Below are positions 1 through 64,000 of a DNA stretch of 64,000 bases, piece by piece. The stretch lies in sequence record PP582757.1. One strand, given 5' to 3'. Numbering within the stretch: the first letter of the stretch is position 1; every line of letters begins with the position of its first letter. This DNA is from Klebsiella phage vB_KM5a1-KLB31. The notes under the pieces were generated by a model. The model was not told where the DNA came from, ran no database searches, and worked only from the letters and a program-made list of their open reading frames with translations. The position numbers and the translations under genes were made by a program.

Positions 1-2184
1 TTACTCGCCCAACAGTTTTACAATTTCAGCAACAGCATTGCCTTCCATATTATACCGGTTGCGCATGTATTCCGTTACAACGATATTTTCACCTTCAAAC
101 TTCTTAATACGTTCTGCAGCTCGACTATCAGCGTATTCGTTAAGTTTACGCACGATATGCAGACCATTATAAACCTGGTCTTTATGGAGCGGGTTCGTAT
201 AAGAAATAATGTTCACCGGATTCAACCAAGAACGCAGTGCAAACAAGTCTTTAGCTTCTTTAGAGCTTTTACCGGATTCGGTGAGATATTTCATCAGGAA
301 ATTCAGCTCTGGATATTTCTCGATATGTCTGGTATAATTATAAGCTCGGCCGCTTGTAGCAGTATAGTAGTCATAATCAACTTCATCAACCAGCTCTACA
401 AATTTATCACTGATAGCGACAAGCATATCTTGACACTGGTCCAGCTTGATAATTTTCTTCTGAAGCTGAGGACGAACAATATGAAACTCTGTGATGCCTA
501 ATACATCGGCACACTGACAAATTCCACCAAAGTTGTTCCAGACACCGTATTCAGATTCCATTGTTACGTAGTTGTACCCATTCTTAAACACTACCCAACC
601 ATCGATATCTTCGGCATCAGCAGCATTATAGAACAATTCTTCTTCGGCCCATGAACCTTCTTTAGTTTTGTACCAACGAACAGCACTTGGAGCTTTAGGC
701 TTAGGCTGATATTCACGTTGAACGACAACCACATAATCTTCTACGGCAGCAAAGAACTCTGAAGTGTATTTCATTACGACTTCATCTTCACCCATCTGAC
801 GAAGAACATCAGGAAGAGTGTTCATTTCCAGTTCTGATTCTGGATTCACGAACAGGATTTCTTCACCACGTTCAGGCAACCATGGATTTTCTTTCAGAAT
901 CTTCTTGGCTTTATCATCTTTAGAATACCGAATTTCATTCAGAGCACGAACAGCCGGCAGACGTTGTTTCTTACAGTCATCAATAATAATGGTCAGTTTC
1001 TTACGTTGGGTACCGAACATATACGTAACACCGACACCACCACGAGTCCCATTAGACTTCAGACGTTTCATCTTAGGGTCTACACAGACTTCGTATACGA
1101 TACCTGCTTCAACAAAACGAGATTTAACATCATATTTTGCATAAAGTTGTTTGTAAGTTTTATTGCCACAAACAACGGCAGCTTTATTCTGAAGCATTTG
1201 GTTAGCACGATAATTCAGGCCGCCAAGTTCACGAACAACTTTACGTTCGTTAGTTGTTTCACGCCATTCTTTCAGATCGGCATCCATCACACGTTTATCA
1301 AGATGAATAATACGTGATTTGATGTTTGCAATAGTCTGTTCGTCAAGAGACAATTCTTCACGTGATGCAGCGATATCGAGTTCGCCTAATGGGAACTTAA
1401 TGAATGCAACATCATTACGAGAACCAATCCAGGTATCACCCAGGCCCGGAACATCATTCAATGGATAAACAATGCTGCCATATACCGCAAACAGACCCGA
1501 ACGTTCTTCATAAGAATAATCGGTTGTTGGGATGACATAATATTCATCAAATTCAGGGAAGAAACGTGGCTCAAGTTTAGAACCAACCAGATTGACCTTA
1601 GCTTCACCGAATGGACGAACAACATATTTGATTTCGTCTTTCCAACGCTGAATATCTGCCGTTTTAACTGGGACTGTAATTTCCAGACCAGTCTTATCAT
1701 CTTCTTTCATATCTTCTTCGAACAGAAGACGAATAACAGGCTCACCATTATCCAGCATTGCCGTATAACCATAGACCTTACCTTCATGATAAGAAACCAC
1801 AGTAAACGTATCAGTATAACTGAACGGAGATTTAGAACCAAGGCCTAATGCACCAATGAAGTCATTAGAGTTGTTCTTGGTAGAAGCAAAGTAAGTCGTG
1901 TACAGGTTTTCCAGGCCATCTTTAGACAGACCAGGACCAAAGTCACGAATAATGAAACGTGGGTCCATTTGGCCAGGAACGTTAATTTGGAATGCACCTT
2001 CAAAGCCATTCAACTTATGGGCATCAAGACAGTTACAGGCCAGTTCACGAACGATTGCACGAATCTTGTTTTTGTAAAGACCAGAAGAAAGGATTTTAAA
2101 TGCCTTTGCACTTGTGGTAATTTTAAACTTGGTGTTTGCACCCTTACTGCCTAATACTACTTCATCATCGCCTTGGATAATCAT
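1..2184 (-). CDS. rIIA: rIIA membrane-associated protein with N-terminal GHKL-type ATPase motifs; window begins at its stop codon
   Basis: 727 aa ORF. GHKL-like motifs RELACNCLDAH, DFGPGL, GALGLGSKS; size and position match T4 rIIA at genome start. Confidence 0.8.
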   Translation of the reverse strand: MIIQGDDEVVLGSKGANTKFKITTSAKAFKILSSGLYKNKIRAIVRELACNCLDAHKLNGFEGAFQINVPGQMDPRFIIRDFGPGLSKDGLENLYTTYFASTKNNSNDFIGALGLGSKSPFSYTDTFTVVSYHEGKVYGYTAMLDNGEPVIRLLFEEDMKEDDKTGLEITVPVKTADIQRWKDEIKYVVRPFGEAKVNLVGSKLEPRFFPEFDEYYVIPTTDYSYEERSGLFAVYGSIVYPLNDVPGLGDTWIGSRNDVAFIKFPLGELDIAASREELSLDEQTIANIKSRIIHLDKRVMDADLKEWRETTNERKVVRELGGLNYRANQMLQNKAAVVCGNKTYKQLYAKYDVKSRFVEAGIVYEVCVDPKMKRLKSNGTRGGVGVTYMFGTQRKKLTIIIDDCKKQRLPAVRALNEIRYSKDDKAKKILKENPWLPERGEEILFVNPESELEMNTLPDVLRQMGEDEVVMKYTSEFFAAVEDYVVVVQREYQPKPKAPSAVRWYKTKEGSWAEEELFYNAADAEDIDGWVVFKNGYNYVTMESEYGVWNNFGGICQCADVLGITEFHIVRPQLQKKIIKLDQCQDMLVAISDKFVELVDEVDYDYYTATSGRAYNYTRHIEKYPELNFLMKYLTESGKSSKEAKDLFALRSWLNPVNIISYTNPLHKDQVYNGLHIVRKLNEYADSRAAERIKKFEGENIVVTEYMRNRYNMEGNAVAEIVKLLGE

Positions 2185-2190
2185 TATTTT

Positions 2191-2487
2191 TCACTCATGT
2201 CGTTTAATAAGTTCTGCCACTTCAAGAAGTTCTTCTTTAGTAGCGGTGTCGTTTTGAATTTTAACTCTCATTTCTTTGAAGCGTTCTTTAAACACTTCGG
2301 CTTCAGCCATATCAAAGAAACGTTGGATGATTCGATATTCACGGAAAACAGCGTCATCAAATAATTCGATGTTGACATTATAACTTCGCATTTGGTAATA
2401 CCTCATGTTGCTTATACTCAAGAGTAGAACCAACTTCACGAAGTATCTTCCGCATATTTCCCATAGAAGCTTTGTGACTTTGGTCAT
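2191..2487 (-). CDS. hypothetical small protein (rIIA.1 position); true start probably at an internal Met (~2391-2406)
   Basis: 98 aa ORF directly upstream of rIIA; overlaps neighbouring ORF in another frame. Confidence 0.4.
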   Translation of the reverse strand: MTKVTKLLWEICGRYFVKLVLLLSISNMRYYQMRSYNVNIELFDDAVFREYRIIQRFFDMAEAEVFKERFKEMRVKIQNDTATKEELLEVAELIKRHE

Positions 2488-2695
2488 GATAAATCAGGTT
2501 CAGAACCGATTCCTGTTGTTCAGGAGTGAGAGCCTGATTGTTTTTAATTTGCACTGCAATAGTTTTTACAGCCAAGGCATAAGAACGTTTCCTGGCGCTA
2601 TCTAGCGTAGAATTCATTGCCTTTCTTATTCCGGCCTCCATCACTGTCAATGCAAGATTATCCAAGTTCACTATACTATTGTCAGACATAACCAT
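2378..2695 (-). CDS. hypothetical protein
   Basis: 105 aa ORF in the gene-dense minus-strand array. Confidence 0.4.
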   Translation of the reverse strand: MVMSDNSIVNLDNLALTVMEAGIRKAMNSTLDSARKRSYALAVKTIAVQIKNNQALTPEQQESVLNLIYHDQSHKASMGNMRKILREVGSTLEYKQHEVLPNAKL

Positions 2696-2782
2696 AATTT
2701 ACCTATTCACGTATCTATTCACAAAGTTATTCAGTTCTGTACCCTGTACAGCCCCGGTCCAAAAAGTATCTATTCAGATACA

Positions 2783-2803
2783 AAAATGGGTATGGCTAAT
2801 ATA
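2783..2803 (-). terminator. hairpin GTATGG-loop-CCATAC followed by T-run on the minus strand
   Basis: Inverted repeat gtatggctaatataccatac; minus-strand transcript reads hairpin then CCAUUUUUGU. Confidence 0.35.
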
Positions 2804-2822
2804 CCATACCCAAATAACAGCA

Positions 2823-3014
2823 TTACTCTACTCGGTAAACCTGTCCATACGCTTTATAGATGGAACCATCTGGGCGCTCTACAGTAATTGTTACAAAAGT
2901 AGAAAACAATGGCTTCTCGGTTGCCCAAAGATATCCAAATTCGCCAGTGGCGAGCGTGACCCAATACTTCTTCATAAAGGCCTTCCTTATTGTATGATAC
3001 CATTTTGATATCAT
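2823..3014 (-). CDS. hypothetical small protein
   Basis: 63 aa ORF between gene 39 and downstream ORFs; followed by hairpin. Confidence 0.3.
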   Translation of the reverse strand: MISKWYHTIRKAFMKKYWVTLATGEFGYLWATEKPLFSTFVTITVERPDGSIYKAYGQVYRVE

Positions 3015-3023
3015 ACATATTTA

Positions 3024-4862
3024 TTACGACATCCAGGCCTTACGAAGTTCAGGGTCTTCACCTAATAACATTTCAAACAGTTCTTTCCAGTTCTCAGGCA
3101 GTTCTACAACGTCATACTGGGGTTCCATAATCATTTTCTTATATTCGTGTTTCTCAAGAGAACCTAGTCCTTTGATATAACGAATTGAATGTTTTGGAAG
3201 TTTATTTTTAGCCGCTTCATATTCAGGCAAGTCATAGAACCATTCTTGATTCTTACCGACTTGGGCAATAATTACCGGAGTCTTGACGAATCGAATACGA
3301 CCTTGTTCGAACAGTTCAGGCCATTGAGTAAAGAAGGCTAAAAGTGATGGATAAATCGAACCTGTTCCATCTACGTCAGCATCGGTCATGATTGCAATAT
3401 TTTTGTACTGCATACCTTCAGAACTTTCGCCAATTGTAAGACCCGTAATAGCACAGATATCAAAGGCTTCTTTGTTCTTCAAAATATCACCGGCCTGCAT
3501 ACCCCAGGTATTCATGAACTTACCACGTAATGGATAACCACCATGTAGTTCACGGTCACGAACTTCAATAAGATAACCGATTGCCGAATCACCTTCTGTC
3601 AAGAACAAAGTTGTATCAGCATCTTTACCGTATTGGTTTGCTTTAATATGTTTTTGAACTTTAGCTTTCTGGGCTTTCTTTTGAGCTTTGGTTTCAGCAG
3701 CTTTCTCGGCAGCTAATTTACGAGCTAATGCAGCTTCAACGATAGGCATAATAAGCCCTTCGTCTTTAAGAATAGCCATTGCAATTTTCTTGGCATCGAT
3801 TTGAATATGAGAACGAATTTCACCGAATGGAGATGTCAAACGTTCTTTAGTCTGAGAATCGAAACGCATGTTGCTCATATCACGAATGAACATAATCATG
3901 GTCAGACATTCTTTGACTCGAGCCTTAGTTACTTCGATGCCTTTATATTTCTTTTTAATGCCTGGCAAGAGGTGTTCACAGATATCATCAAACACACATT
4001 CTACGTGATGACCACCATTCTTGGTGTGAATGTTGTTCACATAAGTCAGATGACGGAATCCATCAGGACTTGTAGCAAATGACATTGATACTTTATCGGT
4101 CTCTTGAATTACAACGTTTTCACCGAACTGTTTAGCGAACTTCTTAAAGTTGCCATCCACTTTCTTACCGCAAAAAGTGAATTGAATGTCCGGGAATACA
4201 ACTGCCAGAGTTTGGAGACGGTCCAAAGTAATATCACGATAAATCTCACCGAAATCGTTCGTTTCAAAATGACTAAAGTCCGGAATGAAAGATACGATTG
4301 TACCTGTCTTGGCTTTAACATGCTCTTTCTTAGAGGCAGGACGGGTTTCCCAACTCTTGTTTTCCATGCCATTAGAACAACGTACGACGATCTCATTCTG
4401 ACCATCGCAGGTGGCGCCTGCAAACGTTACAGAGAAGATGTTGGTTAAACTACTGCCGACACCGTTCATGCCACCTGTCTTACGCTCAGCGTCGTCGCCA
4501 AAGTTACCACCGGCCTTTGGAATGGTCCATGCAGCTACAGGACCTGGCAGTTCGGTTCCGGTCTGGTCTACAACCATCGCTTGTGGAATACCACGACCGT
4601 TATCTTCGACAATAACTTTATTACCTTTAAAGTCTACGTCAATTTTGTTGGCAAATTTAAAGTTCGTACGAATAGCTTCATCGACAGAGTTATCAATGAT
4701 TTCATCGATTAATTTAACCAGGCCAGGAACATAAGTCACTGATTGGAATTTACCAAACAGAAAACGATCGTGCGCTTCATTAGCACTTGAGCCAATATAC
4801 ATCCCACTACGTTTTTTGATATGTTCAACATCACTTAGTACTTTAATTTCATTCTTAATCAT
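3024..4862 (-). CDS. 39: DNA topoisomerase II large subunit (GyrB-like), gene 39 with gene 60 portion fused
   Basis: 612 aa. GHKL ATPase motifs (ELIDEIIDNSVDEA, DNGRGIP) and TOPRIM-like region. No split or bypass element as in T4 gene 60. Confidence 0.85.
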   Translation of the reverse strand: MIKNEIKVLSDVEHIKKRSGMYIGSSANEAHDRFLFGKFQSVTYVPGLVKLIDEIIDNSVDEAIRTNFKFANKIDVDFKGNKVIVEDNGRGIPQAMVVDQTGTELPGPVAAWTIPKAGGNFGDDAERKTGGMNGVGSSLTNIFSVTFAGATCDGQNEIVVRCSNGMENKSWETRPASKKEHVKAKTGTIVSFIPDFSHFETNDFGEIYRDITLDRLQTLAVVFPDIQFTFCGKKVDGNFKKFAKQFGENVVIQETDKVSMSFATSPDGFRHLTYVNNIHTKNGGHHVECVFDDICEHLLPGIKKKYKGIEVTKARVKECLTMIMFIRDMSNMRFDSQTKERLTSPFGEIRSHIQIDAKKIAMAILKDEGLIMPIVEAALARKLAAEKAAETKAQKKAQKAKVQKHIKANQYGKDADTTLFLTEGDSAIGYLIEVRDRELHGGYPLRGKFMNTWGMQAGDILKNKEAFDICAITGLTIGESSEGMQYKNIAIMTDADVDGTGSIYPSLLAFFTQWPELFEQGRIRFVKTPVIIAQVGKNQEWFYDLPEYEAAKNKLPKHSIRYIKGLGSLEKHEYKKMIMEPQYDVVELPENWKELFEMLLGEDPELRKAWMS

Positions 4863-4884
4863 TTCATTTCCTCATGTAGTGAAG

Positions 4885-4913
4885 ATATATTAACCTTCTC
4901 ATTAAAAAGCAAA
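4885..4913 (-). promoter_or_regulatory. candidate MotA-dependent middle promoter for gene 39 (TTTGCTTTTTA, 12 nt spacer, TAATAT)
   Basis: Minus strand reads TTTTTGCTTTTTAATGAGAAGGTTAATATATC about 25 nt upstream of the gene 39 ATG. Confidence 0.4.
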
Positions 4914-4932
4914 AAAGGAGCCCGTAGGCTCC
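4905..4932 (-). terminator. rho-independent terminator (GGAGCC-UACG-GGCUCC plus U-tract) after the SGNH hydrolase gene
   Basis: Plus ggagcccgtaggctcc; minus transcript reads hairpin followed by UUUUUUGCUUUUU. Confidence 0.6.
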
Positions 4933-4934
4933 TA

Positions 4935-6464
4935 TCAAATTAGTGAAGGTAAAACATTTGTGAACTGAGAACCACGCCAGAAATAGCCCTGGTCATTAGG
5001 ATGCACATTATCATTAGACGTGTACAAATTAGAGTTCTCGGCTGTGACCCAACCCATGACATCAACAAAATCAAGACCAAGCTCAGTTGTAAGCTCTATT
5101 AAAGCATCTCGTACAGCAGCAATCTGATCGGTCATACCGAGTGGAGTTGCTGGACCAAACACAATAATTTTAGCCTGTGGCTGATATTGGTTAATAAGTG
5201 TTATTGATTCGCGGAAGTTAGTTTTCAATTCTTCAATTCTTCCTGCCGGAGCATCATTATAGCCAAGAGCCAAAGTAATGATATCAGGTTGGAATGAAAG
5301 AGTCTGTAGCTTAGAAGTTATTCGAGCCTGTGGTTGAGTAGATGCCGTAGAAGTCCAACCGGACCCGCCAATACCATCTGCAAGACCAACTAATCCAAGC
5401 TTATCACAATAGAATCTGAAATCATTAAATGATGCCTGAGTTGCCATTGTACCAAACGTATAAGAATCACCAAGTTGCCAAATCATTTTGGCCGGGCGAG
5501 TAATTGCTGTAATAGTTTTACCTGTATCAACAATTATTGCGCCTACAGCAGTGTTCACACCTACTAAAGAGTATTCACGTTCTACTTCAGAACCAGCCCA
5601 ATCGATATTATAGATGTATGTGCCGCCTGAAGAATCAGTAGAAACTGAAGTCCCAGAAACACGAGCACCATTAACATAAAGATCGTATTTCGAGTTATTA
5701 CCAGCCAGGCGGAATTCGACTTTACTCGAATCGGTTTTAAATGTTACTCGGCATTGAGTACCATTACCTACTCCGTTCCCACGATAACCCGCTACAGCAT
5801 CTTTAATATCAGAACCCCACCAAGTAAGTTTCGCATCAGAACGAGCAATAGTTACACCAGCATAAATCCCAGATGCAACACCGGCATTAGTGGTCACAGT
5901 AAACGTAGCACCGGTACCTGTACCACCAGTGGTTGCACGAGTCCCAGTAGGAGCGGTCGCATAAACACCTGGTGTACGAACCTGGGTAGTTGTGATTGCA
6001 CCACCAGTTCCTACTGCCGTAACACGTAATTGTCCAGGGACATCGCCTGCGGCTCCAGGAACATCAATAACGTCCCCAAACACATATCCAGTGCCACCAG
6101 AAACAAGAGTTGCTGTACCTGAAATACCTACGCCTTTAGTCAGCTTAGTAGTAGGCGGTGAAGCCATAACAGCAACAGGCTGAAGCATAGGTCCTAATGG
6201 TGGTTGAACCGAGCCAACATCATATGTGCTGATATTATAAAGATATCCATTTCTGGATTCAATGAACGAAACTTCACCGTAATCTGCATATGCATCTTTC
6301 AAAGTTTCAATTTGAAGAGCATATTTAGGGTCAGCGTAATCCTGCCATTTCTTACCCTCATTCTTAGAGCGAATAAGGATATCATGAATCCAGTAAGGAA
6401 GATAGAGAAAACTTGTATTTCGCCACGGAATAGGATGTACCGTAGTCCACTTTTGATCGGCCAT
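4935..6464 (-). CDS. large SGNH/GDSL-family hydrolase (esterase) with Gly/Thr-rich beta-type N-terminal region
   Basis: 509 aa. C-terminal motifs GDSYTFG (block I Ser), LALGYND, DNVHPN (block V). N-terminal half rich in G/T/V repeats. Confidence 0.6.
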   Translation of the reverse strand: MADQKWTTVHPIPWRNTSFLYLPYWIHDILIRSKNEGKKWQDYADPKYALQIETLKDAYADYGEVSFIESRNGYLYNISTYDVGSVQPPLGPMLQPVAVMASPPTTKLTKGVGISGTATLVSGGTGYVFGDVIDVPGAAGDVPGQLRVTAVGTGGAITTTQVRTPGVYATAPTGTRATTGGTGTGATFTVTTNAGVASGIYAGVTIARSDAKLTWWGSDIKDAVAGYRGNGVGNGTQCRVTFKTDSSKVEFRLAGNNSKYDLYVNGARVSGTSVSTDSSGGTYIYNIDWAGSEVEREYSLVGVNTAVGAIIVDTGKTITAITRPAKMIWQLGDSYTFGTMATQASFNDFRFYCDKLGLVGLADGIGGSGWTSTASTQPQARITSKLQTLSFQPDIITLALGYNDAPAGRIEELKTNFRESITLINQYQPQAKIIVFGPATPLGMTDQIAAVRDALIELTTELGLDFVDVMGWVTAENSNLYTSNDNVHPNDQGYFWRGSQFTNVLPSLI

Positions 6465-6488
6465 AAATGCCTCCTTATTGTCTAAGGA

Positions 6489-6496
6489 TATTTATG
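6489..6496 (-). promoter_or_regulatory. late-promoter-like box CATAAATA (one mismatch to TATAAATA) about 25 nt upstream of the SGNH hydrolase ATG
   Basis: Minus strand TCATAAATAT followed by AGGAGG SD and ATG at 6464. Confidence 0.3.
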
Positions 6497-6710
6497 ACTT
6501 ACATTTTTTGCATGTCAGGTCATGCCATTGATGAGCGGCCAATCCAGATTTAATATAAGCACGAAACTCTTTAATGGCTGCACGTTTCTGGCGTTTAGTC
6601 ATCCGAACCGGACGATAATATGCTGTAGATTTGCCGCTCACAGAGATAACAAACTTAAAGACCATTGCATCACGACGTGGATGTTTACCGTACGATTCAG
6701 ATGTTTTCAT
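6492..6710 (-). CDS. hypothetical small basic protein
   Basis: 72 aa ORF; start overlaps stop of upstream ORF (ATGA). Confidence 0.4.
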   Translation of the reverse strand: MKTSESYGKHPRRDAMVFKFVISVSGKSTAYYRPVRMTKRQKRAAIKEFRAYIKSGLAAHQWHDLTCKKCKS

Positions 6711-6961
6711 TATTCAAACCTGATAGTAGAGTTTTTGAAGAACATTCCTGCACAAACAGCGCCTTCAACACGAACACCAGTAGGACCTTTAGCAATAAAA
6801 CCAGTTTGGTAGGTGTCTTTATCAGAACAACTCATCCAGGCATAGCCAGTGAATTGAATATCAGAGAAACCATTAGCTTTAAGAATACGTTCTGCGCCTG
6901 GTTCATCAGTACAACCAGCCAAAGCAATAACCATACTCAGAGCGATTAGAATCTTTTTCAT
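6710..6961 (-). CDS. putative lipoprotein
   Basis: 83 aa. Signal peptide with lipobox LAGC (MKKILIALSMVIALAGC). Confidence 0.5.
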   Translation of the reverse strand: MKKILIALSMVIALAGCTDEPGAERILKANGFSDIQFTGYAWMSCSDKDTYQTGFIAKGPTGVRVEGAVCAGMFFKNSTIRFE

Positions 6962-7053
6962 TTCTTAGTTACCTTAAGAATTTTACCACAGTGAAGTTTA
7001 ATAATCCGGCTTTCACCGGATTTCATGAAGCGAATACGTGGTTTAGTACCCAT
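6958..7053 (-). CDS. small ORF (31 aa) translationally coupled on both sides
   Basis: ATG overlaps upstream TAA (TAATG) and its TGA overlaps downstream ATG (ATGA); below the ORF-track threshold. Confidence 0.25.
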   Translation of the reverse strand: MGTKPRIRFMKSGESRIIKLHCGKILKVTKK

Positions 7054-7232
7054 TAGTAGTCACCATTTTTGAAGCCATTATAATGAACAGCAGGAGCAAC
7101 GACTTTATTACGAATCATTTGTCCTTCACAGTTCAGGAACTTACATGGCTGTGGATTATCACGTTCAGAAATCTTAACATTCTTTTCTGCTTGTTCACCA
7201 CATGCTTCACATTTATAATCATACAGAGGCAT
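7053..7232 (-). CDS. zinc-ribbon protein, FmdB-like (MPLYDYKCEACG...C...C)
   Basis: 59 aa ORF not in track: MPLYDYKCEACGEQAEKNVKISERDNPQPCKFLNCEGQ...; N-terminal MPxYxYxCxxCG is the FmdB zinc-ribbon signature. Confidence 0.4.
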   Translation of the reverse strand: MPLYDYKCEACGEQAEKNVKISERDNPQPCKFLNCEGQMIRNKVVAPAVHYNGFKNGDY

Positions 7233-7608
7233 CTTTTAATCCTTGTAACATAATAATTGCAGCGTGTACTTCTTCCATTGTAGTAATGGTCAGACGAATT
7301 TCTGGAATAGCCAGAGGCGTCACAGGAACTTCCGAAACAGGCATATTCGGCATTTCTTTAAAGAACTGAGATTCGCGTTCGGTAATATGGAAGCTCCACT
7401 TGAAGTCATATTCTTTAGCGATATGATCGCCGGTCATAATACGACCATCACTTGTTTCAAACAAATTATAAACACAGTCGCCACGTTGCATCTGCATTTT
7501 AATAGGGCCAAGTTTATCGAGGATACGAACCATATGTTGGTTCACACCTGTTGTACGAACGAATCCTTCACGGTCGTACAAGAAATAGAATTTATTTGTT
7601 TCAATCAT
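7219..7608 (-). CDS. hypothetical protein
   Basis: 129 aa ORF. Confidence 0.45.
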   Translation of the reverse strand: MIETNKFYFLYDREGFVRTTGVNQHMVRILDKLGPIKMQMQRGDCVYNLFETSDGRIMTGDHIAKEYDFKWSFHITERESQFFKEMPNMPVSEVPVTPLAIPEIRLTITTMEEVHAAIIMLQGLKDASV

Positions 7609-8396
7609 TTGAACACCATATTATTCAGCATATCAATAGCTTTCAGTCGAGTGAATTCGTCTTCAACAACAAAACGAATCTTACCAATTACTTCAATTTT
7701 GGGACCTGCAGTGACCAATTCGGAAGCGTCACGTTCGATTTCGCCCATAATCTCATCATCAGTTTTACCGTGGTCTTTTTCTTGCTCGTCGACCCAACCT
7801 GTAGTAGGCTTTTCGATTTCGCCACACGGTTTGAATCGAACGTCACGCTGGGGCAGTTCTTGAACAATAGATTCGCCACGAATAAAGCCTGCACAAATTG
7901 GACGTTTCCATTCTTCAAAATGGACTATTTCATCTTCGGTCAAAGTGAAGTTCAGATAAAGATGGTTTGAACGGTCATTAGGGTCTATATACTTCAGACG
8001 CATGGTCTTAAGTTCTGAGCCTACGTTCAGTACGACATTTTCAACAATGAACGGGTTGTAACCAATAGTTCGCAAGAAGTTTATATTGATTGAAGACCCT
8101 TTCAGCAATCCTTTGGCATCTTTTAACTGATAGCCAGCATTCACACACCAGGCTTTATCATAATCAATAGCAAAATATGTGAGTTCGTTCACCGCATTTA
8201 AATGCATAAACGTAGATTCATCAGCATGGTTTATCACTCGCGTAGCATTACCGTAATCGTCGACTTCAACAACCTTGAATGGGCGAGTGCCTACAAAGTT
8301 GGCGAAAACACGATTATCGCTGCAACGTTGAGTGAAAAGAGCATGGTCATGCATGCTCTTGAAATGGTAGAAATAACCTTCTGTGAACTTATGCAT
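7605..8396 (-). CDS. hypothetical protein (263 aa from Met MHKFTEGY; track ORF extends to 8489)
   Basis: ATG at 8396 overlaps stop of upstream ORF (ATGCATAA); longer N-terminal extension is unlikely. Confidence 0.45.
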   Translation of the reverse strand: MHKFTEGYFYHFKSMHDHALFTQRCSDNRVFANFVGTRPFKVVEVDDYGNATRVINHADESTFMHLNAVNELTYFAIDYDKAWCVNAGYQLKDAKGLLKGSSININFLRTIGYNPFIVENVVLNVGSELKTMRLKYIDPNDRSNHLYLNFTLTEDEIVHFEEWKRPICAGFIRGESIVQELPQRDVRFKPCGEIEKPTTGWVDEQEKDHGKTDDEIMGEIERDASELVTAGPKIEVIGKIRFVVEDEFTRLKAIDMLNNMVFK

Positions 8397-8610
8397 TGTA
8401 AACTTCCTTCCAGTAAGAAGTACCATCTTCAGTGATTTCACGGAAGATGCCATAGATCGGCAGAGTATCACCAACTTTTTCATAAACATATACCACTTGA
8501 GTATGGCTCAGATGGTCAGACCAATCTTTCTGAACAACTACTAATTCATTGCTGAACAGAACATCTTCGAATGCATCACGATTTGAAGTAGTAGTTTCGA
8601 TAGTTTTCAT
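8389..8610 (-). CDS. hypothetical protein
   Basis: 73 aa ORF with GAGG SD; directly downstream of early promoter element E1. Confidence 0.4.
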   Translation of the reverse strand: MKTIETTTSNRDAFEDVLFSNELVVVQKDWSDHLSHTQVVYVYEKVGDTLPIYGIFREITEDGTSYWKEVYNA

Positions 8611-8625
8611 TTTATTTTCCTCTCA

Positions 8626-8674
8626 TTTGTTGGTGTAGGAACATAGTATCATGGTCCTACACCAAAGTAAACAC
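8626..8674 (-). promoter_or_regulatory. T4-type early promoter E1 (GTTTAC-17-TACTAT) embedded in inverted repeat GGTGTAGG...CCTACACC
   Basis: Minus strand GTTTAC TTTGGTGTAGGACCATG ATACTAT GTTCCTACACC; near-identical copy at 13040-13083. Confidence 0.6.
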
Positions 8675-9136
8675 TTATTTTGCGAATTTCAGAACATGAG
8701 TCACAGTGCTACGTGGAACAACTGCAAACTTACCGTCATAGACGATGTTCAGCAGTTCTACGCCATCTTCAATCCACTGGTCAGAAACCCAACCGCAGAC
8801 ACGCAAGAATGGAGTTTCAACACGAACAGCTTTAGTCAACAGATCGGTCGGGTCGATAACTAGAGGACGAATCTGAGTCAGATACATATGAGCAACATCA
8901 GTATCGACTACATAACTGCCAACCTTAACTTTAGAACCATCAACACCTACAGCAGGAGCATCAGAGCCAACGATTTCAGATACATGACGAACCTGAGCAT
9001 AACCAATCACGCCGAAGTCCGTACGGACTTTATAACCATCACGAGCAGAAGAACCGATCAGGGTACCTGCTTCGCCTGCGATTTTAGAACGAGACAGAAG
9101 AGATACGTATACGCGAGAACCAATTTTCATAATCAC
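8675..9136 (-). CDS. hypothetical protein
   Basis: 153 aa ORF. Confidence 0.45.
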   Translation of the reverse strand: MIMKIGSRVYVSLLSRSKIAGEAGTLIGSSARDGYKVRTDFGVIGYAQVRHVSEIVGSDAPAVGVDGSKVKVGSYVVDTDVAHMYLTQIRPLVIDPTDLLTKAVRVETPFLRVCGWVSDQWIEDGVELLNIVYDGKFAVVPRSTVTHVLKFAK

Positions 9137-9139
9137 ACC

Positions 9140-9697
9140 TTAGAATAAAATAAAATCAACTTGAACGGCATCAGCACGTTTAAACATCACTTGGCTGTCA
9201 CCGAGTAGAACACTATTATCACACACTTCGTATATAGCAAGATAGTAGCCTTTGTTACGAAGCGAGTCAAAATCTTCGTCATCAAACCACTTGTAGAAAT
9301 GGCCTTCAGTTTCAAAGCCAAAGTAGAACTCTTTATGCCAACGTTTAGGCAGTTCTAATTGGTCTTCGACATTAAAATGTGTTAACATTGAAGCACATAA
9401 CTTTTTGTCTTCACCTGGAGGTGGACGATTGTATACGCCTTTAGAACCCTGGATATGACGGAAGTTGCCTTGTTCAATACCGTGAAGGTCCATCCAAAGA
9501 ATTGTGTCTTCAGAGTTATCACAACCTACCCACCCATATGGAGAACGTGGTTCTTTGTTCCATGATGGACGAGGTTCTTTTCGTGGGACAAAACCCGGTT
9601 GCATCCATTCGTTGACCGAATTTCTGTCAGACCAATCCAGAACATTAACATCTTCACGACGAGTAACGAATTTTCTTTCAACACGATAGATACGCAT
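9140..9697 (-). CDS. hypothetical protein
   Basis: 185 aa ORF preceded by hairpin-sequestered AGGAGG. Confidence 0.45.
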   Translation of the reverse strand: MRIYRVERKFVTRREDVNVLDWSDRNSVNEWMQPGFVPRKEPRPSWNKEPRSPYGWVGCDNSEDTILWMDLHGIEQGNFRHIQGSKGVYNRPPPGEDKKLCASMLTHFNVEDQLELPKRWHKEFYFGFETEGHFYKWFDDEDFDSLRNKGYYLAIYEVCDNSVLLGDSQVMFKRADAVQVDFILF

Positions 9698-9699
9698 AT

Positions 9700-9752
9700 G
9701 ACCTCCTGTAGATTAGGAGGTCATCATACCATGTTCTAAAGTTGTTGTAAAC
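9700..9752 (-). promoter_or_regulatory. early promoter E2 (GTTTAC-17-TATGAT) followed by leader hairpin GACCTCCT...AGGAGGTC containing the SD
   Basis: Minus strand GTTTAC AACAACTTTAGAACATG GTATGAT GACCTCCTAATCTACAGGAGGTCATATG. Confidence 0.55.
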
Positions 9753-10438
9753 TACCCACGGCCAACCGGCAGAGAACGTGGGTCAACTTCATCACCTTCA
9801 GGACAATCTTCAAGACCTAAAGCATAACGTTGAGCATATTTTAACATAAGAATGTCTTTAGCACAGTCATGAATTGAATCGTGTGCTACAAAGCCATCTA
9901 AGTCACCATTACGTAATGGGGTGGTGCTCAGACCGCGAACCATCGAGTATGCTTCAATAGCAGTACGGATGTCACGCTGGTTCCAGAACTTAACCGGTTC
10001 TAAAGCAAACGTATCAATCTCGTCTTCTGCAACGCCATTATAACGTTCGATATCACGAATCAAGTCAACCAAGATCGGGAAGTCAAATGACATACCACGA
10101 CACCAGGCCTGAGATTTCCATGCATCAACATCATTCTCACGACAGTAATCTAAGAACTGCTGAATACCTTCGAGAGTGGTCACATCTTCGTCAGTAGGAG
10201 CCAAGTTCTTTTTAGCTTCTTCTGATTGGTCTTTCCACCATTTAATAGTGCTCTTACCGAACAGACGTTGTCCTTTCTGAGGAGCCAGTTTGAACTTAAT
10301 ACGTTTGCCACGAGAAGCAATTGTATTAAAGCTTTCAACTTTAGTCGGGTCTGGGTCGAATGCAATAACAGCCAAGTCTATGACTGCTGCTTTGCTCACG
10401 TTACCAAACGTTTCAAAGTCAATAATTATATCTTTCAT
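9752..10438 (-). CDS. dexA: exonuclease A (DEDD 3-prime to 5-prime exonuclease)
   Basis: 228 aa. N-terminal IIDFETFG (exo I motif). Size and position (between dda and gene 39 side) match T4 DexA. Confidence 0.7.
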   Translation of the reverse strand: MKDIIIDFETFGNVSKAAVIDLAVIAFDPDPTKVESFNTIASRGKRIKFKLAPQKGQRLFGKSTIKWWKDQSEEAKKNLAPTDEDVTTLEGIQQFLDYCRENDVDAWKSQAWCRGMSFDFPILVDLIRDIERYNGVAEDEIDTFALEPVKFWNQRDIRTAIEAYSMVRGLSTTPLRNGDLDGFVAHDSIHDCAKDILMLKYAQRYALGLEDCPEGDEVDPRSLPVGRG

Positions 10439-10656
10439 AGATATTGCCCAATGTTAATACGAGACAGTTCTTCAACAAGTGAATCAGACAAAATGATGTC
10501 GGGTTCACACCCTAATTCGTCAGCAAGATTCATTGAATCTTCTACAACACCACATGCGGTATAAAGAGCGCATTGAAAATCCAGACCTTCACGGTCTGTT
10601 TTAGTGTTATAAGCATCAATAATCTTTTGTGCTGCATATTTGTTCAATCTTAACAT
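10435..10656 (-). CDS. hypothetical protein
   Basis: 73 aa ORF. Confidence 0.4.
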   Translation of the reverse strand: MLRLNKYAAQKIIDAYNTKTDREGLDFQCALYTACGVVEDSMNLADELGCEPDIILSDSLVEELSRINIGQYL

Positions 10657-10662
10657 ATTAAC

Positions 10663-12003
10663 CTACACATAATAAGCATCATGACGAGCTCGCGTGAGCC
10701 CTACGTAAGCCAGCTGACGTGCCAATTGGACTTCAGCGACGTGAATACACGGGGTATAGATGAAGCTATTGTTCACACTGATACCCTGGCTTTTATGTAT
10801 TGTACTCACAGGAAGTGCACGCACTTTAAGGAATGTACGTTTGATTTTCCAGAAGTCGTCCCAAGGCGGACGCTTGCCTGCAGCCTTCATTTCACGATAA
10901 GTCGTAGCAACCTTGGCCAGGAACATATCCATCTTTTGATATTGGTCTAATGGAAGAACTTTAATCACTTCGATTTTATATTCTTCATCAGGGTCGATTG
11001 TTTCAACTTCCAATGCCCAATAGTTAATATGCTGCTTAGTCGAAACATTACGAGCAATTAAAGGCATACTCGTAAGCATACAATCTTTAATACGAACCAT
11101 TTCGCCATTATTGAAGACGATTTCACTGAATTTCTTACCGTCAAACTCTAGCTCTTTAATAAATGGCTCTTGCATAACGATAACTTCTTCATTAATGAAT
11201 GGCACTTCGGTTTCATACAACTTACGACGAATAATGTTGTTCAGCTTTTCGACCGACTTATTCGTAAAAGCAAGCATACGAGTTTCGAACAGGTCTTCAG
11301 GAGATTTAACAACATCAAAATATTGCATCATGAAATCTTTCAGCGCAGTCGTACTTGCAAATTCATGAACGCCATGCCCATCAATAATATGATGACGCAA
11401 CCAACCACCAGTACGGATATCAGTAGCGACATCGATAATCGGTGCATTAGAACGCATTACTTCGGTCAGATGAACCTGTTTAAAACTTGGATGGGTGAAG
11501 AATGGAGAAATCTGAGGAGTCCCATCACTTCCTGGTTCTACCGGTTGAATCTGTTCGCGGTCACCAATCCCGATTAATACACACCAAGGTGGAATAGAAT
11601 TCAGAATGATTTTGAAAATCTTACCATCAAGCATTGATGCTTCATCACAAACGAGAACATTACACTTAGACATATCAGGCATTTCGCGCTGTTCAAAGAC
11701 GTCTTGGTCTTCATATGTCATTGGGTTAATTTTCAGAACACGATGAATGGTATTTGCTTCCATACCGGACATCTTTGCCAGGACCTTTTTAGCCTGGTGA
11801 GTAGGTGCGGCCAGAACAACTCCTAACACGCCATTACGTACAATATGTTGGATGATGAACTTAGTCAGGGTTGTTTTACCCGTGCCGGCTGGACCATCCA
11901 GGGTCAGTCGTTCGCCATTCCTTCGTTGAATTGCAGACGTAATAATATCAAAGGCTTCTCTTTGGCCTTTATTCAAACTTTCAAAAGTTACTTCTTGACT
12001 CAT
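10663..12003 (-). CDS. dda: Dda SF1 DNA helicase
   Basis: 446 aa. Walker A GPAGTGKTTLTKFII, DEASM (motif II); strong recalled similarity to T4 Dda throughout. Confidence 0.85.
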   Translation of the reverse strand: MSQEVTFESLNKGQREAFDIITSAIQRRNGERLTLDGPAGTGKTTLTKFIIQHIVRNGVLGVVLAAPTHQAKKVLAKMSGMEANTIHRVLKINPMTYEDQDVFEQREMPDMSKCNVLVCDEASMLDGKIFKIILNSIPPWCVLIGIGDREQIQPVEPGSDGTPQISPFFTHPSFKQVHLTEVMRSNAPIIDVATDIRTGGWLRHHIIDGHGVHEFASTTALKDFMMQYFDVVKSPEDLFETRMLAFTNKSVEKLNNIIRRKLYETEVPFINEEVIVMQEPFIKELEFDGKKFSEIVFNNGEMVRIKDCMLTSMPLIARNVSTKQHINYWALEVETIDPDEEYKIEVIKVLPLDQYQKMDMFLAKVATTYREMKAAGKRPPWDDFWKIKRTFLKVRALPVSTIHKSQGISVNNSFIYTPCIHVAEVQLARQLAYVGLTRARHDAYYV

Positions 12004-12305
12004 ACCAACTTCACCTTCTTAATGAACATGGTGTTGAACACACGAGCTTTAAACATAAACTCTTCATGACGAAGTGCACGACCTGGGAAAGTCATAGTCT
12101 TTTTCCAGAACCAAAAACCAGAAGTAACGACAGTCACTTTAGGGTTCAATTCACTATTCAATGCTTCATGCTCCTCATCAAACCAACGTTGAGCAATTTC
12201 TTTATAAGGAGTTACACAAACCATTTCATTCGGTGAATGGCGATGGAACAGAGGTAGTTCGAAGCCGTCTTTATCTTTGTAATACAAAGCATATCCGTAA
12301 TACAT
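12000..12305 (-). CDS. hypothetical protein (dda.1 position)
   Basis: 101 aa ORF. Confidence 0.4.
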   Translation of the reverse strand: MYYGYALYYKDKDGFELPLFHRHSPNEMVCVTPYKEIAQRWFDEEHEALNSELNPKVTVVTSGFWFWKKTMTFPGRALRHEEFMFKARVFNTMFIKKVKLV

Positions 12306-12315
12306 ATTTCCTCAC

Positions 12316-13026
12316 TTATTTCTGAATCATAGGTAAGCCACGCTTCAGACGTACATAGTTATGAGCATTCATATACTCAAAACGTAACAGGGCTGTAGCT
12401 ATAATACCATATTCCTGTGCAGCGTTGTTTGCCGTCTTGACTTTTGATTTAGGGTCCTCTTTGGCCTTGTTCATTTCTTTTTCGAACAAATCTAAAAGAC
12501 GAGCCGCTTCTGCAGTACCAGATTCGATACGTTTCTTCATGGTCTCAATACGAATCATCATAGGCTCATCGATAACTTTAGAAGCCTCAAGATTTCTAAG
12601 TGATTCTTTACGTCCTTCAACGTTCTTAAGAACACGCAGTCGAACATTGTGGAATTCACGAGCCTTTTTAGAAGGTTGCACAGCCCCTGGCCTATCAAGC
12701 TCTTTAACACGAGAATCCGCAATTTTACCGGCAGCCATGAGTTGTTTTAGTGATAAATCACCACGACGTAAGTTGTACTTCAACTTGACAGGAACAACAT
12801 TACCTTTAATATAGCCTTTGTCATTGTCCCAACGTTCTAATGACATTTTATCATCACCAGACCCGAAGCGTTCACCTGAATAAGCGCAATGAGTTTGAAG
12901 AAGGATATTCTCCATATAAGGGCGGTCAAGATTGAAGGCCTTATTACGCGATGATGCAGATTCACGAGTATGTTGAAGACGACGCTTAGCTTTCTTTTGG
13001 AATGGCGTTAAAGGTACAGTTGACAT
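12316..13026 (-). CDS. hypothetical protein at the T4 srd position; contains a degenerate HNH-like motif
   Basis: 236 aa; HCAYSGERFG...LERWDNDKGYIKGNVVPV resembles an HNH core with the catalytic His replaced; Lys/Arg-rich C-terminal half. Confidence 0.3.
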   Translation of the reverse strand: MSTVPLTPFQKKAKRRLQHTRESASSRNKAFNLDRPYMENILLQTHCAYSGERFGSGDDKMSLERWDNDKGYIKGNVVPVKLKYNLRRGDLSLKQLMAAGKIADSRVKELDRPGAVQPSKKAREFHNVRLRVLKNVEGRKESLRNLEASKVIDEPMMIRIETMKKRIESGTAEAARLLDLFEKEMNKAKEDPKSKVKTANNAAQEYGIIATALLRFEYMNAHNYVRLKRGLPMIQK

Positions 13027-13039
13027 TTCGTTTCTCCAT

Positions 13040-13083
13040 GTTGGTGTAGGAACATAGTATCATGGCCCTACACCTTTGTAAAC
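13040..13083 (-). promoter_or_regulatory. early promoter E3 (GTTTAC-17-TACTAT) in inverted repeat GGTGTAGG...CCTACACC; paralog of E1
   Basis: gttggtgtaggaacatagtatcatggccctacacctttgtaaac. Confidence 0.6.
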
Positions 13084-13328
13084 TACATTTTGAAAAGACC
13101 TATTGGGGCGCCAAATATAGCAATCTCAAGTGCATAGTTAGGTTGCGTTGAAGAGTAATCAGTACACTTAGGCTTTTGCTCTTCTCGAGAATTTTCTTCT
13201 TCTCTTAAGGCAATTTTGGCCTCTTCCCTTAAAGCGGTATTCTTGACATGTTCTTCTTGAAGGCTTTTTGCTTCAAGGGTACGCTCTTTATCACGAGCAC
13301 TTACTGGGATATTTGTTAACCAATTCAT
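13083..13328 (-). CDS. hypothetical protein
   Basis: 81 aa ORF. Confidence 0.4.
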   Translation of the reverse strand: MNWLTNIPVSARDKERTLEAKSLQEEHVKNTALREEAKIALREEENSREEQKPKCTDYSSTQPNYALEIAIFGAPIGLFKM

Positions 13329-13379
13329 AGTCTACCTTTCTTGCTTTTTATTTCCGTAGTGTATAATGGTTCTGAGGTT

Positions 13380-14069
13380 CTACCATTCAATCAGTTCCAA
13401 GTGGATGATAGTATAAGCCATGGCATTCGGATCGGTTTGGAACTGGTCTTTAATATGAATAATGCGGTAACGCGCTTCCGAAGGAAGCATGAACTCGCAC
13501 TCACCTGTCACCATATCTAACTTATCAGCACGTTGTTCGTCAACTTTCGCTAGACCCATATACTCTTCATCCGGGGCACCCAGAACAATGTTAATGATAT
13601 CTTCTTGATAGTTATAAGCCCAAGGACAGTTACGCATACTCAGAATGATGTTTGAATCATAATGCCAGCGCCCAGCGAACTGTTTTGCAGTAGCAAAATC
13701 TGAACTGAAGCTTGTGACGCGATCTAAAGTAAACTCATCGCCTTCGGCCAAGTCTTCAAGTTTCATACGTTCGATTCTTGACACACCACGATACAGTTCT
13801 ACAGGCACTGTAGAGTTCATATGCTTTCTGACAATAGGGTTCAGACGTTCATGAATGAAATCTTCATTCTTATCATTCATACACAACCACAAAGTGCTTT
13901 GCTCTTGGTCAGTGAACTTTGCATCAACACGTTCTTGAATATAAAGACGCTCTTTTTCTTCTTCAGCTACAGAGTCAGTATGTGCTTTAAGAACAGCCTG
14001 ATACGCAGTTTCAGGGATAGTAATCGTAATAGGATGATTTGTTTCGACATTGGTAGCTTTGACAAGCAT
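13380..14069 (-). CDS. ADP-ribosyltransferase, ModA/ModB/Alt-like (R-S-E class)
   Basis: R-S-E triad motifs: ELYRGVSR (Arg), VTSFSSDF (STS-like), TGECEFMLP (E-x-E). Start chosen at Met with GGAGG SD (track ORF extends to 14081). Confidence 0.55.
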   Translation of the reverse strand: MLVKATNVETNHPITITIPETAYQAVLKAHTDSVAEEEKERLYIQERVDAKFTDQEQSTLWLCMNDKNEDFIHERLNPIVRKHMNSTVPVELYRGVSRIERMKLEDLAEGDEFTLDRVTSFSSDFATAKQFAGRWHYDSNIILSMRNCPWAYNYQEDIINIVLGAPDEEYMGLAKVDEQRADKLDMVTGECEFMLPSEARYRIIHIKDQFQTDPNAMAYTIIHLELIEW

Positions 14070-14070
14070 G

Positions 14071-14126
14071 ATGACCTCCATTGGTTGTTGAAGGTCATCA
14101 TATCATGAGGAAAGGGTCTTGTAAAC
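14071..14126 (-). promoter_or_regulatory. early promoter E4 (GTTTAC-17-TATGAT) with leader hairpin ATGACCT...AGGTCAT sequestering GGAGG
   Basis: Minus strand GTTTAC AAGACCCTTTCCTCATG ATATGAT GACCTTCAACAACCAATGGAGGTCATCATG; same GATGACCTCC module as E2. Confidence 0.55.
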
Positions 14127-14323
14127 TACTTCCAAGGAGCCCAAGGTGGAGGATCTGAATAGATGCTAGCAATCTCTTGCAGGGCGGCGACAGGGAGACT
14201 GCCACCATGTTTCTTAATGATTATATCAAGTTCATTCATGATATCAACAGGCGGCGCTTTAGGTGGTTCAGGCTCAGGGTCTGGAATGACAAGCATATCA
14301 AACAAGTCCATTACATCCACCAC
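14126..14323 (-). CDS. hypothetical protein
   Basis: 65 aa ORF. Confidence 0.35.
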   Translation of the reverse strand: MVDVMDLFDMLVIPDPEPEPPKAPPVDIMNELDIIIKKHGGSLPVAALQEIASIYSDPPPWAPWK

Positions 14324-14820
14324 TCACGAATGAAAGGACGCGAATCACCATATGGTTGACCAGATTCAATAGTCTTACGTAACTGTTCTGATTGCTTCCA
14401 ATCTACGTAAGATAACGAAGATTCCGCCCAAAGCTTATAAGAAAAATATGATAAGTCGTCACTACATTGTACGACAAATTTCTGACTCATTGCTTTTTCT
14501 TCAGGATCATAAGCGAACCACCCAACAGCATTACCCGGGTAGATATATCCATTTTTGGATAAAGATGTCATAATACCCCAAGGGCATCCTGGCGGTAAAA
14601 CACCTGTGAAATTATGGACTAGTTCAACCATGATATCTTTAGGCAAAGGAATCTTTTTAAATTCTTGAACAAGGTCTTCGATTTTGCAATTATACCGGTC
14701 GCCTTCAACAAAGGCGATTTCATTGACAATTGCATCTTCGACCCATTCATTACCACGTTCATCAGGCTTCTTAAGCTTACGGGTAATGCGTGCTGCATAA
14801 TTGTGTACAACTGCTGCCAT
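14311..14820 (-). CDS. hypothetical protein
   Basis: 169 aa ORF. Confidence 0.45.
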   Translation of the reverse strand: MAAVVHNYAARITRKLKKPDERGNEWVEDAIVNEIAFVEGDRYNCKIEDLVQEFKKIPLPKDIMVELVHNFTGVLPPGCPWGIMTSLSKNGYIYPGNAVGWFAYDPEEKAMSQKFVVQCSDDLSYFSYKLWAESSLSYVDWKQSEQLRKTIESGQPYGDSRPFIREWWM

Positions 14821-14841
14821 AATATTTTCCTCAATTTAAAA

Positions 14842-15312
14842 TTAATCACAAGAACCAGAGAAACTGCTTGATGAATCACAGGACGAATATGAATCACTTG
14901 AACTATAACTAGGGCTTGAGTAAACTGCTGCAGCTACATAAGCCGGAGTATCATCAACATAAGTGTTGGTATTGCTCGTTGTAGATCGTTGAGACGAAAC
15001 AGAACGGGCCGGTGTACGTTGTGAGGTACGAGCGATATTCAGACCAAACGGGTCTTGTTTCTTTTTCTGATTTGCTTTTAATTTGCTTAAATTGTCTTTC
15101 AGGATTTCATCATTAGAACGCGAAGTACGAGCTTCCTGAATCAGGCGCATCTGACGTTGATATTCAGTTTCTTTGGGCTTCACAACTTCTTCAATCATAC
15201 CATCACCCATGTAGACATATTCCTTCTCTTCTTCGACGAAGGCCATTTTCTCAGGCAGAGGTTTTGAAGCAAACATATTTTTGATGAACTTGAACATAAT
15301 ATTCCTTAGCAA
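14842..15312 (-). CDS. hypothetical protein with Ser-rich C-terminal tail
   Basis: 156 aa; C-terminus SSPSYSSSDSYSSCDSSSSFSGSCD. Confidence 0.45.
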   Translation of the reverse strand: MLRNIMFKFIKNMFASKPLPEKMAFVEEEKEYVYMGDGMIEEVVKPKETEYQRQMRLIQEARTSRSNDEILKDNLSKLKANQKKKQDPFGLNIARTSQRTPARSVSSQRSTTSNTNTYVDDTPAYVAAAVYSSPSYSSSDSYSSCDSSSSFSGSCD

Positions 15313-15557
15313 ATAAAAGTAGTGAATTCGATACCATGATTAATACGAATATGTTTCATCTTTTTAGTATCATAACCTAAAGTCCAATACCGCACTTCAA
15401 GCGAAGCTTCTAGTGAAGTACCTACTTCACGATAGGCATGAACAACAACTTCAACACTAAATGTGACACAATCTCGTTGCTGTCTATACGCCGTAGCAAT
15501 CAAATCATTGATACCACCACATTCTGCTACCGGTTTACGCCATGGAGTCGTCTTCAT
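15306..15557 (-). CDS. hypothetical protein
   Basis: 83 aa ORF; start overlaps TGA of the upstream interrupted frame. Confidence 0.4.
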   Translation of the reverse strand: MKTTPWRKPVAECGGINDLIATAYRQQRDCVTFSVEVVVHAYREVGTSLEASLEVRYWTLGYDTKKMKHIRINHGIEFTTFIC

Positions 15558-15649
15558 GATTTAATCCCAAATAAGTCATCTGCCAATTTCACTGCCGCCT
15601 GGAAATCCAGGTCATCTTTCTTTTCTTTAAGCTGATTCTGAAGATGGTC

Positions 15650-15742
15650 TTAGGTCTTCTCGTTGAAATCGTTCATTGCTTTCCAGAAATCAGAAGGCTG
15701 AGAAAGCCATTTTTCAATCCAGGGTAAAGGGTTCAGTTTCAT
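15650..15742 (-). CDS. 30-aa ORF ending at an in-frame TAA; frame continues 31 more codons to 15554 (possible readthrough or nonsense-interrupted gene)
   Basis: MKLNPLPWIEKWLSQPSDFWKAMNDFNEKT* then DHLQNQLKEKKDDLDFQAAVKLADDLFGIKS* in the same frame, ending with ATGA overlap onto the next gene. Confidence 0.25.
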   Translation of the reverse strand: MKLNPLPWIEKWLSQPSDFWKAMNDFNEKT

Positions 15743-15767
15743 ATTAATTTCCTCTTTGTGTGAGGAC

Positions 15768-15793
15768 ATAATATCACCAGTCTAGAAAGCAAA
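15768..15793 (-). promoter_or_regulatory. candidate MotA-box middle promoter (TTTGCTTTCTA, 11 nt spacer, TATTAT)
   Basis: Minus strand TTTTTTGCTTTCTAGACTGGTGATATTATGTCC immediately after terminator hairpin. Confidence 0.35.
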
Positions 15794-15816
15794 AAAGGAC
15801 TCCCGAAGGAGTCCTT
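15783..15816 (-). terminator. rho-independent terminator with UUCG tetraloop (GGACUCC-UUCG-GGAGUCC plus U6) after soc
   Basis: Plus aaaaaaggactcccgaaggagtcctt. Confidence 0.6.
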
Positions 15817-15820
15817 ATAA

Positions 15821-16069
15821 TCAACCACCGCCACCACCTGAAACTGCAGTCGGGGTAAACATAGCAGCATTCTTGGTCGCCCAATCTGCGGCATCAGTCA
15901 CAACCGTTGCATAAGCAGCTACTGCTGATGGGAAAGTCTGATAGTGAGCACCAGAAATACGATGCGCATCTGCGTAGATTCCAAATGGAACTGAAACTTC
16001 TACGCCTTTAACTTCGAAACCTTCACCCGCAGGATGAGTAAAGGTTTTGATATTAACGAAACCACCCAT
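15821..16069 (-). CDS. soc: small outer capsid protein Soc
   Basis: 82 aa; FVNIKTF and RISGAHYQTFPSAVAAY match recalled T4 Soc (YVNIKTF, KISGAHYQTFPS). Confidence 0.8.
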   Translation of the reverse strand: MGGFVNIKTFTHPAGEGFEVKGVEVSVPFGIYADAHRISGAHYQTFPSAVAAYATVVTDAADWATKNAAMFTPTAVSGGGGG

Positions 16070-16099
16070 AATAAACTCCTTTATTGTTGATTACAGGTG

Positions 16100-16107
16100 T
16101 ATTTATA
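16100..16107 (-). promoter_or_regulatory. T4 late promoter TATAAATA upstream of soc
   Basis: Plus tatttata; minus reads GATATAAATACACC about 31 nt before the soc ATG. Confidence 0.55.
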
Positions 16108-16635
16108 TCAGTAGCCTCGGTCTTGACGAGCGAAGTTCTCAGCATTTTTCAGATGATACAGCTTGTATATTTCTTCTGCGTCCATGCCAAGAGCCATGAA
16201 CTTATTCAAGAAGAAGTGCAGCTGATCGATGAGTTCGAATTTAATTTCAAGCTGGTCTTCAGGAGACAGGTCTTTAATTTTCTTGGCCTGCATTTCAGCA
16301 TGCTGAGCTTTCCAAGGTTTCCAGATAGCCGATGCAGCTTTTTCGCCGTTGCTCATACCGCCTAATGCAGTATAAAGTTCACGAGTTTCATCGCCAATAT
16401 AATCATCGTTAGCACGCAGCCAAGCCAATACTTCACCAGCTGTTTCCAGTGAATCAGGATGACGATTATGCTCAGGCTTATCTTTAGCCAGACGAATCTG
16501 CAGAGATTTCTGCATATCAAGCATTGCCTGCAGTGGGTCTTCATTGCCACGCAACATACCGTAATAACGACCAGTAGCATGGTCAAGAGCAGCTTTATCT
16601 TTTACTAATTGAGAACATTCATTAAAATGAGCCAT
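16108..16635 (-). CDS. 56: dCTPase/dUTPase (dCTP pyrophosphatase, MazG-like), gene 56
   Basis: Start at MAHFNEC. Matches to recalled T4 gp56: DPLQAMLDMQ, LETAGEV, SPEDQLEIKFEL, NFARQDRGY. Confidence 0.85.
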   Translation of the reverse strand: MAHFNECSQLVKDKAALDHATGRYYGMLRGNEDPLQAMLDMQKSLQIRLAKDKPEHNRHPDSLETAGEVLAWLRANDDYIGDETRELYTALGGMSNGEKAASAIWKPWKAQHAEMQAKKIKDLSPEDQLEIKFELIDQLHFFLNKFMALGMDAEEIYKLYHLKNAENFARQDRGY

Positions 16636-16671
16636 TTTATTTCCTTTCAATTCAAACGTAGAATAATTATA

Positions 16672-16965
16672 TCATTTTGTAGATGGAGCAACAAATCCTA
16701 ACTGTTCAGAAATCTTGCGGAATCGTTCCATCTTTTCATATTTCTTCCAGACAGCTTCACGATCTTCGACAAAATCAAAATCAGTTTCAACACGAAGATT
16801 CAAAAGACAACCCATGATATCATTCAATTCTTCAGTAAGGCGCTGTCGATTAGTCTTGCCTTCATATTCAGAGTCAAGTCCGAACTGCATGATTTTAGAA
16901 CAAAGCATTGCTACTTCGTTACACTCTTCACCCAGTTTCAGGAAAGCATGTTGTTCTTGGTTCAT
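16672..16965 (-). CDS. hypothetical protein, possibly a small MazG-like NTP pyrophosphohydrolase
   Basis: 97 aa. LKLGEECNEVAMLCSKI resembles the MazG EExxE helix; weak. Confidence 0.35.
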   Translation of the reverse strand: MNQEQHAFLKLGEECNEVAMLCSKIMQFGLDSEYEGKTNRQRLTEELNDIMGCLLNLRVETDFDFVEDREAVWKKYEKMERFRKISEQLGFVAPSTK

Positions 16966-16972
16966 ATTTCAC

Positions 16973-16980
16973 CATAAATA
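16973..16980 (+). promoter_or_regulatory. late-promoter-like box CATAAATA on the plus strand upstream of a small membrane ORF
   Basis: accATAAATAagtttGGAGGataacATG. Confidence 0.25.
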
Positions 16981-16995
16981 AGTTTGGAGGATAAC

Positions 16996-17181
16996 ATGAC
17001 TAAGAAACCATTATTCAGATTGAATAACCACAAGAAGAAAGTGGTAATAGTTTCTGTAGGGGTACTTGTTGTATTGTGGAATTTTATCATAATCCCAGTA
17101 GCAGCATCCAATGGCCTGGTTCTTCCACCAGTAACCATTGAACACCTTAGAACTGCTGCAACTTTGATGCTTGGATTCTAA
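16996..17181 (+). CDS. plus-strand small membrane protein (61 aa, one TM helix); 3-prime end convergently overlaps gene 61
   Basis: GGAGG SD 5 nt before ATG. MTKKPLFRLNNHKKKVVIVSVGVLVVLWNFIIIPVAAS has a basic N-terminus plus hydrophobic helix. Confidence 0.35.
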   Translation: MTKKPLFRLNNHKKKVVIVSVGVLVVLWNFIIIPVAASNGLVLPPVTIEHLRTAATLMLGF

Positions 17182-18203
17182 GCGCGTGCATAACGTGATA
17201 GACGCATTTTAGCCATTAGCCCCTGTTCGGTATTAGCATTCATATAGGCTAATATTTGTTCAGGGGTAGCCCCATCGTCCTTCACCATATCATTTATATC
17301 CTTCGAAGGCCATTTGACCTTATCCCAGAACACAATACGTTCACCTGCTTCAATCAGACGAGTCATGCGCTTTATCGTATCAGGGTGTCGTTGTTCACTA
17401 TCCATAACCCACACACGAGTCTCTTTAAAAGGCACCATATTTAAGTCCAGGGAGCCGCCTGTTATCGCGATGCTATTCGGTATGAATAAACTATCAATAG
17501 GACCTTCCATCACCCAGACACGTTTACGTTCGTCTACAGTATCTAGTCCGTAGATTTTAGTTGCGTCATCATGGGCTTTGATTGTAATGTACTTTTGAGG
17601 AGCATCTTTTCTAAGCGCTCGTCCTTGGAATGATTCGATTTCTTTTTGCTCGTTTCGGATAGGAATAACCAAGCGCGGTTCATTCGTTTCATTCTTGTAC
17701 GTCCCAGGTTTAATTGAGTTACATAGAGCAGGCCATTGCATTGTAAACCACAGACGATGCCAGGCACTTTTCGGAATACAACGTGAAGTAACATATTTCA
17801 CAATTGGATGCGAAGGGTCTAAACGATCAATACGCTCACAGAAATCAAGCTTTTCAATAACAGGCATCTTTGCCTGAATCTTTTCAGATACTTCGACTTT
17901 ACGAGTCTTACCCATCGCCTGTTCTTTACGCCATTCAACAAGATATTCCCGATAAAGGTCTTCTTCATATTCTTTCAGGTATTTGCTCAAATACATATCA
18001 ACATCGCAGTTAAAGCAATGGATACGCATTGCAGTACCATCTTTAGTTGGATAAGCCCAGAAACGTGCTTTGTGCATGTCTTTTTGGGAATCTCCACAGA
18101 TAGGACAACGACAGTTTAATTTAAAATCACCGTTTGTTACTTGCCTGAATTTAGGCTGGTGGGATAGAGCGCGTATTGCGAATTCTCGGTCTAACCAAGA
18201 CAT
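17178..18203 (-). CDS. 61: DNA primase, gene 61
   Basis: 341 aa; zinc ribbon CRCPICGDS...HCFNCD, TOPRIM-like EGPIDSL; size equals T4 gp61. Confidence 0.85.
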   Translation of the reverse strand: MSWLDREFAIRALSHQPKFRQVTNGDFKLNCRCPICGDSQKDMHKARFWAYPTKDGTAMRIHCFNCDVDMYLSKYLKEYEEDLYREYLVEWRKEQAMGKTRKVEVSEKIQAKMPVIEKLDFCERIDRLDPSHPIVKYVTSRCIPKSAWHRLWFTMQWPALCNSIKPGTYKNETNEPRLVIPIRNEQKEIESFQGRALRKDAPQKYITIKAHDDATKIYGLDTVDERKRVWVMEGPIDSLFIPNSIAITGGSLDLNMVPFKETRVWVMDSEQRHPDTIKRMTRLIEAGERIVFWDKVKWPSKDINDMVKDDGATPEQILAYMNANTEQGLMAKMRLSRYARA

Positions 18204-18212
18204 ATATTCTCC

Positions 18213-18243
18213 TCAAACAAAAAAGGCTCTCGATATGAGAGCC
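18213..18243 (-). terminator. hairpin GGCTCTC-gatat-GAGAGCC plus U-tract upstream of gene 61
   Basis: Plus aaaaaaggctctcgatatgagagcc. Confidence 0.45.
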
Positions 18244-18251
18244 ATTATATA

Positions 18252-18410
18252 TTATTTTTCGGAATCTTCTTTCTTACGCTTTTTAGGAATTTCTTCTGGA
18301 CCTTTATTGGTCACTGCTCCGGTTGTGGTACCGGAGGCGATGTTTGAAGTAGAGCCACCAGAATCACCGGCAACCATTTCTTCGTTTACGAACTCTTTAA
18401 ATGTTTTCAT
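18252..18410 (-). CDS. small acidic ORF (52 aa)
   Basis: MKTFKEFVNEEMVAGDSGG...KKRKKEDSEK; AGGAG SD; below track threshold. Confidence 0.35.
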   Translation of the reverse strand: MKTFKEFVNEEMVAGDSGGSTSNIASGTTTGAVTNKGPEEIPKKRKKEDSEK

Positions 18411-18421
18411 GAGCTCCTGTC

Positions 18422-18598
18422 TTATTTAAGCACACAAATAGCTCGCCCTTCAATAGAAAAAGAATCTACACGCTTTTCCCATTTCTCTGCTGCTTTTTCG
18501 CATTTAACTTCGGCATTTTCGCCAGTGAATTCAACGGTGGTTGTATGGGTACCACCATTTCCTGAAACTAAAGACAAAATTAAAATAAATGTAGCCAT
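18422..18598 (-). CDS. small secreted protein (58 aa) with signal peptide
   Basis: MATFILILSLVSG...; TAATG coupling with upstream gene. Confidence 0.35.
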   Translation of the reverse strand: MATFILILSLVSGNGGTHTTTVEFTGENAEVKCEKAAEKWEKRVDSFSIEGRAICVLK

Positions 18599-18891
18599 TA
18601 TAAACCTATAATATCACAGTGAATGCCTTCCCATGATTCATCGAAATTACGACGATCAATGGCTTCAATAACAGAACGACGATGCTGCTTTTTAAGAGCA
18701 CGAATCTGACGTTTAGTAGGACGAGCCACATAATATTGCATGGTTACGTAACCAAATGGAAGGGTATTTGTACCGCCGGTGTCCAGAAATACTTCCCATT
18801 GAGCTACGGTGTCAATTTCTGCTTTAGTTCCTTTATTTACTACTTCAGGAGAATAATACATTACGATTGTTTTCATTTCTTCATCCAGCAA
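18598..18891 (-). CDS. hypothetical protein
   Basis: 97 aa ORF. Confidence 0.45.
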   Translation of the reverse strand: MLDEEMKTIVMYYSPEVVNKGTKAEIDTVAQWEVFLDTGGTNTLPFGYVTMQYYVARPTKRQIRALKKQHRRSVIEAIDRRNFDESWEGIHCDIIGL

Positions 18892-19253
18892 TTAAAGATT
18901 TGTGAATCGATATCATTCTGAACTTTTGTTTCAGAATAAATGATATCGCCTAATTGGAAGTCGATACATTCAAAATCAGATTGCATCCAGCCTTCTTGAA
19001 GCTCATCGATAATATCTTCATCAATACCTGAAGTTGCCGCAAGCTCAATAGCCAGGCTTTTAAGGACATCGAGTGTCAGACGACGCCCATCACTAGGCAA
19101 TATTGTTCTGTCATCCATATTATCATGGTCAATATAAGTACAGATACTATTTGAATCGATATGAAGCAATACAGTACCAAGCCAGATATTGTGCTCATCA
19201 TATACTTTAAGTTTGCGTTCTACGCGGTCATACTGTAGTTTGAACATGTACAT
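18873..19253 (-). CDS. hypothetical protein
   Basis: 126 aa ORF. Confidence 0.45.
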   Translation of the reverse strand: MYMFKLQYDRVERKLKVYDEHNIWLGTVLLHIDSNSICTYIDHDNMDDRTILPSDGRRLTLDVLKSLAIELAATSGIDEDIIDELQEGWMQSDFECIDFQLGDIIYSETKVQNDIDSQIFNCWMKK

Positions 19254-19606
19254 TAGTCAGGGTCCACAAAGTTAACAGCTTCTTGAGGAGTTTTGCCTTC
19301 ACAGACAACCATTTGAACTGCAATCAAAGTATCTTTGAAGCTATAATCTTCAAAAGTCATAGCACGGTTTTTATCAATTTTGCCACGGAAAATACCTTTA
19401 GCAAAGGCACGCAGTTCAGGCTCATCAACTTCTGCAGAATAGATGCAGTCAGGAGAATTATATCCTTTTTCCATCAAGGAATCTTCTTGCTCTTGACGTT
19501 CTTGTTGCTGAGCGGCTGCCATCATATTAGCAATAGCCATTGAATTAGCAAACGCGCATGTAGAAGCGAACATACCAATGGCGATAATCAAGGAACGTAG
19601 TTTCAT
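19253..19606 (-). CDS. secreted/periplasmic hypothetical protein
   Basis: 117 aa; signal peptide MKLRSLIIAIGMFASTCAFA. Confidence 0.45.
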   Translation of the reverse strand: MKLRSLIIAIGMFASTCAFANSMAIANMMAAAQQQERQEQEDSLMEKGYNSPDCIYSAEVDEPELRAFAKGIFRGKIDKNRAMTFEDYSFKDTLIAVQMVVCEGKTPQEAVNFVDPD

Positions 19607-19743
19607 TCTTCATCTCCTTCAAAGTCAATAGCGTTATCAAGAGCTTCGATGCAATCAACACATGCGTAGCGATTGTTATAATCTAAAATCATATCGGCCT
19701 TATGTTGAAGGCATGAACAATAAAAGCAAAATTTCATTTCCAT

Positions 19744-20034
19744 TTAGATTTCCTCACAGAATGCCCACTCAGCATGATACACTGTGGCACCTTTAACATC
19801 ACTTAAGCAAACCACATTTACCGGTGCAATGACACGATAAAGACGAGGTTCTCCTCCATATGAACGAGCAGCTCTTCCAGCGTAGATTTTGGCAAGACCA
19901 ATATCTTCAGTAAAGAATACTCGACCAAGGTTTTTCTTACGACCAACTTCAGACAAAACTCCAGTTACATCAGGCGGACAAAGCATGAAATCAATGTTTG
20001 CATTACTTGATGAACCGTGGTAGTAAGTTTTCAT
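19744..20034 (-). CDS. hypothetical protein with N-terminal YHGS motif
   Basis: 96 aa; MKTYYHGSSS... See findings for the speculative H-Y-E ART interpretation. Confidence 0.4.
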   Translation of the reverse strand: MKTYYHGSSSNANIDFMLCPPDVTGVLSEVGRKKNLGRVFFTEDIGLAKIYAGRAARSYGGEPRLYRVIAPVNVVCLSDVKGATVYHAEWAFCEEI

Positions 20035-20057
20035 AAGTCCTCCAGTTGGTATGAGTC

Positions 20058-20110
20058 TATAATAACATGTCCTTAGAGGATGTAAACCCCGAAAGGAGGC
20101 CGAAGCCTCC
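20058..20110 (-). promoter_or_regulatory. PeSL-type element E5: UUCG terminator hairpin (GGAGGC-UUCG-GCCUCC) then early promoter GTTTAC-17-TATTAT
   Basis: Minus strand GAGGAGGCTTCGGCCTCCTTTCGGG GTTTAC ATCCTCTAAGGACATGT TATTAT AG. Confidence 0.6.
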
Positions 20111-20112
20111 TC

Positions 20113-21558
20113 TTAGAATTTTAACTGACTTGCAAGTTCGTCAAGGTCACCACGTCCAACACGAGATTGACGATTGGCTTCTGCTACTTTATTCATCTCG
20201 CCTGTGGCTTCACGTACAGTAGAGATAGGAGCTTTATAACCGTTGGCATCATCTTCAACTTCGTACCACTTCTGGTTACCTTTCTTAACACCGATCTTGA
20301 ACTTGTTATAGTAGTTCTTATCGCCATAACGAGACTTCAACTGCTTAATCATTTGTAGACCCATCTGAGCGAACTCTTCTGTTTCTACTACACCCAACAT
20401 AAAGTCAGCGGTGTGCGCAATACCAAATGATTCTGCGATATCAGCCATGTCGATTTCGGCTGCAACGTTAGCACCACGTGTTGTCTGGGCCGCAGTCCAA
20501 AGAACAATTTTCTTTTCTACTGCCAGACCACGAAGTTCTTCTGCAACCATCTTAATAAGACCATAGCTGTTTTCAGAGAACGTCTTAACACGACTTGAAG
20601 CACAAATAGCTAAGTAGTCGACAATAACGATATCAGGAACAAAACCTTGTTTCAGTTTATATTCGTTCAATAATGCACGGAATGTATCGGCATTAGCACC
20701 ACCAGTCGGGTACTGTTTAATCTTCAGTTTACCGAGAGTTTTTGATGCACGCCATTTATCCATCTTGGCTTTATATTCAGGCCAAGAAACATGTCCTTCA
20801 TCAAGGTCATCTAATGTTACATCTAGAAGGTTGGCGTCAATACGTTTACCACATACTTCTTCTGCCATCTCCATGGAGATATAAAGGACATTATAACCAA
20901 GTTGAAGATAATCAGCAGCCAATGAACAAAGACCCAGAGACTTACCCACGTTTGTTCCTGCCAACAGAATATTCTCTGTACCGAACTCAACGCCACCTTT
21001 AGTGATTTTGTTCAGAATATTAATACGGAATGGAACTTTATTTGCCTTGTTCATGTATGATTGGAATCGAGCTTCACTATCATCCATCCAGTCATGTCCA
21101 AGTGCAGAGTCGAAACAAATAGACAGTGCTTCGCGCATGATATCAGGAATCGCACCAATACCAGGGAGCTTACGGTTCTGTTCATTCAATGGCAAGTCGG
21201 CATTCGTCTGGATTTCGATAATCTTTGACGTTGCATTATACATTGCTGCTTTCTGAACATATTTTTCAGTTTCTTTTACCAGCCAATCAAGGTCTTCAGG
21301 CGCTGCAGTTAAATCGGACAGAAGTTGTTTAGTTTCTTGATATGCTATTTCACCGACGTTAGCGTTATCCAATGCAATTTGAAGTGCATTTTTAGAAGGC
21401 ACTGATTGATATTCACTGACATGTGCTTTCAGCAATTTGAATACGTTCTTGGCCGGACCTTGGTCGAAATAGTCCGCATTCATATATGGCCAAACTTGAA
21501 CGAAATAATCCTTATTGCCTAGCAACTGAGCTAGAATTGTTTCTACCACTTCCACCAC
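20113..21558 (-). CDS. 41: replicative DNA helicase (DnaB-like), gene 41
   Basis: 481 aa; Walker A GTNVGKSLGLCS; RecA-like C-terminal fold; size matches T4 gp41. Confidence 0.85.
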   Translation of the reverse strand: MVEVVETILAQLLGNKDYFVQVWPYMNADYFDQGPAKNVFKLLKAHVSEYQSVPSKNALQIALDNANVGEIAYQETKQLLSDLTAAPEDLDWLVKETEKYVQKAAMYNATSKIIEIQTNADLPLNEQNRKLPGIGAIPDIMREALSICFDSALGHDWMDDSEARFQSYMNKANKVPFRINILNKITKGGVEFGTENILLAGTNVGKSLGLCSLAADYLQLGYNVLYISMEMAEEVCGKRIDANLLDVTLDDLDEGHVSWPEYKAKMDKWRASKTLGKLKIKQYPTGGANADTFRALLNEYKLKQGFVPDIVIVDYLAICASSRVKTFSENSYGLIKMVAEELRGLAVEKKIVLWTAAQTTRGANVAAEIDMADIAESFGIAHTADFMLGVVETEEFAQMGLQMIKQLKSRYGDKNYYNKFKIGVKKGNQKWYEVEDDANGYKAPISTVREATGEMNKVAEANRQSRVGRGDLDELASQLKF

Positions 21559-21884
21559 CTTTTCTTCATATTAATTTGTTTGAGCTGTTCATTAATCTGC
21601 ATTGTAACACATTTCTCAACATGTTCTGCGAGTTCGCTCTTACGTTCTTCGGAAGGAGTACCAAAATCAACGGTCACTTGACCTTTTGGAGAAATATCAA
21701 TCTTCGTTACATACACCATATGACTGGAGCCGTCTGGAAGTGTTAATAATATCTCCTGCATAACAGCGCCCATGGACTGTTTAATAATGTCTAAAGACTT
21801 TTCAAAATACCGAGGGTCACTAGGACCCTCAGCACTGTCTTTGACAAAGTTGTCCAGGTCGGACAAATCTAAGTCATCACTCAT
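21543..21884 (-). CDS. hypothetical protein at the gene 40 position
   Basis: 113 aa acidic protein between 41 and uvsX. Confidence 0.35.
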   Translation of the reverse strand: MSDDLDLSDLDNFVKDSAEGPSDPRYFEKSLDIIKQSMGAVMQEILLTLPDGSSHMVYVTKIDISPKGQVTVDFGTPSEERKSELAEHVEKCVTMQINEQLKQINMKKRWWKW

Positions 21885-23067
21885 TAAAGTGTTCCATCAT
21901 GTTGTCTTCCATCTGGTCTAATGCATTTTCGTTATCAGCCGCAGATGGTTTGCCAGGTTTACCCAAGTCTGGAATCTTATTGGATGGTTTAGCATTCAAC
22001 AGATCGGCAACAGCGTCATCGACTTCTTTAATCGAAGAAATTGCACCCAGTTTGTACTTGGTTTCGATTGCATCACGGAATGGTTTATGCTTGAACAGAG
22101 GACCCCAGAATTCAACATCATCGGTTGCCTTAGCACGCCATGATTTTTCTTCTTGAAGCATTTCACCTGTTTCTTCGTCTAGATAAGAACGAGCATACCA
22201 ACCAGCTTTTGGTTTCACTACAAAGCCAAGATCTGTAGCCATTTCCAAGAGACCAGAGAATGGGTCAATACCACCTTTAAAGTTCACCGTAATTGGGAAC
22301 GTGGATTTCTCTTGAACAGTACGAGACTTTTCAGCTTTCAGTGTGAAGTCATAACCGGTGAGTTCAGTACCATCTTTAATCTGACGCTTAGAGATATAGA
22401 ATACCGTCGAAGCGGAATAAAGAATACCAGTACCACCACCCATGATTTCTTTAGGGTACATGCCACCAATTTCCATCGCCGTATGGTTAATCGCTACGCA
22501 CGGAATATCTTTAATAGTCAGATATGGCGTTACGATACGGAACAGAGATTTCAGTGACTTAGCACGAGACATATCACCAACTTCTTTCTCGTCCAAGGCA
22601 TCCTGCGTTTCTTTCTTAGATGCAGTGTTACCGATGGAGTCGATGAAGATAATAACCTTTTCACCACGTTGGATTTCTTCCAGCTGGTTAGTCATATCAA
22701 TCTTCAGTTTTTCTACTGACTGAATCGGAGTATGCACAACACGTTCCAGGTCTACACCCATTGAACGGAAGTAAGATTCAGAAGCACCGAATTCCGAGTC
22801 ATAGAACAGACAAATCGCATCTGGGTATTTCTTCATATATGCGGCAACCATCGTAAGACCAAACAGAGTTTTAAAGTGTTTGGATGGCGCAGCGAAAATA
22901 GTCAGACCAGATTGTAAGCCAGTGTTCAACCCACCACCTAATGCGATATTCAGCATAGGAATACGAGTAGGAACTTCGTCACGACCGTTAAACAGTTTAG
23001 ACTTAGTCAGATCGGCAGTCAGTTTAGTAGTAGAAGCTTTAATCAGGCGAGATTTCAAATCGGACAT
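21877..23067 (-). CDS. uvsX: UvsX recombinase (RecA/Rad51 family)
   Basis: 396 aa; RecA-like core with FAAPSKHFKT P-loop-like segment and C-terminal acidic tail; position after 41/40 as in T4. Confidence 0.85.
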   Translation of the reverse strand: MSDLKSRLIKASTTKLTADLTKSKLFNGRDEVPTRIPMLNIALGGGLNTGLQSGLTIFAAPSKHFKTLFGLTMVAAYMKKYPDAICLFYDSEFGASESYFRSMGVDLERVVHTPIQSVEKLKIDMTNQLEEIQRGEKVIIFIDSIGNTASKKETQDALDEKEVGDMSRAKSLKSLFRIVTPYLTIKDIPCVAINHTAMEIGGMYPKEIMGGGTGILYSASTVFYISKRQIKDGTELTGYDFTLKAEKSRTVQEKSTFPITVNFKGGIDPFSGLLEMATDLGFVVKPKAGWYARSYLDEETGEMLQEEKSWRAKATDDVEFWGPLFKHKPFRDAIETKYKLGAISSIKEVDDAVADLLNAKPSNKIPDLGKPGKPSAADNENALDQMEDNMMEHFNE

Positions 23068-23160
23068 TATATTTTTCCATTAGTCACCATTATATTCTTC
23101 TCACGTTTAAAAGGTAGAGTAATTATATACCCTAGGTTCAACAGCACACAAAACTTTAAA

Positions 23161-23385
23161 CTAACTCAACGTATATGTTTCACCAGTAGGCTTAACCGGA
23201 GTGGATTCACATATCTCGTATTGTTTATGGCATTTCTCACAGAAACCATGCCACCAACAATTCATTCCATCACCACCACAAGTCCCTTCATGAACAAAAC
23301 GCATATGGTTACAATTATAGCAACGGAATTGTGTAGCCTGATAGATTTTATAGGCTACATTACTTTTATCATTAATTATCGACAT
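23161..23385 (-). CDS. Cys/His-rich small protein (putative zinc binding)
   Basis: 74 aa with 9 Cys: CYNCNH...CGGDGMNCWWHGFCEKCHKQYEIC. Confidence 0.4.
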   Translation of the reverse strand: MSIINDKSNVAYKIYQATQFRCYNCNHMRFVHEGTCGGDGMNCWWHGFCEKCHKQYEICESTPVKPTGETYTLS

Positions 23386-23403
23386 ATTTTCCTCACAGGG
23401 CTC

Positions 23404-23955
23404 TTAACGAGCCCATTTGATAATCATTGAAATCAATGCATCACGTTCGCCGGCATTAAAACCTTTGATACGATTATCACCATAATGGTTTAGTAATTGA
23501 TAAATTTCAACATCATTATTAAGAGCGAACTCTTCAAACAATGCAATAACCTTGTTAAAACCTTCAGAACTCAGAGAAATCAAATCATCTTCAAAATCTT
23601 GAGTCATTTCATTACGAGTCAGAATAATTGGCAGAACTTTATGTTCATCACAAAAACGTTGGAAATCTTGTTCATACATATCAAGTTCTTTTTCTGAACC
23701 ATTACGAAGAGCACCATAAACCCAGTTTGAAATATAACCACGGTCTAACAGATAAATCTTAGATGGGTCGAGGTATTTCAGCATGGTTTCAAAGCAGGCC
23801 ACTTCATTACGACTCTTGATATCGAATCGACCATCTACGGTACGTTTAGGGAATTCGATTTTCACATAACGATCAGAGATTTCACAAACATCACGAATAA
23901 AAGTCGTTTTGCCCGCATTATCGCCGCCGTCAACTAAAATAATTTTGGTCTTCAT
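23404..23955 (-). CDS. P-loop nucleoside/nucleotide kinase-like protein
   Basis: 183 aa; Walker A ILVDGGDNAGKTTF. ATGA-coupled to the upstream transferase-position ORF. Confidence 0.5.
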   Translation of the reverse strand: MKTKIILVDGGDNAGKTTFIRDVCEISDRYVKIEFPKRTVDGRFDIKSRNEVACFETMLKYLDPSKIYLLDRGYISNWVYGALRNGSEKELDMYEQDFQRFCDEHKVLPIILTRNEMTQDFEDDLISLSSEGFNKVIALFEEFALNNDVEIYQLLNHYGDNRIKGFNAGERDALISMIIKWAR

Positions 23956-24851
23956 TCGTTAATCACCACATCGTTGTATGAAGGTATATTATATGGCGAA
24001 GAAATATAAGCACCAAAGTAAATGAACTCCGCCAGACCTGGATGGAATACTTTATTTGGGTCTTCAAAGTATTGAATCTTCGGACGTGCAGCCAATGCAC
24101 GATAATACTCTGATTTGCTTAACTTAATTTTGCGAATAACAGCTTCTTCTGGATAACGAGAACGATCAAAACTATCATTTGGGTCTGTGATATAGATTGG
24201 ATTATGAGTCTGGATTCCACATTCTACAACCTGACCAAAACGATAACATTCGTCAGAGATTCGGAATGGGTGGAAAATTCCATCATAACGAATGGGAGGA
24301 AGATCACCCATCATCCGCCGGATTACGCTAGGACGCACTACTTTCTGGTCTACGACAATCTTATAGTCAGTAGCCCCATGTGCAACCAGGACGTCTTTCT
24401 GACACTGATTTAATACAGTAGTCAGCTTACCAAAGTTCACAGACTCAACATCAACATCAATGAACTCATCAATATAATAACGAGGAACTTCTGGGTCTTT
24501 AGTTATATTGAAGTTGAAATACACAGGATGCTTTCCACGATAACCAGTTATATCAGTCACCACACCTACGACATCATAATATTCAACTAAAGAATCAACT
24601 ACGAATTGGTTCTCTTCCCAGAAATGCTTACGTGTTTCATAGGCATTTTCTTTGTACCATAAAGGAACAAATTCGAATTCTGGGAATAATTCACGGAGTT
24701 CGTCGACATCAGTTGCATTATGAGGAACAGCAATGATATCGCCAGAACGGGCACGGTGCAAATGAAGCTGGAAGTTGCCATCCTTAAGGACAGCATACTC
24801 ACCAGTTGCATGAGACCGCATACTAAAGATTGGTACACGGAAATGTGGCAT
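23952..24851 (-). CDS. hypothetical protein occupying the T4 beta-glucosyltransferase slot (candidate hmC-DNA sugar transferase)
   Basis: 299 aa; TAATG-coupled to gene 42; no recognisable similarity to T4 Bgt; role inferred from position only. Confidence 0.35.
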   Translation of the reverse strand: MPHFRVPIFSMRSHATGEYAVLKDGNFQLHLHRARSGDIIAVPHNATDVDELRELFPEFEFVPLWYKENAYETRKHFWEENQFVVDSLVEYYDVVGVVTDITGYRGKHPVYFNFNITKDPEVPRYYIDEFIDVDVESVNFGKLTTVLNQCQKDVLVAHGATDYKIVVDQKVVRPSVIRRMMGDLPPIRYDGIFHPFRISDECYRFGQVVECGIQTHNPIYITDPNDSFDRSRYPEEAVIRKIKLSKSEYYRALAARPKIQYFEDPNKVFHPGLAEFIYFGAYISSPYNIPSYNDVVINE

Positions 24852-25549
24852 TAGTCAAGGAATCCTTTAACATATTCGAAGTCACGTTCGAAAACGTGGG
24901 CTGACACCATTGTATGAGTGTATGTACCTACTTTAACACCGCATTGTTCAGCAATAAAGTGCATCAGTTTGCCTTGGAGATAGAAATCCAATTGCATAAC
25001 AACAGCACAGTTCTGTGAACGCATATGACAATGAGCATGAAGCTTACCATCACGAATATAATATGTCACTGAGTCTGTGCATGGATATTCTAACGATTCG
25101 TCTGAATCAAGTAATGCCTGGTCGGACGATTCCAGGATTTGGAACACAACTCGACGTGAGTTTGGTTTCTCTTTGAGTTCCTTAAGGAGCGCCGGTAACT
25201 GAGCCACGATTCTTGGTCCATAGAACGTGTTGAAATTTGCTGGGAGTGCATCTGATTTTGGTTTTGAAATAAATTTAGCAACATTAGGATATTCCTTAAA
25301 TGCTTCTAATGCATCAGTGCCACCAGAAATCATGAACTTCCAGAAGTCTTCAGCATAATCATAACTAATGCGATTAATACGAGAATCAGACATCTTGAAA
25401 GTTTCTGGATGCTGGACAACTAGAGTCATTGAACCAATTTCATTACAACGACCAATACGAGAATCAGTTACGAATTCTGGGTTGTCGATAATTTCACGGT
25501 TGGCTGCTTTGAATACGTCTTGGAAAAATGGGAAGTTAAAATATTTCAT
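24851..25549 (-). CDS. 42: dCMP hydroxymethylase (thymidylate-synthase fold), gene 42
   Basis: Active-site region EYPCTDSVTYYIRDGKLHAHCHMRSQN matches recalled T4 gp42 (MCTNTVQYLIRDKKINAVVNMRSND). Start at Met whose ATG overlaps the upstream TGA. Confidence 0.8.
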   Translation of the reverse strand: MKYFNFPFFQDVFKAANREIIDNPEFVTDSRIGRCNEIGSMTLVVQHPETFKMSDSRINRISYDYAEDFWKFMISGGTDALEAFKEYPNVAKFISKPKSDALPANFNTFYGPRIVAQLPALLKELKEKPNSRRVVFQILESSDQALLDSDESLEYPCTDSVTYYIRDGKLHAHCHMRSQNCAVVMQLDFYLQGKLMHFIAEQCGVKVGTYTHTMVSAHVFERDFEYVKGFLD

Positions 25550-25785
25550 TCGATTGTGCTCTGACATAGTTTACTCACTTTAAAAATTTCTTGATATATC
25601 GATTTTAACTTATCCGGAGTTTCAGCAAGTTTAATTTTTTCAATATCAAGATTTTCAATAGGGATACCGAATTTGCGTTTGATTTTGCCTATCTTATGTG
25701 TTAAGCAAAATCTGTCAAGAAGTAAATTTATAATTTCTTCATCTATAAGATTGACCTCCTCACGGAGGTCATCAAGTTCTGTCAT
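25546..25785 (-). CDS. chorismate mutase-like protein (AroQ class)
   Basis: 79 aa. LREEVNLIDEEIINLLLDRFCLTHKIGKIK follows the AroQ helix-1 pattern LRxxIDxIDxxLLxLLxxRxxLxxxIGxxK. ATGA-coupled to both neighbours. Confidence 0.55.
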   Translation of the reverse strand: MTELDDLREEVNLIDEEIINLLLDRFCLTHKIGKIKRKFGIPIENLDIEKIKLAETPDKLKSIYQEIFKVSKLCQSTIE

Positions 25786-26963
25786 TCTGGGTACCTCATA
25801 GCATCATCACTATTATCTGTAATCGACACAATCTGAATAGAATTCAGAGGCATATCATTCTTAGACAATTGACGCTTATAGTAACGCTCACAATAGGTGC
25901 AAGTAGAACCACAGACTTCATTAGCACAATCAAAGTCAGGATGTTTGAACCAGCGTTTCATTAAGAAGCCGTCAAGCAATGAAGTTTCGATGTTTACTGT
26001 ATGACTGTAGTTCGCATCGGACTCGTTGTTATAGATGGTTTCTAGTGGCTTCCAGAGCTCAAGGAGATTGCCTTCAAATTTCTCAGAGGAATATGCCTCT
26101 AAAACTTTCATGATGTACTCTGTTGACCCTGTACGTCCTGACACTTTAAATTGAGTGATACCGATGTCACGATATAACTTCAGGTCCTGTGGACGAACGA
26201 AACGTGTACGCAGCCAGTTGAATGGGTCGGTGTCACGAGCTTTGATGCAGTGTTGCATCGGGTAACCATCCAATGATTGTGCATCTTCTGGTGTAGAGTC
26301 GGTACTGTGGAAAATATAGCAAGAATCACGATAACTGCAATGAGTGGTATAACCTTTACCAGCATTAGAGCAGAATTCATTGACCAAAATTTCAAAGATG
26401 ATTCCATTGTCATTACAGAATTTAGCGGCTTGTTTTAAGAATGACACACTACGGTTTTTATGAATACCACAGCATACTTTCTTGATATTATACTGGTCAT
26501 GAAGATACTTAATCTGAGTTACGGCGTCTACGTGCAGGATAGTCGAGATTTCGAATTCGATTTCAGTATTAACTTCACGAACAATTTGCATTACGATTGG
26601 GTTAGCAACAGTAATACGATATACGCCAATTGACCAGAGATATTGGACATATTCTTGGATAGCTTTCTTTTTCCATGAATCAAGTTCACGTTTGGTACCA
26701 GGATTAATACTGTTGAATGTATAGTTGAAGCAAATACCCAGTTCATTACAACGAGCTACATATTTTTCGAGCTCTTCATCTTTTACGTCAGGCAGACGGA
26801 AGTCTGGACGAGCGGCAACAAAGGCCATGGCTCGTGTAGAACCATAGACTTCGTTGATAAGTGAATCAGGGTTTTTAGCATTCAGCTCGACAATTTTATC
26901 CAGCAGGGCTAGGTCAAAGTTTGTACCAATTTTGAAAGTTTGTTTATGGTTTTGCATTTTCAT
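25782..26963 (-). CDS. peptidase U32 family-like protein (candidate prephenate-dependent hydroxylase, RlhA/TrhP/UbiU-like); Cys-rich
   Basis: 393 aa. N-terminal EVYGSTRAM and GVYRITVANPIVMQIV resemble U32 TIM-barrel blocks; EFCSNAGKGYTTHCSY resembles the U32 signature; C-terminal CANEVCGSTCTYC cluster. Tentative, by eye only. Confidence 0.4.
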   Translation of the reverse strand: MKMQNHKQTFKIGTNFDLALLDKIVELNAKNPDSLINEVYGSTRAMAFVAARPDFRLPDVKDEELEKYVARCNELGICFNYTFNSINPGTKRELDSWKKKAIQEYVQYLWSIGVYRITVANPIVMQIVREVNTEIEFEISTILHVDAVTQIKYLHDQYNIKKVCCGIHKNRSVSFLKQAAKFCNDNGIIFEILVNEFCSNAGKGYTTHCSYRDSCYIFHSTDSTPEDAQSLDGYPMQHCIKARDTDPFNWLRTRFVRPQDLKLYRDIGITQFKVSGRTGSTEYIMKVLEAYSSEKFEGNLLELWKPLETIYNNESDANYSHTVNIETSLLDGFLMKRWFKHPDFDCANEVCGSTCTYCERYYKRQLSKNDMPLNSIQIVSITDNSDDAMRYPE

Positions 26964-27005
26964 CTCTTTTAAGCAGGAAAAGGATGCGATGTTTGCAGGC
27001 TTTTA

Positions 27006-27392
27006 TTATAGATTTGGTTTGTACGATTTAAATGTTTCGAATTCGCCTTTATTCATAAGGCTTTTGAATTCATCAGGACGCATAGCTTTGTCGTCGATAA
27101 TCCAATCATACACTGGTTTATGTGTCAGCAATTCATGGAACTTCAATCCGATATTAGCCAGGTTCTGAAGCAGGCCTGGAAGAATATCAACAGCAATACG
27201 CCCTGGTCCTACAGATTTCATACCACGTGCCGTATAAAGTGTTATGTGGTGCCCTTGGTCATACAAAGCATTAATGGCGGACACCATTTCGATGTCCGGC
27301 TTAAAGTTCGCATAATCACGGTCATGGTTCCATTCAGTGATGCAGTCATCTACATCAAAGCACAGTCTGAGCATGTTTTCTACGCGATGCAT
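27006..27392 (-). CDS. HAD-superfamily phosphatase-like protein (KdsC/GmhB-like sugar-phosphate phosphatase)
   Basis: Motif I FDVDDCIT, motif II LYTAR, motif IV WIIDDKA; about 128 aa. Confidence 0.5.
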   Translation of the reverse strand: MHRVENMLRLCFDVDDCITEWNHDRDYANFKPDIEMVSAINALYDQGHHITLYTARGMKSVGPGRIAVDILPGLLQNLANIGLKFHELLTHKPVYDWIIDDKAMRPDEFKSLMNKGEFETFKSYKPNL

Positions 27393-29071
27393 TATCTGAT
27401 TCGTTCCCATTGGTGAGTGATATCGCCACCGACTGGCTTATAGACTTCGCCAGTTTCTTTATCGATGAGTTCCCACTTATCAGAGTTCTTCGTAATAAGT
27501 GTTGCCGTAATAGCTTGAGGCAGGTCTTTAGCAACCGTACCATCTTTCAACATACGTCCCATTTTACGCAATTGTTTTGTCAGCAAATACATACCGTAGT
27601 AATAAGCTGAAACTGCTTTCAACGGGTTGTTCTTGAAATAACCACCGAGTGCAATCCAAATAATTGCTACAGCCAGATGATGGTGTTCATTGAACGTATC
27701 CATCTTCTCATATTTGTAGACCAGCGGTTCGATATTAACCATTGCTTGTTCGCCTTCAATGGTTAAACCACCCCATAATGAATCGGCATTAAAATCATCA
27801 TAGCCACTTACAGCATAAAGTACTTTAGCTTCATCATAAAGACGAGGACCATATACTTTTGTGTTGCCGAAATAACCACGTGGGTCAATGAATTTAATAT
27901 CAGCATCACATTCAGTAATCATAGTGTTGCTGAAGTTTGGGTCCCCGTGAATAACGTGATACGGCCGAGAATATTGATAGTTAATAAGATGATTTAATGC
28001 CTGCTTCAGCATAGGCTTCAGACGACCAATCTTAACACCATTCACATGAGTAATCTTACCAAATGAATCAATCACTGGTTGAATACTTGCACAACGATCA
28101 AGAACTTTATCATGAAATTCTTTCTTAAAGTCTTCTTCCATTTCAGGATGGATTTGATAGAAGCTCTTATCATTAAATCGTAAGGCATCAAGAACTTTAT
28201 CAATCATGCTGATACGAGCATTTGATTTCAAAGTTTTAATATGTTCAAACATTGATGGGCCTTTGATACGTTCCATCGTGAAACTTGTACCATCACGAGA
28301 ATAAATCTTAGGCACTGAATCAGATTGAACTGCATCATACCAAGCAAGTTCATCTTTCTGAAGGTCTTTACCTTGTTCGGTCAGAGCAAACTTCTCAACA
28401 TAATCAGTGTTGATTTCTACTGCATTGAAACTACGATTCAGTTCACGAACTTCATGGGCTTTTGCCAATTTAGGCTTATCACCCAAGTCAATGAGATTCA
28501 TCAATTCGGATTGAACGAAGCTTTCGCCATACAGGAAATCTACAAAGTCTTGTCCAGCGCACCATTCATTCATTTCTTCTGGTGTATCACCCATATAAAA
28601 TTCCCAGTCAGCTAACTGGTAAATGCCTACAACGTTACCACCTGTCGCACCGACATTGCTGATATGAGTACCATCAAAGTTATAACGGCATTCATCACCT
28701 TTCGTATAAATGGTGTTTCGTCCCCATGACCATGAACCAAAGTCAGGAATAATGTCACACCAGTTTACGACTACGTTATGGCCATGCAGCATTTTATCCA
28801 TTGTTGCCATTGCATAAGCCGAACCAAATGCTTCATCTACGACATGAATCGTAATGTCCAGACCTTCTTGGGCTGCATATGCTTTAACTGTTTCAACGAA
28901 ACGAGATGCAACAACGACAATAATTTCTTCAGCACCAAGGTCTGAATAAATCATGTACAGATTTTTTAGAATGGTGTCTTGCTTATAGTTTACAAGCACT
29001 TTCGGGATATGATGAGTGATTGGGTATAAACGAGTTGCCAATCCAGCTCCGAGAATAACAGCCTTTTTCAT
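27392..29071 (-). CDS. bifunctional sugar-1-phosphate nucleotidyltransferase (N-term) / APH-ChoK-like sugar kinase (C-term)
   Basis: N-term ILGAGLATRLYPIT...PKVLV (NTP-transferase G-x-G-x-R motif). C-term HVIHGDPNFSNTMI...KFIDPRGYFG (Brenner HGDxxxxN plus D-x-G). Start chosen at MKKAVILG with GAGGA SD. Confidence 0.6.
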   Translation of the reverse strand: MKKAVILGAGLATRLYPITHHIPKVLVNYKQDTILKNLYMIYSDLGAEEIIVVVASRFVETVKAYAAQEGLDITIHVVDEAFGSAYAMATMDKMLHGHNVVVNWCDIIPDFGSWSWGRNTIYTKGDECRYNFDGTHISNVGATGGNVVGIYQLADWEFYMGDTPEEMNEWCAGQDFVDFLYGESFVQSELMNLIDLGDKPKLAKAHEVRELNRSFNAVEINTDYVEKFALTEQGKDLQKDELAWYDAVQSDSVPKIYSRDGTSFTMERIKGPSMFEHIKTLKSNARISMIDKVLDALRFNDKSFYQIHPEMEEDFKKEFHDKVLDRCASIQPVIDSFGKITHVNGVKIGRLKPMLKQALNHLINYQYSRPYHVIHGDPNFSNTMITECDADIKFIDPRGYFGNTKVYGPRLYDEAKVLYAVSGYDDFNADSLWGGLTIEGEQAMVNIEPLVYKYEKMDTFNEHHHLAVAIIWIALGGYFKNNPLKAVSAYYYGMYLLTKQLRKMGRMLKDGTVAKDLPQAITATLITKNSDKWELIDKETGEVYKPVGGDITHQWERIR

Positions 29072-29112
29072 TGTGTGTTCCTCATTAAATGGTACGTCCA
29101 TTGTACCATCAG

Positions 29113-29256
29113 TTAATTGAAGCAATTGTACTTGGCCTGGAGCCACATCATAACCCAAGCTACAATAAGAGTTGGAATCATTACTGGGGCGTTAATAGCC
29201 CAGTAAATAGTCATTCCAAAGAAAACAAGCAATAAAATACCTGCAGTGTACTTCAT
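29113..29256 (-). CDS. small hydrophobic peptide (47 aa)
   Basis: MKYTAGILLLVFFGMTIYWAINAPVMIPTLIVAWVMMWLQAKYNCFN; ATGA-coupled to the SIS isomerase gene. Confidence 0.3.
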   Translation of the reverse strand: MKYTAGILLLVFFGMTIYWAINAPVMIPTLIVAWVMMWLQAKYNCFN

Positions 29257-29882
29257 TTGTCACCACGGAGTTGAGCACCAAGTGCACCACCAGGATGGAA
29301 GCGTAGGAAGTCTTCAGGCGTAAAATTACGTGCGGCTGAAAGGTTAATTGCGAATGTATCAATCAGAGCCAAGAGCAATGTCGTAGACATCGTAGGCGCT
29401 AATTTGTTATCGTCAATCTCGATAGCCTTGCCTGTACAGAAGGTATAGTCAAACATCTTCAGAATATCTTTAGACAGGTCTGGATTGCAATGAAGAAGAA
29501 TCTGATTCACACCAGGACGAATGCCACGCAGGTGCGCAACGACGCCTAACATTTCTTCGGTCTTGCCTGAACGAGAGATATGAACCAGAACATCGTCAGG
29601 TCCAATGAAGCCTGCATCACCATGGGAATAATGTCCGGTGTTCAGATACATACTTGGAATACCAAGCGAGGCCATTGTTTCTGAAGCCTTAGTGGCGATA
29701 TTAGCGTTTTTACCTACGCCGGTGATAATTACACGACCTTCGTAGTTAGATAAACCAGGGATGCCTAGAACGCTCAGGATTTGAAGATAGTTTTTCTCAT
29801 CATTCTGAACAACAGAAGTCAAGATGTCAAGAGCCTGAGCCTGAAGAACTAGAGCATGTTTAGCACGATCAATTGGATTCAT
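29253..29882 (-). CDS. SIS-domain sugar-phosphate isomerase (KdsD/GutQ arabinose-5-phosphate isomerase-like, no CBS domains)
   Basis: 209 aa; ITGVGKNANIATKASETMASLGIPS and HGDAG match the SIS core of API enzymes. Confidence 0.6.
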   Translation of the reverse strand: MNPIDRAKHALVLQAQALDILTSVVQNDEKNYLQILSVLGIPGLSNYEGRVIITGVGKNANIATKASETMASLGIPSMYLNTGHYSHGDAGFIGPDDVLVHISRSGKTEEMLGVVAHLRGIRPGVNQILLHCNPDLSKDILKMFDYTFCTGKAIEIDDNKLAPTMSTTLLLALIDTFAINLSAARNFTPEDFLRFHPGGALGAQLRGDK

Positions 29883-30378
29883 TTTTTAAACCATATTCAA
29901 CACATTCATTAACGATACGACCTGAAGAATCACGAACCTTCACAAATTCGGTCGCTGCGGCACGAGCTTTCTTTGAATTAAACCCGTGTTCTAGAATAGC
30001 CTTTTCATATCGGTCCTGATATCCGGCTAAATGGATATCCATACCACGTTGGCACTTATTATACACTGCCATACGTTTGTAAGCATCTTTTTCACGCTTA
30101 ACAATTCGTTCCCATTCAGGATTACCGGCAGCTTCTTGGGCAGCACGTTCACGGTCCATTTTTAAAGCAAGTTCGGCCTGGTTAGCACAGTTCTTTCCAC
30201 ACTGGTTGTTCTGGCGTGTGTAAACGATGCCGGTCCCATTATGCCACTGCAATTTGCCTTGAGTAATTTTGGCATCAGCGGTCTCACGAACTTGTCCAAC
30301 TTCATGATCGTAGACGGTTGGTCCTTGTAAGGCGCATCCGGATAAAAATAGTACTGCAAGTAAAGCTATTCGTTTCAT
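29869..30378 (-). CDS. putative lipoprotein
   Basis: 169 aa; signal plus lipobox LLAVLFLSGC; at the T4 imm position. Confidence 0.5.
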   Translation of the reverse strand: MKRIALLAVLFLSGCALQGPTVYDHEVGQVRETADAKITQGKLQWHNGTGIVYTRQNNQCGKNCANQAELALKMDRERAAQEAAGNPEWERIVKREKDAYKRMAVYNKCQRGMDIHLAGYQDRYEKAILEHGFNSKKARAAATEFVKVRDSSGRIVNECVEYGLKNESN

Positions 30379-30429
30379 TTTATTTTCCTCAATGTTTCAA
30401 GTAAACTACCACATCCTTGTGGCAGCAAA

Positions 30430-33132
30430 TTAGAAGTCGAACATATCGAACAGACTTGCCTTCTTCTCATAATCAATCTTGGCTGCATCTGTAAAACCGG
30501 TCAGAGGTTTAACAAATGACTTCTGGAACAGAACGTTGTAGTCCATCCAAGCCAGAACCTGATCTTTGATTTGAGGTGGCAGTTCGATACCACTCGGCCA
30601 AGACATAACACGATCACCAAATGGGTTACCTTCACGAAGTGGCAGAACATAAACTTTCTCACCATCAACGATTTGTGGGACTGTAAGGTCACCTTTGGTT
30701 GCACGCATGTACGTCAATGCACCGCGAATATGAGCTGGGCACTTAGGACCTGGGAATCCATTATCGTTGTACTTCATGATGTTGTTCGCAGAACTTACAC
30801 CAGCGATGCTGATATAATTCAATTCGTTGAATTCTTTGTTGAACTCTTTGAAATAAGACTGCAGACTTTCTTCACCTTCTTGAAGCATACGACGAATACA
30901 TTCTTTCAATGCTTTCTGTACGGCTTTAGGAGTAGATGATTTCTGAGTTTCAAGACCCATAATCTTCAACTTAGGTTCAACGAAACGAGTACCTTCCATG
31001 TCCCATACGTTCAGGGCGTATCGTTTCTTACCAGTCCAGAACCCACCAATACCTTTAGAACCTAGTGGTGGTCCAGCGATAGCTTCTCGGTCCATGAACA
31101 TCAGGTGTTCTTTGTTGTTCATGTATTCACACATTTCACGGAAGCCTGCATCAATAGCCGGTTCCATACGTTCACGTGCAAACTTATCTAAGAAGTCGAC
31201 ATAATGGTTTGTATCACGGAACTTGTCCATGCCTACTTTTTCCAGAATCTTATCAGCCTTCACATAAATCGAGTCTGTATCACCGTACAGCACGAATGCT
31301 TCATTTTCAGTACCAAGAGTTTTGTTCAGATATTCGTTAACCTTACGTTCAATCCACTGCAATGCCATCTGACCAAAGGTTGTGATAGCCGTAGCATTTC
31401 GAAGATCATAATAACGGAACCATACGTTACCAAGTGCACCATAAAGTGAGTTGATAAGCAACTTACGGTTAATCTGAGCCGTGTTACCTGCAACTTCACA
31501 ACGTTCTGCCTTGAAAAGCATTGCTTCTAATGCCTTCTGAGATAGTTCATGAAGTTTTGATTTCACTTCATCATCAAAGTCAAAACGATAATCAACTTCG
31601 AACTCAGGATTCTCACCTTTAGTTGTTTTCTTGGCTTCTTTAATTACTTCTTGGTTACGTTGTGCAGCCAGCATATAGTTTTTATGTTCTTTACGTTGTT
31701 TGAACACTTTAGTGATTTCAACTGGAACTACACCAGCGAAACTCTTATCATACATCATACCATTCGGAGAACAACTGAATTCATCTGACGGACGTGGAGC
31801 TGTCCCAGCAATATATTCATGCAATGGATGAAGTTTGAACTGACCGCGTAATGTTTCTGGACTGATATTAACCTGACGAATGATACTTGGGTACAGAGAT
31901 GTCAAGTCAAAGCTCATTACATATTTGTAGCTGTTCGGAATCGGTTCTTTAACAAATGCACCAGGATAAGGCAGAACTGGGTGTGACTGCATTTGTGGAA
32001 TAACTTTCTTCTGGTCTTTCAACGAATTGAAGATAATAGCGTCCCAAGTCTTAATTGGACTGAACACTGATTGAATCTGCATCTTCGCATAATAACCCAT
32101 CGACAAACTCAGGTTAATGAACTGGCGTTTCATGTCGATTTGAATAACACGATACACATCGATAATGTTATAAGAAATATAACGTTGATGGTTCGTTTCA
32201 CGTAATTTGGAAATAGGACCATCATAAGGCAGTTTGCCGACCTTCAATTCGTATTCAGACACATAGTCCAAAGAATAAGATGGCTGGTTGGTGAAACTGA
32301 ATTTCTTATAAAGGTCGATATAATCCAGCATACTGATACCGTACAACTGAATAATCTGACGAGTACCATACATGTTCTCAACTTCTTTAATACGAACACG
32401 ACGGTGTGGTGACAGACGTTTAGCAGTACTTTCACTGAACAGGTTCTTCAAACGGTTATACACGTACGGCACGTCAAATGCCTCAACGTTCCAACCAGTC
32501 AGAACTACTGGGGTCTTTTCTTCCCACAGGTTCAAATATTCAAGCAGAAGTTCTTTTTCATCATCGAACGGCATATAAACGATTTTTTCTGCAATTTCTT
32601 CAGGCAGTGCATCACCACCTTGTTCTTCAATCTTACGAGCAAGTTCTAGTGACCAACGTCTCACATTACCATATGGAGAACCAAGAAGGTCAAACACATA
32701 GAAACGATCGTCGATAGAATCATAATGTGTGATTGCGTCAATCGGATGTTTAGCTTCAGCAGGTTCAGGGAATCCATCAGGAGATGTTACCTCGATGTCA
32801 AAGTTAGCCACACGAATTTTAGTTTGGTCATAATGAATTTCACCACGATAAGTGTCACTGATATAGGACAATTTGTAGTCGTCCATACCAAGAGCTTCAA
32901 GACCCATATCGTCCATACGTTTCATCCAATCTTTGGCTTCACGCATGGTTTCAAATGGTTTCTTCTTACAATACTTTCCGTAGATATCTTTATATTCAGT
33001 TTCTTCGTTAGTGTGCATGAACATGCATGGCGCATAAATCACTTCACGAGTTTGTTCCCGACCATTCTTATCAATGAATCGTTCAAAGATTTTATCACCG
33101 GCTTGTTCGACTGTCAAATAAAATTCTTGCAT
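30430..33132 (-). CDS. 43: DNA polymerase (family B), gene 43
   Basis: 900 aa; exo motifs FDIEV and YNIIDV; pol motifs SLYPSII, YGDTDS, KKRYA; near-collinear with recalled T4 gp43. Confidence 0.9.
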   Translation of the reverse strand: MQEFYLTVEQAGDKIFERFIDKNGREQTREVIYAPCMFMHTNEETEYKDIYGKYCKKKPFETMREAKDWMKRMDDMGLEALGMDDYKLSYISDTYRGEIHYDQTKIRVANFDIEVTSPDGFPEPAEAKHPIDAITHYDSIDDRFYVFDLLGSPYGNVRRWSLELARKIEEQGGDALPEEIAEKIVYMPFDDEKELLLEYLNLWEEKTPVVLTGWNVEAFDVPYVYNRLKNLFSESTAKRLSPHRRVRIKEVENMYGTRQIIQLYGISMLDYIDLYKKFSFTNQPSYSLDYVSEYELKVGKLPYDGPISKLRETNHQRYISYNIIDVYRVIQIDMKRQFINLSLSMGYYAKMQIQSVFSPIKTWDAIIFNSLKDQKKVIPQMQSHPVLPYPGAFVKEPIPNSYKYVMSFDLTSLYPSIIRQVNISPETLRGQFKLHPLHEYIAGTAPRPSDEFSCSPNGMMYDKSFAGVVPVEITKVFKQRKEHKNYMLAAQRNQEVIKEAKKTTKGENPEFEVDYRFDFDDEVKSKLHELSQKALEAMLFKAERCEVAGNTAQINRKLLINSLYGALGNVWFRYYDLRNATAITTFGQMALQWIERKVNEYLNKTLGTENEAFVLYGDTDSIYVKADKILEKVGMDKFRDTNHYVDFLDKFARERMEPAIDAGFREMCEYMNNKEHLMFMDREAIAGPPLGSKGIGGFWTGKKRYALNVWDMEGTRFVEPKLKIMGLETQKSSTPKAVQKALKECIRRMLQEGEESLQSYFKEFNKEFNELNYISIAGVSSANNIMKYNDNGFPGPKCPAHIRGALTYMRATKGDLTVPQIVDGEKVYVLPLREGNPFGDRVMSWPSGIELPPQIKDQVLAWMDYNVLFQKSFVKPLTGFTDAAKIDYEKKASLFDMFDF

Positions 33133-33187
33133 GGTTTTCCCTTAGACGAGTAATTGTCTTTTGTTTGATGAACTTATTATACTCCAA

Positions 33188-33201
33188 ATGGGACCGAAGT
33201 C
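33188..33201 (-). terminator. UUCG-tetraloop hairpin (GGGAC-UUCG-GUCCC) between regA and gene 43
   Basis: Plus gggaccgaagtccc. Confidence 0.4.
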
Positions 33202-33208
33202 CCATTGC

Positions 33209-33577
33209 TTAATTTCCAATCGTGTATTTGGCTTTCAAAGTCCATTCGTGTTTCTGTTTGAAAGAAATAACACGGAAGTTGTTAGACAGTTCTTTCATGA
33301 ATGTACGTTGACCAGGAGCGATTTCAATCAGACCCCAGTCTTCAAGCAGCCATGTGATGCTATCACGACGAATTTCATCTTCTTCGTCAATAACAACTGG
33401 TCGTCCGTCCATCTTCAACATTTCTTTAAAGTGGACAACAAAATAACGACCTTGTTTTTGAAGGATATGGCAACTCTGATATAATACTTTATCTTTGTTG
33501 TTAGCAATACCCATACGTGTCAGGGTTTCTTTTACCTTCAGAAAGTCTTCAGGGTTTTTCAGGTTAATTTCAATCAT
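33209..33577 (-). CDS. regA: RegA translational repressor
   Basis: 122 aa, nearly identical over long stretches to recalled T4 RegA (KVKETLTRMGIANNKDKVLYQSCHILQK, WLLEDWGLIEI, NNFRVISFKQKHEW). Confidence 0.9.
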   Translation of the reverse strand: MIEINLKNPEDFLKVKETLTRMGIANNKDKVLYQSCHILQKQGRYFVVHFKEMLKMDGRPVVIDEEDEIRRDSITWLLEDWGLIEIAPGQRTFMKELSNNFRVISFKQKHEWTLKAKYTIGN

Positions 33578-33578
33578 A

Positions 33579-34151
33579 TTACCATTCCAATGCTTGCTTT
33601 TTAAATTGCTTTTGTTCTTTCACATTCTTAGTGATGGACTTCAGGAATTCGTCAGTCACTAACCCTTTCATCTTCTTCAATACTGCAGGAAGATTGCCTT
33701 TCAATTTGTAGGTTTCGAGATAACGGACAGCGTCATCGTTATTAATCGTATGGAACTTCATTAATAACCGGGTGATGAACACAACGTTCACATCATCGTC
33801 ATGGGCCTTAGCCCATTTACCGAATCTCTTACCTTTTGGAACTGCATGAAGCAAATAGTTGAAATGACTTTGGTCATCTAATTTCAAACAATTCACTAAA
33901 GCCGATTGCATAATACAATCGACATGTTGACTCAGACTATTATCAATCCAGAACTGATTATAGTTCTCAGATTGTGCCAGGTTACGTTGTTTCTTACCGA
34001 ATGTGATATCATTCAAGATTGCAAACAATTCGTTCTCTGCCTTCTCTTTAAACGAATCGGACAATTCTTGAACCTTATCAAAGTCGCGTTGTTTCCAGGC
34101 GACTTCATGTTCATTCAGTTCAACGTCATCATCAAAGAGACTTACAGCCAT
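33579..34151 (-). CDS. 62: clamp-loader small subunit, gene 62
   Basis: 190 aa, position between regA and 44 as in T4. Confidence 0.7.
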   Translation of the reverse strand: MAVSLFDDDVELNEHEVAWKQRDFDKVQELSDSFKEKAENELFAILNDITFGKKQRNLAQSENYNQFWIDNSLSQHVDCIMQSALVNCLKLDDQSHFNYLLHAVPKGKRFGKWAKAHDDDVNVVFITRLLMKFHTINNDDAVRYLETYKLKGNLPAVLKKMKGLVTDEFLKSITKNVKEQKQFKKQALEW

Positions 34152-35101
34152 TGGAGCTCCAGAGCAAGTTGAATGAACAGATATGTCATGTGAATTTCAG
34201 GGTTCGCAGCGATACCGTGATATTGGTTATTTTCACCGACAATTTCATACATTCTAACAATACTTGCAGATGGCAGTTTACCATACAGGTCATTGGCTAG
34301 AGCTTGAACAAAGTTTGCATAATCGTTCACATGACGTGGAGCCAGTGCACGAAGGTCTTTGAAGTTCTTATCTTTCAATGCTGCAACGACTTCATCAATT
34401 GGCGATGCCGTATTCATGATAACACTGAGAATACCGGTATCAATCTTGCCACTTGCCGCATAACGGTCTAGCTGATTAATGGTCTTACGGAAGTCTGGGA
34501 AATTCTGTTTAACCAGGGCTGCAATAACTTTCAGGTCTTCGACCACAACTTCTTCGTTCTTACAAATCGCTACAGCACGATGAATCATTTCTTTCATCAT
34601 ATTTGTTTGGTCTGTAGGAGTTGCTTCACCAAACTTAATAACACGACAACGTGACTGCAATGGAGTAATAATACCATCGATGTTGTTTGCCGTAATAATA
34701 ACAGAGCAGTTTGAAGAATATGCTTCTAAGAATGAACGAAGGTGGCGTTGAGCTTCAGCAACACCTGCACGGTCAAATTCATCAATAACGATTACTTTAC
34801 GACGACCTTCAATAGATTTTGAAGATGCAAAACGAGTGAGTTCATTACGAACAAAATCAATACGACAGTCTGAACCATTCACAAACATCATATCAGAATT
34901 TGTATCATGACACAATGCTTTGGCTACAGTTGTTTTGCCTGTACCTGGTGAAGCAGAAACGAGGATAATGTTTGGGATAAGACCCTTATCAACGATTGCT
35001 TGAAGAGTGGCTTTATCTTGAGCCGGAAGAATACATTCGGCCAGAGTAGTAGGACGGAATTTTTGTTCCCACATGAATTCATTATTATTAACGCTTAACA
35101 T
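34142..35101 (-). CDS. 44: clamp-loader ATPase subunit, gene 44
   Basis: Walker A SPGTGKTTVAKALCHD; DEFDR box; close to recalled T4 gp44. Start set at MLSVNNNEFMWEQKFRP. Confidence 0.85.
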   Translation of the reverse strand: MLSVNNNEFMWEQKFRPTTLAECILPAQDKATLQAIVDKGLIPNIILVSASPGTGKTTVAKALCHDTNSDMMFVNGSDCRIDFVRNELTRFASSKSIEGRRKVIVIDEFDRAGVAEAQRHLRSFLEAYSSNCSVIITANNIDGIITPLQSRCRVIKFGEATPTDQTNMMKEMIHRAVAICKNEEVVVEDLKVIAALVKQNFPDFRKTINQLDRYAASGKIDTGILSVIMNTASPIDEVVAALKDKNFKDLRALAPRHVNDYANFVQALANDLYGKLPSASIVRMYEIVGENNQYHGIAANPEIHMTYLFIQLALELQWL

Positions 35102-35136
35102 TACATTTTCCTCAGTTGGTTTCACTTAATACTCCA

Positions 35137-35152
35137 TGGGAGCCGAAGCTCC
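35137..35152 (-). terminator. UUCG-tetraloop hairpin (GGGAGC-UUCG-GCUCCC) between 45 and 44
   Basis: Plus gggagccgaagctccc. Confidence 0.4.
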
Positions 35153-35158
35153 CAATTA

Positions 35159-35851
35159 TTATGCAAATTCGTGAGTACTGCCTTCTTCCATTGCAATAAC
35201 ATAGGAAGCTTGAGAACCTTCGAACTTGGTTGCAAATTTCTTATCTTTTGCCCACAGCATAACACGATAGTCAGCTGGAATCATTCGCATATTAGACATG
35301 TTGATAATAAACTTGAATTGTTCAGGCGCATCATAATCGCCTACAACTAGAGAATAAATGGTACGAACCAGGTCTTTATCTTCCAGCTGGTTATGACCAT
35401 CGATAACGATTTTACCATCTTTAGAACGGAAGACCAAAGTATCGATCTGCATACCACGTGCTACACGCATCAGCTGTTGTAGGTCTTCACCTTTAAGGTC
35501 GAAAATAACATTCGCTACTGGGAATGGAATTTTCTTGGCTGGGAACACGATAGTACTCGGATCGGCTACTGGCCAATGAATTGTTGAACGCTGGTCACGA
35601 ATTACCAGAGTCGTTTCGTCTTCACTTACTGATACTTCGGCAGAATCAGAAACCAGACTCAGAATAGACAGGAAACCATTCAGGTCATAGATTGCCGCTT
35701 CGATATCAATTTCATCATTAACTTCGGCTTCACCATAACTTGCACCTGTTACAGAACGAGTTAGAATTGTATTACCAGGACGAAGCATAATACCAGAATA
35801 GATGCCGGAGAAGTTTTTCAGTACTGCAATGGTGTCTTTAGAGAATTTCAT
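35159..35851 (-). CDS. 45: sliding clamp, gene 45
   Basis: 230 aa; MKFSKDTIAVLKNFSGIYSGIML and FIINMSNMRM match recalled T4 gp45. Confidence 0.85.
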   Translation of the reverse strand: MKFSKDTIAVLKNFSGIYSGIMLRPGNTILTRSVTGASYGEAEVNDEIDIEAAIYDLNGFLSILSLVSDSAEVSVSEDETTLVIRDQRSTIHWPVADPSTIVFPAKKIPFPVANVIFDLKGEDLQQLMRVARGMQIDTLVFRSKDGKIVIDGHNQLEDKDLVRTIYSLVVGDYDAPEQFKFIINMSNMRMIPADYRVMLWAKDKKFATKFEGSQASYVIAMEEGSTHEFA

Positions 35852-35881
35852 TTAATTACCTTTTATTCAAATCAGATTTAA

Positions 35882-36313
35882 TTATACTACAGCTTCGATA
35901 ACAGCCATTTGTTTCTTGATTGCAGCAGGCAGAGATTCAATGAACTCTGGGATGCTTGCAGCAATGATTTCACCAGCTTCGAGCAGTTGGTCATCAGCAT
36001 CAACACAATATTCGTCTTCAAGACGATCGGCACCGACTGGGTCCATTACGAACTTAGCACCGGAATCTACACTGTCAGAAATGTGTTGGCGCATAATATC
36101 TAACCACTTTTCAGAAACTTCATCATCAATTGCTTCATAAAGCATGAACTTAGTTTCTTGTGGCAGAGATTTCAGACGAGTCGCAGATGTTTCATCACAA
36201 TGGAGAACCCATGAACGACGAATTTTATTTTGGTTGTTCGGATTAGAATCAGTACGAACATTTTTAGGCTGGATATCACGAGCAGTAAAACCAAGTGCAG
36301 ATACATATGACAT
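35882..36313 (-). CDS. hypothetical protein at the rpbA position
   Basis: 143 aa acidic protein between 45 and 46. Confidence 0.3.
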   Translation of the reverse strand: MSYVSALGFTARDIQPKNVRTDSNPNNQNKIRRSWVLHCDETSATRLKSLPQETKFMLYEAIDDEVSEKWLDIMRQHISDSVDSGAKFVMDPVGADRLEDEYCVDADDQLLEAGEIIAASIPEFIESLPAAIKKQMAVIEAVV

Positions 36314-36324
36314 ATTATTTCTCT

Positions 36325-36519
36325 CTAATCAAAATATTCATAAACGAACCAAGCAGGATGACGGTTCGACATTATTTTATCACACTCAGAAAGAAAAGCA
36401 TTTTTAAGCATTTCTTTAGTCACTAAGTGATTCGTCTCGTTATGTGTATTTGTCAACACATAACGTTTAACTTCAGGAAAGGCCAGCAGATGCTGACCTG
36501 TTGCAAATTCAATAGCCAT
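36325..36519 (-). CDS. hypothetical protein
   Basis: 64 aa ORF. Confidence 0.35.
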   Translation of the reverse strand: MAIEFATGQHLLAFPEVKRYVLTNTHNETNHLVTKEMLKNAFLSECDKIMSNRHPAWFVYEYFD

Positions 36520-38201
36520 TATTCCATTACCGTAAAGCGTCCGACCTTTTTCATCTGAAGATGTTGGCCGTATGCCTGTGGGTCATGGTCACGATGTGAA
36601 ATAATAAACACGTTTGAATCTTGTAGACTATTCAGTATTGTACCAATGGTTTTAACACCGTCGGTATCAGTTGCTGAATCGAATACTTCATCCAAAATCA
36701 GGGTGGAGATATTAATACCACTCACCTTAGAAGCAATATCACGCCAAGTAAATAACAAGGCGATATCTATACGTGCCTTTTCACCTTGACTAAAGCTGAA
36801 ATAGCTAAAGTCTTCACGACCACGAGATTTAATAGACTCGTTGAACTCTTCGTCTAAAGTGAAAACATAATCAGCTTCCATAATCTTTAAGTAGTGATTA
36901 ATCTGCTTATTGAAAATTGGAATGTACTTCTTAATGATTGCACCCTTGATGCCAGAGTCCTTTAACATTTCGGTCAAGATACCACGATGGTATTTTTCCA
37001 TGACCAGAGTTGTTTTCTCTTTCACAATTTTATCCAAGTCTGCTTGGAGCACTGCAATTTCATCGGCATGACTGATGAATTCAGCTGCGGCCTGTTCGAT
37101 TAAGACTTTAACCTTCTTGGCTTTTTCTACGGCTGTAATGGCTGTAGATTTATGACCCTGAATTTGTGTCTTAATATCACGAGCAACAGATTGTTGACGA
37201 TGAACTTCATCTTGAATTACTTTCAATTCACGACGTTGAGATTGTATCTCTTGAATGTTCGTTTGTAACGTATTAGCTTTATCTTTAATCTTAGAGACAA
37301 GATTACTGTGAGTATCTAATGCCTGCATACACGTAGGACAATCACCACCATGGTCGTACAGCCCAATAACCTTATTATAGGTTTGGAAACCATTTTGAAG
37401 TGCAGCTGCTTGTCGGTCTAAAGTGTCCAGGGCGTCGCTAGGGTCATCATCAATGATTACGGCAAGTAAATCATCAGTTAACTTTTCGATGTTCGCCTTG
37501 GCGGTCCTGGCTTCACCTACGAGGTCATCGTACATTGTTTGTAGACGAGCAGCGTTATCACCAGACAATTTCTTCTGACGTTCTTCGTTGTCATTGTAAA
37601 TCTTAATCTGTTGTGTGATACCGTCTTGTTTAACATCGATTACCTGAATCTGAGAATTCGTTTCACGAATCAATGATTTGTTCAGTTTGTCCATTTCAGC
37701 TAAGATTGATACTTCGAGCAAATCTTCGACGAGCTTACGTCTTGCGGGTGTGCTAAGACCCATGAACGGAGTATAGCCTGCCGTTCCGAGCACGACAATT
37801 TGTTTAAAGCTGGAATAGGACATTCCGATGAGTTGTTCGAATTGCTCTTGGAAGTCTTTAGCGCTTGCACTTTCATCAAGTGCTTTACCGTTGACGTGGA
37901 CTTCGAAGACATTTGGTTTCTGGCCTCGTTTAACATAATATTCTTTGCCATCAAATTCCATCCAGAGTTCGACCAAAAGGTCTTTCTTATTAGAACTGTT
38001 CAGCAATTGGCCTTTCTTGACATCACGGAATGGCTTACCAAATAAAGCAAAAGTTATTGCTTCAAGGAATGTTGATTTGCCTGCTCCATTTTTACCAGTG
38101 ACAAGAGTCTTTTGATGTTTGTCAAGAATAATAGTGATGGGCTGAGCGCCCACCGACATAATATTTTTATAGATGACTTTCTTTAGCTTAAACGTTTTCA
38201 T
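36519..38201 (-). CDS. 46: recombination endonuclease subunit (Rad50/SbcC-like ATPase), gene 46
   Basis: 560 aa; Walker A GKNGAGKSTFLEAITFALFG, coiled-coil with CPTC hook, signature FSQGEKARI, Walker B LILDEVFD. Confidence 0.85.
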   Translation of the reverse strand: MKTFKLKKVIYKNIMSVGAQPITIILDKHQKTLVTGKNGAGKSTFLEAITFALFGKPFRDVKKGQLLNSSNKKDLLVELWMEFDGKEYYVKRGQKPNVFEVHVNGKALDESASAKDFQEQFEQLIGMSYSSFKQIVVLGTAGYTPFMGLSTPARRKLVEDLLEVSILAEMDKLNKSLIRETNSQIQVIDVKQDGITQQIKIYNDNEERQKKLSGDNAARLQTMYDDLVGEARTAKANIEKLTDDLLAVIIDDDPSDALDTLDRQAAALQNGFQTYNKVIGLYDHGGDCPTCMQALDTHSNLVSKIKDKANTLQTNIQEIQSQRRELKVIQDEVHRQQSVARDIKTQIQGHKSTAITAVEKAKKVKVLIEQAAAEFISHADEIAVLQADLDKIVKEKTTLVMEKYHRGILTEMLKDSGIKGAIIKKYIPIFNKQINHYLKIMEADYVFTLDEEFNESIKSRGREDFSYFSFSQGEKARIDIALLFTWRDIASKVSGINISTLILDEVFDSATDTDGVKTIGTILNSLQDSNVFIISHRDHDPQAYGQHLQMKKVGRFTVME

Positions 38202-38433
38202 CTTCCCACTCGCTTTTAATTAACGTTTCAGCTAATTGTATCACAGAAGCATCGGTGTCATCTTTATATGCATTAAAACTGAACTCGTAGCCGACATCAG
38301 TAGAAATATAATATGAAACCACTTTGCCTGAATTATCCAGGCATTTTTCAATATCATATTTGATGTGGAAAGTTTGGTCGAAATTCTCAACGTAACAAGT
38401 ACCATGCAGCATATTGCTATTAGCAGAAATCAT
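38188..38433 (-). CDS. hypothetical protein
   Basis: 81 aa ORF between 46 and 47. Confidence 0.4.
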   Translation of the reverse strand: MISANSNMLHGTCYVENFDQTFHIKYDIEKCLDNSGKVVSYYISTDVGYEFSFNAYKDDTDASVIQLAETLIKSEWEDENV

Positions 38434-39449
38434 TTACTCACCTCAATATAAAGTTGTTTGGCTAAAGACTTCAATGACTTACGGTCTTCATCAGAATGAC
38501 CATCAGGCAGTGCATCGATATAATCTTCCATCAGGTCTAACAATGATTTAATATCAATTTCTTCATCTGCTTCGCCTTCAACAGAGTCATCAACCTTTGA
38601 GACTACACGTAATGAATGGACTACTTTTTCAAGTTCACTTTCGAACTTAGGTAATCCTTTATCGATTGACTCAACAATAACACGCACTGCCAGATTTTTA
38701 AACTCGTCGTATTTGATTGTTTCGTTGGGATAACTAATCTTACGGTGCCATGTTGTAGGATTTGGGACGAAGTCAAACGTTTCTTTTTGAGTGTCCTGAA
38801 CCCAGAATCCTCGAGGGTCATTTTCGTCGCCCGCTGTAAGCGTCCACGGTGTGCCAATGTATTTGACATTAGCTGCGCTAGAGATTGTGTGGAAATGGCC
38901 TGACCACACTTGTTTGTATTTTTTGAGGAAGTCTGGTTCGAGCCCATGAGATTTCATTCCTTTATAGAAGTAGAAGCCATTCAGCTCCCAGTGACCAATA
39001 CAATATTGAGCAGAGCTTGTCTTGATGTGTTCCATTATTTCGGTCGTGTTCTCATCACACATCCATGGAATCAGGTCAATCAAAGTACCGTCAAAGTCAA
39101 ATGATACAGGCTTTTCAATCACAGTGATATGAGCATATTTACCAAGAACTTCTGTTGCCGCATTAGGAGTCAGAGTATTCTTGTAATGCATATCATGGTT
39201 GCCAACAATCGTAATCAGATGAATACCAGCTTCTTCAAGCTCATTAGCAATCTGACGAGCAAATTCCATGCACTTATGGGTAATTGCTTTACGTACGTCG
39301 AAGATATCACCATATTGAATAATGGTTTTGATGTTATGCTTTTTAGCATAAGCGATGTGGTCTCTGATACCCTTTAATTGGATTTCTTGGACCCACGGGT
39401 CATCGGCCTTAACACCTAAGTGCCAGTCGCCAGAATGGATAATTTTCAT
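38430..39449 (-). CDS. 47: recombination endonuclease subunit (Mre11/SbcD-like phosphoesterase), gene 47
   Basis: 339 aa; MKIIHSGDWHLG, GDIFD, GNHD calcineurin-like phosphoesterase motifs. Confidence 0.85.
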   Translation of the reverse strand: MKIIHSGDWHLGVKADDPWVQEIQLKGIRDHIAYAKKHNIKTIIQYGDIFDVRKAITHKCMEFARQIANELEEAGIHLITIVGNHDMHYKNTLTPNAATEVLGKYAHITVIEKPVSFDFDGTLIDLIPWMCDENTTEIMEHIKTSSAQYCIGHWELNGFYFYKGMKSHGLEPDFLKKYKQVWSGHFHTISSAANVKYIGTPWTLTAGDENDPRGFWVQDTQKETFDFVPNPTTWHRKISYPNETIKYDEFKNLAVRVIVESIDKGLPKFESELEKVVHSLRVVSKVDDSVEGEADEEIDIKSLLDLMEDYIDALPDGHSDEDRKSLKSLAKQLYIEVSK

Positions 39450-39466
39450 TTGTTCACCTCTAAGGA

Positions 39467-39496
39467 CATTATATTCTCCCGATTTAATAGCAGAAA
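39467..39496 (-). promoter_or_regulatory. candidate MotA-box middle promoter for gene 47 (TCTGCTATTA, 11 nt spacer, TATAAT)
   Basis: Minus strand TTTTCTGCTATTAAATCGGGAGAATATAATGTCC immediately after terminator. Confidence 0.4.
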
Positions 39497-39497
39497 A

Positions 39498-39511
39498 GGG
39501 ACCGAAGTCCC
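39498..39511 (-). terminator. UUCG-tetraloop terminator (GGGAC-UUCG-GUCCC plus UUUUCUGC) abutting the stop of a 45-aa ORF
   Basis: Plus gggaccgaagtccc. Confidence 0.5.
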
Positions 39512-39649
39512 TTAAATTTTCTTGTACGTGATAGTGCCTTCAGCTTTAGCCTTTTCATACGACTCTTTGAATCGTCTCATTGCTTCAACCTTACCGGCAC
39601 GAATCTTTTCGTAATCAGGCTTAGAGGTCTGGTCTTTCATCAAAGACAT
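39512..39649 (-). CDS. small ORF (45 aa), Lys/Glu-rich
   Basis: MSLMKDQTSKPDYEKIRAGKVEAMRRFKESYEKAKAEGTITYKKI; below track threshold. Confidence 0.3.
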   Translation of the reverse strand: MSLMKDQTSKPDYEKIRAGKVEAMRRFKESYEKAKAEGTITYKKI

Positions 39650-39842
39650 CCACATCTTCGGCAAGTCTTACCATTGATACCACCTTTTAACCATAATTGT
39701 ATCGGCCCATACGACTTCTTTAGGATTGGCTTCAATAGCCTTACCTGTGTCGCCTAGAACACGATAGTGGGTTTCGGATAACTTGACAGCCATAACACCA
39801 TTAGCAACAGATAAAGTGAACCCTGCGTTAACCTTGAGACGC

Positions 39843-40163
39843 TTAAACGGTTTTTGTACCAGCATTGATAATATTCCAAATTTGTTGACGTGTCGAAGCC
39901 CACATAGAAGCAATGAGTACGTCGTTATAAGGCTGACGATAAATTGTACGCAGTTTTTCAATAGCATACTTATATGCGTCGTAGTTATTTTCTAGAACAG
40001 CACCTTGGGCGTGTTCATTCAAACGTTTGATTTCACGTTTGTGCTTTTTAAGAATAGCATTAGCCTGTTCTGTCGCAGTTTTGGCATTGGCTTCTTCTAA
40101 ACGTTTCTGAGCTTCTTCGATCTGTTCATCAGTTAGTTCAGACAGGCTGTCAATATCTTTCAT
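39843..40163 (-). CDS. hypothetical coiled-coil protein
   Basis: 106 aa; overlaps a less convincing ORF at 39668..39967. Confidence 0.4.
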   Translation of the reverse strand: MKDIDSLSELTDEQIEEAQKRLEEANAKTATEQANAILKKHKREIKRLNEHAQGAVLENNYDAYKYAIEKLRTIYRQPYNDVLIASMWASTRQQIWNIINAGTKTV

Positions 40164-40164
40164 T

Positions 40165-40413
40165 TTAATCCTTTGGAGTTAGTTCAAGTGTGATATAGAA
40201 ATTATCATCAGTTACATGATAGCGATATTCTATATCATTATCATCGCTGGTCAAGTGAACTTCACCAGGATTCATAGGGTCTATTTTTATCGGCAACTTC
40301 TCAACATCCCGTAAATACATCTTAAGCAAATACGGTACTGCAGTGATGTCGCCGACTTCTTCAAGGAACCCAGCGAGGTTAATTGTTAGCCTCATATAAA
40401 AAATCCAATCCAC
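40165..40413 (-). CDS. hypothetical protein
   Basis: 82 aa ORF. Confidence 0.4.
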
Positions 40414-40951
40414 CTTCTTTAGGTTCGTCGCTCTTATCAGACCCTGGCGGCTTAATTAAAGAAGTTTCATACTGTGTCATTTTATCGTAGATGTCTTGGA
40501 TGAATGTTTCATCAGCCAATGCTACGATATCATCGTCACGACTGTCATAGACGTTGTGAACGAAATAACTGTACTTTTTAGCCATTTCTTTACGTTCTTT
40601 TTTGATACGCTGAACGAAGGCATTAAAGCAAGCTGTAGTTATATACGCATGAGGATTATCATACTTCGTTTCGTCAAAGTTATGAAGGCCTTTAATTGCG
40701 GCTTCAATACCGTCTGCGATCATTTCATCTTTCCAGGACTGGGTATATCCTGAGAAGTTAAAACGTTTTGACAGACCTTCGGCGATTAGCATAATAGCAA
40801 GACCAATCACATCATTCTGACGAACGATTTTATTTGGGTCTGTATTCGCATTGAGCTCTTGTTTCCATTTAGAAATGGCTTTCAAAAGCTCCTTATTATT
40901 TACATAATTGTTCTTGGTACGTTTGACTTCCATAGCAGCCTCTTTACTCAA
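40379..40951 (-). CDS. 55: late-transcription sigma factor, gene 55
   Basis: 190 aa; [61 protein letters not shown] are near-identical to recalled T4 gp55. Confidence 0.85.
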
Positions 40952-40998
40952 TTCATAGGTCCATTATATCATAGGTTGAGGGACCCGAATTTAAAGCA

Positions 40999-41271
40999 TC
41001 AAAAAGCGTTAGGACATGTCTCGTTCCAATGCTGTCGAACAATACCAGCAAAACGGTTAAATTCAATCGGATTCAACATAGGACGATTATTAACCTTTGT
41101 TGCATGATGAATAGCACCTAAAAACATCGTCTGGTTGATAACCAGGTCACGAAGATGGCTTTCAAAAAGCTCTCCAGCAGAGTCATCAATATAATGAATA
41201 GTATTATCTTTGCTTAGGATAAGCATACCATCTAAAGTAAGAAAACGATAAGGTATTTTAAGATTAATCAT
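40999..41271 (-). CDS. hypothetical protein (55.x-type small ORF)
   Basis: 90 aa. Confidence 0.4.
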   Translation of the reverse strand: MINLKIPYRFLTLDGMLILSKDNTIHYIDDSAGELFESHLRDLVINQTMFLGAIHHATKVNNRPMLNPIEFNRFAGIVRQHWNETCPNAF

Positions 41272-41543
41272 GGTAACTTTCTCAGAATCTGATACATTTC
41301 GAACAGTCGTTCACAAATGTTCAGGAATTCTTTGTAACTGAACGGTGCTTCAGTGAAGCCAATTTCTTTAACGTATTCGGTGAGTTCACGATAAAGACGT
41401 TCATAATGGCTATGATTCAGTTCAGACACATGCCACTGGTAGCTGTCATCAGCTTCTTCGTATGGGATAAAATAAATTCCCATATAGCTGTCAACAACAA
41501 ACTGAACGGTTCCCACGTCAAGAGCTAATTGATTGCGATTCAT
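41268..41543 (-). CDS. hypothetical protein
   Basis: 91 aa. Confidence 0.4.
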   Translation of the reverse strand: MNRNQLALDVGTVQFVVDSYMGIYFIPYEEADDSYQWHVSELNHSHYERLYRELTEYVKEIGFTEAPFSYKEFLNICERLFEMYQILRKLP

Positions 41544-41761
41544 TCTAGAACATCCTTAATATAATCTACAGCATTATACACTGAAGTAAAGGCATCTAAG
41601 AACTCATATGAATTCTCACGAATGATATACAGATGCCATTGTTCGAAGTCTTCTTCAATGACGTATTTGTCATTCTCTACAAACGTTTGGCCTTCTTTAT
41701 TAGAGACTAGATAACCTAATAGGCGAAGGTTAGCGATATCATCAGGAAATAATTTAGTCAT
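41540..41761 (-). CDS. hypothetical protein
   Basis: 73 aa. Confidence 0.4.
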   Translation of the reverse strand: MTKLFPDDIANLRLLGYLVSNKEGQTFVENDKYVIEEDFEQWHLYIIRENSYEFLDAFTSVYNAVDYIKDVLE

Positions 41762-42017
41762 TCAGATATTCCTCAAATTCTTTTAAAGTCATGCCTTCGT
41801 TCCAGGCTGTAGAAGTGTTAACCTTAGTGTATTTTGTTTTAGAACTAATAGGATAAATTCTAAATTTACGATTAGTTTCTCTGAACGCAATGCACGCCTT
41901 GGCAATAGCATAACCTTGAGTCATTTTACGAGTTCGACACAACTTATTGTTGTATTCAACATAAGTCATTATAACTGAAACACCTTCAGGCAAATTAAGC
42001 ATCAAGATATTCCTCAA
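41754..42017 (-). CDS. hypothetical protein, tandem paralog A
   Basis: 87 aa; C-terminus EGMTLKEFEEYLND parallels GEMWNEALTVAELEEYLDA of the next ORF. Confidence 0.4.
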   Translation of the reverse strand: MRNILMLNLPEGVSVIMTYVEYNNKLCRTRKMTQGYAIAKACIAFRETNRKFRIYPISSKTKYTKVNTSTAWNEGMTLKEFEEYLND

Positions 42018-42276
42018 GTTCGGCCACGGTTAATGCTTCATTCCACATTTCGCCTTTTAAAGGTTCGCTCCAAGCATATTTGTTTTCAGAGCCACCTAAA
42101 GGACGTGGGAATATTCTGCAGTTCTCAAGAGCTCCGGTACTGTGAAAATGTTGAAGCTCTATGATGCCGATATAAGAATGGACCACGGTCACTCTGGCGT
42201 GCCAGAAATCAAGTCGTTCCATTTTGAGTACGACGAATCGTACTCCTTTAGGACATCCAGCAATGTTTAGACTCAT
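41995..42276 (-). CDS. hypothetical protein, tandem paralog B
   Basis: 93 aa; shared C-terminal (L/V)xEfEEYLxx motif. Confidence 0.4.
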   Translation of the reverse strand: MSLNIAGCPKGVRFVVLKMERLDFWHARVTVVHSYIGIIELQHFHSTGALENCRIFPRPLGGSENKYAWSEPLKGEMWNEALTVAELEEYLDA

Positions 42277-42605
42277 GATGCAGCCTTAACAATCTTGAGG
42301 TCACGGAAACCTTTCTTACGCTGGTTCTTCATCTTACGAATGGTCTTATCAGAAATCTGATTCTTGTCTGGGTCATAGGTGCCCACACCAAATGCAGGAG
42401 TACTGAACTCTGACAGAATATAACCGACAACCAATTCACGAATACGGGCCTTACCGATCTTCTGATCGTTTTCTTTCATGGTACCGTGCAGGTCTTGTTC
42501 CCACTTGTCGAGGATTTCCGGAGTAACATAGCCACCAGATTTCATGATGCTAACAACTTTGTCATAAGCGAAAGAATTCAGAACGTTTTTAATAGCTTGA
42601 GACAT
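42273..42605 (-). CDS. hypothetical basic protein
   Basis: 110 aa. Confidence 0.4.
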   Translation of the reverse strand: MSQAIKNVLNSFAYDKVVSIMKSGGYVTPEILDKWEQDLHGTMKENDQKIGKARIRELVVGYILSEFSTPAFGVGTYDPDKNQISDKTIRKMKNQRKKGFRDLKIVKAAS

Positions 42606-42643
42606 AGCAATTTCCTCAGTAAATTAATATTTTGTTATCCAAG

Positions 42644-42678
42644 GAGGACATTATACCCTGTCCTCACGGGTTTAGAAC
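42644..42678 (-). promoter_or_regulatory. early-promoter variant E13 (GTTCTA-17-TATAAT) with -10 box in the loop of inverted repeat GAGGACA...TGTCCTC
   Basis: Minus strand GTTCTA AACCCGTGAGGACAGGG TATAAT GTCCTCC. Confidence 0.4.
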
Positions 42679-42932
42679 ACTTGAAGATGTTGATTAATCA
42701 ACCAGCCCATGTGGTCTGCTTCGCTTTCAGTCATTTTAACACCGATTTCTTTAAAGCGTCTTTGAAGATCATATGTGGTACCACGACGAATCAGAGCTAC
42801 TTTAGGTCCATAAGCAAGCTCGACAATAATGCCGGTTTGGTGTGCTGTAGGCCAAATGGTAACAAAGACTACTTTTTGGTCGTCTACAATCAGGCGAATG
42901 ATATTCTTGACTTCAGATATTTTTATAGCCAT
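42672..42932 (-). CDS. hypothetical protein
   Basis: 86 aa. Confidence 0.4.
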   Translation of the reverse strand: MAIKISEVKNIIRLIVDDQKVVFVTIWPTAHQTGIIVELAYGPKVALIRRGTTYDLQRRFKEIGVKMTESEADHMGWLINQHLQVF

Positions 42933-43186
42933 TAGATGAGCCCCAGTACAAGTACAGAAACATTATCTGCTTCATAATCGTAGATATCAGAGATTAAAGC
43001 ATGAACAGCATTATTTACAAGAGAAGTCTTTTGTTTAGCCATCAGACAATTCACTTCGGTCATCATTCCGCGAGCACGAAAGATAATTTCAGAACCACGA
43101 ACTTCAATGGTCATGTTAGTCGGGTAAGAACTAGTTGATACACGTACTTCGGCAATAATGTGACGTTGAACTTCGAGAGTAATCAT
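42932..43186 (-). CDS. hypothetical protein (start at MITLEV after the GGAGG in promoter element E6)
   Basis: Track ORF begins at a GTG inside the promoter; ATG with GGAGG SD at 43186 is preferred. Confidence 0.4.
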   Translation of the reverse strand: MITLEVQRHIIAEVRVSTSSYPTNMTIEVRGSEIIFRARGMMTEVNCLMAKQKTSLVNNAVHALISDIYDYEADNVSVLVLGLI

Positions 43187-43195
43187 GTGAACCTC

Positions 43196-43244
43196 CATTT
43201 GTTTGTGTAGGAACATACTATCACGAACAAATGGAGTTGTAAAC
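43196..43244 (-). promoter_or_regulatory. early promoter E6 (GTTTAC-17-TAGTAT) inside inverted repeat CCATTTGTT...AACAAATGG whose 3-prime arm runs into the SD
   Basis: Minus strand GTTTAC AACTCCATTTGTTCGTG ATAGTAT GTTCCTACACAAACAAATGGAGGTTCACATG. Confidence 0.55.
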
Positions 43245-43246
43245 AC

Positions 43247-43588
43247 CTAATCTTCTATGATGTCAGGGTCAAAGCCCTTGTCGAGGAGGAACTGCTTGAG
43301 GAAGCGGATGTTATGGATGAGTTTGTCATCGATAAAGATAACAGGATAGCGTATAGAGAGGCTAGGGAAACCTGCACGCTTGGCTAATGAAACTATAAGA
43401 GGTCTGTCATAAGTGAACCCTACGCCGTCAGGAGATGGCGAGAGCACTTCTTTGAATTCATACGGAAGCGACAGGTTTTCCAGAAGTTTACGAACAAAAA
43501 TACAGCCAGCACAATGGCTGACTGTATCAGGAATTCCGTAGACTTCAATCTTTAATGATTGGTTTTCCACGTGTGATACCACCTTCAT
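43247..43588 (-). CDS. thioredoxin-fold CxxC protein (glutaredoxin-like, NrdH position)
   Basis: KIEVYGIPDTVSHCAGCIFVRKLLE; start set at internal Met because the longer ORF overlaps 43545..43853. Confidence 0.4.
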   Translation of the reverse strand: MKVVSHVENQSLKIEVYGIPDTVSHCAGCIFVRKLLENLSLPYEFKEVLSPSPDGVGFTYDRPLIVSLAKRAGFPSLSIRYPVIFIDDKLIHNIRFLKQFLLDKGFDPDIIED

Positions 43589-43853
43589 AGGACCATGAAC
43601 CAAGTTCTTGATATTCGCCGTCTTCAGATTCTCTCCAGAGACTGATTTCAATCAGGAAACCTGTATCAGCAAATTGGAAATAGACGGATGGTTGTACACC
43701 AAATGTAGAACTCATTTCATTGATTCGAGCCAAAGTTTCTTCTTCGCCGACAAAGAAATCAGGGTTCAGCGTACAGCCACCAAACTGGTAGCCGTCGCCA
43801 AGGTCGTCCCATTCTTTCCAGTCAACAACTACAAATTCTTCGAAACGTTTCAT
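43545..43853 (-). CDS. hypothetical acidic protein
   Basis: 102 aa; overlaps the downstream CxxC gene by about 44 nt in another frame. Confidence 0.3.
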   Translation of the reverse strand: MKRFEEFVVVDWKEWDDLGDGYQFGGCTLNPDFFVGEEETLARINEMSSTFGVQPSVYFQFADTGFLIEISLWRESEDGEYQELGSWSYEGGITRGKPIIKD

Positions 43854-44065
43854 TTTGAAGCCTTTTTAAGTTCTTCAGCTTTAGCTTCAACTTTGGCAAT
43901 AGCCTTGTCAATTGAAGCTTTAAAATCGAATTTCTGACCATCGACTTTAGGGTCAATATAATGAATCAGTGCGGCAAAGATAACAACCGGAATCATGGCA
44001 GTCAGAGCATAAGCCATCAGGATAACGAACAGAACTACAACCAGATATTTACGAAACTGAATCAT
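43850..44065 (-). CDS. small membrane protein (start at MIQFRKYL)
   Basis: Hydrophobic helix LVVVLFVILMAYALTAMIPVVIFAALI. Confidence 0.35.
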   Translation of the reverse strand: MIQFRKYLVVVLFVILMAYALTAMIPVVIFAALIHYIDPKVDGQKFDFKASIDKAIAKVEAKAEELKKASK

Positions 44066-44186
44066 TTTATTCCTTACATATTTGCGATAATAGACAGAAC
44101 AGGAGAAACTACACCCATATACCATTGAGACCAGAATTCAGGGCCAAATTTTTCGGTAAAGGTATTAAACTCTACAATTAAATCGG

Positions 44187-44660
44187 TCATTTTAACGATT
44201 TCCTCAGTTGTTTTTTAAACGATGCTACCATCTTAGGTTTAGTATCGCTTTCGATATAAGTGAAGCCATGTTGTTTGAACATCGCTATCATATCATCTTT
44301 ATTACCACGAGCGAACTCTTTTGCTTTATCAGTCACAAAACTCGGGTGGATATTATTTTCACTATAATCATCTTTCAGATAGGTCAGCAAACTCTCAAGC
44401 CATTCGAGGTAGTCGATGTTTTGACCTTTTAAACCAGAGCGGTTGAACTTATGCTTCATTTGGCCTTCTGCGGCATTGCACAGATTACATAGCAACCCAC
44501 GAACCTTACCAGCTTTTGGCCCGCTTAATTCATGGTCGTGGTCAAGGTGATTCGCTTGAACATCGGTAGAAAGCTCTCGCTTACAGAGCAGACATTTACC
44601 ATGCTGTGCATCATAAAATTTTTGTTTTTGTTCTTTGTATAGTTTACCAGTCAATAACAT
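44187..44660 (-). CDS. 49: endonuclease VII (Holliday junction resolvase), gene 49
   Basis: 157 aa; MLLTGKLYKE.QKQKFYDAQ.GKCL.C.REL, HLDHDHEL.GPKAGKVRGLLCNLCNAAEG near-identical to recalled T4 gp49. Confidence 0.9.
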   Translation of the reverse strand: MLLTGKLYKEQKQKFYDAQHGKCLLCKRELSTDVQANHLDHDHELSGPKAGKVRGLLCNLCNAAEGQMKHKFNRSGLKGQNIDYLEWLESLLTYLKDDYSENNIHPSFVTDKAKEFARGNKDDMIAMFKQHGFTYIESDTKPKMVASFKKQLRKSLK

Positions 44661-44693
44661 ACGTTCACCTCAATATAAGATGAACGTATTTAA

Positions 44694-45122
44694 TCAGAAT
44701 GCTCGATCAGAGAATTCAAGACGTTTTTCGAGTTGACGAATATAGTCTGCAGCGCACTGCATCAAGTTGGCTTCATATCCGTTTACACGGGTTTTAGCTT
44801 CTTCCAGACGAACAGTAATTTCCATACCGTCGAATTGATTCATCGGAGCTTCAGGGAAGAAATCAGAAGCAAGCTCTTCAATTTCTTTAAGTTGGTCCAT
44901 TGTATCAGCACAATAGAAGCACCAGAACCAAGAGTCGCGACTGTTTACATGAAGATAAGGGCCGTTCTTGATTTTAACAGAAGTGATGCCATCTTCATAG
45001 TCACGATCACGTTCGGCAACAGTAACAACCTTGAACACAACACCTTTCTTTAATTCAGGGAACTGCATCAACAGTTCTTCGTCATCAGCGATGATTTCAA
45101 AAACTTTATCGACTAATTTCAT
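44694..45122 (-). CDS. hypothetical protein
   Basis: 142 aa. Confidence 0.45.
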   Translation of the reverse strand: MKLVDKVFEIIADDEELLMQFPELKKGVVFKVVTVAERDRDYEDGITSVKIKNGPYLHVNSRDSWFWCFYCADTMDQLKEIEELASDFFPEAPMNQFDGMEITVRLEEAKTRVNGYEANLMQCAADYIRQLEKRLEFSDRAF

Positions 45123-45192
45123 TATCTTCTTCTCACAGGTTTATCGTGAATGGCACAGTGGATAGCACCCACTAACATAATAGCAGAGATAC

Positions 45193-45381
45193 TTATAGCG
45201 ATTGCAAGTTCCATGTTTTATCCTCCAGGTCAAGTAATTCATTCACTGTAGGTTCATCATAACATGGAACTTCCTCTGTGTAAACAGGTTCTTCAGGCTC
45301 GACGGTTTCCCATCGAGCTGCGTACCATGGCTTAATGCTCACGCCAATAGCTTGAGACTTCGAAATCAGGCGCATCATCAT
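45193..45381 (-). CDS. hypothetical protein
   Basis: 62 aa. Confidence 0.3.
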   Translation of the reverse strand: MMMRLISKSQAIGVSIKPWYAARWETVEPEEPVYTEEVPCYDEPTVNELLDLEDKTWNLQSL

Positions 45382-45649
45382 ATTCCCAGAACCAGTCGCC
45401 TACCGGAATGTATTCAGTGCAACCTGTTTCTTTATTCTGGACTGGCTCGTAGTCAGTGTTCTCGAGACCAACAAATTGCCATTGAACTTCGAATGCAACA
45501 CCACCAATCACTACGGTGTTCTCACCCCAGGCATTTTCTACAGCCCATTCAATACCTTGCTCTTTTGCAAGAGCGACCATGTAGTCATAAAGACGCCATT
45601 CCAGGTCGTCTTCGACACCATCGCCTAAATTGATAATTTGGTCTTTCAT
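45332..45649 (-). CDS. hypothetical acidic protein
   Basis: 105 aa. Confidence 0.4.
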   Translation of the reverse strand: MKDQIINLGDGVEDDLEWRLYDYMVALAKEQGIEWAVENAWGENTVVIGGVAFEVQWQFVGLENTDYEPVQNKETGCTEYIPVGDWFWEYDDAPDFEVSSYWREH

Positions 45650-45822
45650 TATTTCTTCTCAAAGTTAACAAAAGCAGATGCCAATAAAGCGAACGGCCAG
45701 ATAACGAACGCAAATATATGATCGTCTACTTTTCGTTCATCATTATAAGCACAAAGGAGTTTAGCGGCTCCGATACCAAAAATTGTATAAACGATTGCCG
45801 CAATAATCCAAATCAAAGTCAT
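45649..45822 (-). CDS. small membrane protein (57 aa), WP-motif paralog family member 1
   Basis: MTLIWIIAAIVYTIFGIGAAKLL...FVIWPFALLASAF; ATGA/TAATG coupling with both neighbours; not in track. Confidence 0.35.
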   Translation of the reverse strand: MTLIWIIAAIVYTIFGIGAAKLLCAYNDERKVDDHIFAFVIWPFALLASAFVNFEKK

Positions 45823-46088
45823 TTCAGTTGTCCTGCTACAGCACGGAAATCATCGAAGCCACCAAGGTGGTTATCATTCCAGAAAATCTGAGGCATTGTG
45901 ATACCGACTTTACTTTCGCGACCAAGACGTTTCAGAAGGTCAGCGATAACAGCATCATCGAATACTTCTTTCTGGGGCATCACATTCACAAATTGGAATG
46001 GAATACCTTTCATAGTCGCCAGTCGTTTAGCATTATCACAATAAGCACATTTATGAATTGTGCTGTCGTAACCAAAAATCGTTAACAT
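45819..46088 (-). CDS. nrdC: glutaredoxin/thioredoxin NrdC
   Basis: 89 aa; IFGYDSTIHKCAYCDNAKRL...FDDAVIADLLKRLGRESKVGITMPQIF matches recalled T4 NrdC (CVYC active site equivalent CAYC). Confidence 0.8.
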   Translation of the reverse strand: MLTIFGYDSTIHKCAYCDNAKRLATMKGIPFQFVNVMPQKEVFDDAVIADLLKRLGRESKVGITMPQIFWNDNHLGGFDDFRAVAGQLK

Positions 46089-46359
46089 CTTCGTCTATTT
46101 CCTTAAAAATTTGTTCGAGTACATCATTGAAATCAGGATGGCTATGAAGCGGACCTTGCCAGTTGTCATAGCTAATACCAAGACGTTTACGCGCTTCCTG
46201 ATAAATCGTAGAAGAAGCGAAGTTCTTGGCTTTTGTCATAGCTGATTTTATCACTGAATCGTTTGGAGCAGAGTTATTCTCTTTGTGATACATCATGAAT
46301 AAACGCAGAGCACAACGCTCTGCTTCTTCTACATATTGCTTACGTTTTGGTTTAGTCAC
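46051..46359 (-). CDS. hypothetical protein
   Basis: 102 aa. Confidence 0.4.
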   Translation of the reverse strand: MTKPKRKQYVEEAERCALRLFMMYHKENNSAPNDSVIKSAMTKAKNFASSTIYQEARKRLGISYDNWQGPLHSHPDFNDVLEQIFKEIDEDVNDFWLRQHNS

Positions 46360-46648
46360 GTTTAATCACCTGCTTATATGCTTCATGGGCCGCAATAGCA
46401 ATACGTTCGTTCATAGGCAAAGTTGTTTCTGGTTGGGTAGACAACTTATGGAATGCAGCAGTTTTAAACCAAATAGAAGTAAATTCTACTGTACCTTGTA
46501 AAGAGCATGAAAGAGCTTCATGAGAATATTCTTCGCCTGCTTCTTCGGCATGTTGAAGGCAAATTCGAGACGTAAGTTCATTAAGCTCTTTGAACAGAGC
46601 TTTCATTTCAGGAGAACTAAACCGATCTTTATATTCAAATGGATTCAT
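46352..46648 (-). CDS. hypothetical protein (start at MNPFEYKD)
   Basis: Longer track ORF would overlap the upstream gene by 86 nt. Confidence 0.4.
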   Translation of the reverse strand: MNPFEYKDRFSSPEMKALFKELNELTSRICLQHAEEAGEEYSHEALSCSLQGTVEFTSIWFKTAAFHKLSTQPETTLPMNERIAIAAHEAYKQVIKRD

Positions 46649-46649
46649 C

Positions 46650-47150
46650 TTACACCCCAGGGAAAATGGTTTTAACACGTTCGGCAATAGCACGATCCAG
46701 AACTTCAGTGAACTTCTTATTAAGTCGATCAACAATGAGCTGTTCTATACGAGATTCAGACATTTTCAGGGCGTTTTCAATACGATCTTCAAGGTCTTTG
46801 ACAGCCTTTTCAACCTGGTCGTTTACTGCACCCATAACCTGAGAATAAGCAATACGGTTTGCTTCTTCTTTCATGATACGTTCGAGTTCGAAAGTACCTT
46901 CAACCTTATTCCAGCCTTTAGAGACAAAGAACTTATTCAGCTGCTCTTTAACCATTGGAGATACGTCAGGCAGGCGGGCGCCTACGAGACTGATTTCTTT
47001 CTGAATAGTTTCTTGCACTTTGTTCTTACTATTCTTCAGGACGAGTTCCTGGACAATATTATTGATAACTGCTTGCTGGAGCTTAACACGAGAAGCTTCA
47101 TCACCAAACAGTTTCATTACAGCATTTGTATCAAGTTTTAAATCGATCAT
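46650..47150 (-). CDS. hypothetical protein
   Basis: 166 aa. Confidence 0.45.
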   Translation of the reverse strand: MIDLKLDTNAVMKLFGDEASRVKLQQAVINNIVQELVLKNSKNKVQETIQKEISLVGARLPDVSPMVKEQLNKFFVSKGWNKVEGTFELERIMKEEANRIAYSQVMGAVNDQVEKAVKDLEDRIENALKMSESRIEQLIVDRLNKKFTEVLDRAIAERVKTIFPGV

Positions 47151-47434
47151 TTTATGGTTCTCACAAATTTTTGTTTACATGTACGGCACTTGAATTGAAG
47201 TGTCGGCGTGGCCCATTGGGTAAGTTGTACCTGAATACTATCACAGAAAGGACATGGCTCGGCATGCTTTCGAGCCCATTCACGACGATCTGCCATTTGC
47301 ATTACAGTGTCCCAATTAATATCAGGGACTTCTTCGTCACAACCTTCGAAAGGGACAGGACCTTTTTCAAGGTCCACTTCGTGCCAGCCTTCAGGTAAAG
47401 ATAAATCTAAATCTTCGGCTAATTGATTTTTCAT
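47147..47434 (-). CDS. zinc-ribbon protein
   Basis: 95 aa; CPFCDS...CRTCKQ. Confidence 0.45.
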   Translation of the reverse strand: MKNQLAEDLDLSLPEGWHEVDLEKGPVPFEGCDEEVPDINWDTVMQMADRREWARKHAEPCPFCDSIQVQLTQWATPTLQFKCRTCKQKFVRTIK

Positions 47435-48444
47435 TTGCGCAGTTCCTGCATTGCGTGAAGCAATTTACCACGCTGAGCACGCATTTTATCTGCTTTAGAA
47501 GTAAGTTCATCAATCTGACGATCGTACCCATCAAGAATAAGGGTGATTTCGTTTACAGACTTTTCCATCTCTTTGAAGAAATGCTCTTCAATAGGAGTAT
47601 GTTCAGGCTGAGCAATTTTAAAGTAGGCCAATTCACCGCTATTAGACCAATTACCTTTAAGAACAAAATCTTTCTGTTCTGCTGACAAAGGTTCGGTTTT
47701 AATTGGGTCTGGTTTAACTTGAGCCTGGCGAACCGTAATAGTGAACGTGTTACCAACAAACGTATAATGCAACAGGTCTTCATTTACCGCGTCAAGGAAT
47801 GCACGTAACTGAGCAAATGCCTGGTCCGGAGCATGACCCATCACTTGGACTGTGAACTTATTATCATAACCGGCAACCATCTTAGCATCAATATAAGGCA
47901 GAATACCACCACAAGTTTTGAACACTAATTCGCGACTACGTCCTACACACAGACGCGAGCCAAGAGTCAGAATCATTCGCCAGTTATAATTAAACTCTGA
48001 ACAGAAGCTTTGAGTATATGCTTTCATTGTCGGAGAACATGCCGAAGTGAAATGACCACGAGCATTCTTACGAGTAAACTTCATGCCTTCTTTACGAACA
48101 CCGAACTGAGAGATACGTTTCAGAGCACGGTCTACGGCAAAGTACTTTGAGTCGCGCAGAGCTTTATAGAAATCATAGACACACAGATAAGTGTGCGCTG
48201 CATCCAGACGAGGCAGACGATTCATAATAGCCTGAACACCGCCAATATGGTCGAATGCGTCTTTATTCAGAGAGAAACGAATCTGCTCCACAAATGGTTT
48301 TACATCACTTGGGTGATTCTTTACAACCATCTTTGAATCGGTAAAATCATCTTTATGATGGTCTGATGGAGAACGAAAACGATTAGCCGTTTCACGGCAC
48401 GCTTCGCGTACTACGATTCTGTTATTCAACTTTTGGATTGTCAT
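47431..48444 (-). CDS. hypothetical protein (337 aa)
   Basis: Long ORF with strong middle promoter upstream; no motif recognised. Confidence 0.5.
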   Translation of the reverse strand: MTIQKLNNRIVVREACRETANRFRSPSDHHKDDFTDSKMVVKNHPSDVKPFVEQIRFSLNKDAFDHIGGVQAIMNRLPRLDAAHTYLCVYDFYKALRDSKYFAVDRALKRISQFGVRKEGMKFTRKNARGHFTSACSPTMKAYTQSFCSEFNYNWRMILTLGSRLCVGRSRELVFKTCGGILPYIDAKMVAGYDNKFTVQVMGHAPDQAFAQLRAFLDAVNEDLLHYTFVGNTFTITVRQAQVKPDPIKTEPLSAEQKDFVLKGNWSNSGELAYFKIAQPEHTPIEEHFFKEMEKSVNEITLILDGYDRQIDELTSKADKMRAQRGKLLHAMQELRK

Positions 48445-48504
48445 AATTTTTTCCTCTATCTCTCTTGGCTGATAAATAATCCCGTTTTGAAAGGACCATG
48501 ATTC

Positions 48505-48532
48505 ATTATACCATAGCCCTTCCTAAAGCATT
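48505..48532 (-). promoter_or_regulatory. MotA-box middle promoter (ATGCTTTA, 13 nt spacer, TATAAT)
   Basis: Minus strand TAATGCTTTAGGAAGGGCTATGGTATAATGAATC; best match to the T4 middle-promoter consensus in the window. Confidence 0.55.
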
Positions 48533-48537
48533 AAAGG

Positions 48538-48747
48538 TTAATCGAAAATCATCTCACAAATCCAAATGAATGGGCTGATGAGAACTTTAAGAATATAAAA
48601 TACCCAGAACACAGGCCACATCACAACAACCATTGCTGCAGTATTTCCGTCAAAATCGTCTAAGAACCAATCACCAACCCATCGGAAATAGAAGGCTGAA
48701 GCAAAGCCTATAACAATATAGGCTATTGCGAATAAAATAACTTCCAT
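48538..48747 (-). CDS. small membrane protein, WP-motif paralog family member 2
   Basis: 69 aa; VVVMWPVFWVFYIL. Confidence 0.4.
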   Translation of the reverse strand: MEVILFAIAYIVIGFASAFYFRWVGDWFLDDFDGNTAAMVVVMWPVFWVFYILKVLISPFIWICEMIFD

Positions 48748-49517
48748 TAAATCACCACTGATGAAGGACGTTTAAAGAATGAATGAGTAATATCATTCAC
48801 TGCTTGACTGAACGTCGCTGTGAACTCGATATCGCCACGGAAATCATTTGGTACTGCCTTGGGCAGAGAACCATAAACCGTAGCACCATTTTCCAGTCGA
48901 ACGGTCATCTTAGCAACAGGTCCCCAGATATCCATCCATTCTTTGACTGAAACTACTTTACCTTTTACTGTCTGTTTGCCCACAGGAGCTTCGCCTTTGG
49001 ACTTATTCAGCTCAGCATAATAATTACTATACCAAGCTTCACTGTACGCCTGAATCGCTTCCAGGATGGTCTTATGAGCACGTACTTTACACATACCTGC
49101 TTTAATTCCACCTTCCAGGTCCCAGATTTTATAAGGAGTCTGGATTTCCATGTTAGAGATTGCTTTAATCTCTTTGTACATATCATACGTCAAACGCAGT
49201 TTCCACCAGCCATGATCGCCTGTGTATTCTGGTTTGTCAAAGCTATCCAACTCAGTGACATATGGAAGGTAACTACCAGCGTGATACGCTTCCACTTCAC
49301 CTAATTCATTTTCCCACAAGTAACCATCAAATGGCGCATGTGGACGGTCATCAACACCCCAGGTAGGAGCTACAACTTTATCGAATGATTCACGTCCGTA
49401 ACGGGACTTGCTCCATCCTGAGTTCAACTCCTCGGCGCGTTTTTCAACTTTCGCTCGGTGCTCACGGTGGGCTTTACGATTTTCTTCAAAAAGGTCGTTG
49501 ATGATTTTAGTTAACAT
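48747..49517 (-). CDS. hypothetical protein
   Basis: 256 aa; downstream of early promoter E7. Confidence 0.5.
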   Translation of the reverse strand: MLTKIINDLFEENRKAHREHRAKVEKRAEELNSGWSKSRYGRESFDKVVAPTWGVDDRPHAPFDGYLWENELGEVEAYHAGSYLPYVTELDSFDKPEYTGDHGWWKLRLTYDMYKEIKAISNMEIQTPYKIWDLEGGIKAGMCKVRAHKTILEAIQAYSEAWYSNYYAELNKSKGEAPVGKQTVKGKVVSVKEWMDIWGPVAKMTVRLENGATVYGSLPKAVPNDFRGDIEFTATFSQAVNDITHSFFKRPSSVVI

Positions 49518-49532
49518 TTTGTATCTCCATGT

Positions 49533-49574
49533 TGGTGTAGGAGCACTATAACACGCCTCTACACCATTGTAAAC
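49533..49574 (-). promoter_or_regulatory. early promoter E7 (GTTTAC-17-TATAGT) in inverted repeat GGTGTAG...CTACACC
   Basis: Minus strand GTTTAC AATGGTGTAGAGGCGTG TTATAGT GCTCCTACACC. Confidence 0.55.
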
Positions 49575-49762
49575 TACTTCGTGTTAATGATGTAGGTTAA
49601 CCAGAAAGGCCAGAACAGGATAATCAAAATGTTCTTTGGCAAACGTTGCATTGCCGTCTTACCTTTAACATATCCTGAAGTAATAACGGCCGACAGAAGA
49701 CCGGTTACTACCCAGGCCATAGGAGCCCATACACAAAGTAAAGCCGTCGCTATAGGTGTCAT
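49574..49762 (-). CDS. small membrane protein, WP-motif paralog family member 3
   Basis: 62 aa; LLCVWAPMAWVVTGLLSAVIT...ILFWPFWLTYI. Confidence 0.4.
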   Translation of the reverse strand: MTPIATALLCVWAPMAWVVTGLLSAVITSGYVKGKTAMQRLPKNILIILFWPFWLTYIINTK

Positions 49763-49763
49763 G

Positions 49764-49931
49764 TTAACCCTTATTCACACAGTACAATAGCCAAGCAGGC
49801 CAGAAGATAACGCATACCAGAGATTTGAACAAATTAGCCTGTTTTAGCTTAATCTCTGTGATTACTAGACATGCCATCCCAGTAAGCATCCAAACAGACC
49901 ATATGGCTAAAGCAATTAGTAATTCAATCAT
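49764..49931 (-). CDS. small membrane protein (55 aa), WP-motif paralog family member 4
   Basis: MIELLIALAIWSVWMLTGMACLVITE...VIFWPAWLLYC, clearly paralogous to 49574..49762; not in track. Confidence 0.4.
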   Translation of the reverse strand: MIELLIALAIWSVWMLTGMACLVITEIKLKQANLFKSLVCVIFWPAWLLYCVNKG

Positions 49932-50278
49932 TAGTAATAAGTCCTTTCGTCGTATTCGCCGCCGAACCAGGCGCTCTGAGGAGCTTTAGGCTGTTGTGAC
50001 TTTTTAAATTCGGCACGAGCAATATGAGTAGCCATGCTGAAAATGCTTGCGGCTTGAATTTGTTCACGGTCCATTGTGATAAGACCTTTGGCCTTTGCAT
50101 GCAGAATCACACGCTTACGAGTACCAATCATGCCAGCCGGGAACATACGCATCTGATGATATTGGACGTTCATATACTGACTAAACTTTGCAACGGAACG
50201 GCACATTGCACGTTTGAACTCTTCACCTGCTTTGTGAAGGTCCCATTCTAAACGAGTTACAGGAGTCATATTAATCAC
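49931..50278 (-). CDS. hypothetical protein
   Basis: 115 aa. Confidence 0.45.
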   Translation of the reverse strand: MINMTPVTRLEWDLHKAGEEFKRAMCRSVAKFSQYMNVQYHQMRMFPAGMIGTRKRVILHAKAKGLITMDREQIQAASIFSMATHIARAEFKKSQQPKAPQSAWFGGEYDERTYY

Positions 50279-50462
50279 CCATTAATGCTTCAACATCAGA
50301 ACGGTAGATATTTGCTTCAGCAACTTCTTCGCCATCAAAAGAGGCTTTGATAGAAAGTGTACCAAACAAACCATCATAATCAACAGAAAGCTCAAGCTCT
50401 TCACGAAGAACACGTTTAACTTCGAGCTGAATAAGCTCTTTAATCTGTTCTACAGTAATCAT
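50271..50462 (-). CDS. hypothetical protein
   Basis: 63 aa. Confidence 0.35.
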   Translation of the reverse strand: MITVEQIKELIQLEVKRVLREELELSVDYDGLFGTLSIKASFDGEEVAEANIYRSDVEALMGD

Positions 50463-50962
50463 TGATCGTCACCATTGTACATTTCTTCTTCATCGTAAAC
50501 TTCAGGCTTACGTTCCATGATATAGTCATACGGGTCATCAATGTCCATACGTTGCCAGAATGTGCCAAGTTGGATATTCTTAGGAGCATTGCTTTTAGAA
50601 CCGGTGCAACGACCGATGTCACGACGTGAATAACGATGGTGTCCGTTTTCATCCATAATGGTTTCATACGTCGTACGGCCCATGTTTTCAAGGTCTTTAT
50701 ATTTGACCATCTTGACCGTTTTGCCTTCCAGAGTTTCGTATGTCGCACCCGGAAGAAGCAGAGTTGGGTTACCGTCCAGTGAATGGACCATCACAATAAC
50801 ATCTTCGATGTTTTCGGCCGGATAAGCGATACCTACATTAACACCATGCTGATAAACCGCTTGGTATTGGTTTTCAGCAGAAATAACGGTCTTACGGAAT
50901 TTATTGTCCCAAACACCATCAGTGAAGCGTTTGTATTTCAGTTCATAGCGAATCAGTTTCAT
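50459..50962 (-). CDS. hypothetical protein (start at MKLIRYEL with GAGG SD)
   Basis: Track ORF extends to 51013 but overlaps the upstream 53-aa ORF. Confidence 0.45.
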   Translation of the reverse strand: MKLIRYELKYKRFTDGVWDNKFRKTVISAENQYQAVYQHGVNVGIAYPAENIEDVIVMVHSLDGNPTLLLPGATYETLEGKTVKMVKYKDLENMGRTTYETIMDENGHHRYSRRDIGRCTGSKSNAPKNIQLGTFWQRMDIDDPYDYIMERKPEVYDEEEMYNGDDQ

Positions 50963-50972
50963 AATATTTTCC

Positions 50973-51134
50973 TCAGATTTTGTGAACAGTGTTATCACGT
51001 TTGTAGATGTCAATCAACATCTGGCTTGGCTCTTCATAAGTCCAGGTGTCATAGGCTTTTACCGCAGAAATTGCAATCATAGCTATTGCAAGAATCTTAA
51101 CCAGTTCATCAAACACGCTTTTTAAAAATTTCAT
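50973..51134 (-). CDS. small ORF (53 aa) with hydrophobic segment
   Basis: MKFLKSVFDELVKILAIAMIAISAVKAYD...; directly downstream of early promoter E8. Confidence 0.35.
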   Translation of the reverse strand: MKFLKSVFDELVKILAIAMIAISAVKAYDTWTYEEPSQMLIDIYKRDNTVHKI

Positions 51135-51150
51135 TTTGTTTCTCCGTTTT

Positions 51151-51189
51151 GGTAGGAAGACTATATCATGCCTTCCTACCGTTGTAAAC
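51151..51189 (-). promoter_or_regulatory. early promoter E8 (GTTTAC-17-TATAGT) in inverted repeat GGTAGGAAG...CTTCCTACC
   Basis: Minus strand GTTTAC AACGGTAGGAAGGCATG ATATAGT CTTCCTACC. Confidence 0.55.
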
Positions 51190-51190
51190 C

Positions 51191-52171
51191 TTATTTCAGA
51201 AGAGTTACTTCAGCAATCTCTTCCCAACCATTTGCATCGGTAGCGACGAAGTCAGCCAGGTAAAGCGCTGTACGTAAGGAAACGTTACGGAGTTTAGTAA
51301 CATTAGCCTTCATCCAGTTGAGTGCCATGGACGTCTGAGCGTCGCTTAAACCACGTTTCTGCATCATGTTGGTGTTCAAGATTACATCTTCAACGCGAAT
51401 CATGATTTCTTCGTTTGAGTGAACACCCAGGTCCAGATAAACTGAACGTGATACAAGAGCATGAAGGTGTGGAGCAAGTTTAGAACCACGTTCTAATTCT
51501 TTATCGATATCAACGTTAGTGATGAAAACGATAGTACCTTCAAACTCGAATTCTTTATCGATGTTTTTGTCATCGAGGTAAGAAGAAGCAGTGCTCCAGC
51601 AAACTTTACGAGTTTCGCCTGTATCGAGTGCTGCTTTCAGGAGGTTAAGCATATCCATATCAGAGAATACGTCAACATCATCAATAAGCAGAACGCTGTT
51701 TGCATCACGGTTGTTCCAAAGCTGCTCATAAAGACCGATACCTGAGATTTTACCGTTGATGCTTTTATAAACGATTTCACCATATTCATGAGAAGTTTTC
51801 AGGGCTTTATCCAAGCTGTAAGTTTTACCAATACCTGCGGCACCAGAGATGATTAAAGAACGGATGTTGCCAGAGATAATACCTTTGGTCATCATGTTCA
51901 TAACTGTGAAGCGTTTGTTGATACGCTGTTTCATTTCTTCGACTGACTCAACTGTAGCCAGTAGAGAAACCTCCATACCTTCCATTTCGATATCAGATTT
52001 GAACACCCATACACCACGTTCTTTGCCATCAACTTGGATGAACACTTTACCATCACCAAGGTGTGCTTCATGAGCAGGAACAACATCTGGGAACCAAGTC
52101 TTGGTTGCAACGAATTTACCAGAGATGTCGTTACCGCGGAAAGTACCTTTGTTGATTTGAACGTTGAACAT
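51191..52171 (-). CDS. AAA/P-loop ATPase-like protein
   Basis: 326 aa; Walker A GAAGIGKTYSLDKAL, Walker B-like VLLIDDVD. Confidence 0.5.
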   Translation of the reverse strand: MFNVQINKGTFRGNDISGKFVATKTWFPDVVPAHEAHLGDGKVFIQVDGKERGVWVFKSDIEMEGMEVSLLATVESVEEMKQRINKRFTVMNMMTKGIISGNIRSLIISGAAGIGKTYSLDKALKTSHEYGEIVYKSINGKISGIGLYEQLWNNRDANSVLLIDDVDVFSDMDMLNLLKAALDTGETRKVCWSTASSYLDDKNIDKEFEFEGTIVFITNVDIDKELERGSKLAPHLHALVSRSVYLDLGVHSNEEIMIRVEDVILNTNMMQKRGLSDAQTSMALNWMKANVTKLRNVSLRTALYLADFVATDANGWEEIAEVTLLK

Positions 52172-52211
52172 TTTATTCTCCAGTGGTTTTCAGTATTTGT
52201 TTCGATGCAGC

Positions 52212-52241
52212 TATAATAACATGTTGAAAGCAGATGTAAAC
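52212..52241 (-). promoter_or_regulatory. early promoter E9 (GTTTAC-17-TATTAT)
   Basis: Minus strand GTTTAC ATCTGCTTTCAACATGT TATTAT AGC; same ACATGTTATTATAG core as E5. Confidence 0.5.
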
Positions 52242-52243
52242 AC

Positions 52244-52666
52244 TTATTTGCAAAGATTCCACTGAATCAGAGTATATTTTTCATTGTAGCCATCTTTAAT
52301 CATCATTGCAGCAAACTCTTCAAAGTTGTTAGAAGCATTGAAGAACGCTACAGCTTTCTTAGTAGGCTTTGCAACACGCTTTTCAGTTTTTGCAACTTTA
52401 ACTTCTTCAACAACTGGCGCTGCTTCAACGATATCGCAAGAACCATCTGAGTAGCGAGCCCATACTTCGTTACCAACTTTAAACATTGCTGCTTTACGAC
52501 CATTTGGCATTTCAACCATTTTGCCTTTCAGCTTAGTCACTTCAGTGATAACCTGATCGCCATATTCTTCATAACGATCTTTAGAAGTAACACCATCAGT
52601 AGAAGCAATCATTGGGAAGTTGAAGTGGTAATAAGCAAAGTTACGAATCGCGTAGTAAGTTTTCAT
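52244..52666 (-). CDS. hypothetical protein
   Basis: 140 aa. Confidence 0.45.
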   Translation of the reverse strand: MKTYYAIRNFAYYHFNFPMIASTDGVTSKDRYEEYGDQVITEVTKLKGKMVEMPNGRKAAMFKVGNEVWARYSDGSCDIVEAAPVVEEVKVAKTEKRVAKPTKKAVAFFNASNNFEEFAAMMIKDGYNEKYTLIQWNLCK

Positions 52667-52699
52667 TTTATATCTCCGTTTAATTTGTTTCAGTTCGTT

Positions 52700-52743
52700 T
52701 AGCTGATAGGTCTATAGTAACCTGCCTTAAAGCATATGTAAAC
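52700..52743 (-). promoter_or_regulatory. early promoter E14 (GTTTAC-17-TACTAT), back-to-back with a plus-strand late promoter
   Basis: Minus strand GTTTAC ATATGCTTTAAGGCAGG TTACTAT. Confidence 0.45.
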
Positions 52744-52751
52744 TGGAAAGT

Positions 52752-52759
52752 TATAAATA
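52752..52759 (+). promoter_or_regulatory. T4 late promoter TATAAATA on the plus strand
   Basis: aagTTATAAATAatttaggcctaaatAAGGAGattttATG; perfect consensus 26 nt upstream of the ATG. Confidence 0.55.
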
Positions 52760-52784
52760 ATTTAGGCCTAAATAAGGAGATTTT

Positions 52785-53558
52785 ATGTTAATTGCTGCAG
52801 ACTCTATAGAAAGCCTGAACACTAAGATTCAAGAGAAGATAGCTGATGGGATGTATTTGTTTGGAGCACCAACTATTCTACCATCTACACAGTTTGATTC
52901 TGATAGATATTTTCAGTTGATGTCTGACACAAGAGATACTGTACCAGGCCCGCCAGGTGCTAAAGGGGATAAAGGAGATACTGGAGCCGATTCTACTGTT
53001 CCGGGTCCTCCAGGTGCAAAAGGAGATACAGGCGCTGCAGGACTTTCTGCTTATCAAACATGGCTTAATCTCGGGCATACTGGTACTGAACAAGATTTCT
53101 TAAATTCCATAGCAGGAACAAGACAAAAATCTGAAGCGTTTTGGACCGGGTTGTCTATAGCATTGACTGCAGGAACTACTTACAATCTGATAAACATTTT
53201 GAAAGGAACACCTACTACTGCAGGTCAATTAGCTCCATTCTTTAGAATTGCTGATAATAAATTATGGCCATTCAACTCTGACACCACAATGACATTTAAG
53301 CTTAACGTAACAGGTGTTTTTACCGGTGTGAGTCAAGCCCGTAGTCTGACAATTAACTTTGTTGGGACCAACGGTAACACTTTAGTTCAAAACCGTCCTG
53401 AAAATGCTATAGACACTATGTCATTTGCCACATTCTTTAGTGTAGACAAGAATGGACAAATGGCAACTAATGGTTCTGTTATCGATATAATCGCCAATGG
53501 AGGTGTGTTCACCATTAACAGTGTTCTTTTAGTAGCAGAACAAGTAGTGAAGTCTTAA
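52785..53558 (+). CDS. plus-strand late gene: collagen-repeat protein (two VPGPPGAKGD(K)GDTGA repeats), putative virion or fibre-associated protein
   Basis: 257 aa; AAGGAG SD; Gly-X-Y triplets TVPGPPGAKGDKGDTGADSTVPGPPGAKGDTGAAG; beta-rich C-terminal domain; perfect late promoter; own terminator. Confidence 0.65.
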   Translation: MLIAADSIESLNTKIQEKIADGMYLFGAPTILPSTQFDSDRYFQLMSDTRDTVPGPPGAKGDKGDTGADSTVPGPPGAKGDTGAAGLSAYQTWLNLGHTGTEQDFLNSIAGTRQKSEAFWTGLSIALTAGTTYNLINILKGTPTTAGQLAPFFRIADNKLWPFNSDTTMTFKLNVTGVFTGVSQARSLTINFVGTNGNTLVQNRPENAIDTMSFATFFSVDKNGQMATNGSVIDIIANGGVFTINSVLLVAEQVVKS

Positions 53559-53567
53559 TGCCCAAAA

Positions 53568-53583
53568 GGGACCGTAAGGTCCC
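53568..53583. terminator. bidirectional hairpin terminator (GGGACC-GUAA-GGUCCC) shared by the convergent plus late gene and a minus-strand membrane-protein gene
   Basis: Plus aaaagggaccgtaaggtcccttta followed by ttattattt; both stop codons abut it. Confidence 0.55.
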
Positions 53584-53587
53584 TTTA

Positions 53588-53836
53588 TTATTTGTTAATC
53601 TGATTTTCGGCGATACGTGCCGGGAACTGAGCAACCCACTTCAGCAAAGACCATAATCCACCAATAATGAACAGTGGGAGCCATAAGATAAAGTAGAACC
53701 AGTAATCAGAAACAGATTCGATAGTATTGTTCTTGATGAATGCTTTGCACACCAAGAATCCGAGTGCAAAATAAACCAACCCAATAAAGATAGGCATAAT
53801 CCACCATAGTTGTGCTAATAGTAAAGTCATAATCAC
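53588..53836 (-). CDS. small membrane protein (two TM helices)
   Basis: 82 aa; Trp-rich hydrophobic segments. Confidence 0.4.
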   Translation of the reverse strand: MIMTLLLAQLWWIMPIFIGLVYFALGFLVCKAFIKNNTIESVSDYWFYFILWLPLFIIGGLWSLLKWVAQFPARIAENQINK

Positions 53837-54843
53837 CTGTAATAAGAGTTATGGTTCGCCAAATAAACCTCTTCGAGGAACTTGTTCCAGAAGCTCATAT
53901 CAACTTCTTTACGCATACCATTCTTTTCTGCATTCACAGCCAACAGTTCTACTATATCAACTGTATCTTCCAGCAATTCTTGAACTTCTTTGAATGGAAG
54001 AGCACCAGACTTAATCAGTCGCACCATTCCGGCTTCACGCAGTGGGAATACCAAGTCGCCAGTAGAATAGATTTCTTTCAGCTGAATACCTGCACGATAA
54101 GCATGACTCAGAGCTTTCCAATCCACACCTTCATTAGCTTCTGCCTTACGAGCACGTTCACCATATTCGGCTTCAAGCTTAGTCAAACTGTATTTAATTT
54201 CAGCAATAGTGATTGTGTCCTGGAATTTACGACCCAATACATTATAGAAATGTTGAACACCCATTTTGGAATCAACATCGTCTTTCCAGAATAAGAATTC
54301 ACTTGTCGGTAAAAGATGAGCAATTTCACCCAGCTTCCAACGTTGGTTGTGGGCCTTATCTTTAGGACGATCTTCATATTTCCATTCAGGATATTCGTTC
54401 AGAATATTGAGAATGATTTTCAGGTCTGCCAGACGTGAACCTTTGACACCATATTTCGCAGCCTGTTTACGGACATAACCCAGATAAGATTTCATGTCAG
54501 TAGTATAGAAGCGTTCACGGTTATCTTGGATGAATTTCCATACATCAGCCAGGTCGGATTTAACAACCAGTTCGGCTGGGGTGTGAATCATATCAAGAGC
54601 AACAGTTTCTCCTGACTGAGCAAGCTCTAACCAATACTTCAGAGAATAAAGCTCATGGTCGACATCATCATGGCCATTCTTAGAAGCAGTATTGTTGGTG
54701 TTCATGTTGGTATGGTTCATTGCACGACCCATGAGAATATCTTTTGGGTGTGGAACGAAGATTTCTTTGAAATCTGTGTCACTTTCAGGTGTTGACGTAC
54801 CATATAAATGGCTTCCGAAGAAGCCTTTCATAACTGTTTTCAT
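53833..54843 (-). CDS. pol-beta-superfamily nucleotidyltransferase-like protein
   Basis: 336 aa; N-terminal GSHLYGTSTPESDTDF (G-S then 11 residues then D-x-D), helical C-terminal region. Confidence 0.45.
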   Translation of the reverse strand: MKTVMKGFFGSHLYGTSTPESDTDFKEIFVPHPKDILMGRAMNHTNMNTNNTASKNGHDDVDHELYSLKYWLELAQSGETVALDMIHTPAELVVKSDLADVWKFIQDNRERFYTTDMKSYLGYVRKQAAKYGVKGSRLADLKIILNILNEYPEWKYEDRPKDKAHNQRWKLGEIAHLLPTSEFLFWKDDVDSKMGVQHFYNVLGRKFQDTITIAEIKYSLTKLEAEYGERARKAEANEGVDWKALSHAYRAGIQLKEIYSTGDLVFPLREAGMVRLIKSGALPFKEVQELLEDTVDIVELLAVNAEKNGMRKEVDMSFWNKFLEEVYLANHNSYYR

Positions 54844-55379
54844 CGTGTAGGATTACCCCATTCAAAACCACGGAATGTGCGAATCAGAACATCATCGTTC
54901 AGGTTAACTACAAGACCCGCGCCAGATACGGTATCTTCCATGAACATTGTACCACCATTACCGGCAATAGCAAGTACTTTAAATTCACGGTCGTGTTTAC
55001 CGAAGATATCACCAACTTCGACCGGAACTTTCTTAATAGTCTTTTCGTCGGTCCAGTAATTCAGCTCATCGGCCTGAGAAGTATGAAGCTTTTCTTGTTT
55101 GCCTTGAGACATCACAGTGGCTTCTTTTACTTTATAGACACCAACTTGGTCTTCAGAATACACAACCAGTTCAATCAGAGTACGATTAGAATAAATTTTC
55201 AGTTGAGTACGGTTTTTATTATTACCATCAATAAAGATGTTATGAGCACCATGAGCCAGAGAAATGAAGTCTACAATACCGTCAATACGACGACCATTCT
55301 CGAGATGAATTTCTAAAGAACGGCCCACTTCTAGGGCCTTTTTATTACGATCTTCGACTTTAGTTTGTTTAATGAACAT
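54840..55379 (-). CDS. hypothetical protein
   Basis: 179 aa. Confidence 0.45.
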   Translation of the reverse strand: MFIKQTKVEDRNKKALEVGRSLEIHLENGRRIDGIVDFISLAHGAHNIFIDGNNKNRTQLKIYSNRTLIELVVYSEDQVGVYKVKEATVMSQGKQEKLHTSQADELNYWTDEKTIKKVPVEVGDIFGKHDREFKVLAIAGNGGTMFMEDTVSGAGLVVNLNDDVLIRTFRGFEWGNPTR

Positions 55380-55382
55380 GGC

Positions 55383-55871
55383 TTATTCCTTTTCTTCTGT
55401 TTTTGTGAAATTCAGAGTAGGACAGAATTTATCGTGCTTAGCTTTAACAAAGGCCCATACAATATTAGGCTGTTTCGGTTCGATACCATTTGCACGATCA
55501 ATTTCAGCCTGTCGTTCACGTTCTACTGCTTTATCATACTTGCGATCAGACCACCATTCAGAAATACGCTGCCATACCCATACACCGCCAAACACCACAG
55601 CACATGCACCAGCCAGAATTACAGCCAGGAACAGAATAGAACCAAAGAAGCTTGCTACATAAGCCCAAACACCTGTTGCACCCCAGGCAATCATTGGAGC
55701 AAGCATCATATTAGACAGCATAATAGTCAAACCAGTACCTACAGCGCTCAAGAATAGAACACGATAAATTACGGCACGTACATAAGGACAAAGTGAACGT
55801 GGAACACCTTTAGAAGAGGTGAAAGTGTTTTTAACGAGTTTGTAGTGCCAAGAATTTACATTGATATTCAT
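55383..55871 (-). CDS. membrane protein (multiple TM helices)
   Basis: 162 aa; long hydrophobic stretches. Confidence 0.45.
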   Translation of the reverse strand: MNINVNSWHYKLVKNTFTSSKGVPRSLCPYVRAVIYRVLFLSAVGTGLTIMLSNMMLAPMIAWGATGVWAYVASFFGSILFLAVILAGACAVVFGGVWVWQRISEWWSDRKYDKAVERERQAEIDRANGIEPKQPNIVWAFVKAKHDKFCPTLNFTKTEEKE

Positions 55872-55892
55872 TTTATTTTATTTCCTTTCAAA

Positions 55893-56108
55893 TTAAAGAG
55901 TAGAAGTTACTTGAACCAGATAATCACGCAGAGCCATAATATCACGCTTATCTAAAGCAATAATATCGGTGCCCTGTTTAATAGTCATAATAGCATTACG
56001 AGATGTATCATAAGTCTTTTTGATATTCAGACGGATATCATCGTCGCCGTCATCATTATGGATTGTTGCGCCATAGCCATAACCTTCATAGTTCAGACCA
56101 ACTTTCAT
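55893..56108 (-). CDS. hypothetical protein
   Basis: 71 aa. Confidence 0.35.
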   Translation of the reverse strand: MKVGLNYEGYGYGATIHNDDGDDDIRLNIKKTYDTSRNAIMTIKQGTDIIALDKRDIMALRDYLVQVTSTL

Positions 56109-56383
56109 TTTAACTCACCTTTAGCCTTTGCTTCGTGGATTGCAGCCAGAACACTTGCATAGTTCTCCGGGTCGCTTTTACGTACGATAGACACGCTATA
56201 AGGCATACTATCATGGTCTTTGATGAAACGTTCTAACTGACATGTCAGAAGAACTTCAGGGTGAAATAGAGTGTACATCAGGTTGCCTGTTGCGGCCCTG
56301 TATTGACAAATCTCTACGGATTGTTTACCTTCCCACTGACGTGTCAGGACTAAATCGCCTACTTCAAGTTTTGGAAAACCCAT
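56105..56383 (-). CDS. hypothetical protein
   Basis: 92 aa; downstream of early promoter E10. Confidence 0.4.
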   Translation of the reverse strand: MGFPKLEVGDLVLTRQWEGKQSVEICQYRAATGNLMYTLFHPEVLLTCQLERFIKDHDSMPYSVSIVRKSDPENYASVLAAIHEAKAKGELK

Positions 56384-56402
56384 TTCAATTTCCTCTCGTT
56401 TG

Positions 56403-56443
56403 TCTGTAGGAGTATAATAACACGTCCTACAGACGTTGTAAAC
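56403..56443 (-). promoter_or_regulatory. early promoter E10 (GTTTAC-17-TATTAT) in inverted repeat GTCTGTAGGA...TCCTACAGAC
   Basis: Minus strand GTTTAC AACGTCTGTAGGACGTG TTATTAT ACTCCTACAGAC. Confidence 0.55.
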
Positions 56444-56445
56444 AC

Positions 56446-56661
56446 TTAGCGATTGTGCTTAAGGATTGAATACAACTGTTCAAGTTGATTCCAATCTAGT
56501 ACGATGCAACTATCACCTTGAGTGAAGATGACCCCATTTTTAACGCTCTCACATTCACACAGCTTAAAATTAAAATTAGAATCAGGTTCTAAAGCAATCG
56601 CGCCGTTTTTAGAACTACCATATGGATCGTATAACATTATCTCATGCTCCTGTGCCAGCAA
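56446..56661 (-). CDS. hypothetical protein
   Basis: 71 aa. Confidence 0.35.
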   Translation of the reverse strand: MLAQEHEIMLYDPYGSSKNGAIALEPDSNFNFKLCECESVKNGVIFTQGDSCIVLDWNQLEQLYSILKHNR

Positions 56662-56894
56662 TTACGTGGCTCACGTTTAAAAATTTCATCATGCATTGAT
56701 TGACACTTCACACAATACATGACGCCTTTTACCGCTAAACGTCGTGCTTCTGGAATCTTTTCATCACATTCATAGCAGAATTCCAGAGATTCACGATGTT
56801 CGTTAATTTGGCTTCGAGCATGAACTACTGCAGCCTGTACGACCGCAGCAATTTCATCCTGTTCAGCACCATCTTTAGCAAATCCTACGGCCAT
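56637..56894 (-). CDS. TraR/DksA-family C4 zinc-finger protein
   Basis: 85 aa; CYECDEKIPEARRLAVKGVMYCVKC (C-x2-C-x17-C-x2-C). Confidence 0.5.
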   Translation of the reverse strand: MAVGFAKDGAEQDEIAAVVQAAVVHARSQINEHRESLEFCYECDEKIPEARRLAVKGVMYCVKCQSMHDEIFKREPRNCWHRSMR

Positions 56895-57127
56895 TAGAGC
56901 TCCGGGAAACTGTTCAGAAGTTGTTTGAATCGAGACAGTTCGTCAAGTTTCATTTGACCACCACCAAAAGAAGACATACCATTGAATTTGAAAGAAGCAC
57001 CGATAGCACGTCCTTCATGAATATCCATGGTAAGCAAGGTGTTGTCATGGCCATTGTTGTACTCGATAGAGCGAGTTACACTGATATGGTTTCCACCATG
57101 TTCTGCAATACGTTCGATAATTTCCAT
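56894..57127 (-). CDS. hypothetical protein
   Basis: 77 aa. Confidence 0.4.
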   Translation of the reverse strand: MEIIERIAEHGGNHISVTRSIEYNNGHDNTLLTMDIHEGRAIGASFKFNGMSSFGGGQMKLDELSRFKQLLNSFPEL

Positions 57128-57300
57128 TAGAGCCTCTCTATCATATCATGAAGACGTTGTTTCGCTTCAGCCATTTTCTCTTCGTGCTTTTTGGCCGTAC
57201 CATGGCCTTGCCAGCCTGCACCAAACTTAACCGATGCTTCTTGAAGCTCATAGACAAGTTTAATGAGCTCGACTTTAACATTAGTAGGAACCATGTTCAT
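57127..57300 (-). CDS. small ORF (57 aa)
   Basis: MNMVPTNVKVELIKLVYELQEASVKFGAGWQGHG...; TAATG coupling at both ends; not in track. Confidence 0.3.
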   Translation of the reverse strand: MNMVPTNVKVELIKLVYELQEASVKFGAGWQGHGTAKKHEEKMAEAKQRLHDMIERL

Positions 57301-57569
57301 TATGCAATCCAGTCTTCAATAGCTTTAACCAGACGAAGTGCTTCACCGCTACGCAGCCAATGATACTCTTCATCGATAAGAAGCAGTTTAGTACCGAGTG
57401 AAGCAGAAGTTTCCAGCCAGAAGCTGTAAGGAGCATTCACTGAATCATTATCAATGCAAATACCTATTTCGCCGATAGCAGGAATGTACTTCAGGTTAAA
57501 AGTGACTTCGTCACCATCTTTATGAACGAGTTTGATTTCGCCAAAGCTACGAGACATTTGAATACTCAT
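57300..57569 (-). CDS. hypothetical protein
   Basis: 89 aa; downstream of early promoter E11. Confidence 0.4.
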   Translation of the reverse strand: MSIQMSRSFGEIKLVHKDGDEVTFNLKYIPAIGEIGICIDNDSVNAPYSFWLETSASLGTKLLLIDEEYHWLRSGEALRLVKAIEDWIA

Positions 57570-57580
57570 TTCTTTACTCC

Positions 57581-57629
57581 AGTTCGTTAGTGTAGGAACA
57601 TCTTAACACGAACAAAACTGGATGTAAAC
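57581..57629 (-). promoter_or_regulatory. early promoter E11 (GTTTAC-17-TAAGAT) with imperfect inverted repeat CCAGTT..GTTCGT...ACGAACTGG
   Basis: Minus strand GTTTAC ATCCAGTTTTGTTCGTG TTAAGAT GTTCCTACACTAACGAACTGGAG. Confidence 0.5.
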
Positions 57630-57635
57630 ACTAAA

Positions 57636-57666
57636 ACGAAAAAAGGGTCCCACCGAAGTAGGACCC
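57636..57666 (-). terminator. rho-independent terminator (GGGUCC-loop-GGACCC plus U6) immediately upstream of E11; PeSL-like arrangement
   Basis: Plus aaaaaagggtcccaccgaagtaggaccc. Confidence 0.55.
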
Positions 57667-57671
57667 TGTAA

Positions 57672-58055
57672 TTATTCTAACGTTAACAGATACTTAGTCT
57701 GGTAGGCAAGACCAGAAATTTCATCTAGGACGGCTTGGATAGCACGTGGACATACTGAGTATGCTGCATTAGTTCTTTCTATAACTGCATCCAGGAAAGC
57801 AATTGTGTCTTTAGGCATCTGTCCCATATCAGGCAGATTTGCGGTGTATGGTTGACCACTATAACCTAACCATTGCTCACTGAATGTATCAGTAAGGTCT
57901 CTGATACCGTTATAATAAAAATCATAAGCTTTGTGTCGAGCGTAACTTTTGGTTTCAAGATGGGCTGACTTAATATAAGCTGACGAGGCTAAAAGCCAAC
58001 CAATGTACTCGTCAATTTTATTGCCAGGTCCTTTAACAAAGTCGTTAAATGTCAT
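57672..58055 (-). CDS. hypothetical protein
   Basis: 127 aa. Confidence 0.45.
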   Translation of the reverse strand: MTFNDFVKGPGNKIDEYIGWLLASSAYIKSAHLETKSYARHKAYDFYYNGIRDLTDTFSEQWLGYSGQPYTANLPDMGQMPKDTIAFLDAVIERTNAAYSVCPRAIQAVLDEISGLAYQTKYLLTLE

Positions 58056-58335
58056 TGTCTAACTTAACCTTATTTACCGTAGCATACGCAATCCCAGCAG
58101 ATTGGCCATCTAATGTACATTCGTTTGATAGACACGATTCATTATCGGCTTTCCATCTTTGATTAACAAATGATAGAAACTTCTGAGACTCTTTGACACT
58201 CGGCTCTTCAAACTGTTTGTAGATTTGTAAGGCACCCTCAACATAACTGTTGTAATCTCGTTCTGTTGCCTGTGCTACTGGGGTTATACAAACCCCGACC
58301 AAAATGGCGGTTGAACAAATCTTAATAAGGTCCAT
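58045..58335 (-). CDS. secreted hypothetical protein
   Basis: 96 aa; signal peptide ending VAQA. Confidence 0.4.
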   Translation of the reverse strand: MDLIKICSTAILVGVCITPVAQATERDYNSYVEGALQIYKQFEEPSVKESQKFLSFVNQRWKADNESCLSNECTLDGQSAGIAYATVNKVKLDNDI

Positions 58336-58345
58336 AATCGGACTC

Positions 58346-58564
58346 CTATTGATTTAAAACATTCCTTTTCGCTGTCAGGACAGCCTTAACTTTAGTGAGG
58401 TACTTTTCCAGTAAACGTTGATGTACGTAGTCGGCTTTGGCCCCATTCTGTTCAAAGGAATGTTTTGCTGAGCCGATAGAGGTACCAACTTCACGACGGA
58501 TTTCGTCGAGAGATTCAACGGACAGATTACGGAGTTGCTTTTCAGTCAAATACTGCATATACAC
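58346..58564 (-). CDS. hypothetical protein
   Basis: 72 aa. Confidence 0.4.
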   Translation of the reverse strand: MYMQYLTEKQLRNLSVESLDEIRREVGTSIGSAKHSFEQNGAKADYVHQRLLEKYLTKVKAVLTAKRNVLNQ

Positions 58565-58619
58565 CTCTTAGTTAGTCATAGGTATTTATTATGAGGTACA
58601 AGTGTACCTCGATTTAGCT

Positions 58620-59003
58620 TTAGTCCCACAACATCAACGCAATACCTTTCTCGTTTTTACGAGCGGCCTTTTCGTCCCAGTTGTAGTCAGTGTCGCTTCT
58701 CAGCGAGTTTTTGATTTCCATCTTGTGGAATACACGTGGAATAGGTGAAGCATAGCGCATCCAGCGCAGAGTCTTCCAGAATGAATCACGATGACGTTCT
58801 TTCATCATAGAAGCAAGCTCTGATGGCCTTTCCTTGTTTTGTGCAATTTGCTTATCAACATATTTCTGTTGATGCTCTTTGTCTTTCTTGGTTTTAACGT
58901 ATTCGGTATAGCGTTTGATATAAGCGAATTCGTTATTTTTCTGGTCGTGCCACTTAGAAGAAGTAGTTACGTGCCAGCCTTTACGACGGATAGTTCTTGA
59001 CAT
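58620..59003 (-). CDS. hypothetical basic protein
   Basis: 127 aa. Confidence 0.45.
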   Translation of the reverse strand: MSRTIRRKGWHVTTSSKWHDQKNNEFAYIKRYTEYVKTKKDKEHQQKYVDKQIAQNKERPSELASMMKERHRDSFWKTLRWMRYASPIPRVFHKMEIKNSLRSDTDYNWDEKAARKNEKGIALMLWD

Positions 59004-59060
59004 TTTATCACCTTTGAGTTAAGTAAGCTCAACGGTAATAGAATCCTGATTTGAAGAATT

Positions 59061-59639
59061 TCATACACCCACCAGTTCGCACCAATGTTTTCGACACAAC
59101 GAGACATATTTGTCTTCGCCACCCAACTCAACCTGAGCACCTTCGGTTACTGCAGAGCCATCTTCTCTGATACGTGCAACCATTGTAGCTTTACGTCCAC
59201 AATGACATACACCTTTCAATTCTACCAACTTATCGGCTACAGCAAGTAAAGCCTTAGAACCTTCAAAAAGATTGCCTTTGAAATCCGTACGTAAGCCGTA
59301 GCACATCACAGGCGTATTATAAAGGTCTACTATTTTACACAGTTGGAAGACTTGTTCAGATTCAAGGAACTGAGCCTCATCAATCATGACGCAATGAATA
59401 TCACGCTGTGTATGGGCCCATTTAAAGAATTCAAGAAGGTCCATACCAGGTTTAATGATATTTGCTTCCTGTTTCAGGCCGATACGAGATACAATTTCGG
59501 AGGATGAATCACGGTCGTCTATTGCAGGTTTCATTACTAAGGTGCCCATACCACGCTCTTTATAGTTATTAGCATGTGACAGCAAAGCCAGAGATTTACC
59601 GGCATTCATACTTGCGTAATGAAAATAAAGTTGTGACAT
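59061..59639 (-). CDS. tk: thymidine kinase
   Basis: 192 aa; YASMNAGKS P-loop, DEAQFL, CHCGRKA zinc motif; near-collinear with recalled T4 Tk. Confidence 0.85.
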   Translation of the reverse strand: MSQLYFHYASMNAGKSLALLSHANNYKERGMGTLVMKPAIDDRDSSSEIVSRIGLKQEANIIKPGMDLLEFFKWAHTQRDIHCVMIDEAQFLESEQVFQLCKIVDLYNTPVMCYGLRTDFKGNLFEGSKALLAVADKLVELKGVCHCGRKATMVARIREDGSAVTEGAQVELGGEDKYVSLCRKHWCELVGV

Positions 59640-59647
59640 AATGTTCC

Positions 59648-59833
59648 TTAAGCCATAATGCTTTCTAAATATTGTTCTAATGCGATACGTGAATCTTCTA
59701 AATCACGTTCGGCTTCTGCTTTAGCAGAACGAGAAGATGACCAGGAAGATTGTTCCCATGCATCAGCGGCAGCCATGATACGCATCTCGTCCGCCAAGTA
59801 GAAAATATGTTCTTTCTGCTCTTTAGTAATCAT
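59648..59833 (-). CDS. hypothetical protein
   Basis: 61 aa. Confidence 0.35.
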   Translation of the reverse strand: MITKEQKEHIFYLADEMRIMAAADAWEQSSWSSSRSAKAEAERDLEDSRIALEQYLESIMA

Positions 59834-60008
59834 ATTCTATACCATCCATAGCAAGAATGTGTTTACGTTGCTTTTGTAGAGCCTCTGCAGCAAAAGTATA
59901 TTCGTCTTCAGTGCCTATAGCAGCCATAACTCCGGCATGTTTAGCCAATTTAATAAGCTTATCAATTTGCTCTACAATATAACACTGCTCTTCATCAGAC
60001 ATAGTCAT
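59823..60008 (-). CDS. hypothetical protein
   Basis: 61 aa. Confidence 0.35.
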   Translation of the reverse strand: MTMSDEEQCYIVEQIDKLIKLAKHAGVMAAIGTEDEYTFAAEALQKQRKHILAMDGIEYDY

Positions 60009-60214
60009 TTCGGCTCACCATATTCAACCCATTCAGGAGTAGATTGGAAGAATCCTTCACCAGCATGATTCTTACACGTTTTGTTAGAGCAATATAACCA
60101 CCAATCCCATTCAGAATACGGTTTAGTGTTCATAAGCCCATCATTACATAAAGAGAACACGATAGGCCATTTGCAATCTTTACAACGGTTCTTTTCTTTG
60201 ATATGGGTTTGCAT
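60005..60214 (-). CDS. Cys-rich small protein
   Basis: 69 aa; CKDCKW...CSNKTCKNH. Confidence 0.35.
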   Translation of the reverse strand: MQTHIKEKNRCKDCKWPIVFSLCNDGLMNTKPYSEWDWWLYCSNKTCKNHAGEGFFQSTPEWVEYGEPK

Positions 60215-60684
60215 TAATTACCGTCCCAATCAACAATAATGATATTCAGATTAGGAGTGAATATATCAATTAGAATTGATACCTTTTCCCAATCACCACC
60301 AGCAATACCACAACCGATACGAGGCATATAAATTGTCGGAGGAACAATCATTCTGTTACCCCATTGATTTAATTCTATCATACAGTTAACTAAAGCACCA
60401 TAGTCAAGATTTGGCCCGGGTTCGTATTGGGTATAAAGATTGAAGCAATATACTTCATGGTCATCTTGCCCATGTAACTTAACAGCACGAGTAAATGTAC
60501 CAAGTTTTTCTTTATCGCCTAATTCTGACAAACCTTTATCGGCGTTAAGAACTACAGGATAAGCGGCAGCCAATTGTCCTGCTACGCCTGCGCCCATTGT
60601 ATGGAAGCAATTACAGCCATGGGCTACGTTGTAACCTGACTTAAAAAGTGATACGATATTGCCAGTGATGTATTTGGTTATCAT
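60214..60684 (-). CDS. macro-domain protein (ADP-ribose binding / ADP-ribosyl hydrolase family)
   Basis: 156 aa; ITGNIVSL...NVAHGCNCFHTMGAGVAGQLAAAYP fits the macro-domain NAAN...GGGV..AI block. Confidence 0.5.
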   Translation of the reverse strand: MITKYITGNIVSLFKSGYNVAHGCNCFHTMGAGVAGQLAAAYPVVLNADKGLSELGDKEKLGTFTRAVKLHGQDDHEVYCFNLYTQYEPGPNLDYGALVNCMIELNQWGNRMIVPPTIYMPRIGCGIAGGDWEKVSILIDIFTPNLNIIIVDWDGN

Positions 60685-61028
60685 TTGGAATTCAATCCAC
60701 GGTTATAAGAATCGACTAGTCTGTCAACCATTGATTCACAGACCGATTTATATTTTTCATCTGAAGGAATACATTCAGTAGTTAAAAGGCGGTCTTCGTA
60801 ACGTTTAGATAAGGTCCCTTCTCTAAAACGAGAACGGGAATCCATTTGACCATCTTTATACGCGACTATGACCTGGCTACTGAATTCGCTTATGCATTGT
60901 GTATTCTTAGGTGCGCAATAATCTTTAGCAGTTCTGTTCGCGTAGTCAATAATTTCTGACATATCGGTTGATGCTGAAACTCCCAAACTGAGTGTTAACC
61001 CCAAAGCTAAAGTTATCTGCTTTAACAT
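60681..61028 (-). CDS. secreted hypothetical protein
   Basis: 115 aa; signal peptide MLKQITLALGLTLSLGVSA. Confidence 0.4.
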   Translation of the reverse strand: MLKQITLALGLTLSLGVSASTDMSEIIDYANRTAKDYCAPKNTQCISEFSSQVIVAYKDGQMDSRSRFREGTLSKRYEDRLLTTECIPSDEKYKSVCESMVDRLVDSYNRGLNSK

Positions 61029-61580
61029 TTATTCCACCGTTTGATGTAACATTTTGCGTGATTTTAGATAATTAGCTTTTTCAAGAACTTGTGATGCATA
61101 TTTGTTACCTGCTTTCACATTCCATCCTGCGTTGTATGAAGAAATAGCCTTTCTCATATCACCTTTGTGCACGTTTAACCAGTAAGATAATTCGATATAA
61201 GCCCAGGAAGCGCTATTAGAGCGTTTCTTGACCATTCTGATTATCTCTTTGTCTGACATGTTCCATCCAACCTGGTTGACCCTGTTACGTAAGGTTGGCA
61301 GGTAATTTTGGAACATACCGTATGCATGATGTTTCTGTTTTTGCATACCTGTATTTAAGCCAGCTGATGATTCTTGCCAAACCAAGGCAGCCATGATATA
61401 TCCCAAACCATTATTGTCATAACGGCTTTCGTGCTCTTTGAACTTACCCGACTTCTGGTATTGTTCACCAAAAGCATACGCATAATGTAAATTATCGAGT
61501 TGTTCATTACTGAAAGTAGGCTCTACGCTATGGGCAGACATACTTGCTGTCAATAGTAAGGCAGCTAATACTTTTTTCAT
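61029..61580 (-). CDS. secreted lytic transglycosylase (SLT domain)
   Basis: 183 aa; signal peptide; catalytic ES (WQESSAG), GMFQ, SYNAGW motifs. Confidence 0.55.
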   Translation of the reverse strand: MKKVLAALLLTASMSAHSVEPTFSNEQLDNLHYAYAFGEQYQKSGKFKEHESRYDNNGLGYIMAALVWQESSAGLNTGMQKQKHHAYGMFQNYLPTLRNRVNQVGWNMSDKEIIRMVKKRSNSASWAYIELSYWLNVHKGDMRKAISSYNAGWNVKAGNKYASQVLEKANYLKSRKMLHQTVE

Positions 61581-61590
61581 GAATTTTCCT

Positions 61591-62049
61591 TTAAATTAAA
61601 TCGATTACCTTTGTGCTGATTTTTCCTTCAAGACGACGATTGTTAATAAAAGCCATACGGCAGCACAGAGATGGCAGGCGTCCAGGAGTTGGACGATCTA
61701 CTGTCATTCCTAGCCATAAATTACGGTCTGTAATTTCCAGACGTAATGGACGATACTCTACACCTTCCACTTTGTCATCTTCAACATCAGGCAAGGCTGG
61801 GAGTTTGAGGAACTCTACAACGGTAGTGACATGGTTGTGGAGCAATTTGAACAGAGTAAAGACGTATTGCTCATCGATTTCACGTTGGATAGCACGGTCC
61901 AAGAGGTGTGGGCTGTACTTTACAAAAAAGCGTTCAACGCCATTTGCAGCACAAGATGTAGCAATTGTTTTGTTGATTTCTGCGAACTCGGTCTCAAAGA
62001 CACGACGCAGTTTGTTACGACGAATGTAAACGCTAGAATCAATAGACAT
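61591..62049 (-). CDS. regB: RegB sequence-specific endoribonuclease
   Basis: 152 aa; FIRRNKLRR.FE.EF, HLLDRAIQREIDE.YVF, GVEYRP.RLEITD.NLWLG, CRMA.IN.RRL match recalled T4 RegB. Confidence 0.85.
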   Translation of the reverse strand: MSIDSSVYIRRNKLRRVFETEFAEINKTIATSCAANGVERFFVKYSPHLLDRAIQREIDEQYVFTLFKLLHNHVTTVVEFLKLPALPDVEDDKVEGVEYRPLRLEITDRNLWLGMTVDRPTPGRLPSLCCRMAFINNRRLEGKISTKVIDLI

Positions 62050-62052
62050 TTT

Positions 62053-62106
62053 TATCTCCTTTTAGTGTGTAGAGTGATAGTAACACAACTAAAAGGAGAT
62101 GTAAAC
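62053..62106 (-). promoter_or_regulatory. early promoter E12 for regB (GTTTAC-17-TACTAT) in a perfect 13-bp inverted repeat ATCTCCTTTTAGT...ACTAAAAGGAGAT whose 3-prime arm is the SD
   Basis: Minus strand GTTTAC ATCTCCTTTTAGTTGTG TTACTAT CACTCTACACACTAAAAGGAGATAAAAATG. Confidence 0.6.
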
Positions 62107-62107
62107 A

Positions 62108-62362
62108 CTATGGATAGAACGGGGTTAAAGACCAAGATTCTTTAGAAACTTTGTCGGCGAAAGCCATCATTTCTTCGATTTGACGCAGACGTTGGTCCGC
62201 ATAATCTTCTTCACCTTCTTCCTTACATGCTTCAAGGTCTTCTTCGAGATATTTCAAGTACTCGTTACAAATCTTGTTGACCTTTTCTTGAAAGTCCATC
62301 AGACCCGCTACAGTGCTCATCAGTATTTCTCTTCTGGCTGGAAAACTGCACGGCATGCCCAC
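62108..62362 (-). CDS. hypothetical protein
   Basis: 84 aa. Confidence 0.35.
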   Translation of the reverse strand: MGMPCSFPARREILMSTVAGLMDFQEKVNKICNEYLKYLEEDLEACKEEGEEDYADQRLRQIEEMMAFADKVSKESWSLTPFYP

Positions 62363-62649
62363 ATAGAGGCTTCTTTCAGTTTCTCTTTAGCGATACGCAT
62401 AGCATCACAGGCAGACAGAGCTTGGTCTAGTTCATTCTCGGACAAGCCTTCGCTGTTGACATAGACTTCAGTGAGCTCTTCGTCTAGGGTTTTAAAAATT
62501 AGACCAAGACGTTCTTCAGCATCTTTGATGGCATTTACTTTACCGATTTTATCTTCGGTATGCGGACGATAACCCTTAATATCTTCAATCGACATAAGGC
62601 ACCTCTTCATCGGTTTCTTTATCATATTCGACCAAGCGAATAGGTTCAT
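62320..62649 (-). CDS. hypothetical protein
   Basis: 109 aa. Confidence 0.35.
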   Translation of the reverse strand: MNLFAWSNMIKKPMKRCLMSIEDIKGYRPHTEDKIGKVNAIKDAEERLGLIFKTLDEELTEVYVNSEGLSENELDQALSACDAMRIAKEKLKEASMWACRAVFQPEEKY

Positions 62650-62839
62650 TCACACCATAACCACGAGTAGAAATATAAGTGGTAGCATCTTCCCACTTCA
62701 TAGTTTCTTCGTTCCAGACACCATTCTGGTGAGCTTCCATAAAGTCTTGCTCACCTTGATTACTGAACCAGCCACAAAATGATTCCACTAAATGTGGCGC
62801 GCATTCGATAACAATTTTCGCCATGTTGGCTCCAAACAA
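62585..62839 (-). CDS. hypothetical protein
   Basis: 84 aa. Confidence 0.35.
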   Translation of the reverse strand: MFGANMAKIVIECAPHLVESFCGWFSNQGEQDFMEAHQNGVWNEETMKWEDATTYISTRGYGVNEPIRLVEYDKETDEEVPYVD

Positions 62840-63138
62840 ATAATCTTACGATCGTAAGTGATAAGGCTTGAAGTTTTGATACCCTTACAAGGACCAGAGA
62901 TAAACTCTACTTCAAACCACGGATGCTCATTCATCAGACCAAGGTCTGGTGCTGTGCAAGTGAATAATGAGCCCTTAAAAGGCCCATCTAAAAATCGATG
63001 AAGACGAGGAGGCAAATGAGTTTTGCCAGAGAAATTAATATGAGCCAGCTTAACCAGTGTCTCAACGTTGCACTTACCCGAATCAATAAAGAAACGGAGC
63101 CATTCAGAAGCATTTTTAAAGCCCATATAATTCATCAT
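62788..63138 (-). CDS. hypothetical protein
   Basis: 116 aa. Confidence 0.35.
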   Translation of the reverse strand: MMNYMGFKNASEWLRFFIDSGKCNVETLVKLAHINFSGKTHLPPRLHRFLDGPFKGSLFTCTAPDLGLMNEHPWFEVEFISGPCKGIKTSSLITYDRKIICLEPTWRKLLSNARHI

Positions 63139-63656
63139 TGTATTCCCATCACAAAGAACAGAGGATATTTGGCCCCACTTGTACGGGTAGCCAGTTTTAC
63201 GTTGTCTTCATACGCCTTATAAAACTTGTAAATTTCAGGCATCTTTGAACAAGGTTCATCAATTATAACTAAGACACGTGAAAGCGAAGTACCACGATAA
63301 GGTCTGTCACCAGAATCAGACAGAAAGCTACGCATTGAATGCGAAAATATTTGCAGTGGATTTATTTTAACATACTTATGCATGCATTTAATACGAATAC
63401 GGTCTTCTGTCGCTTTAGCATAAGAGCTATTATAAGCCAAACAAATTACCGTACCGCCTTCGTCAATCCAGTCTGCAGCAAATAAGGCTACTGCTTCGGT
63501 TTTACCGCTTTGACGGCCTGCATCAAGACGAAGTGTGCAATATTCTTGCATATTTGCTATACGGTCTTGTTCGTATTTTTGATTACTTAAAACATCGTCA
63601 GCATGGGCATGAAACGCATGCATCAGGGTCAAGTATGGAGCTGTAAGATATTTCAT
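63135..63656 (-). CDS. P-loop NTPase-like protein (start at MKYLTAPY; track N-terminal extension runs into a repeat element)
   Basis: Walker A LDAGRQSGKTEA, Walker B-like VLVIIDEP. Confidence 0.4.
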   Translation of the reverse strand: MKYLTAPYLTLMHAFHAHADDVLSNQKYEQDRIANMQEYCTLRLDAGRQSGKTEAVALFAADWIDEGGTVICLAYNSSYAKATEDRIRIKCMHKYVKINPLQIFSHSMRSFLSDSGDRPYRGTSLSRVLVIIDEPCSKMPEIYKFYKAYEDNVKLATRTSGAKYPLFFVMGIQ

Positions 63657-63725
63657 TTTTGGATTCTCGGTTGGTTGGGCCGTTCCTTGGCACATTATGG
63701 TCCATTCGATACCACGTGTAAACCC

Positions 63726-63957
63726 CTTACCGTCGCGGACTGGCCTTATTACAGGCGGGAAAGGCCCATCACTCAAAGAGGAGAGGGTTGGTTCACCTTT
63801 TTCCATCCATGTTAATTATCCATCAGCCATCGGGATTGATGGGACCCTGATTGTAACTGGCTTTACCGCGCTCGGGCTCGACCTTGTTACAGGTGGGAAA
63901 AGGTACATCACTCAGAGGACACGACGTTCATGAGGAGAGGTTCGGTTCACCTTTATT
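63726..63957. repeat. tandem pair of related GC-rich elements, about 80-95 bp each
   Basis: Copy 1 63726..63804 and copy 2 63862..63957 share taccg.gc.cgg.ct.g.cctt.ttacagg.gggaaa.gg..catcactca.agagga...gag.gtt.ggttcaccttt; each contains a GGCCTT...AAGGCC-type stem. Confidence 0.4.
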
Positions 63958-63961
63958 AGAT

Positions 63962-64000
63962 TAGCGAGCAGCGTTAGCTACTTCGTAAGCATATTCCACG
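63962..64000 (-). CDS. C-terminal end of a gene continuing beyond the window
   Basis: Minus strand reads ...VEYAYEVANAAR* with TAA at 63962. Confidence 0.3.

Follow-up and report, generated by a model that had tools for sequence, protein, structure and literature searches.

The window is a 64,000-nucleotide stretch of Klebsiella phage vB_KM5a1-KLB31 (PP582757.1), in which the genes for a peptidase-U32-like protein and a small chorismate mutase (CM) lie side by side inside a DNA-modification operon. The features of this operon, all on the minus strand, are given below.

23404..23955, minus strand: thymidylate-kinase-like nucleotide kinase, RB69 gp45-like (phrog_761; PMC13326640)
23952..24851, minus strand: putative DNA arabinosyltransferase 1, homologue of RB69 gp46:47 (phrog_3891, synteny; PMC13326640, Table 1)
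24851..25567, minus strand: ThyA-superfamily 5-hydroxy-dCMP synthase of the O2/FMN-dependent type, by homology to RB69 gp48
25546..25785, minus strand: mini AroQ chorismate mutase, 79 aa (PF01817, PDB 1ybz)
25782..25785, minus strand: ATGA stop/start overlap, with the U32 stop TGA at 25782-25784 and the CM start ATG at 25785-25783
25782..26963, minus strand: U32-family Fe-S protein, 393 aa (PF01136), orthologue of RB69 ORF050c/gp50
25890..25928, minus strand: C-terminal cluster C346-x4-C351-x3-C355-x2-C358, candidate second metal or Fe-S site
26247..26372, minus strand: Cys motif C198-x10-C209-x5-C215-x23-C239, presumed [4Fe-4S] site of the U32 core
27006..27410, minus strand: HAD-type phosphatase of UDP-arabinofuranose synthesis, AfhF/RB69 gp51-like (phrog_1238; PMC13326640)
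27392..29158, minus strand: bifunctional nucleotidyltransferase/kinase, AfhE/RB69 gp52:53-like (PF00483, weak APH match)
29253..29882, minus strand: arabinose-5-phosphate isomerase, RB69 gp55-like (SIS domain, phrog_5670; PMC13326640)

The 393-aa and 79-aa ORFs lie where the preliminary description had placed them, and the peptides that it cited (EVYGSTRAM, GVYRITVANPIVMQIV, EFCSNAGKGYTTHCSY, and LREEVNLIDEEIINLLLDRFCLTHKIGKIK) all occur in their translations. Both proposed family assignments held up in profile searches. The larger protein matches PF01136 at 45.1 bits (E=1e-11; Pfam gathering cut-off, 22.4), which is its sole Pfam domain, and it aligns with UbiU, RlhA, and TrhP with an hhalign probability of 98% (E=1.2e-12) when the three sequences are combined in one template alignment, single Escherichia coli sequences having given matches that were too weak. 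For U32, PDB sequences yielded no meaningful match, either to the protein itself (phmmer) or to the family profile (hmmsearch). The protein nevertheless qualifies as a member of the U32 family and shares its TIM-barrel fold, as in Mk0906 (PDB 5d88). It does not have the C-terminal extensions of TrhP or RlhA. Among the NCBIfam equivalog models, UbiU is matched only below threshold (18 bits, E=1.3e-3; cut-off, 440), and neither TrhP nor RlhA is matched by the window protein. The TrhP model was seen weakly for one relative. Because no score reaches equivalog level and no extra Pfam domain is present, the phage protein belongs to a subfamily apart from UbiU, UbiV, TrhP, and RlhA. Our comparisons place it in a large phage-borne U32 branch without prior characterization, for which prephenate-dependent hydroxylase activity is predicted.

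Two groups of cysteines stand out in this branch. The four residues of C198-x10-C209-x5-C215-x23-C239 are invariant among 42 family members, and C198 and C239 are nearly universal across 131 representatives. C209 and C215 align with C169 and C176 of UbiU, which are ligands 1 and 2 of its Fe-S cluster, and C239 falls near the third UbiU ligand (ligand positions from PMC6747719). The motif occupies the same region as the canonical CX6CX15CX3/4C (CX6CX16CX38C in UbiU), but its spacing, CX10CX5CX23C, is not identical. The second group, C346-x4-C351-x3-C355-x2-C358, had been described as CxxxCxxxCxxC, a spacing that the sequence does not bear out. It is invariant in group A1 and present in 111 to 118 of 132 representatives, the remainder being gaps, and it is specific to the phage U32 family.

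The 79-aa protein matches PF01817 (CM_2) at 38.5 bits (cut-off, 27; E=1.3e-9) and PDB 1ybz across its full length (E=2.9e-7), with NCBIfam equivalog matches below their cut-offs (38.8 versus 66.95). Active-site residues R11, R28, K39, E52, S84, and Q88 (EcCM numbering) are kept, whereas positions 48 and 51 carry N and I in place of D and R; across the T4-like CMs, R51 is replaced by I, V, or L. The activity of these mini-CMs may be low in view of D48N and R51I/V/L. The ATGA by which the U32 stop overlaps the CM start was verified in the sequence, and a 4-nt U32-CM overlap recurs in loci L010, L013, L014, L018, and L019, an arrangement that indicates translational coupling. Downstream, the overlap of the CM stop with the start of the next gene stands in looser form: the stop codon (25546-25548) falls within that gene's ORF, whose first ATG is at 25567, making the overlap 22 nt; an internal ATG at 25549 would yield an ATGA overlap. 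Promoter and terminator scans gave signals not above chance.

That next ORF had been called gene 42, dCMP hydroxymethylase. Its closest relative is RB69 gp48 (85.7% identity over 238 aa), a 5-hydroxy-dCMP synthase whose requirement for O2 is evidenced by 18O2 labelling and whose bound cofactor is FMN (PMC13326640). L143E, D169N, and N177D (E. coli ThyA numbering) form the signature of these synthases, with D169N marking hydroxylases (PMC13326640), and the window protein has all three. The Asp expected at ThyA position 169 of a T4 gp42-type enzyme, a criterion taken from PMC13326640 rather than from an alignment with gp42, is thus not kept. The U32 and CM genes are therefore inside a cytosine-modification operon, as had been suggested, but its product is arabinosyl-5-hydroxycytosine and not hydroxymethylcytosine. 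The pathway to this DNA base was described in 2025-26 and has 5-hydroxy-dCMP as an intermediate (PMC13326640). The arabinosyltransferase gene is syntenic with those of RB69 and AlbertHofmann. For the AfhE-like gene, the true start is probably an internal ATG at residue 30; the phrog_4098 match to its protein begins at that residue.

The phage U32 family comprises 458 clusters at E<=1e-30. Among phage records, U32 is present in 221, RB69 (ORF050c) included, all of them Straboviridae of Enterobacterales or Shewanella. A CM of the window's type occurs in 47 of 50,697 phage records and only at the U32 locus. Homologues of the 5-hydroxy-dCMP synthase are also found in 57 records of Acinetobacter phages and in records of Rhizobium, Agrobacterium, and Tenacibaculum phages, none of which is among the U32-bearing records, and some E. 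coli phages (Dhakavirus IME341) have the ThyA-type enzyme and no U32. Matches of at least 44% identity in genome collections come mostly from bins of Erysipelotrichales, Gastranaerophilaceae, Oscillospiraceae, Tannerella, and Phocaeicola. Loci related to the phage U32 come largely from bins of strict anaerobes, a contrast between aerobes and anaerobes that represents few independent lineages.

In the loci examined, the neighbours of U32 are always nucleotide or DNA-modification genes, including those for a Tmk-like kinase, GT1, GT47-like, TAGT, dCMP deaminase, dUTPase/DCD, GLF, and the PolIII alpha subunit. Some loci carry a kinase-methyltransferase fusion. Within 10-kb flanks, a ThyA-family ORF accompanies a non-T4 U32 only in L006 and L028, where it is ordinary looking (L143/D169/N177); ThyA-type hydroxylases could lie beyond these flanks.

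The link between U32 and prephenate supply takes several forms. The T4-like phages have the ATGA-coupled mini-CM, L039 and L043-47 (contigs of 195 to 294 kb) have a 107-aa CM directly 3' of U32, and at L059 the CM adjoins the Tmk-like kinase. Elsewhere, a 3-deoxy-D-arabino-heptulosonate-7-phosphate (DAHP) synthase is found, either with a CM fused C-terminally near U32 (L006, L036-38, and L060) or without CM directly 3' of it (L005 and L027). The fusions match the NCBIfam DAHP synthase models at E-values of 1e-44 to 1e-48, and the stand-alone forms do so at 1e-66 to 1e-70. These DAHP_synth_1 neighbours were also considered as KDO8P synthases using the isomerase product, an identity that we rejected because KDO8P scores reach only 1e-10 to 1e-19 against 1e-44 to 1e-70 for DAHP synthase. 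Mosigviruses, RB69 included, have an unrelated 79-aa ORF where the CM stands elsewhere, and L020 has none. RB69 ORF049c was rejected as a diverged CM, having no Pfam match and an hhalign probability of 0.1.

The sequences themselves show the family, the fold, the retained cysteines and CM active-site residues, the gene coupling, and the phyletic and neighbourhood patterns; we infer the use of prephenate, the substrate, the independence from O2, and the physiological role of the phage enzyme. We propose, with about an even chance of being right, that U32 and the coupled mini-CM form an O2-independent, prephenate-dependent C5 hydroxylase module for cytosine nucleotides that most likely converts dCMP to 5-hydroxy-dCMP. 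The mini-CM would convert host chorismate to prephenate, escaping the feedback control on PheA and TyrA, and prephenate would serve the U32 enzyme as oxygen donor and leave as phenylpyruvate and CO2, with two electrons removed via the Fe-S cluster(s). The resulting 5-hydroxy-dCMP would join the route of the adjacent O2/FMN-dependent synthase through kinases, DNA polymerase, and DNA arabinosyltransferases, so that arabinosyl-5-hydroxycytosine DNA could be made in oxic and anoxic host cells alike.

The idea of a prephenate-dependent hydroxylase was already part of the preliminary description; its families and tight coupling stand, and its operon context had been misread. It gains strong comparative support from the fact that, across several phage architectures with no relation to one another, U32 is linked to either CM or DAHP synthase. 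The corrected context strengthens it further, as a C5-hydroxylated cytosine is a known intermediate of the pathway and RlhA makes 5-hydroxycytidine. Prephenate is the oxygen donor for UbiU/UbiV, and genetic evidence shows that RlhA and TrhP need it as well (PMC10990095). Evidence for prephenate-dependent, O2-independent hydroxylation by U32 proteins is genetic and isotopic and covers UbiU/UbiV, RlhA, and TrhP only; in vitro reconstitution has never been reported. Absence of the two ORFs from relatives with the same modification had been named as grounds against the idea, and such absence is seen in part, in Acinetobacter phages and in aerobic heterologous expression: Acinetobacter phage DLP3 forms 5-hydroxycytosine without U32 or CM, as does E. 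coli expressing RB69 gp48 and a kinase (PMC13326640). U32 is therefore dispensable in air, and the role of U32 and CM must be conditional (anoxia) or different.

One different role would lie in the sugar branch, where U32 might serve NDP-arabinose synthesis as a TIM-barrel enzyme such as a reductase or epimerase, with the CM incidental. The gene sits between the HAD phosphatase gene and the rest of the cluster and accompanies the isomerase and nucleotidyltransferase/kinase in many metagenomic loci, and existing labels point the same way ("enzyme involved in UDP-arabinose biosynthesis" for the U32 gene in GenBank, "sugar or heterocycle reductase" for RB69 gp50 in PMC13326640, and "sugar-modifying genes"). 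We consider this quite improbable, since Acinetobacter phages make (tri)arabinosyl-5-hydroxycytosine with the isomerase and AfhE-like and AfhF-like enzymes only (PMC13326640), U32 also occurs in arabinose-free clusters (kinase-GT-U32-PolIII, dCMP deaminase-U32, and GLF/TAGT), and the sole known chemistry of the U32 family is hydroxylation. Nor would such a role account for the recurring association with CM and DAHP synthase. That same association stands against a role for U32 as a redox partner of the ThyA-type synthase, such as a flavin reductase or electron shuttle, which we regard as very improbable. RB69 gp48 is active in E. coli without U32 (PMC13326640), Acinetobacter phages do without U32, and most non-T4 U32 loci have no ThyA of the synthase type nearby.

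If U32 is a hydroxylase, its target might instead be RNA, with U32 and CM converting tRNA U34 to ho5U or 23S C2501 to ho5C during infection and tuning translation. No nucleic acid other than RNA is known as a substrate of U32 enzymes, and T4-like phages carry tRNA genes. This target is nevertheless quite improbable in our view: the phage protein has no TrhP- or RlhA-like C-terminal domain, equivalog scores are far under cut-off (UbiU, 18 versus 440 bits), all neighbourhoods examined concern DNA precursors or DNA modification and never translation, and enterobacterial hosts already have TrhP, TrhO, and RlhA. A prephenate-dependent hydroxylase acting on cytosines in DNA, as post-replicative patching, or on dCTP or dUMP is unlikely, if less so. 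RlhA and TrhP do act on polymers (PMC10990095), and the coupling of U32 to dCMP deaminase in L002 and L056 suggests dUMP as the substrate in those phages. Against this, U32 adjoins nucleoside monophosphate kinases in at least four architectures, the pathway enzyme that U32 would parallel uses dCMP (PMC13326640), and Pfam detects no nucleic-acid-binding domain in the phage U32. Hydroxylation of dCMP remains our preferred reading for the window. More tentatively, and with some doubt, we suggest that the short U32 family with the C-terminal Cys cluster is a general O2-independent C5 hydroxylase of phage pyrimidine nucleotides.

The statement that no such system is known in Tevenvirinae does not hold for the genes themselves, given the 221 U32 and 47 CM records; what is missing from the literature surveyed is the functional link. 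That survey, which did not include He et al. 2026 (Nat Chem Biol) or Mahler et al. 2025 (Cell Host Microbe), yielded no connection among U32, prephenate, and phages, and neither U32 nor chorismate nor prephenate is named in the papers that cite these two studies. The 2025-26 papers surveyed on the pathway leave the role of U32 unexplained and pass over the CM. Should our proposal be correct, it would explain how phages with obligatory 5-hydroxycytosine replicate in the anoxic gut when the only known synthase needs O2: the U32 of enterobacterial T4-like phages would act as the anaerobic counterpart of the ThyA-type enzyme. Phage-borne shikimate-pathway genes would gain a rationale, and prephenate-dependent hydroxylation, so far seen on RNA and quinones, would reach DNA precursors and viruses. 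A soluble phage enzyme using dCMP and prephenate would also be a tractable system in which to study the U32 mechanism. On the broader, more tentative reading, U32 would supply phages of strict anaerobes with their only 5-hydroxypyrimidine for an entire class of O-linked DNA hypermodifications, which would be glycosylated, and possibly methoxylated in loci with the kinase-methyltransferase fusion. CM and DAHP synthase would then pay the cost of one prephenate per base, and no earlier U32 enzyme would have had a soluble small molecule as its substrate. The phage U32 family also suggests that phages of anaerobes carry DNA modifications yet to be explored.

Known systems offer close parallels. RlhA (YdcP) shares the superfamily, the TIM-barrel core, and the "C...CY[IL]" context of the first two Fe-S cysteines with the phage U32, and its annotated product, 5-hydroxycytidine at 23S rRNA C2501, reflects the same ring chemistry that we propose; its activity is genetically prephenate dependent and O2 independent (PMC10990095). 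In contrast, RlhA has 653 aa, a long C-terminal extension, an rRNA substrate, and CX6CX15CX3C spacing, whereas the phage protein has 393 aa, ends in CX4CX3CX2C, has CX10CX5CX23C spacing, sits in DNA-modification operons, and has no equivalog-level match to RlhA. UbiU and UbiV are U32 Fe-S proteins that use prephenate as oxygen donor and form the anaerobic twin of the flavin- and O2-dependent UbiH/I/F, the same logic as that proposed for the phage U32 and the ThyA-type FMN enzyme. Each of the two contributes one cluster to a heterodimer that acts on a lipid and needs UbiT, while the phage protein carries both of its Cys clusters on one chain. TrhP and TrhO achieve one pyrimidine-C5 hydroxylation (tRNA ho5U34) by a prephenate/U32 route and an O2 route, again in parallel to the phage proposal, although TrhP, which bears a C-terminal domain, modifies uridine in tRNA, and the O2-dependent phage partner is a ThyA homologue rather than the rhodanese-like TrhO. 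RB69 gp50, the orthologue, is 84% identical to the window's U32, occupies the corresponding position, and is likewise joined through ATGA to an ORF of 79 aa, but that ORF (ORF049c) is not a CM, and only the reductase label has been offered for gp50. The window's CM shares the three-helix profile and R11', R28, K39, E52, S84, and Q88 with AroQ enzymes (EcCM of PheA and Pyrococcus furiosus 1YBZ), differing in its 79-aa length, shortened H2-H3 loop, D48N and R51I, and lack of a regulatory or fused domain. Type I-beta DAHP synthase-CM fusions, found in other U32-bearing phage contigs and not in the window, achieve the same link from the shikimate pathway to prephenate in a different way.

The ORF at 24851..25567 sets the chemical context of the cluster. 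The preliminary description had it overlapped by the chorismate mutase (CM) stop codon, which it is, and took it for gene 42, dCMP hydroxymethylase. It is instead a gp48-type ThyA homologue, 85.7% identical to RB69 gp48 and carrying the 5-hydroxy-dCMP synthase signature L143E/D169N/N177D. The RB69 DNA modification is arabinosyl-5-hydroxycytosine, for which gp48, an FMN-binding enzyme, makes 5-hydroxy-dCMP with 18O2 as the oxygen source (PMC13326640, 2026). Other cluster genes in the window (arabinose-5-phosphate isomerase, nucleotidyltransferase/kinase, HAD phosphatase, arabinosyltransferase-like protein, and Tmk-like kinase) make up the UDP-arabinofuranose and transferase set of that study. 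Given the gp48-type signature and identity, the window phage DNA probably carries arabinosyl-5-hydroxycytosine, rather than glucosyl- or arabinosyl-hydroxymethylcytosine. The features concerned are as follows.

Features of the cluster
23161..23385, minus strand: 74-aa Cys/His-rich, zinc-finger-like ORF (CYNCNH...CGGDGMNC...CEKCHKQYEIC) between uvsX and the Tmk-like kinase
24851..25567, minus strand: ThyA homologue, containing the CM stop codon
25546..25785, minus strand: CM, 79 aa, its ATG overlapping the U32 stop as ATGA
25782..26963, minus strand: U32, 393 aa, stop codon TGA
27005..27032, minus strand: promoter-like TTTAAA-16-TATAAT in the last part of the phosphatase gene, ~40 nt ahead of the U32 start
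27392..29158, minus strand: nucleotidyltransferase/kinase; the mechanical ORF starts with TTG, but the PHROG match covers it only from residue 30 on (MKKAVILGAG...)
29113..29256, minus strand: very hydrophobic 47-aa ORF between the nucleotidyltransferase/kinase and isomerase
29869..30378, minus strand: 169-aa ORF with a lipoprotein-type signal (MKRIALLAVLFLSGC) between the isomerase and DNA polymerase

The nucleotidyltransferase/kinase probably starts at an ATG near 29071. The 47-aa ORF matches RB69 ORF054c and AlbertHofmann bas47_0152 in position, and the 169-aa ORF shares 14 nt with the isomerase gene. Promoter-like sites across the region are no more numerous than in shuffled sequence. The window comes from a T4-like phage, and its nearest relatives, Edwardsiella phages PEi20 and PEi26, are ~90% identical to it in DNA; relative to window positions 24851..27410, they carry a ~580-bp extra insertion, annotated as a segC homing endonuclease, that the window is without.

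The peptides quoted in the preliminary description all occur in the window ORFs, and its family assignments and the ATGA overlap hold as well. U32 exceeds the Pfam gathering score for Peptidase_U32 (45.1 bits, E=1e-11) and also matches PHROG 5757, "peptidase." An alignment of 42 relatives, which was also the input to a confident AlphaFold model (pLDDT 91.5, pTM 0.90), matched aligned E. coli UbiU, RlhA, and TrhP in a local profile-profile comparison (Prob 98%, E=1.2e-12, 279 columns). There, C209 and C215 align with UbiU C169 and C176, and C239 falls near the third ligand; the two UbiU residues are the first two [4Fe-4S] ligands, as defined by experiment (PMC6747719). The spacing of the Fe-S motif is noncanonical, and the invariant C198 sits in a 10-residue insertion specific to the phage family. 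FKVSGR is the counterpart of the U32 "KIEGR" motif, with K273 and R277 universal. Because NCBIfam matches to UbiU and TrhP are subthreshold only and no extra domain was found in the 393-aa protein, its sequence places phage U32 in a separate subfamily, a large one with 1,682 50%-identity clusters at E<=1e-3, or 458 at E<=1e-30. C198, C239, and four C-terminal cysteines are nearly universal across it. The latter, given previously as CX3CX3CX2C, actually follow CX4CX3CX2C and are a probable auxiliary-cluster site. This C-x4-C-x3-C-x-Y-C stretch (25890..25928, minus strand) contains a CX3CX(aromatic)C string resembling the radical-SAM signature; the Radical_SAM profile did not match U32.

CM matches CM_2 (38.5 bits, E=1.3e-9) and, over its whole length, the 91-aa Pyrococcus furiosus chorismate mutase 1YBZ. 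It keeps R11, R28, K39, E52, S84, and Q88 of the E. coli enzyme and has N in place of D48 and I in place of R51. In phage records, CM is present in 47 of 50,697, and in each it separates U32 from the ThyA homologue. Divergence peaks locally at its slot: CM is 67% identical to its PEi20 counterpart (locus L010, 11164..11403), whereas the flanking U32 and ThyA homologue are 99% and ~92% identical. In Mosigvirus (RB69 and AlbertHofmann), the slot holds an unrelated ORF, also of 79 aa and also ATGA-coupled, and in locus L020 it is empty.

Beyond cultured phages, U32 proteins of ~50% identity occur on phage-like contigs of up to 466 kb, where shikimate-branch genes recur beside them.

Shikimate-branch genes near U32 on other contigs
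L039, L043-47 (195-294 kb): 107-aa CM directly downstream of U32
L006, L036-38, L060: DAHP synthase fused at its C terminus to CM, one or two genes from U32
L059: 94-aa CM adjoining a Tmk-like kinase
L005, L027: DAHP synthase without CM, directly downstream of U32

Across the window and contig CMs compared, R11, R28, K39, S84, and Q88 are invariant. KDO8P synthase was considered for the DAHP_synth_1 neighbors, but DAHP synthase scores far better.

This linkage favors the prephenate-dependent hydroxylase proposed in the preliminary description, a reading that is partly borne out, with its hydroxymethylcytosine context replaced by 5-hydroxycytosine. Phage CM would convert chorismate to prephenate, escaping the feedback control of host PheA and TyrA. 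With prephenate as hydroxyl donor, U32 would convert dCMP to 5-hydroxy-dCMP, releasing phenylpyruvate and CO2 while Fe-S clusters carry off two electrons, as in the scheme proposed for UbiU/V; the product would feed into the known pathway. At 40% GC in the window and a genome of ~170 kb, we estimate several tens of thousands of hydroxylations per genome and millions of prephenate molecules per burst, a demand in view of which a phage CM, or in other phages a DAHP synthase, would make sense.

We considered that U32 might instead serve sugar synthesis, RNA hydroxylation, or gp48 as a redox partner. RB69p050, the U32 orthologue, appears in a table only, as "sugar or heterocycle reductase" (PMC13326640), and other accessible papers label the gene a peptidase or sugar-modifying enzyme. 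The recurring link to CM and DAHP synthase speaks against all three roles, as does the finding of U32 in clusters that have neither arabinose genes nor gp48-type enzymes. A 5-hydroxycytosine precursor is the most likely target; we also considered action at another level, for example on DNA or dUMP.

Anoxia is the likely rationale for a U32 route. The U32 gene occurs in 221 of 50,697 phage records, all Straboviridae of Enterobacterales or Shewanella, and the gp48-type enzyme in 369, including 57 Acinetobacter records and those of Rhizobium, Agrobacterium, and Tenacibaculum phages. These four hosts are aerobes, and none of their phage records is among the U32-bearing ones. The cluster of Acinetobacter phage Apostate runs collinear with that of the window, except that no U32 or CM separates the phosphatase from the ThyA homologue. 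In a set of 185,579 species, each represented by one genome, the phage U32 family occupies only 14 loci. Those of at least 44% identity come for the most part from bins or isolates of Erysipelotrichales, Gastranaerophilaceae, Oscillospiraceae, other Bacillota, Tannerella, and Phocaeicola faecalis, all known as strict anaerobes. This absence from phages of aerobes and presence in anaerobes fits an O2-independent role, although the independent contrasts are few. Dhakavirus IME341 of E. coli also is without U32, and 5-hydroxycytosine forms in air without U32 or CM (PMC13326640).

In the loci examined, U32 consistently has nucleotide and DNA-modification genes for neighbors.

Gene neighborhoods of U32
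Tmk-like kinase, GT1-like transferase, U32, GT47-like protein, PolIII alpha
Isomerase, nucleotidyltransferase/kinase, U32
Glycosyltransferase, kinase, GT1, U32, TAGT, dUTPase/DCD, with UDP-galactopyranose mutase nearby
L002, 7447..9086 (466-kb contig): dCMP deaminase directly upstream of U32, 4-nt stop/start overlap
L056, 6504..8083: dCMP deaminase directly upstream of U32, 71 nt apart
L058, 4777..13179: U32 flanked by a GT1-like gene and a TAGT-family DNA glycosyltransferase; dUTPase/DCD and UDP-galactopyranose mutase close by
L062-L067: GP88-family protein, guanylate-kinase-like and SAM-methyltransferase fusion (~430 aa), 267-282-aa protein, U32

In L002 and L056, PolIII alpha, UDG-like, and Tmk-like genes lie beside the deaminase-U32 pair with no glycosyltransferase nearby, which suggests a uracil-based variant, perhaps 5-hydroxy-dUMP, in very large phages. 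The recurring L062-L067 operon, exemplified by L067 (3044..7137, on a Phocaeicola faecalis scaffold) and L065 (a BRC1 MAG), may, by analogy with mo5U/cmo5U, yield 5-methoxy or 5-carboxymethoxy pyrimidine nucleotides.

The U32/CM system apparently has not been described in the accessible literature, where we found no link of phage U32/CM to hydroxylation; two key papers lie outside it. The text of PMC13326640 does not mention ORF049 or use the words U32, chorismate, or prephenate. Its discussion names RlhA and TrhP/TrhO as the two other pyrimidine hydroxylation pathways, neither with a gp48 homologue, and does not remark on the homology of the U32 orthologue, gp50, to RlhA and TrhP. A sensitive search detected a ThyA-family gene within 10 kb of U32 only in L006 and L028, both with the ordinary L143, D169, and N177; hence, in many phages U32 appears to be the sole candidate hydroxylase beside DNA glycosyltransferases. 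The L058 locus is like the galactofuranosyl-5-hydroxycytosine system of Rhizobium phage RL38J1, but with U32 and no ThyA homologue in view.

Follow-up and report, generated by a model that had tools for sequence, protein, structure and literature searches.

A plus-strand gene for a modular 257-aa protein was examined in Klebsiella phage vB_KM5a1-KLB31 (PP582757.1), in a 64 kb window that is the whole stretch of DNA analysed. To judge from its sequence elements, this gene is most likely a self-contained late expression unit, with a late promoter, a ribosome binding site, a coding sequence and a bidirectional terminator, set in opposite orientation within the leftward early nrdC.10-nrdC.11 region (Table 1). 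By analogy with characterized phage proteins, there is an even chance that the product is a trimeric capsid decoration fibre, attached to the capsid and acting as an adhesin. The original prediction had proposed a late structural or fibre-like accessory protein rather than an early enzyme, which is consistent with the geometry of the late box, the trimeric-type knob and the Gly-X-Y stalk. It had overlooked the domain at the N-terminus, which is DUF1737-like, tells more than any other part of the protein and points to the head, not to the tail.

Table 1. Features of the probable late gene and its flanks (window coordinates)
Feature	Position	Strand	Remarks
Predicted promoter of sigma-70 type (T4 early-like), serving the ORF-098 homologue at 52666..52244	52714..52743	-	Consensus match
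T4-type late promoter box TATAAATA	52752..52759	+	Sole plus-strand copy in the 64 kb window; predicted transcript start ~52765-52766
Shine-Dalgarno AAGGAG	52774..52779	+	5 nt before ATG
Coding sequence, 257 aa + stop	52785..53558	+	Start conserved with homologues (MLIxA...)
Divergent DUF1737-like beta-alpha-beta-beta domain, putative capsid-binding anchor, aa 1-48	52785..52928	+	AF2, Pfam, hhalign, Foldseek
Collagen-like stalk, aa 55-88	52947..53048	+	Two runs of five Gly-X-Y triplets, STVP between
Conserved linker, aa 89-108 (SAYQTWLNLGHTGTEQDFLNS), two short helices	53049..53108	+	Alignment, AF2 model
Sf6-type knob, TNF/C1q-like jelly roll, aa 109-253, expected trimer	53109..53543	+	Pfam, PDB, Foldseek
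Bidirectional intrinsic-terminator-like hairpin	53565..53586		Between convergent stops of the ORF and the leftward 53588..53836 ORF

Genomic Setting of the Gene

The window is ~98% identical to the Edwardsiella phages PEi20 and PEi26, and the ORF corresponds to PEi20 ORF-099 (YP_009190257.1), which bears the RefSeq name "tail needle knob". Between the two, 16 codons differ synonymously and 5 non-synonymously, a sign of purifying selection on the ORF. ORF sequence in the window sums up to ~3.1 kb on the plus strand versus 55.8 kb on the minus strand, which makes the gene stand out from its surroundings. Seven other plus-strand ORFs are present in the window, six of them without a convincing PHROG match (none for five, a marginal one with E ~1e-3 for the sixth), and the remaining one (16984-17181) matches phrog_2024. 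Base composition gave no signal of foreign origin, the GC content of the ORF (0.37-0.43) being the same as that of its flanks, and a mobile or homing element was rejected, no nuclease or integrase domain having been found in the ORF.

The original prediction also held that nothing comparable sits at this place in T4. This is true of T4 itself, in which nrdC.10 and nrdC.11 are directly adjacent with nothing between them, but the gene is not unique among T4-like phages. Full-length homologues are found next to nrdC.11 in at least five T4-like genera, each as a solitary gene on the opposite strand, and the gene is missing from T4, CIP9 and EcS1. In the nrdC.11-tk region of Aeromonas phage 44RR2.8t no knob gene is annotated, and the Aeromonas homologues differ in architecture, none of them carrying the N-terminal module. 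The family had been noted in T4-like phages by Leavitt et al. (2013; PMC3741392), who placed it outside the needle clade with function unknown.

Predicted Late Promoter, Early Promoter and Terminator

A T4-type late promoter was taken to be TATAAATA at about -10, with no -35 needed and at the canonical distance to a gene start. The perfect box that had been predicted is present, and 25 nt separate its end from the ATG. The raw count of TATAAATA was rejected as evidence, since 2 copies were observed in 64 kb versus 3.84 expected. As a positive control for spacing, 16 boxes in the structural region of PEi20 were used; 11 of these end 11-48 nt before late-gene starts (13, 18, 19, 20, 22, 24, uvsW, inh, uvsY.-2, 26 and 51). 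The chance of finding a box 11-48 nt upstream of the ORF start on the right strand, computed from the background rate, is ~0.001. The box recurs at homologues in Tegunavirus and Dhakavirus, where the surrounding upstream DNA is poorly conserved; it is perfectly kept in fHe-Yen9-01 and AnYang, and RB43 has CATAAATA. Given both this probability and the recurrence in diverged DNA, the placement of TATAAATA exceeds chance, and the gene is very probably a late gene. The second perfect copy in the window drives soc, the gene of a known capsid decoration protein, at a spacing of 30 nt. The predicted AAGGAG was likewise found, with GGAG-type sites at the matching position in the fHe-Yen9-01, AnYang and RZ homologues.

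The late box lies back-to-back with a candidate leftward early promoter. The GTAAAC (52738..52743; GTTTAC on the minus strand) that had been proposed as its -35 is present, and a scan gave TTTACA-17 nt-TACTAT, that is, a -35 of GTTTAC/TTTACA (52743-52737), a spacer of 17 nt and a -10 of TACTAT (52719-52714), with 9/12 consensus matches. In AnYang, a GTTTAC equivalent of the -35 with a -10-like hexamer abuts the late box, as does a near-consensus GTGTAC in fHe-Yen9-01.

Downstream, the hairpin GGGACC-GTAA-GGTCCC takes up the 29 nt that separate two convergent stop codons. Its folding energies (-15.6 kcal/mol, z -4.6 on the plus strand; -14.2 kcal/mol, z -3.3 on the minus strand) and the T-runs flanking it on both sides agree with the earlier claim of a bidirectional terminator after the gene. 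Five other loci were examined, that of PEi20 and those of four homologues from other genera, and at each of them a GC-rich hairpin comes after the stop codon.

Knob, Stalk and Linker

The C-terminal part of the protein matches Pfam PF16532 (Phage_tail_NK) with 102 bits (cut-off 27; E 3.7e-29) over profile positions 31-175 of 175, and a phmmer search of PDB sequences matched the knob to 4k6b and 3rwn with E ~5e-27. In Foldseek, the AF2 knob, which is a predicted model, superimposed on 3rwn/4k6b with target-normalised TM-scores of 0.81-0.86, an rmsd of 2.4-3.1 A and 38-40% identity, and the distant matches were C1q, BclA, ExsFA and PRD1 P5. The C-terminus that had been described as beta-rich is a TNF-like Sf6-type knob, preceded by a Gly-X-Y stalk. 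The knob is probably trimeric, as are the crystal structures of its homologues. C1q, BclA and ExsFA (Foldseek E ~1e-4) also carry a trimeric jelly-roll head, the nucleus of folding, at the end of a Gly-X-Y stalk, but identity is 10-13%, TM-scores are 0.5-0.6, the collagen is much longer and the biological settings are other ones.

The two Gly-X-Y collagen-like repeats seen earlier, TVPGPPGAKGDKGDTGA (aa 52-68) and TVPGPPGAKGD---TGA (aa 71-84), are real and give two runs of five triplets each (aa 55-69 and 74-88), ten in total. The Pfam Collagen family (PF01391) yields a weak 20.9 bits, below its cut-off of 27.2, and homologues with longer tracts carry PF01391. A recent DNA duplication of the repeat was rejected; Tandem Repeats Finder gives a trivial 9-nt repeat, and the copies differ at synonymous sites. 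Among homologues the stalk ranges from 0 to >20 triplets and is the fastest-changing part of the protein, as expected for a spacer. Ten interrupted triplets are short for a stable triple helix, which counts against the stalk model. Several partial homologue matches to the linker region are collagen proteins with other C-terminal domains.

N-terminal DUF1737-like Domain

The AF2 model of the N-terminal domain (pLDDT 77.7) has strands at residues 2-5, 23-32 and 41-48 and a helix at residues 8-20. For the query itself, DUF1737 (PF08410) scores 13.8 bits (E 0.053) against a Pfam cut-off of 24. It is the top Pfam family for seven of seven N-termini of the family, with a best E of 6.5e-6, and one member, P0083, exceeds the cut-off with 26.2 bits. 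Searched against 1.8 billion representatives, the N-terminal profile of the family finds Pfam-positive DUF1737 proteins with E 1e-5 to 1e-3. An hhalign comparison of the family N-terminus with a DUF1737 set gave a probability of 99.1% (E 1.6e-18, 47 columns), a figure that is partly circular because the comparison set (A3) was chosen among hits to the same N-terminal profile. Against BFVD, Foldseek matched the domain to DUF1737-annotated viral proteins with TM-scores of 0.69-0.89 and an rmsd of 1.3-4.1 A. In the PDB, in a set without phi24B entries, the profile search of sequences returned chance coiled-coil matches alone, and the Foldseek search returned generic beta-alpha-beta folds with a best E of 0.35.

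The predicted fold, one helix and three antiparallel strands, agrees with the description of residues 2-57 of phi24B gp84, and the Tyr42 'tooth' of that protein has a loose parallel in an aromatic loop residue that is missing in some homologues. In the cryo-EM preprint on phi24B, the DUF1737 domain of gp84 binds the centres of capsid hexons and plugs them (bioRxiv 10.64898/2026.04.10.717836). The capsid-binding role of DUF1737 comes from this one preprint and from a T=9 podovirus capsid, not the T4 gp23 lattice. By this analogy, the odds that the N-terminal domain anchors the protein to the capsid may be called balanced.

Homologues in Other Phages

T4-like myoviruses and Carvaje-like siphoviruses, the tails of which differ, share the N-terminal anchor at 36% identity. 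Outside the T4-like phages the genomic context is the head module. The Carvaje homologue directly follows the large terminase gene and precedes the portal gene, and the homologues of P8734 and contig L018 lie between the major capsid protein and the adaptor, with head-decoration and phi29-type head-fibre-like genes as neighbours. In Carvaje-like contigs the equivalent position is taken by a two-anchor protein whose distal domain is a different one.

Literature searches turned up no transcript, proteome or EM data for the protein in any T4-like phage; for the carriers fHe-Yen9-01, GuL6, CfP1, vB_EcRAM-01 and PEi20/26 no virion proteomics or functional data were found, and the phiTE structure paper mentions no knobs or head fibres. 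For the Vi01-like myovirus Sajous1, mass spectrometry detected a protein with a knob domain, in a preparation that also contained non-structural proteins.

A Proposed Capsid Decoration Fibre and Its Alternatives

The protein is likely to be associated with the virion. As a modular fibre, it would be made after the start of DNA replication, together with the other virion proteins. The Sf6-type TNF-like knob would trimerise and nucleate a short collagen-like triple helix, forming a stalk that we estimate at ~10 nm. The DUF1737-like domain would fix the fibre to the particle, the likeliest site being the outer capsid surface by analogy with phi24B gp84, and the exposed knob would serve as an adhesin that binds, weakly and reversibly, a ligand on the host surface or in the environment. 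Such a role parallels those proposed for Hoc, phi29 head fibres and SPP1 gp12, and the fibre would be dispensable for plaque formation. Precedents exist for several parts of this arrangement: SPP1 gp12 forms collagen-like trimers at the centres of hexons, a decoration gene of Bas63 lies >10 kb outside the structural module, and knobbed capsid fibres of ~10 nm have been observed in the vibriophage Seahorse.

Several points count against the capsid, among them the query's DUF1737 score below the Pfam cut-off, the lack of a matching solved structure for the N-terminal domain, the loose Tyr42 parallel and the tail-fibre PHROG matches. The DUF1737 domain of phi24B binds as a hexamer (bioRxiv 10.64898/2026.04.10.717836), a mismatch with a trimeric collagen and knob fibre. 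Also, a Hoc-like gene of 273 aa is present in PEi20 and soc in the window, so that in PEi20-like phages the obvious capsid site may be taken. In T4, Hoc and Soc fill hexon centres and inter-capsomer sites. Since Hoc and Soc coexist with the knob gene in PEi20-like phages, the latter is to be seen as an additional component, not a replacement. A complementary distribution, with the knob gene solely where Hoc is absent, was rejected on account of the Hoc-like gene of PEi20. In RB43, the homologue of which has no collagen tract, hoc is annotated as two fragments only.

An accessory fibre of the tail, baseplate or neck is unlikely. The N-terminal domain would here dock on the tail or collar, and the knob would be an accessory tip for receptor binding, with an influence on host range. 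[quoted passage not shown] However, the only structurally placed DUF1737 domain is on a capsid, the anchor is common to myoviruses and siphoviruses with unrelated tails, and the gene belongs to the head cluster, rather than to that of the tail, in the non-T4 phages examined (Carvaje, P8734 and contig L018).

Rather improbable is a late protein outside the virion, namely a soluble trimeric lectin-like factor that is released at lysis and masks receptors on debris or neighbours, or binds environmental glycans. The case for virion association in T4-like phages is indirect and drawn by analogy, the fold search also retrieves the soluble TNF-like lectins BC2L-C and PLTL, and the gene is dispensable and sporadic, as its absence from the three phages named above illustrates. 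Moreover, phi24B gp84 was long thought to be a non-structural conversion factor (bioRxiv 10.64898/2026.04.10.717836). Against a soluble factor stand an N-terminal domain that is conserved, of the anchor type and akin to a capsid-binding one, the head-module context in other phages and the presence of a knob protein among the structural proteins of Sajous1, despite the mixed preparation. In addition, no signal peptide or enzymatic domain was found in the 257-aa protein.

T4-like myoviruses carry a gp5/gp5.4 spike, not a needle. That the protein is a genuine tail needle knob, at the tip of a central tail needle as in Sf6/P22-like podoviruses, is very improbable. In its favour, aa 109-253 are strongly homologous to the needle knobs of Sf6 and HS1, and RefSeq and PHROG give this name. 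Against it, the homology is limited to the knob; in place of an N-terminal plug of the gp26 type and an extended trimeric coiled coil, the protein has a 48-aa DUF1737-like domain and a Gly-X-Y stalk, with only one 13-residue helix before the Gly-X-Y tract; no needle-shaft family was matched; the gene is found in a T4-like myovirus, within its early nrdC region; and Leavitt et al. put such proteins outside the needle clade (PMC3741392). Read from the sequence, the name is a transfer from the domain annotation, and the needle reading is already contradicted by the architecture.

Comparison With Known Systems

The Sf6/HS1 knob (PF16532; 3RWN, 4K6B) is homologous to the C-terminal 145 aa (~38-40% identity, TM-score 0.85) and likewise forms the extreme C-terminus. 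It differs in that it caps a long coiled-coil needle that plugs the podovirus tail, whereas here a DUF1737-like domain and a short collagen stalk precede it, far from the tail genes. In phi24B gp84 (NanS-p esterase), a small DUF1737 N-terminal domain (one helix and three strands) is also followed by an exposed functional module, and the protein is also late-expressed and encoded outside the core head gene cluster. In contrast, gp84 has ~20% identity, a distal esterase and proteolytic processing, and the capsid that it binds in hexameric form is that of a podovirus (T=9).

The SPP1 protein gp12, a short non-essential Gly-X-Y trimer on the capsid of a tailed phage, provides a precedent for a trimeric collagen at a six-fold site, but it has neither a knob nor a DUF1737 anchor and no sequence relationship to the protein. 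It is reportedly ~6.6 kDa in size. The Hoc and Soc proteins of T4 are also late-expressed, dispensable outer-capsid proteins, and soc in the window is likewise a small gene with a perfect late box inside an early region. Otherwise they are built differently, Hoc as an Ig-like string that is monomeric and Soc as a small clamp, and no Hoc or Soc match for the ORF was found in Pfam or PHROGs.

Implications for T4-like Phages

The analysis corrects the misleading 'tail needle knob' annotation that has spread through dozens of myovirus genomes, and it would extend the very recent DUF1737 capsid-binding finding to a second, very different architecture and two more morphotypes (myoviruses and siphoviruses). 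The question raised in 2013 about Sf6-knob homologues in T4-like phages is now directly testable. If the capsid fibre is real, DUF1737 would be a general, portable capsid anchor, and the 'tail needle knob' proteins of myoviruses would gain a function. No phage capsid has been studied better than the T4 head, which by way of Hoc and Soc also serves for display and vaccines; a third natural surface fibre with a portable anchor of ~50 aa would offer a new capsid-display handle. Somewhat tentatively, a third, so far overlooked class of head decoration may exist in T4-family phages and unrelated siphoviruses, in which a trimeric, collagen-stalked, TNF-like knob fibre is held by a divergent DUF1737 domain, coexists or competes with Hoc and Soc and has an exchangeable outer domain. 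If so, such fibres would be an added determinant of the adhesion of T4-like phages to hosts or mucus.

The Locus and Its Signals

Across the window, ORF sequence amounts to 55.8 kb on the minus strand and 3.1 kb on the plus strand. The original prediction placed a plus-strand gene here with a late box, a Shine-Dalgarno sequence, a bidirectional terminator and an adjacent leftward early promoter, and a sequence check found each of these elements at its assigned position (see the table). The leftward promoter, of sigma-70 type (TTTACA-17 nt-TACTAT), was recovered by a promoter scan and points at gene 52666..52244. The hairpin occupies the entire 29-nt gap separating two convergent stop codons, with T-runs on both sides and folding energies of -15.6 and -14.2 kcal/mol on the two strands (z -4.6 and -3.3).

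Features of the knob-gene locus and of the soc gene
Feature	Position	Strand	Evidence
Knob-gene ORF, 257 aa	52785..53558	+	Sequence
Late box TATAAATA	52752-52759	+	Sequence
AAGGAG, 5 nt from ATG	52774-52779	+	Sequence
GTAAAC, read on the minus strand as -35 of a sigma-70-type promoter	52738-52743	-	Sequence
Hairpin, 9 bp, GC-rich	53565-53586	both	Folding energy
soc (Soc, small outer capsid protein), 82 aa	16069..15821	-	Pfam PF16855, 67.6 bits

The region is 97.6-97.7% identical to the Edwardsiella ictaluri phages PEi20 and PEi26 (Kanagawavirus, Tevenvirinae), and the query ORF corresponds to PEi20 ORF-099, named "tail needle knob" in RefSeq. The two ORFs differ at 21 codons, 16 of them synonymously; this mostly synonymous divergence marks the knob gene as real and subject to purifying selection. 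Of the five replacements, three lie in the Gly-X-Y tract (aa 66-69, window 52980-52991), and the 118-nt spacer 5' of the gene is identical in PEi20. Foreign origin by composition was rejected, the GC content of the ORF being the same as that of its flanks. Divergent perfect late boxes stand back-to-back in the inh/uvsW and 26/51 gaps of PEi20 (23382-23403 and 26932-26943); tightly packed divergent promoters are thus routine there, so that the early/late pair at 52714-52759 does not by itself stand out. Besides the knob gene, the window has seven plus-strand ORFs, six of them with no convincing family match. The remaining one (16984-17181, 65 aa) matches phrog_2024, a PHROG of unknown function (E 2.8e-15), and is possibly a second genuine opposite-strand gene, without a perfect late box.

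Evidence for Late Expression

The late-gene argument was built on the position and conservation of the T4-type late box TATAAATA, not on its number; the box is not enriched in the window (2 observed vs 3.84 expected). The 45-kb structural region of PEi20 served as a positive control: 11 of its 16 TATAAATA boxes end 11-48 nt before the start of a classical late gene on the same strand (13, 18, 19, 20, 22, 24, uvsW, inh, uvsY.-2, 26 and 51), and the knob-gene box ends 25 nt from the ATG. Perfect boxes also lie 17-27 nt upstream of the homologues in fHe-Yen9-01 (Tegunavirus) and AnYang (Dhakavirus), where the upstream DNA is otherwise diverged and the late box with the abutting divergent -35 forms the main conserved blocks. 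The RB43 homologue has CATAAATA in place of TATAAATA, and no clean late box was found upstream of the RZ homologue. A GC hairpin directly 3' of the stop codon recurs at all five other loci examined (PEi20 and four homologues from other genera). Apart from the knob-gene box, the window has a single perfect TATAAATA, on the minus strand (16100-16107) and 30 nt 5' of soc, which comes after a gp56-like dCTPase gene (16650..16108). Both late boxes of the early region precede small self-contained genes, one of them for a known capsid decoration protein. Judged by its box, the knob gene is very probably a late gene.

Distribution and Neighborhood

In T4, nrdC.10 and nrdC.11 are immediate neighbors, which bears out the earlier claim that nothing comparable sits at this site. 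CIP9, of the same genus, lacks the knob gene and its left neighbor, and its order runs from nrdC.10 directly to a small membrane protein and nrdC.11; in EcS1, a pair of leftward ORFs takes the place of the knob gene. The left neighbor (52244-52666, minus strand, 140 aa, phrog_33156, function unknown) occurs in PEi20 and EcS1 and is absent in CIP9. Since both genes are lineage-variable, the nrdC.10-nrdC.11 gap is a hot spot of gene gain and loss. The nrdC.10 homologue itself (51191-52171, minus strand, 326 aa, phrog_1250) carries a Walker-A-like GAAGIGKT motif and has weak similarity to clamp-loader/AAA+ families (phrog_168, E 4.6e-4).

The knob gene is not unique to this phage. Full-length homologues of 45-58% identity occur in Tegunavirus, Dhakavirus, Gaprivervirus, Pseudotevenvirus (including RB43, Miller and CfP1) and further T4-like phages, and at all loci examined the homologue is a lone opposite-strand gene amid leftward early genes, at most a few genes from nrdC.11. 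The T4-like homologues were noted in 2013, with no function assigned, in a paper that also mentions Sf6-knob homologues in Aeromonas (Leavitt et al., PMC3741392). The query-type N-terminal module was found in no Aeromonas phage, and positions 40000-85000 of Aeromonas phage 44RR2.8t hold no annotated knob gene near nrdC.11 or tk; the Aeromonas homologues therefore differ in architecture and locus.

A Protein of Three Modules

A family alignment and an AF2 model divide the protein into putative anchor, stalk and knob. Residues 109-253 form, by homology and predicted fold, an Sf6-type knob (Pfam PF16532, 102 bits; PHROG 1030, E 1e-70; PDB sequences 4k6b and 3rwn, E about 5e-27), whose model matches trimeric 4k6b/3rwn in Foldseek with a TM-score of 0.85 at 38% identity. 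The two near-identical collagen-like repeats of the original prediction are indeed present: segments TVPGPPGAKGDKGDTGA and TVPGPPGAKGDTGA give two runs of five Gly-X-Y triplets (aa 55-69 and 74-88), although the Pfam collagen match of aa 55-88 is weak (20.9 bits vs a cut-off of 27.2). Recent DNA duplication as the source of the two copies was ruled out by sequence comparison. Among homologues the tract may be missing altogether (RB43 type) or exceed 20 triplets (protein P0077), a variation that fits a spacer-like behavior. In P0002, a metagenomic variant of 96% identity, it is one triplet shorter; together with the replacements at aa 66-69 against PEi20, this marks the tract as a variable spot even between near-identical relatives (proteins P0001 and P0002). 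A conserved linker, SAYQxW...GT..DFL (aa 89-108), follows directly.

The N-terminal domain (aa 1-48), on which the original prediction did not comment, is conserved. When 1.8 billion representatives were searched with a profile built from seven family N-termini, just 25 proteins came back, namely family members and small proteins of 55-100 aa that are bona fide DUF1737 (PF08410) at Pfam's own threshold. Each of the seven N-termini has DUF1737 as its best-scoring Pfam family (best E 6.5e-6); by itself, the query N-terminus scores 13.8 bits, below the cut-off of 24. The hhalign probability of 99.1% is partly circular, its comparison set coming from the same matches. Modeled separately, the domain (pLDDT 77.7) packs one helix against three strands and resembles DUF1737-annotated viral proteins with TM-scores of 0.69-0.89; among solved structures, neither a PDB sequence profile search nor Foldseek against PDB gave a match.

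In an April 2026 preprint, cryo-EM of the Stx phage phi24B identified the DUF1737 of gp84 (NanS-p esterase) as its capsid-binding domain, and it was proposed that DUF1737 proteins form a widespread class of capsid-decorating proteins (bioRxiv 10.64898/2026.04.10.717836). Aligned to the query, gp84 (HM208303 vb_24B_21) is 20% identical. Its Tyr42 lies in the loop preceding the last strand; the equivalent loop of the query family is longer and usually, but not always, has an aromatic residue (F37 in the query, Y in fHe-Yen9-01 and RB43).

Homologues Outside the T4-Like Phages

Outside the T4-like phages, gene context offers independent evidence for a place on the head. In the 42 records from sequenced phages that contain the anchor, it is always combined with the knob; the carriers are T4-like myoviruses and Carvaje-like siphoviruses. 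In Carvaje, a full-length homologue including the anchor (36% identity) stands immediately behind the large terminase gene and ahead of the portal gene. In Carvaje-like metagenomic contigs the same slot encodes a protein of 520 aa in which two anchor domains in tandem are joined to an unrelated distal region, so that by sequence the anchor is conserved and the outer end swapped. This protein (P0082; contig L015 8001-9563, also in L016 and L017), encoded directly after the large terminase, carries about seven repeats of an '...IQWR...W..L' motif and an unrelated C-terminus. The tails of the two anchor-bearing groups are unrelated, and their capsids are assumed to have the HK97-type fold that tailed phages generally have in common, which makes the head the likelier docking site. 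Weak PHROG matches to tail-fibre families come from the stalk and linker (aa 55-108), and an accessory fibre of tail, baseplate or neck seems unlikely.

Myophages of about 146-148 kb, with structural genes in Pfam families named after phiTE, carry a collagen-knob gene with a different N-terminus between major capsid protein and head-tail adaptor, its neighbors being a head-decoration gene and a small phi29 head-fibre-domain gene. The latter (99 aa, PF11133, PHROG 'head fiber protein'; L018 8786-9085, L009 6501-6800) lies immediately downstream, and the two products may work together. Among precedents in the literature, SPP1 carries the collagen-like trimer gp12 at its hexon centres (PMC7602432), and a decoration protein of Bas63 is encoded over 10 kb away from the structural module (PMC12609058). 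Cryo-ET of vibriophage Seahorse showed capsid fibres with knobs, about 10 nm long, that were not assigned to a gene (PMC7012835), and 16 mass-spectrometry peptides of a knob-domain protein were obtained from Sajous1, a Vi01-like myovirus (PMC10892097).

Proposed Model and Alternatives

From the observed sequence elements, homologies, predicted folds and synteny, we infer expression timing, oligomeric state, virion incorporation, attachment site and function as follows. After the onset of replication, transcription by gp55-RNA polymerase would run from about 52765 to the hairpin. Trimerisation of the knob would nucleate a triple-helical stalk about 10 nm long, while three DUF1737-like domains would dock the fibre to the capsid surface, leaving the knob exposed for weak, reversible adhesion to a ligand on the host surface or in the environment.

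T4 Hoc and Soc fill hexon centres and inter-capsomer sites; PEi20 has a Hoc-like gene and the window has soc, which counts against capsid anchoring. The phi24B DUF1737 domain binds as a hexamer, whereas the query fibre is expected to be a trimer. The capsid-binding role of DUF1737 comes from one preprint and one capsid type and is extended to the query by analogy, and literature searches on T4-like carriers turned up nothing on the knob protein from transcripts, proteomes or EM. Given these difficulties and the sub-threshold DUF1737 score, the confidence placed in late expression lessens for a virion-associated fibre, which is probable, and further for capsid anchoring, where by analogy the chances appear evenly divided. 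In RB43 (NC_007023), the annotation of hoc consists of no more than two short pieces (15353-15856; 61 aa and 47 aa, both 'Hoc-like head decoration'); this single case may, from its annotation, be a phage without functional Hoc that carries a collagen-less knob protein.

The knob model has a distant likeness in Foldseek to C1q, BclA, ExsFA, PRD1 P5 and TNF-type lectins; a soluble lectin-like late protein is a shade less likely still than an accessory tail fibre. T4-like myoviruses have a gp5/gp5.4 spike, and the annotated role as a genuine tail needle tip is very improbable in such a phage, being contradicted also by an architecture with neither plug domain nor coiled-coil shaft.

Earlier literature and annotation already cover the gene family, its presence in T4-like phages and its knob homology; no description of the tripartite architecture with a DUF1737-type anchor, or of the head-fibre reading, was found in the literature. 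That the protein decorates the capsid as a head fibre, and does not belong to the tail, has about an even chance. Another decoration protein would not astonish a specialist. The head-fibre reading would correct a widespread misannotation ("tail needle knob"), and a question open since 2013 (Leavitt et al., PMC3741392) now has a concrete, cheap experimental test. The anchor suggests that a portable 50-aa capsid anchor may exist within the T4 family.
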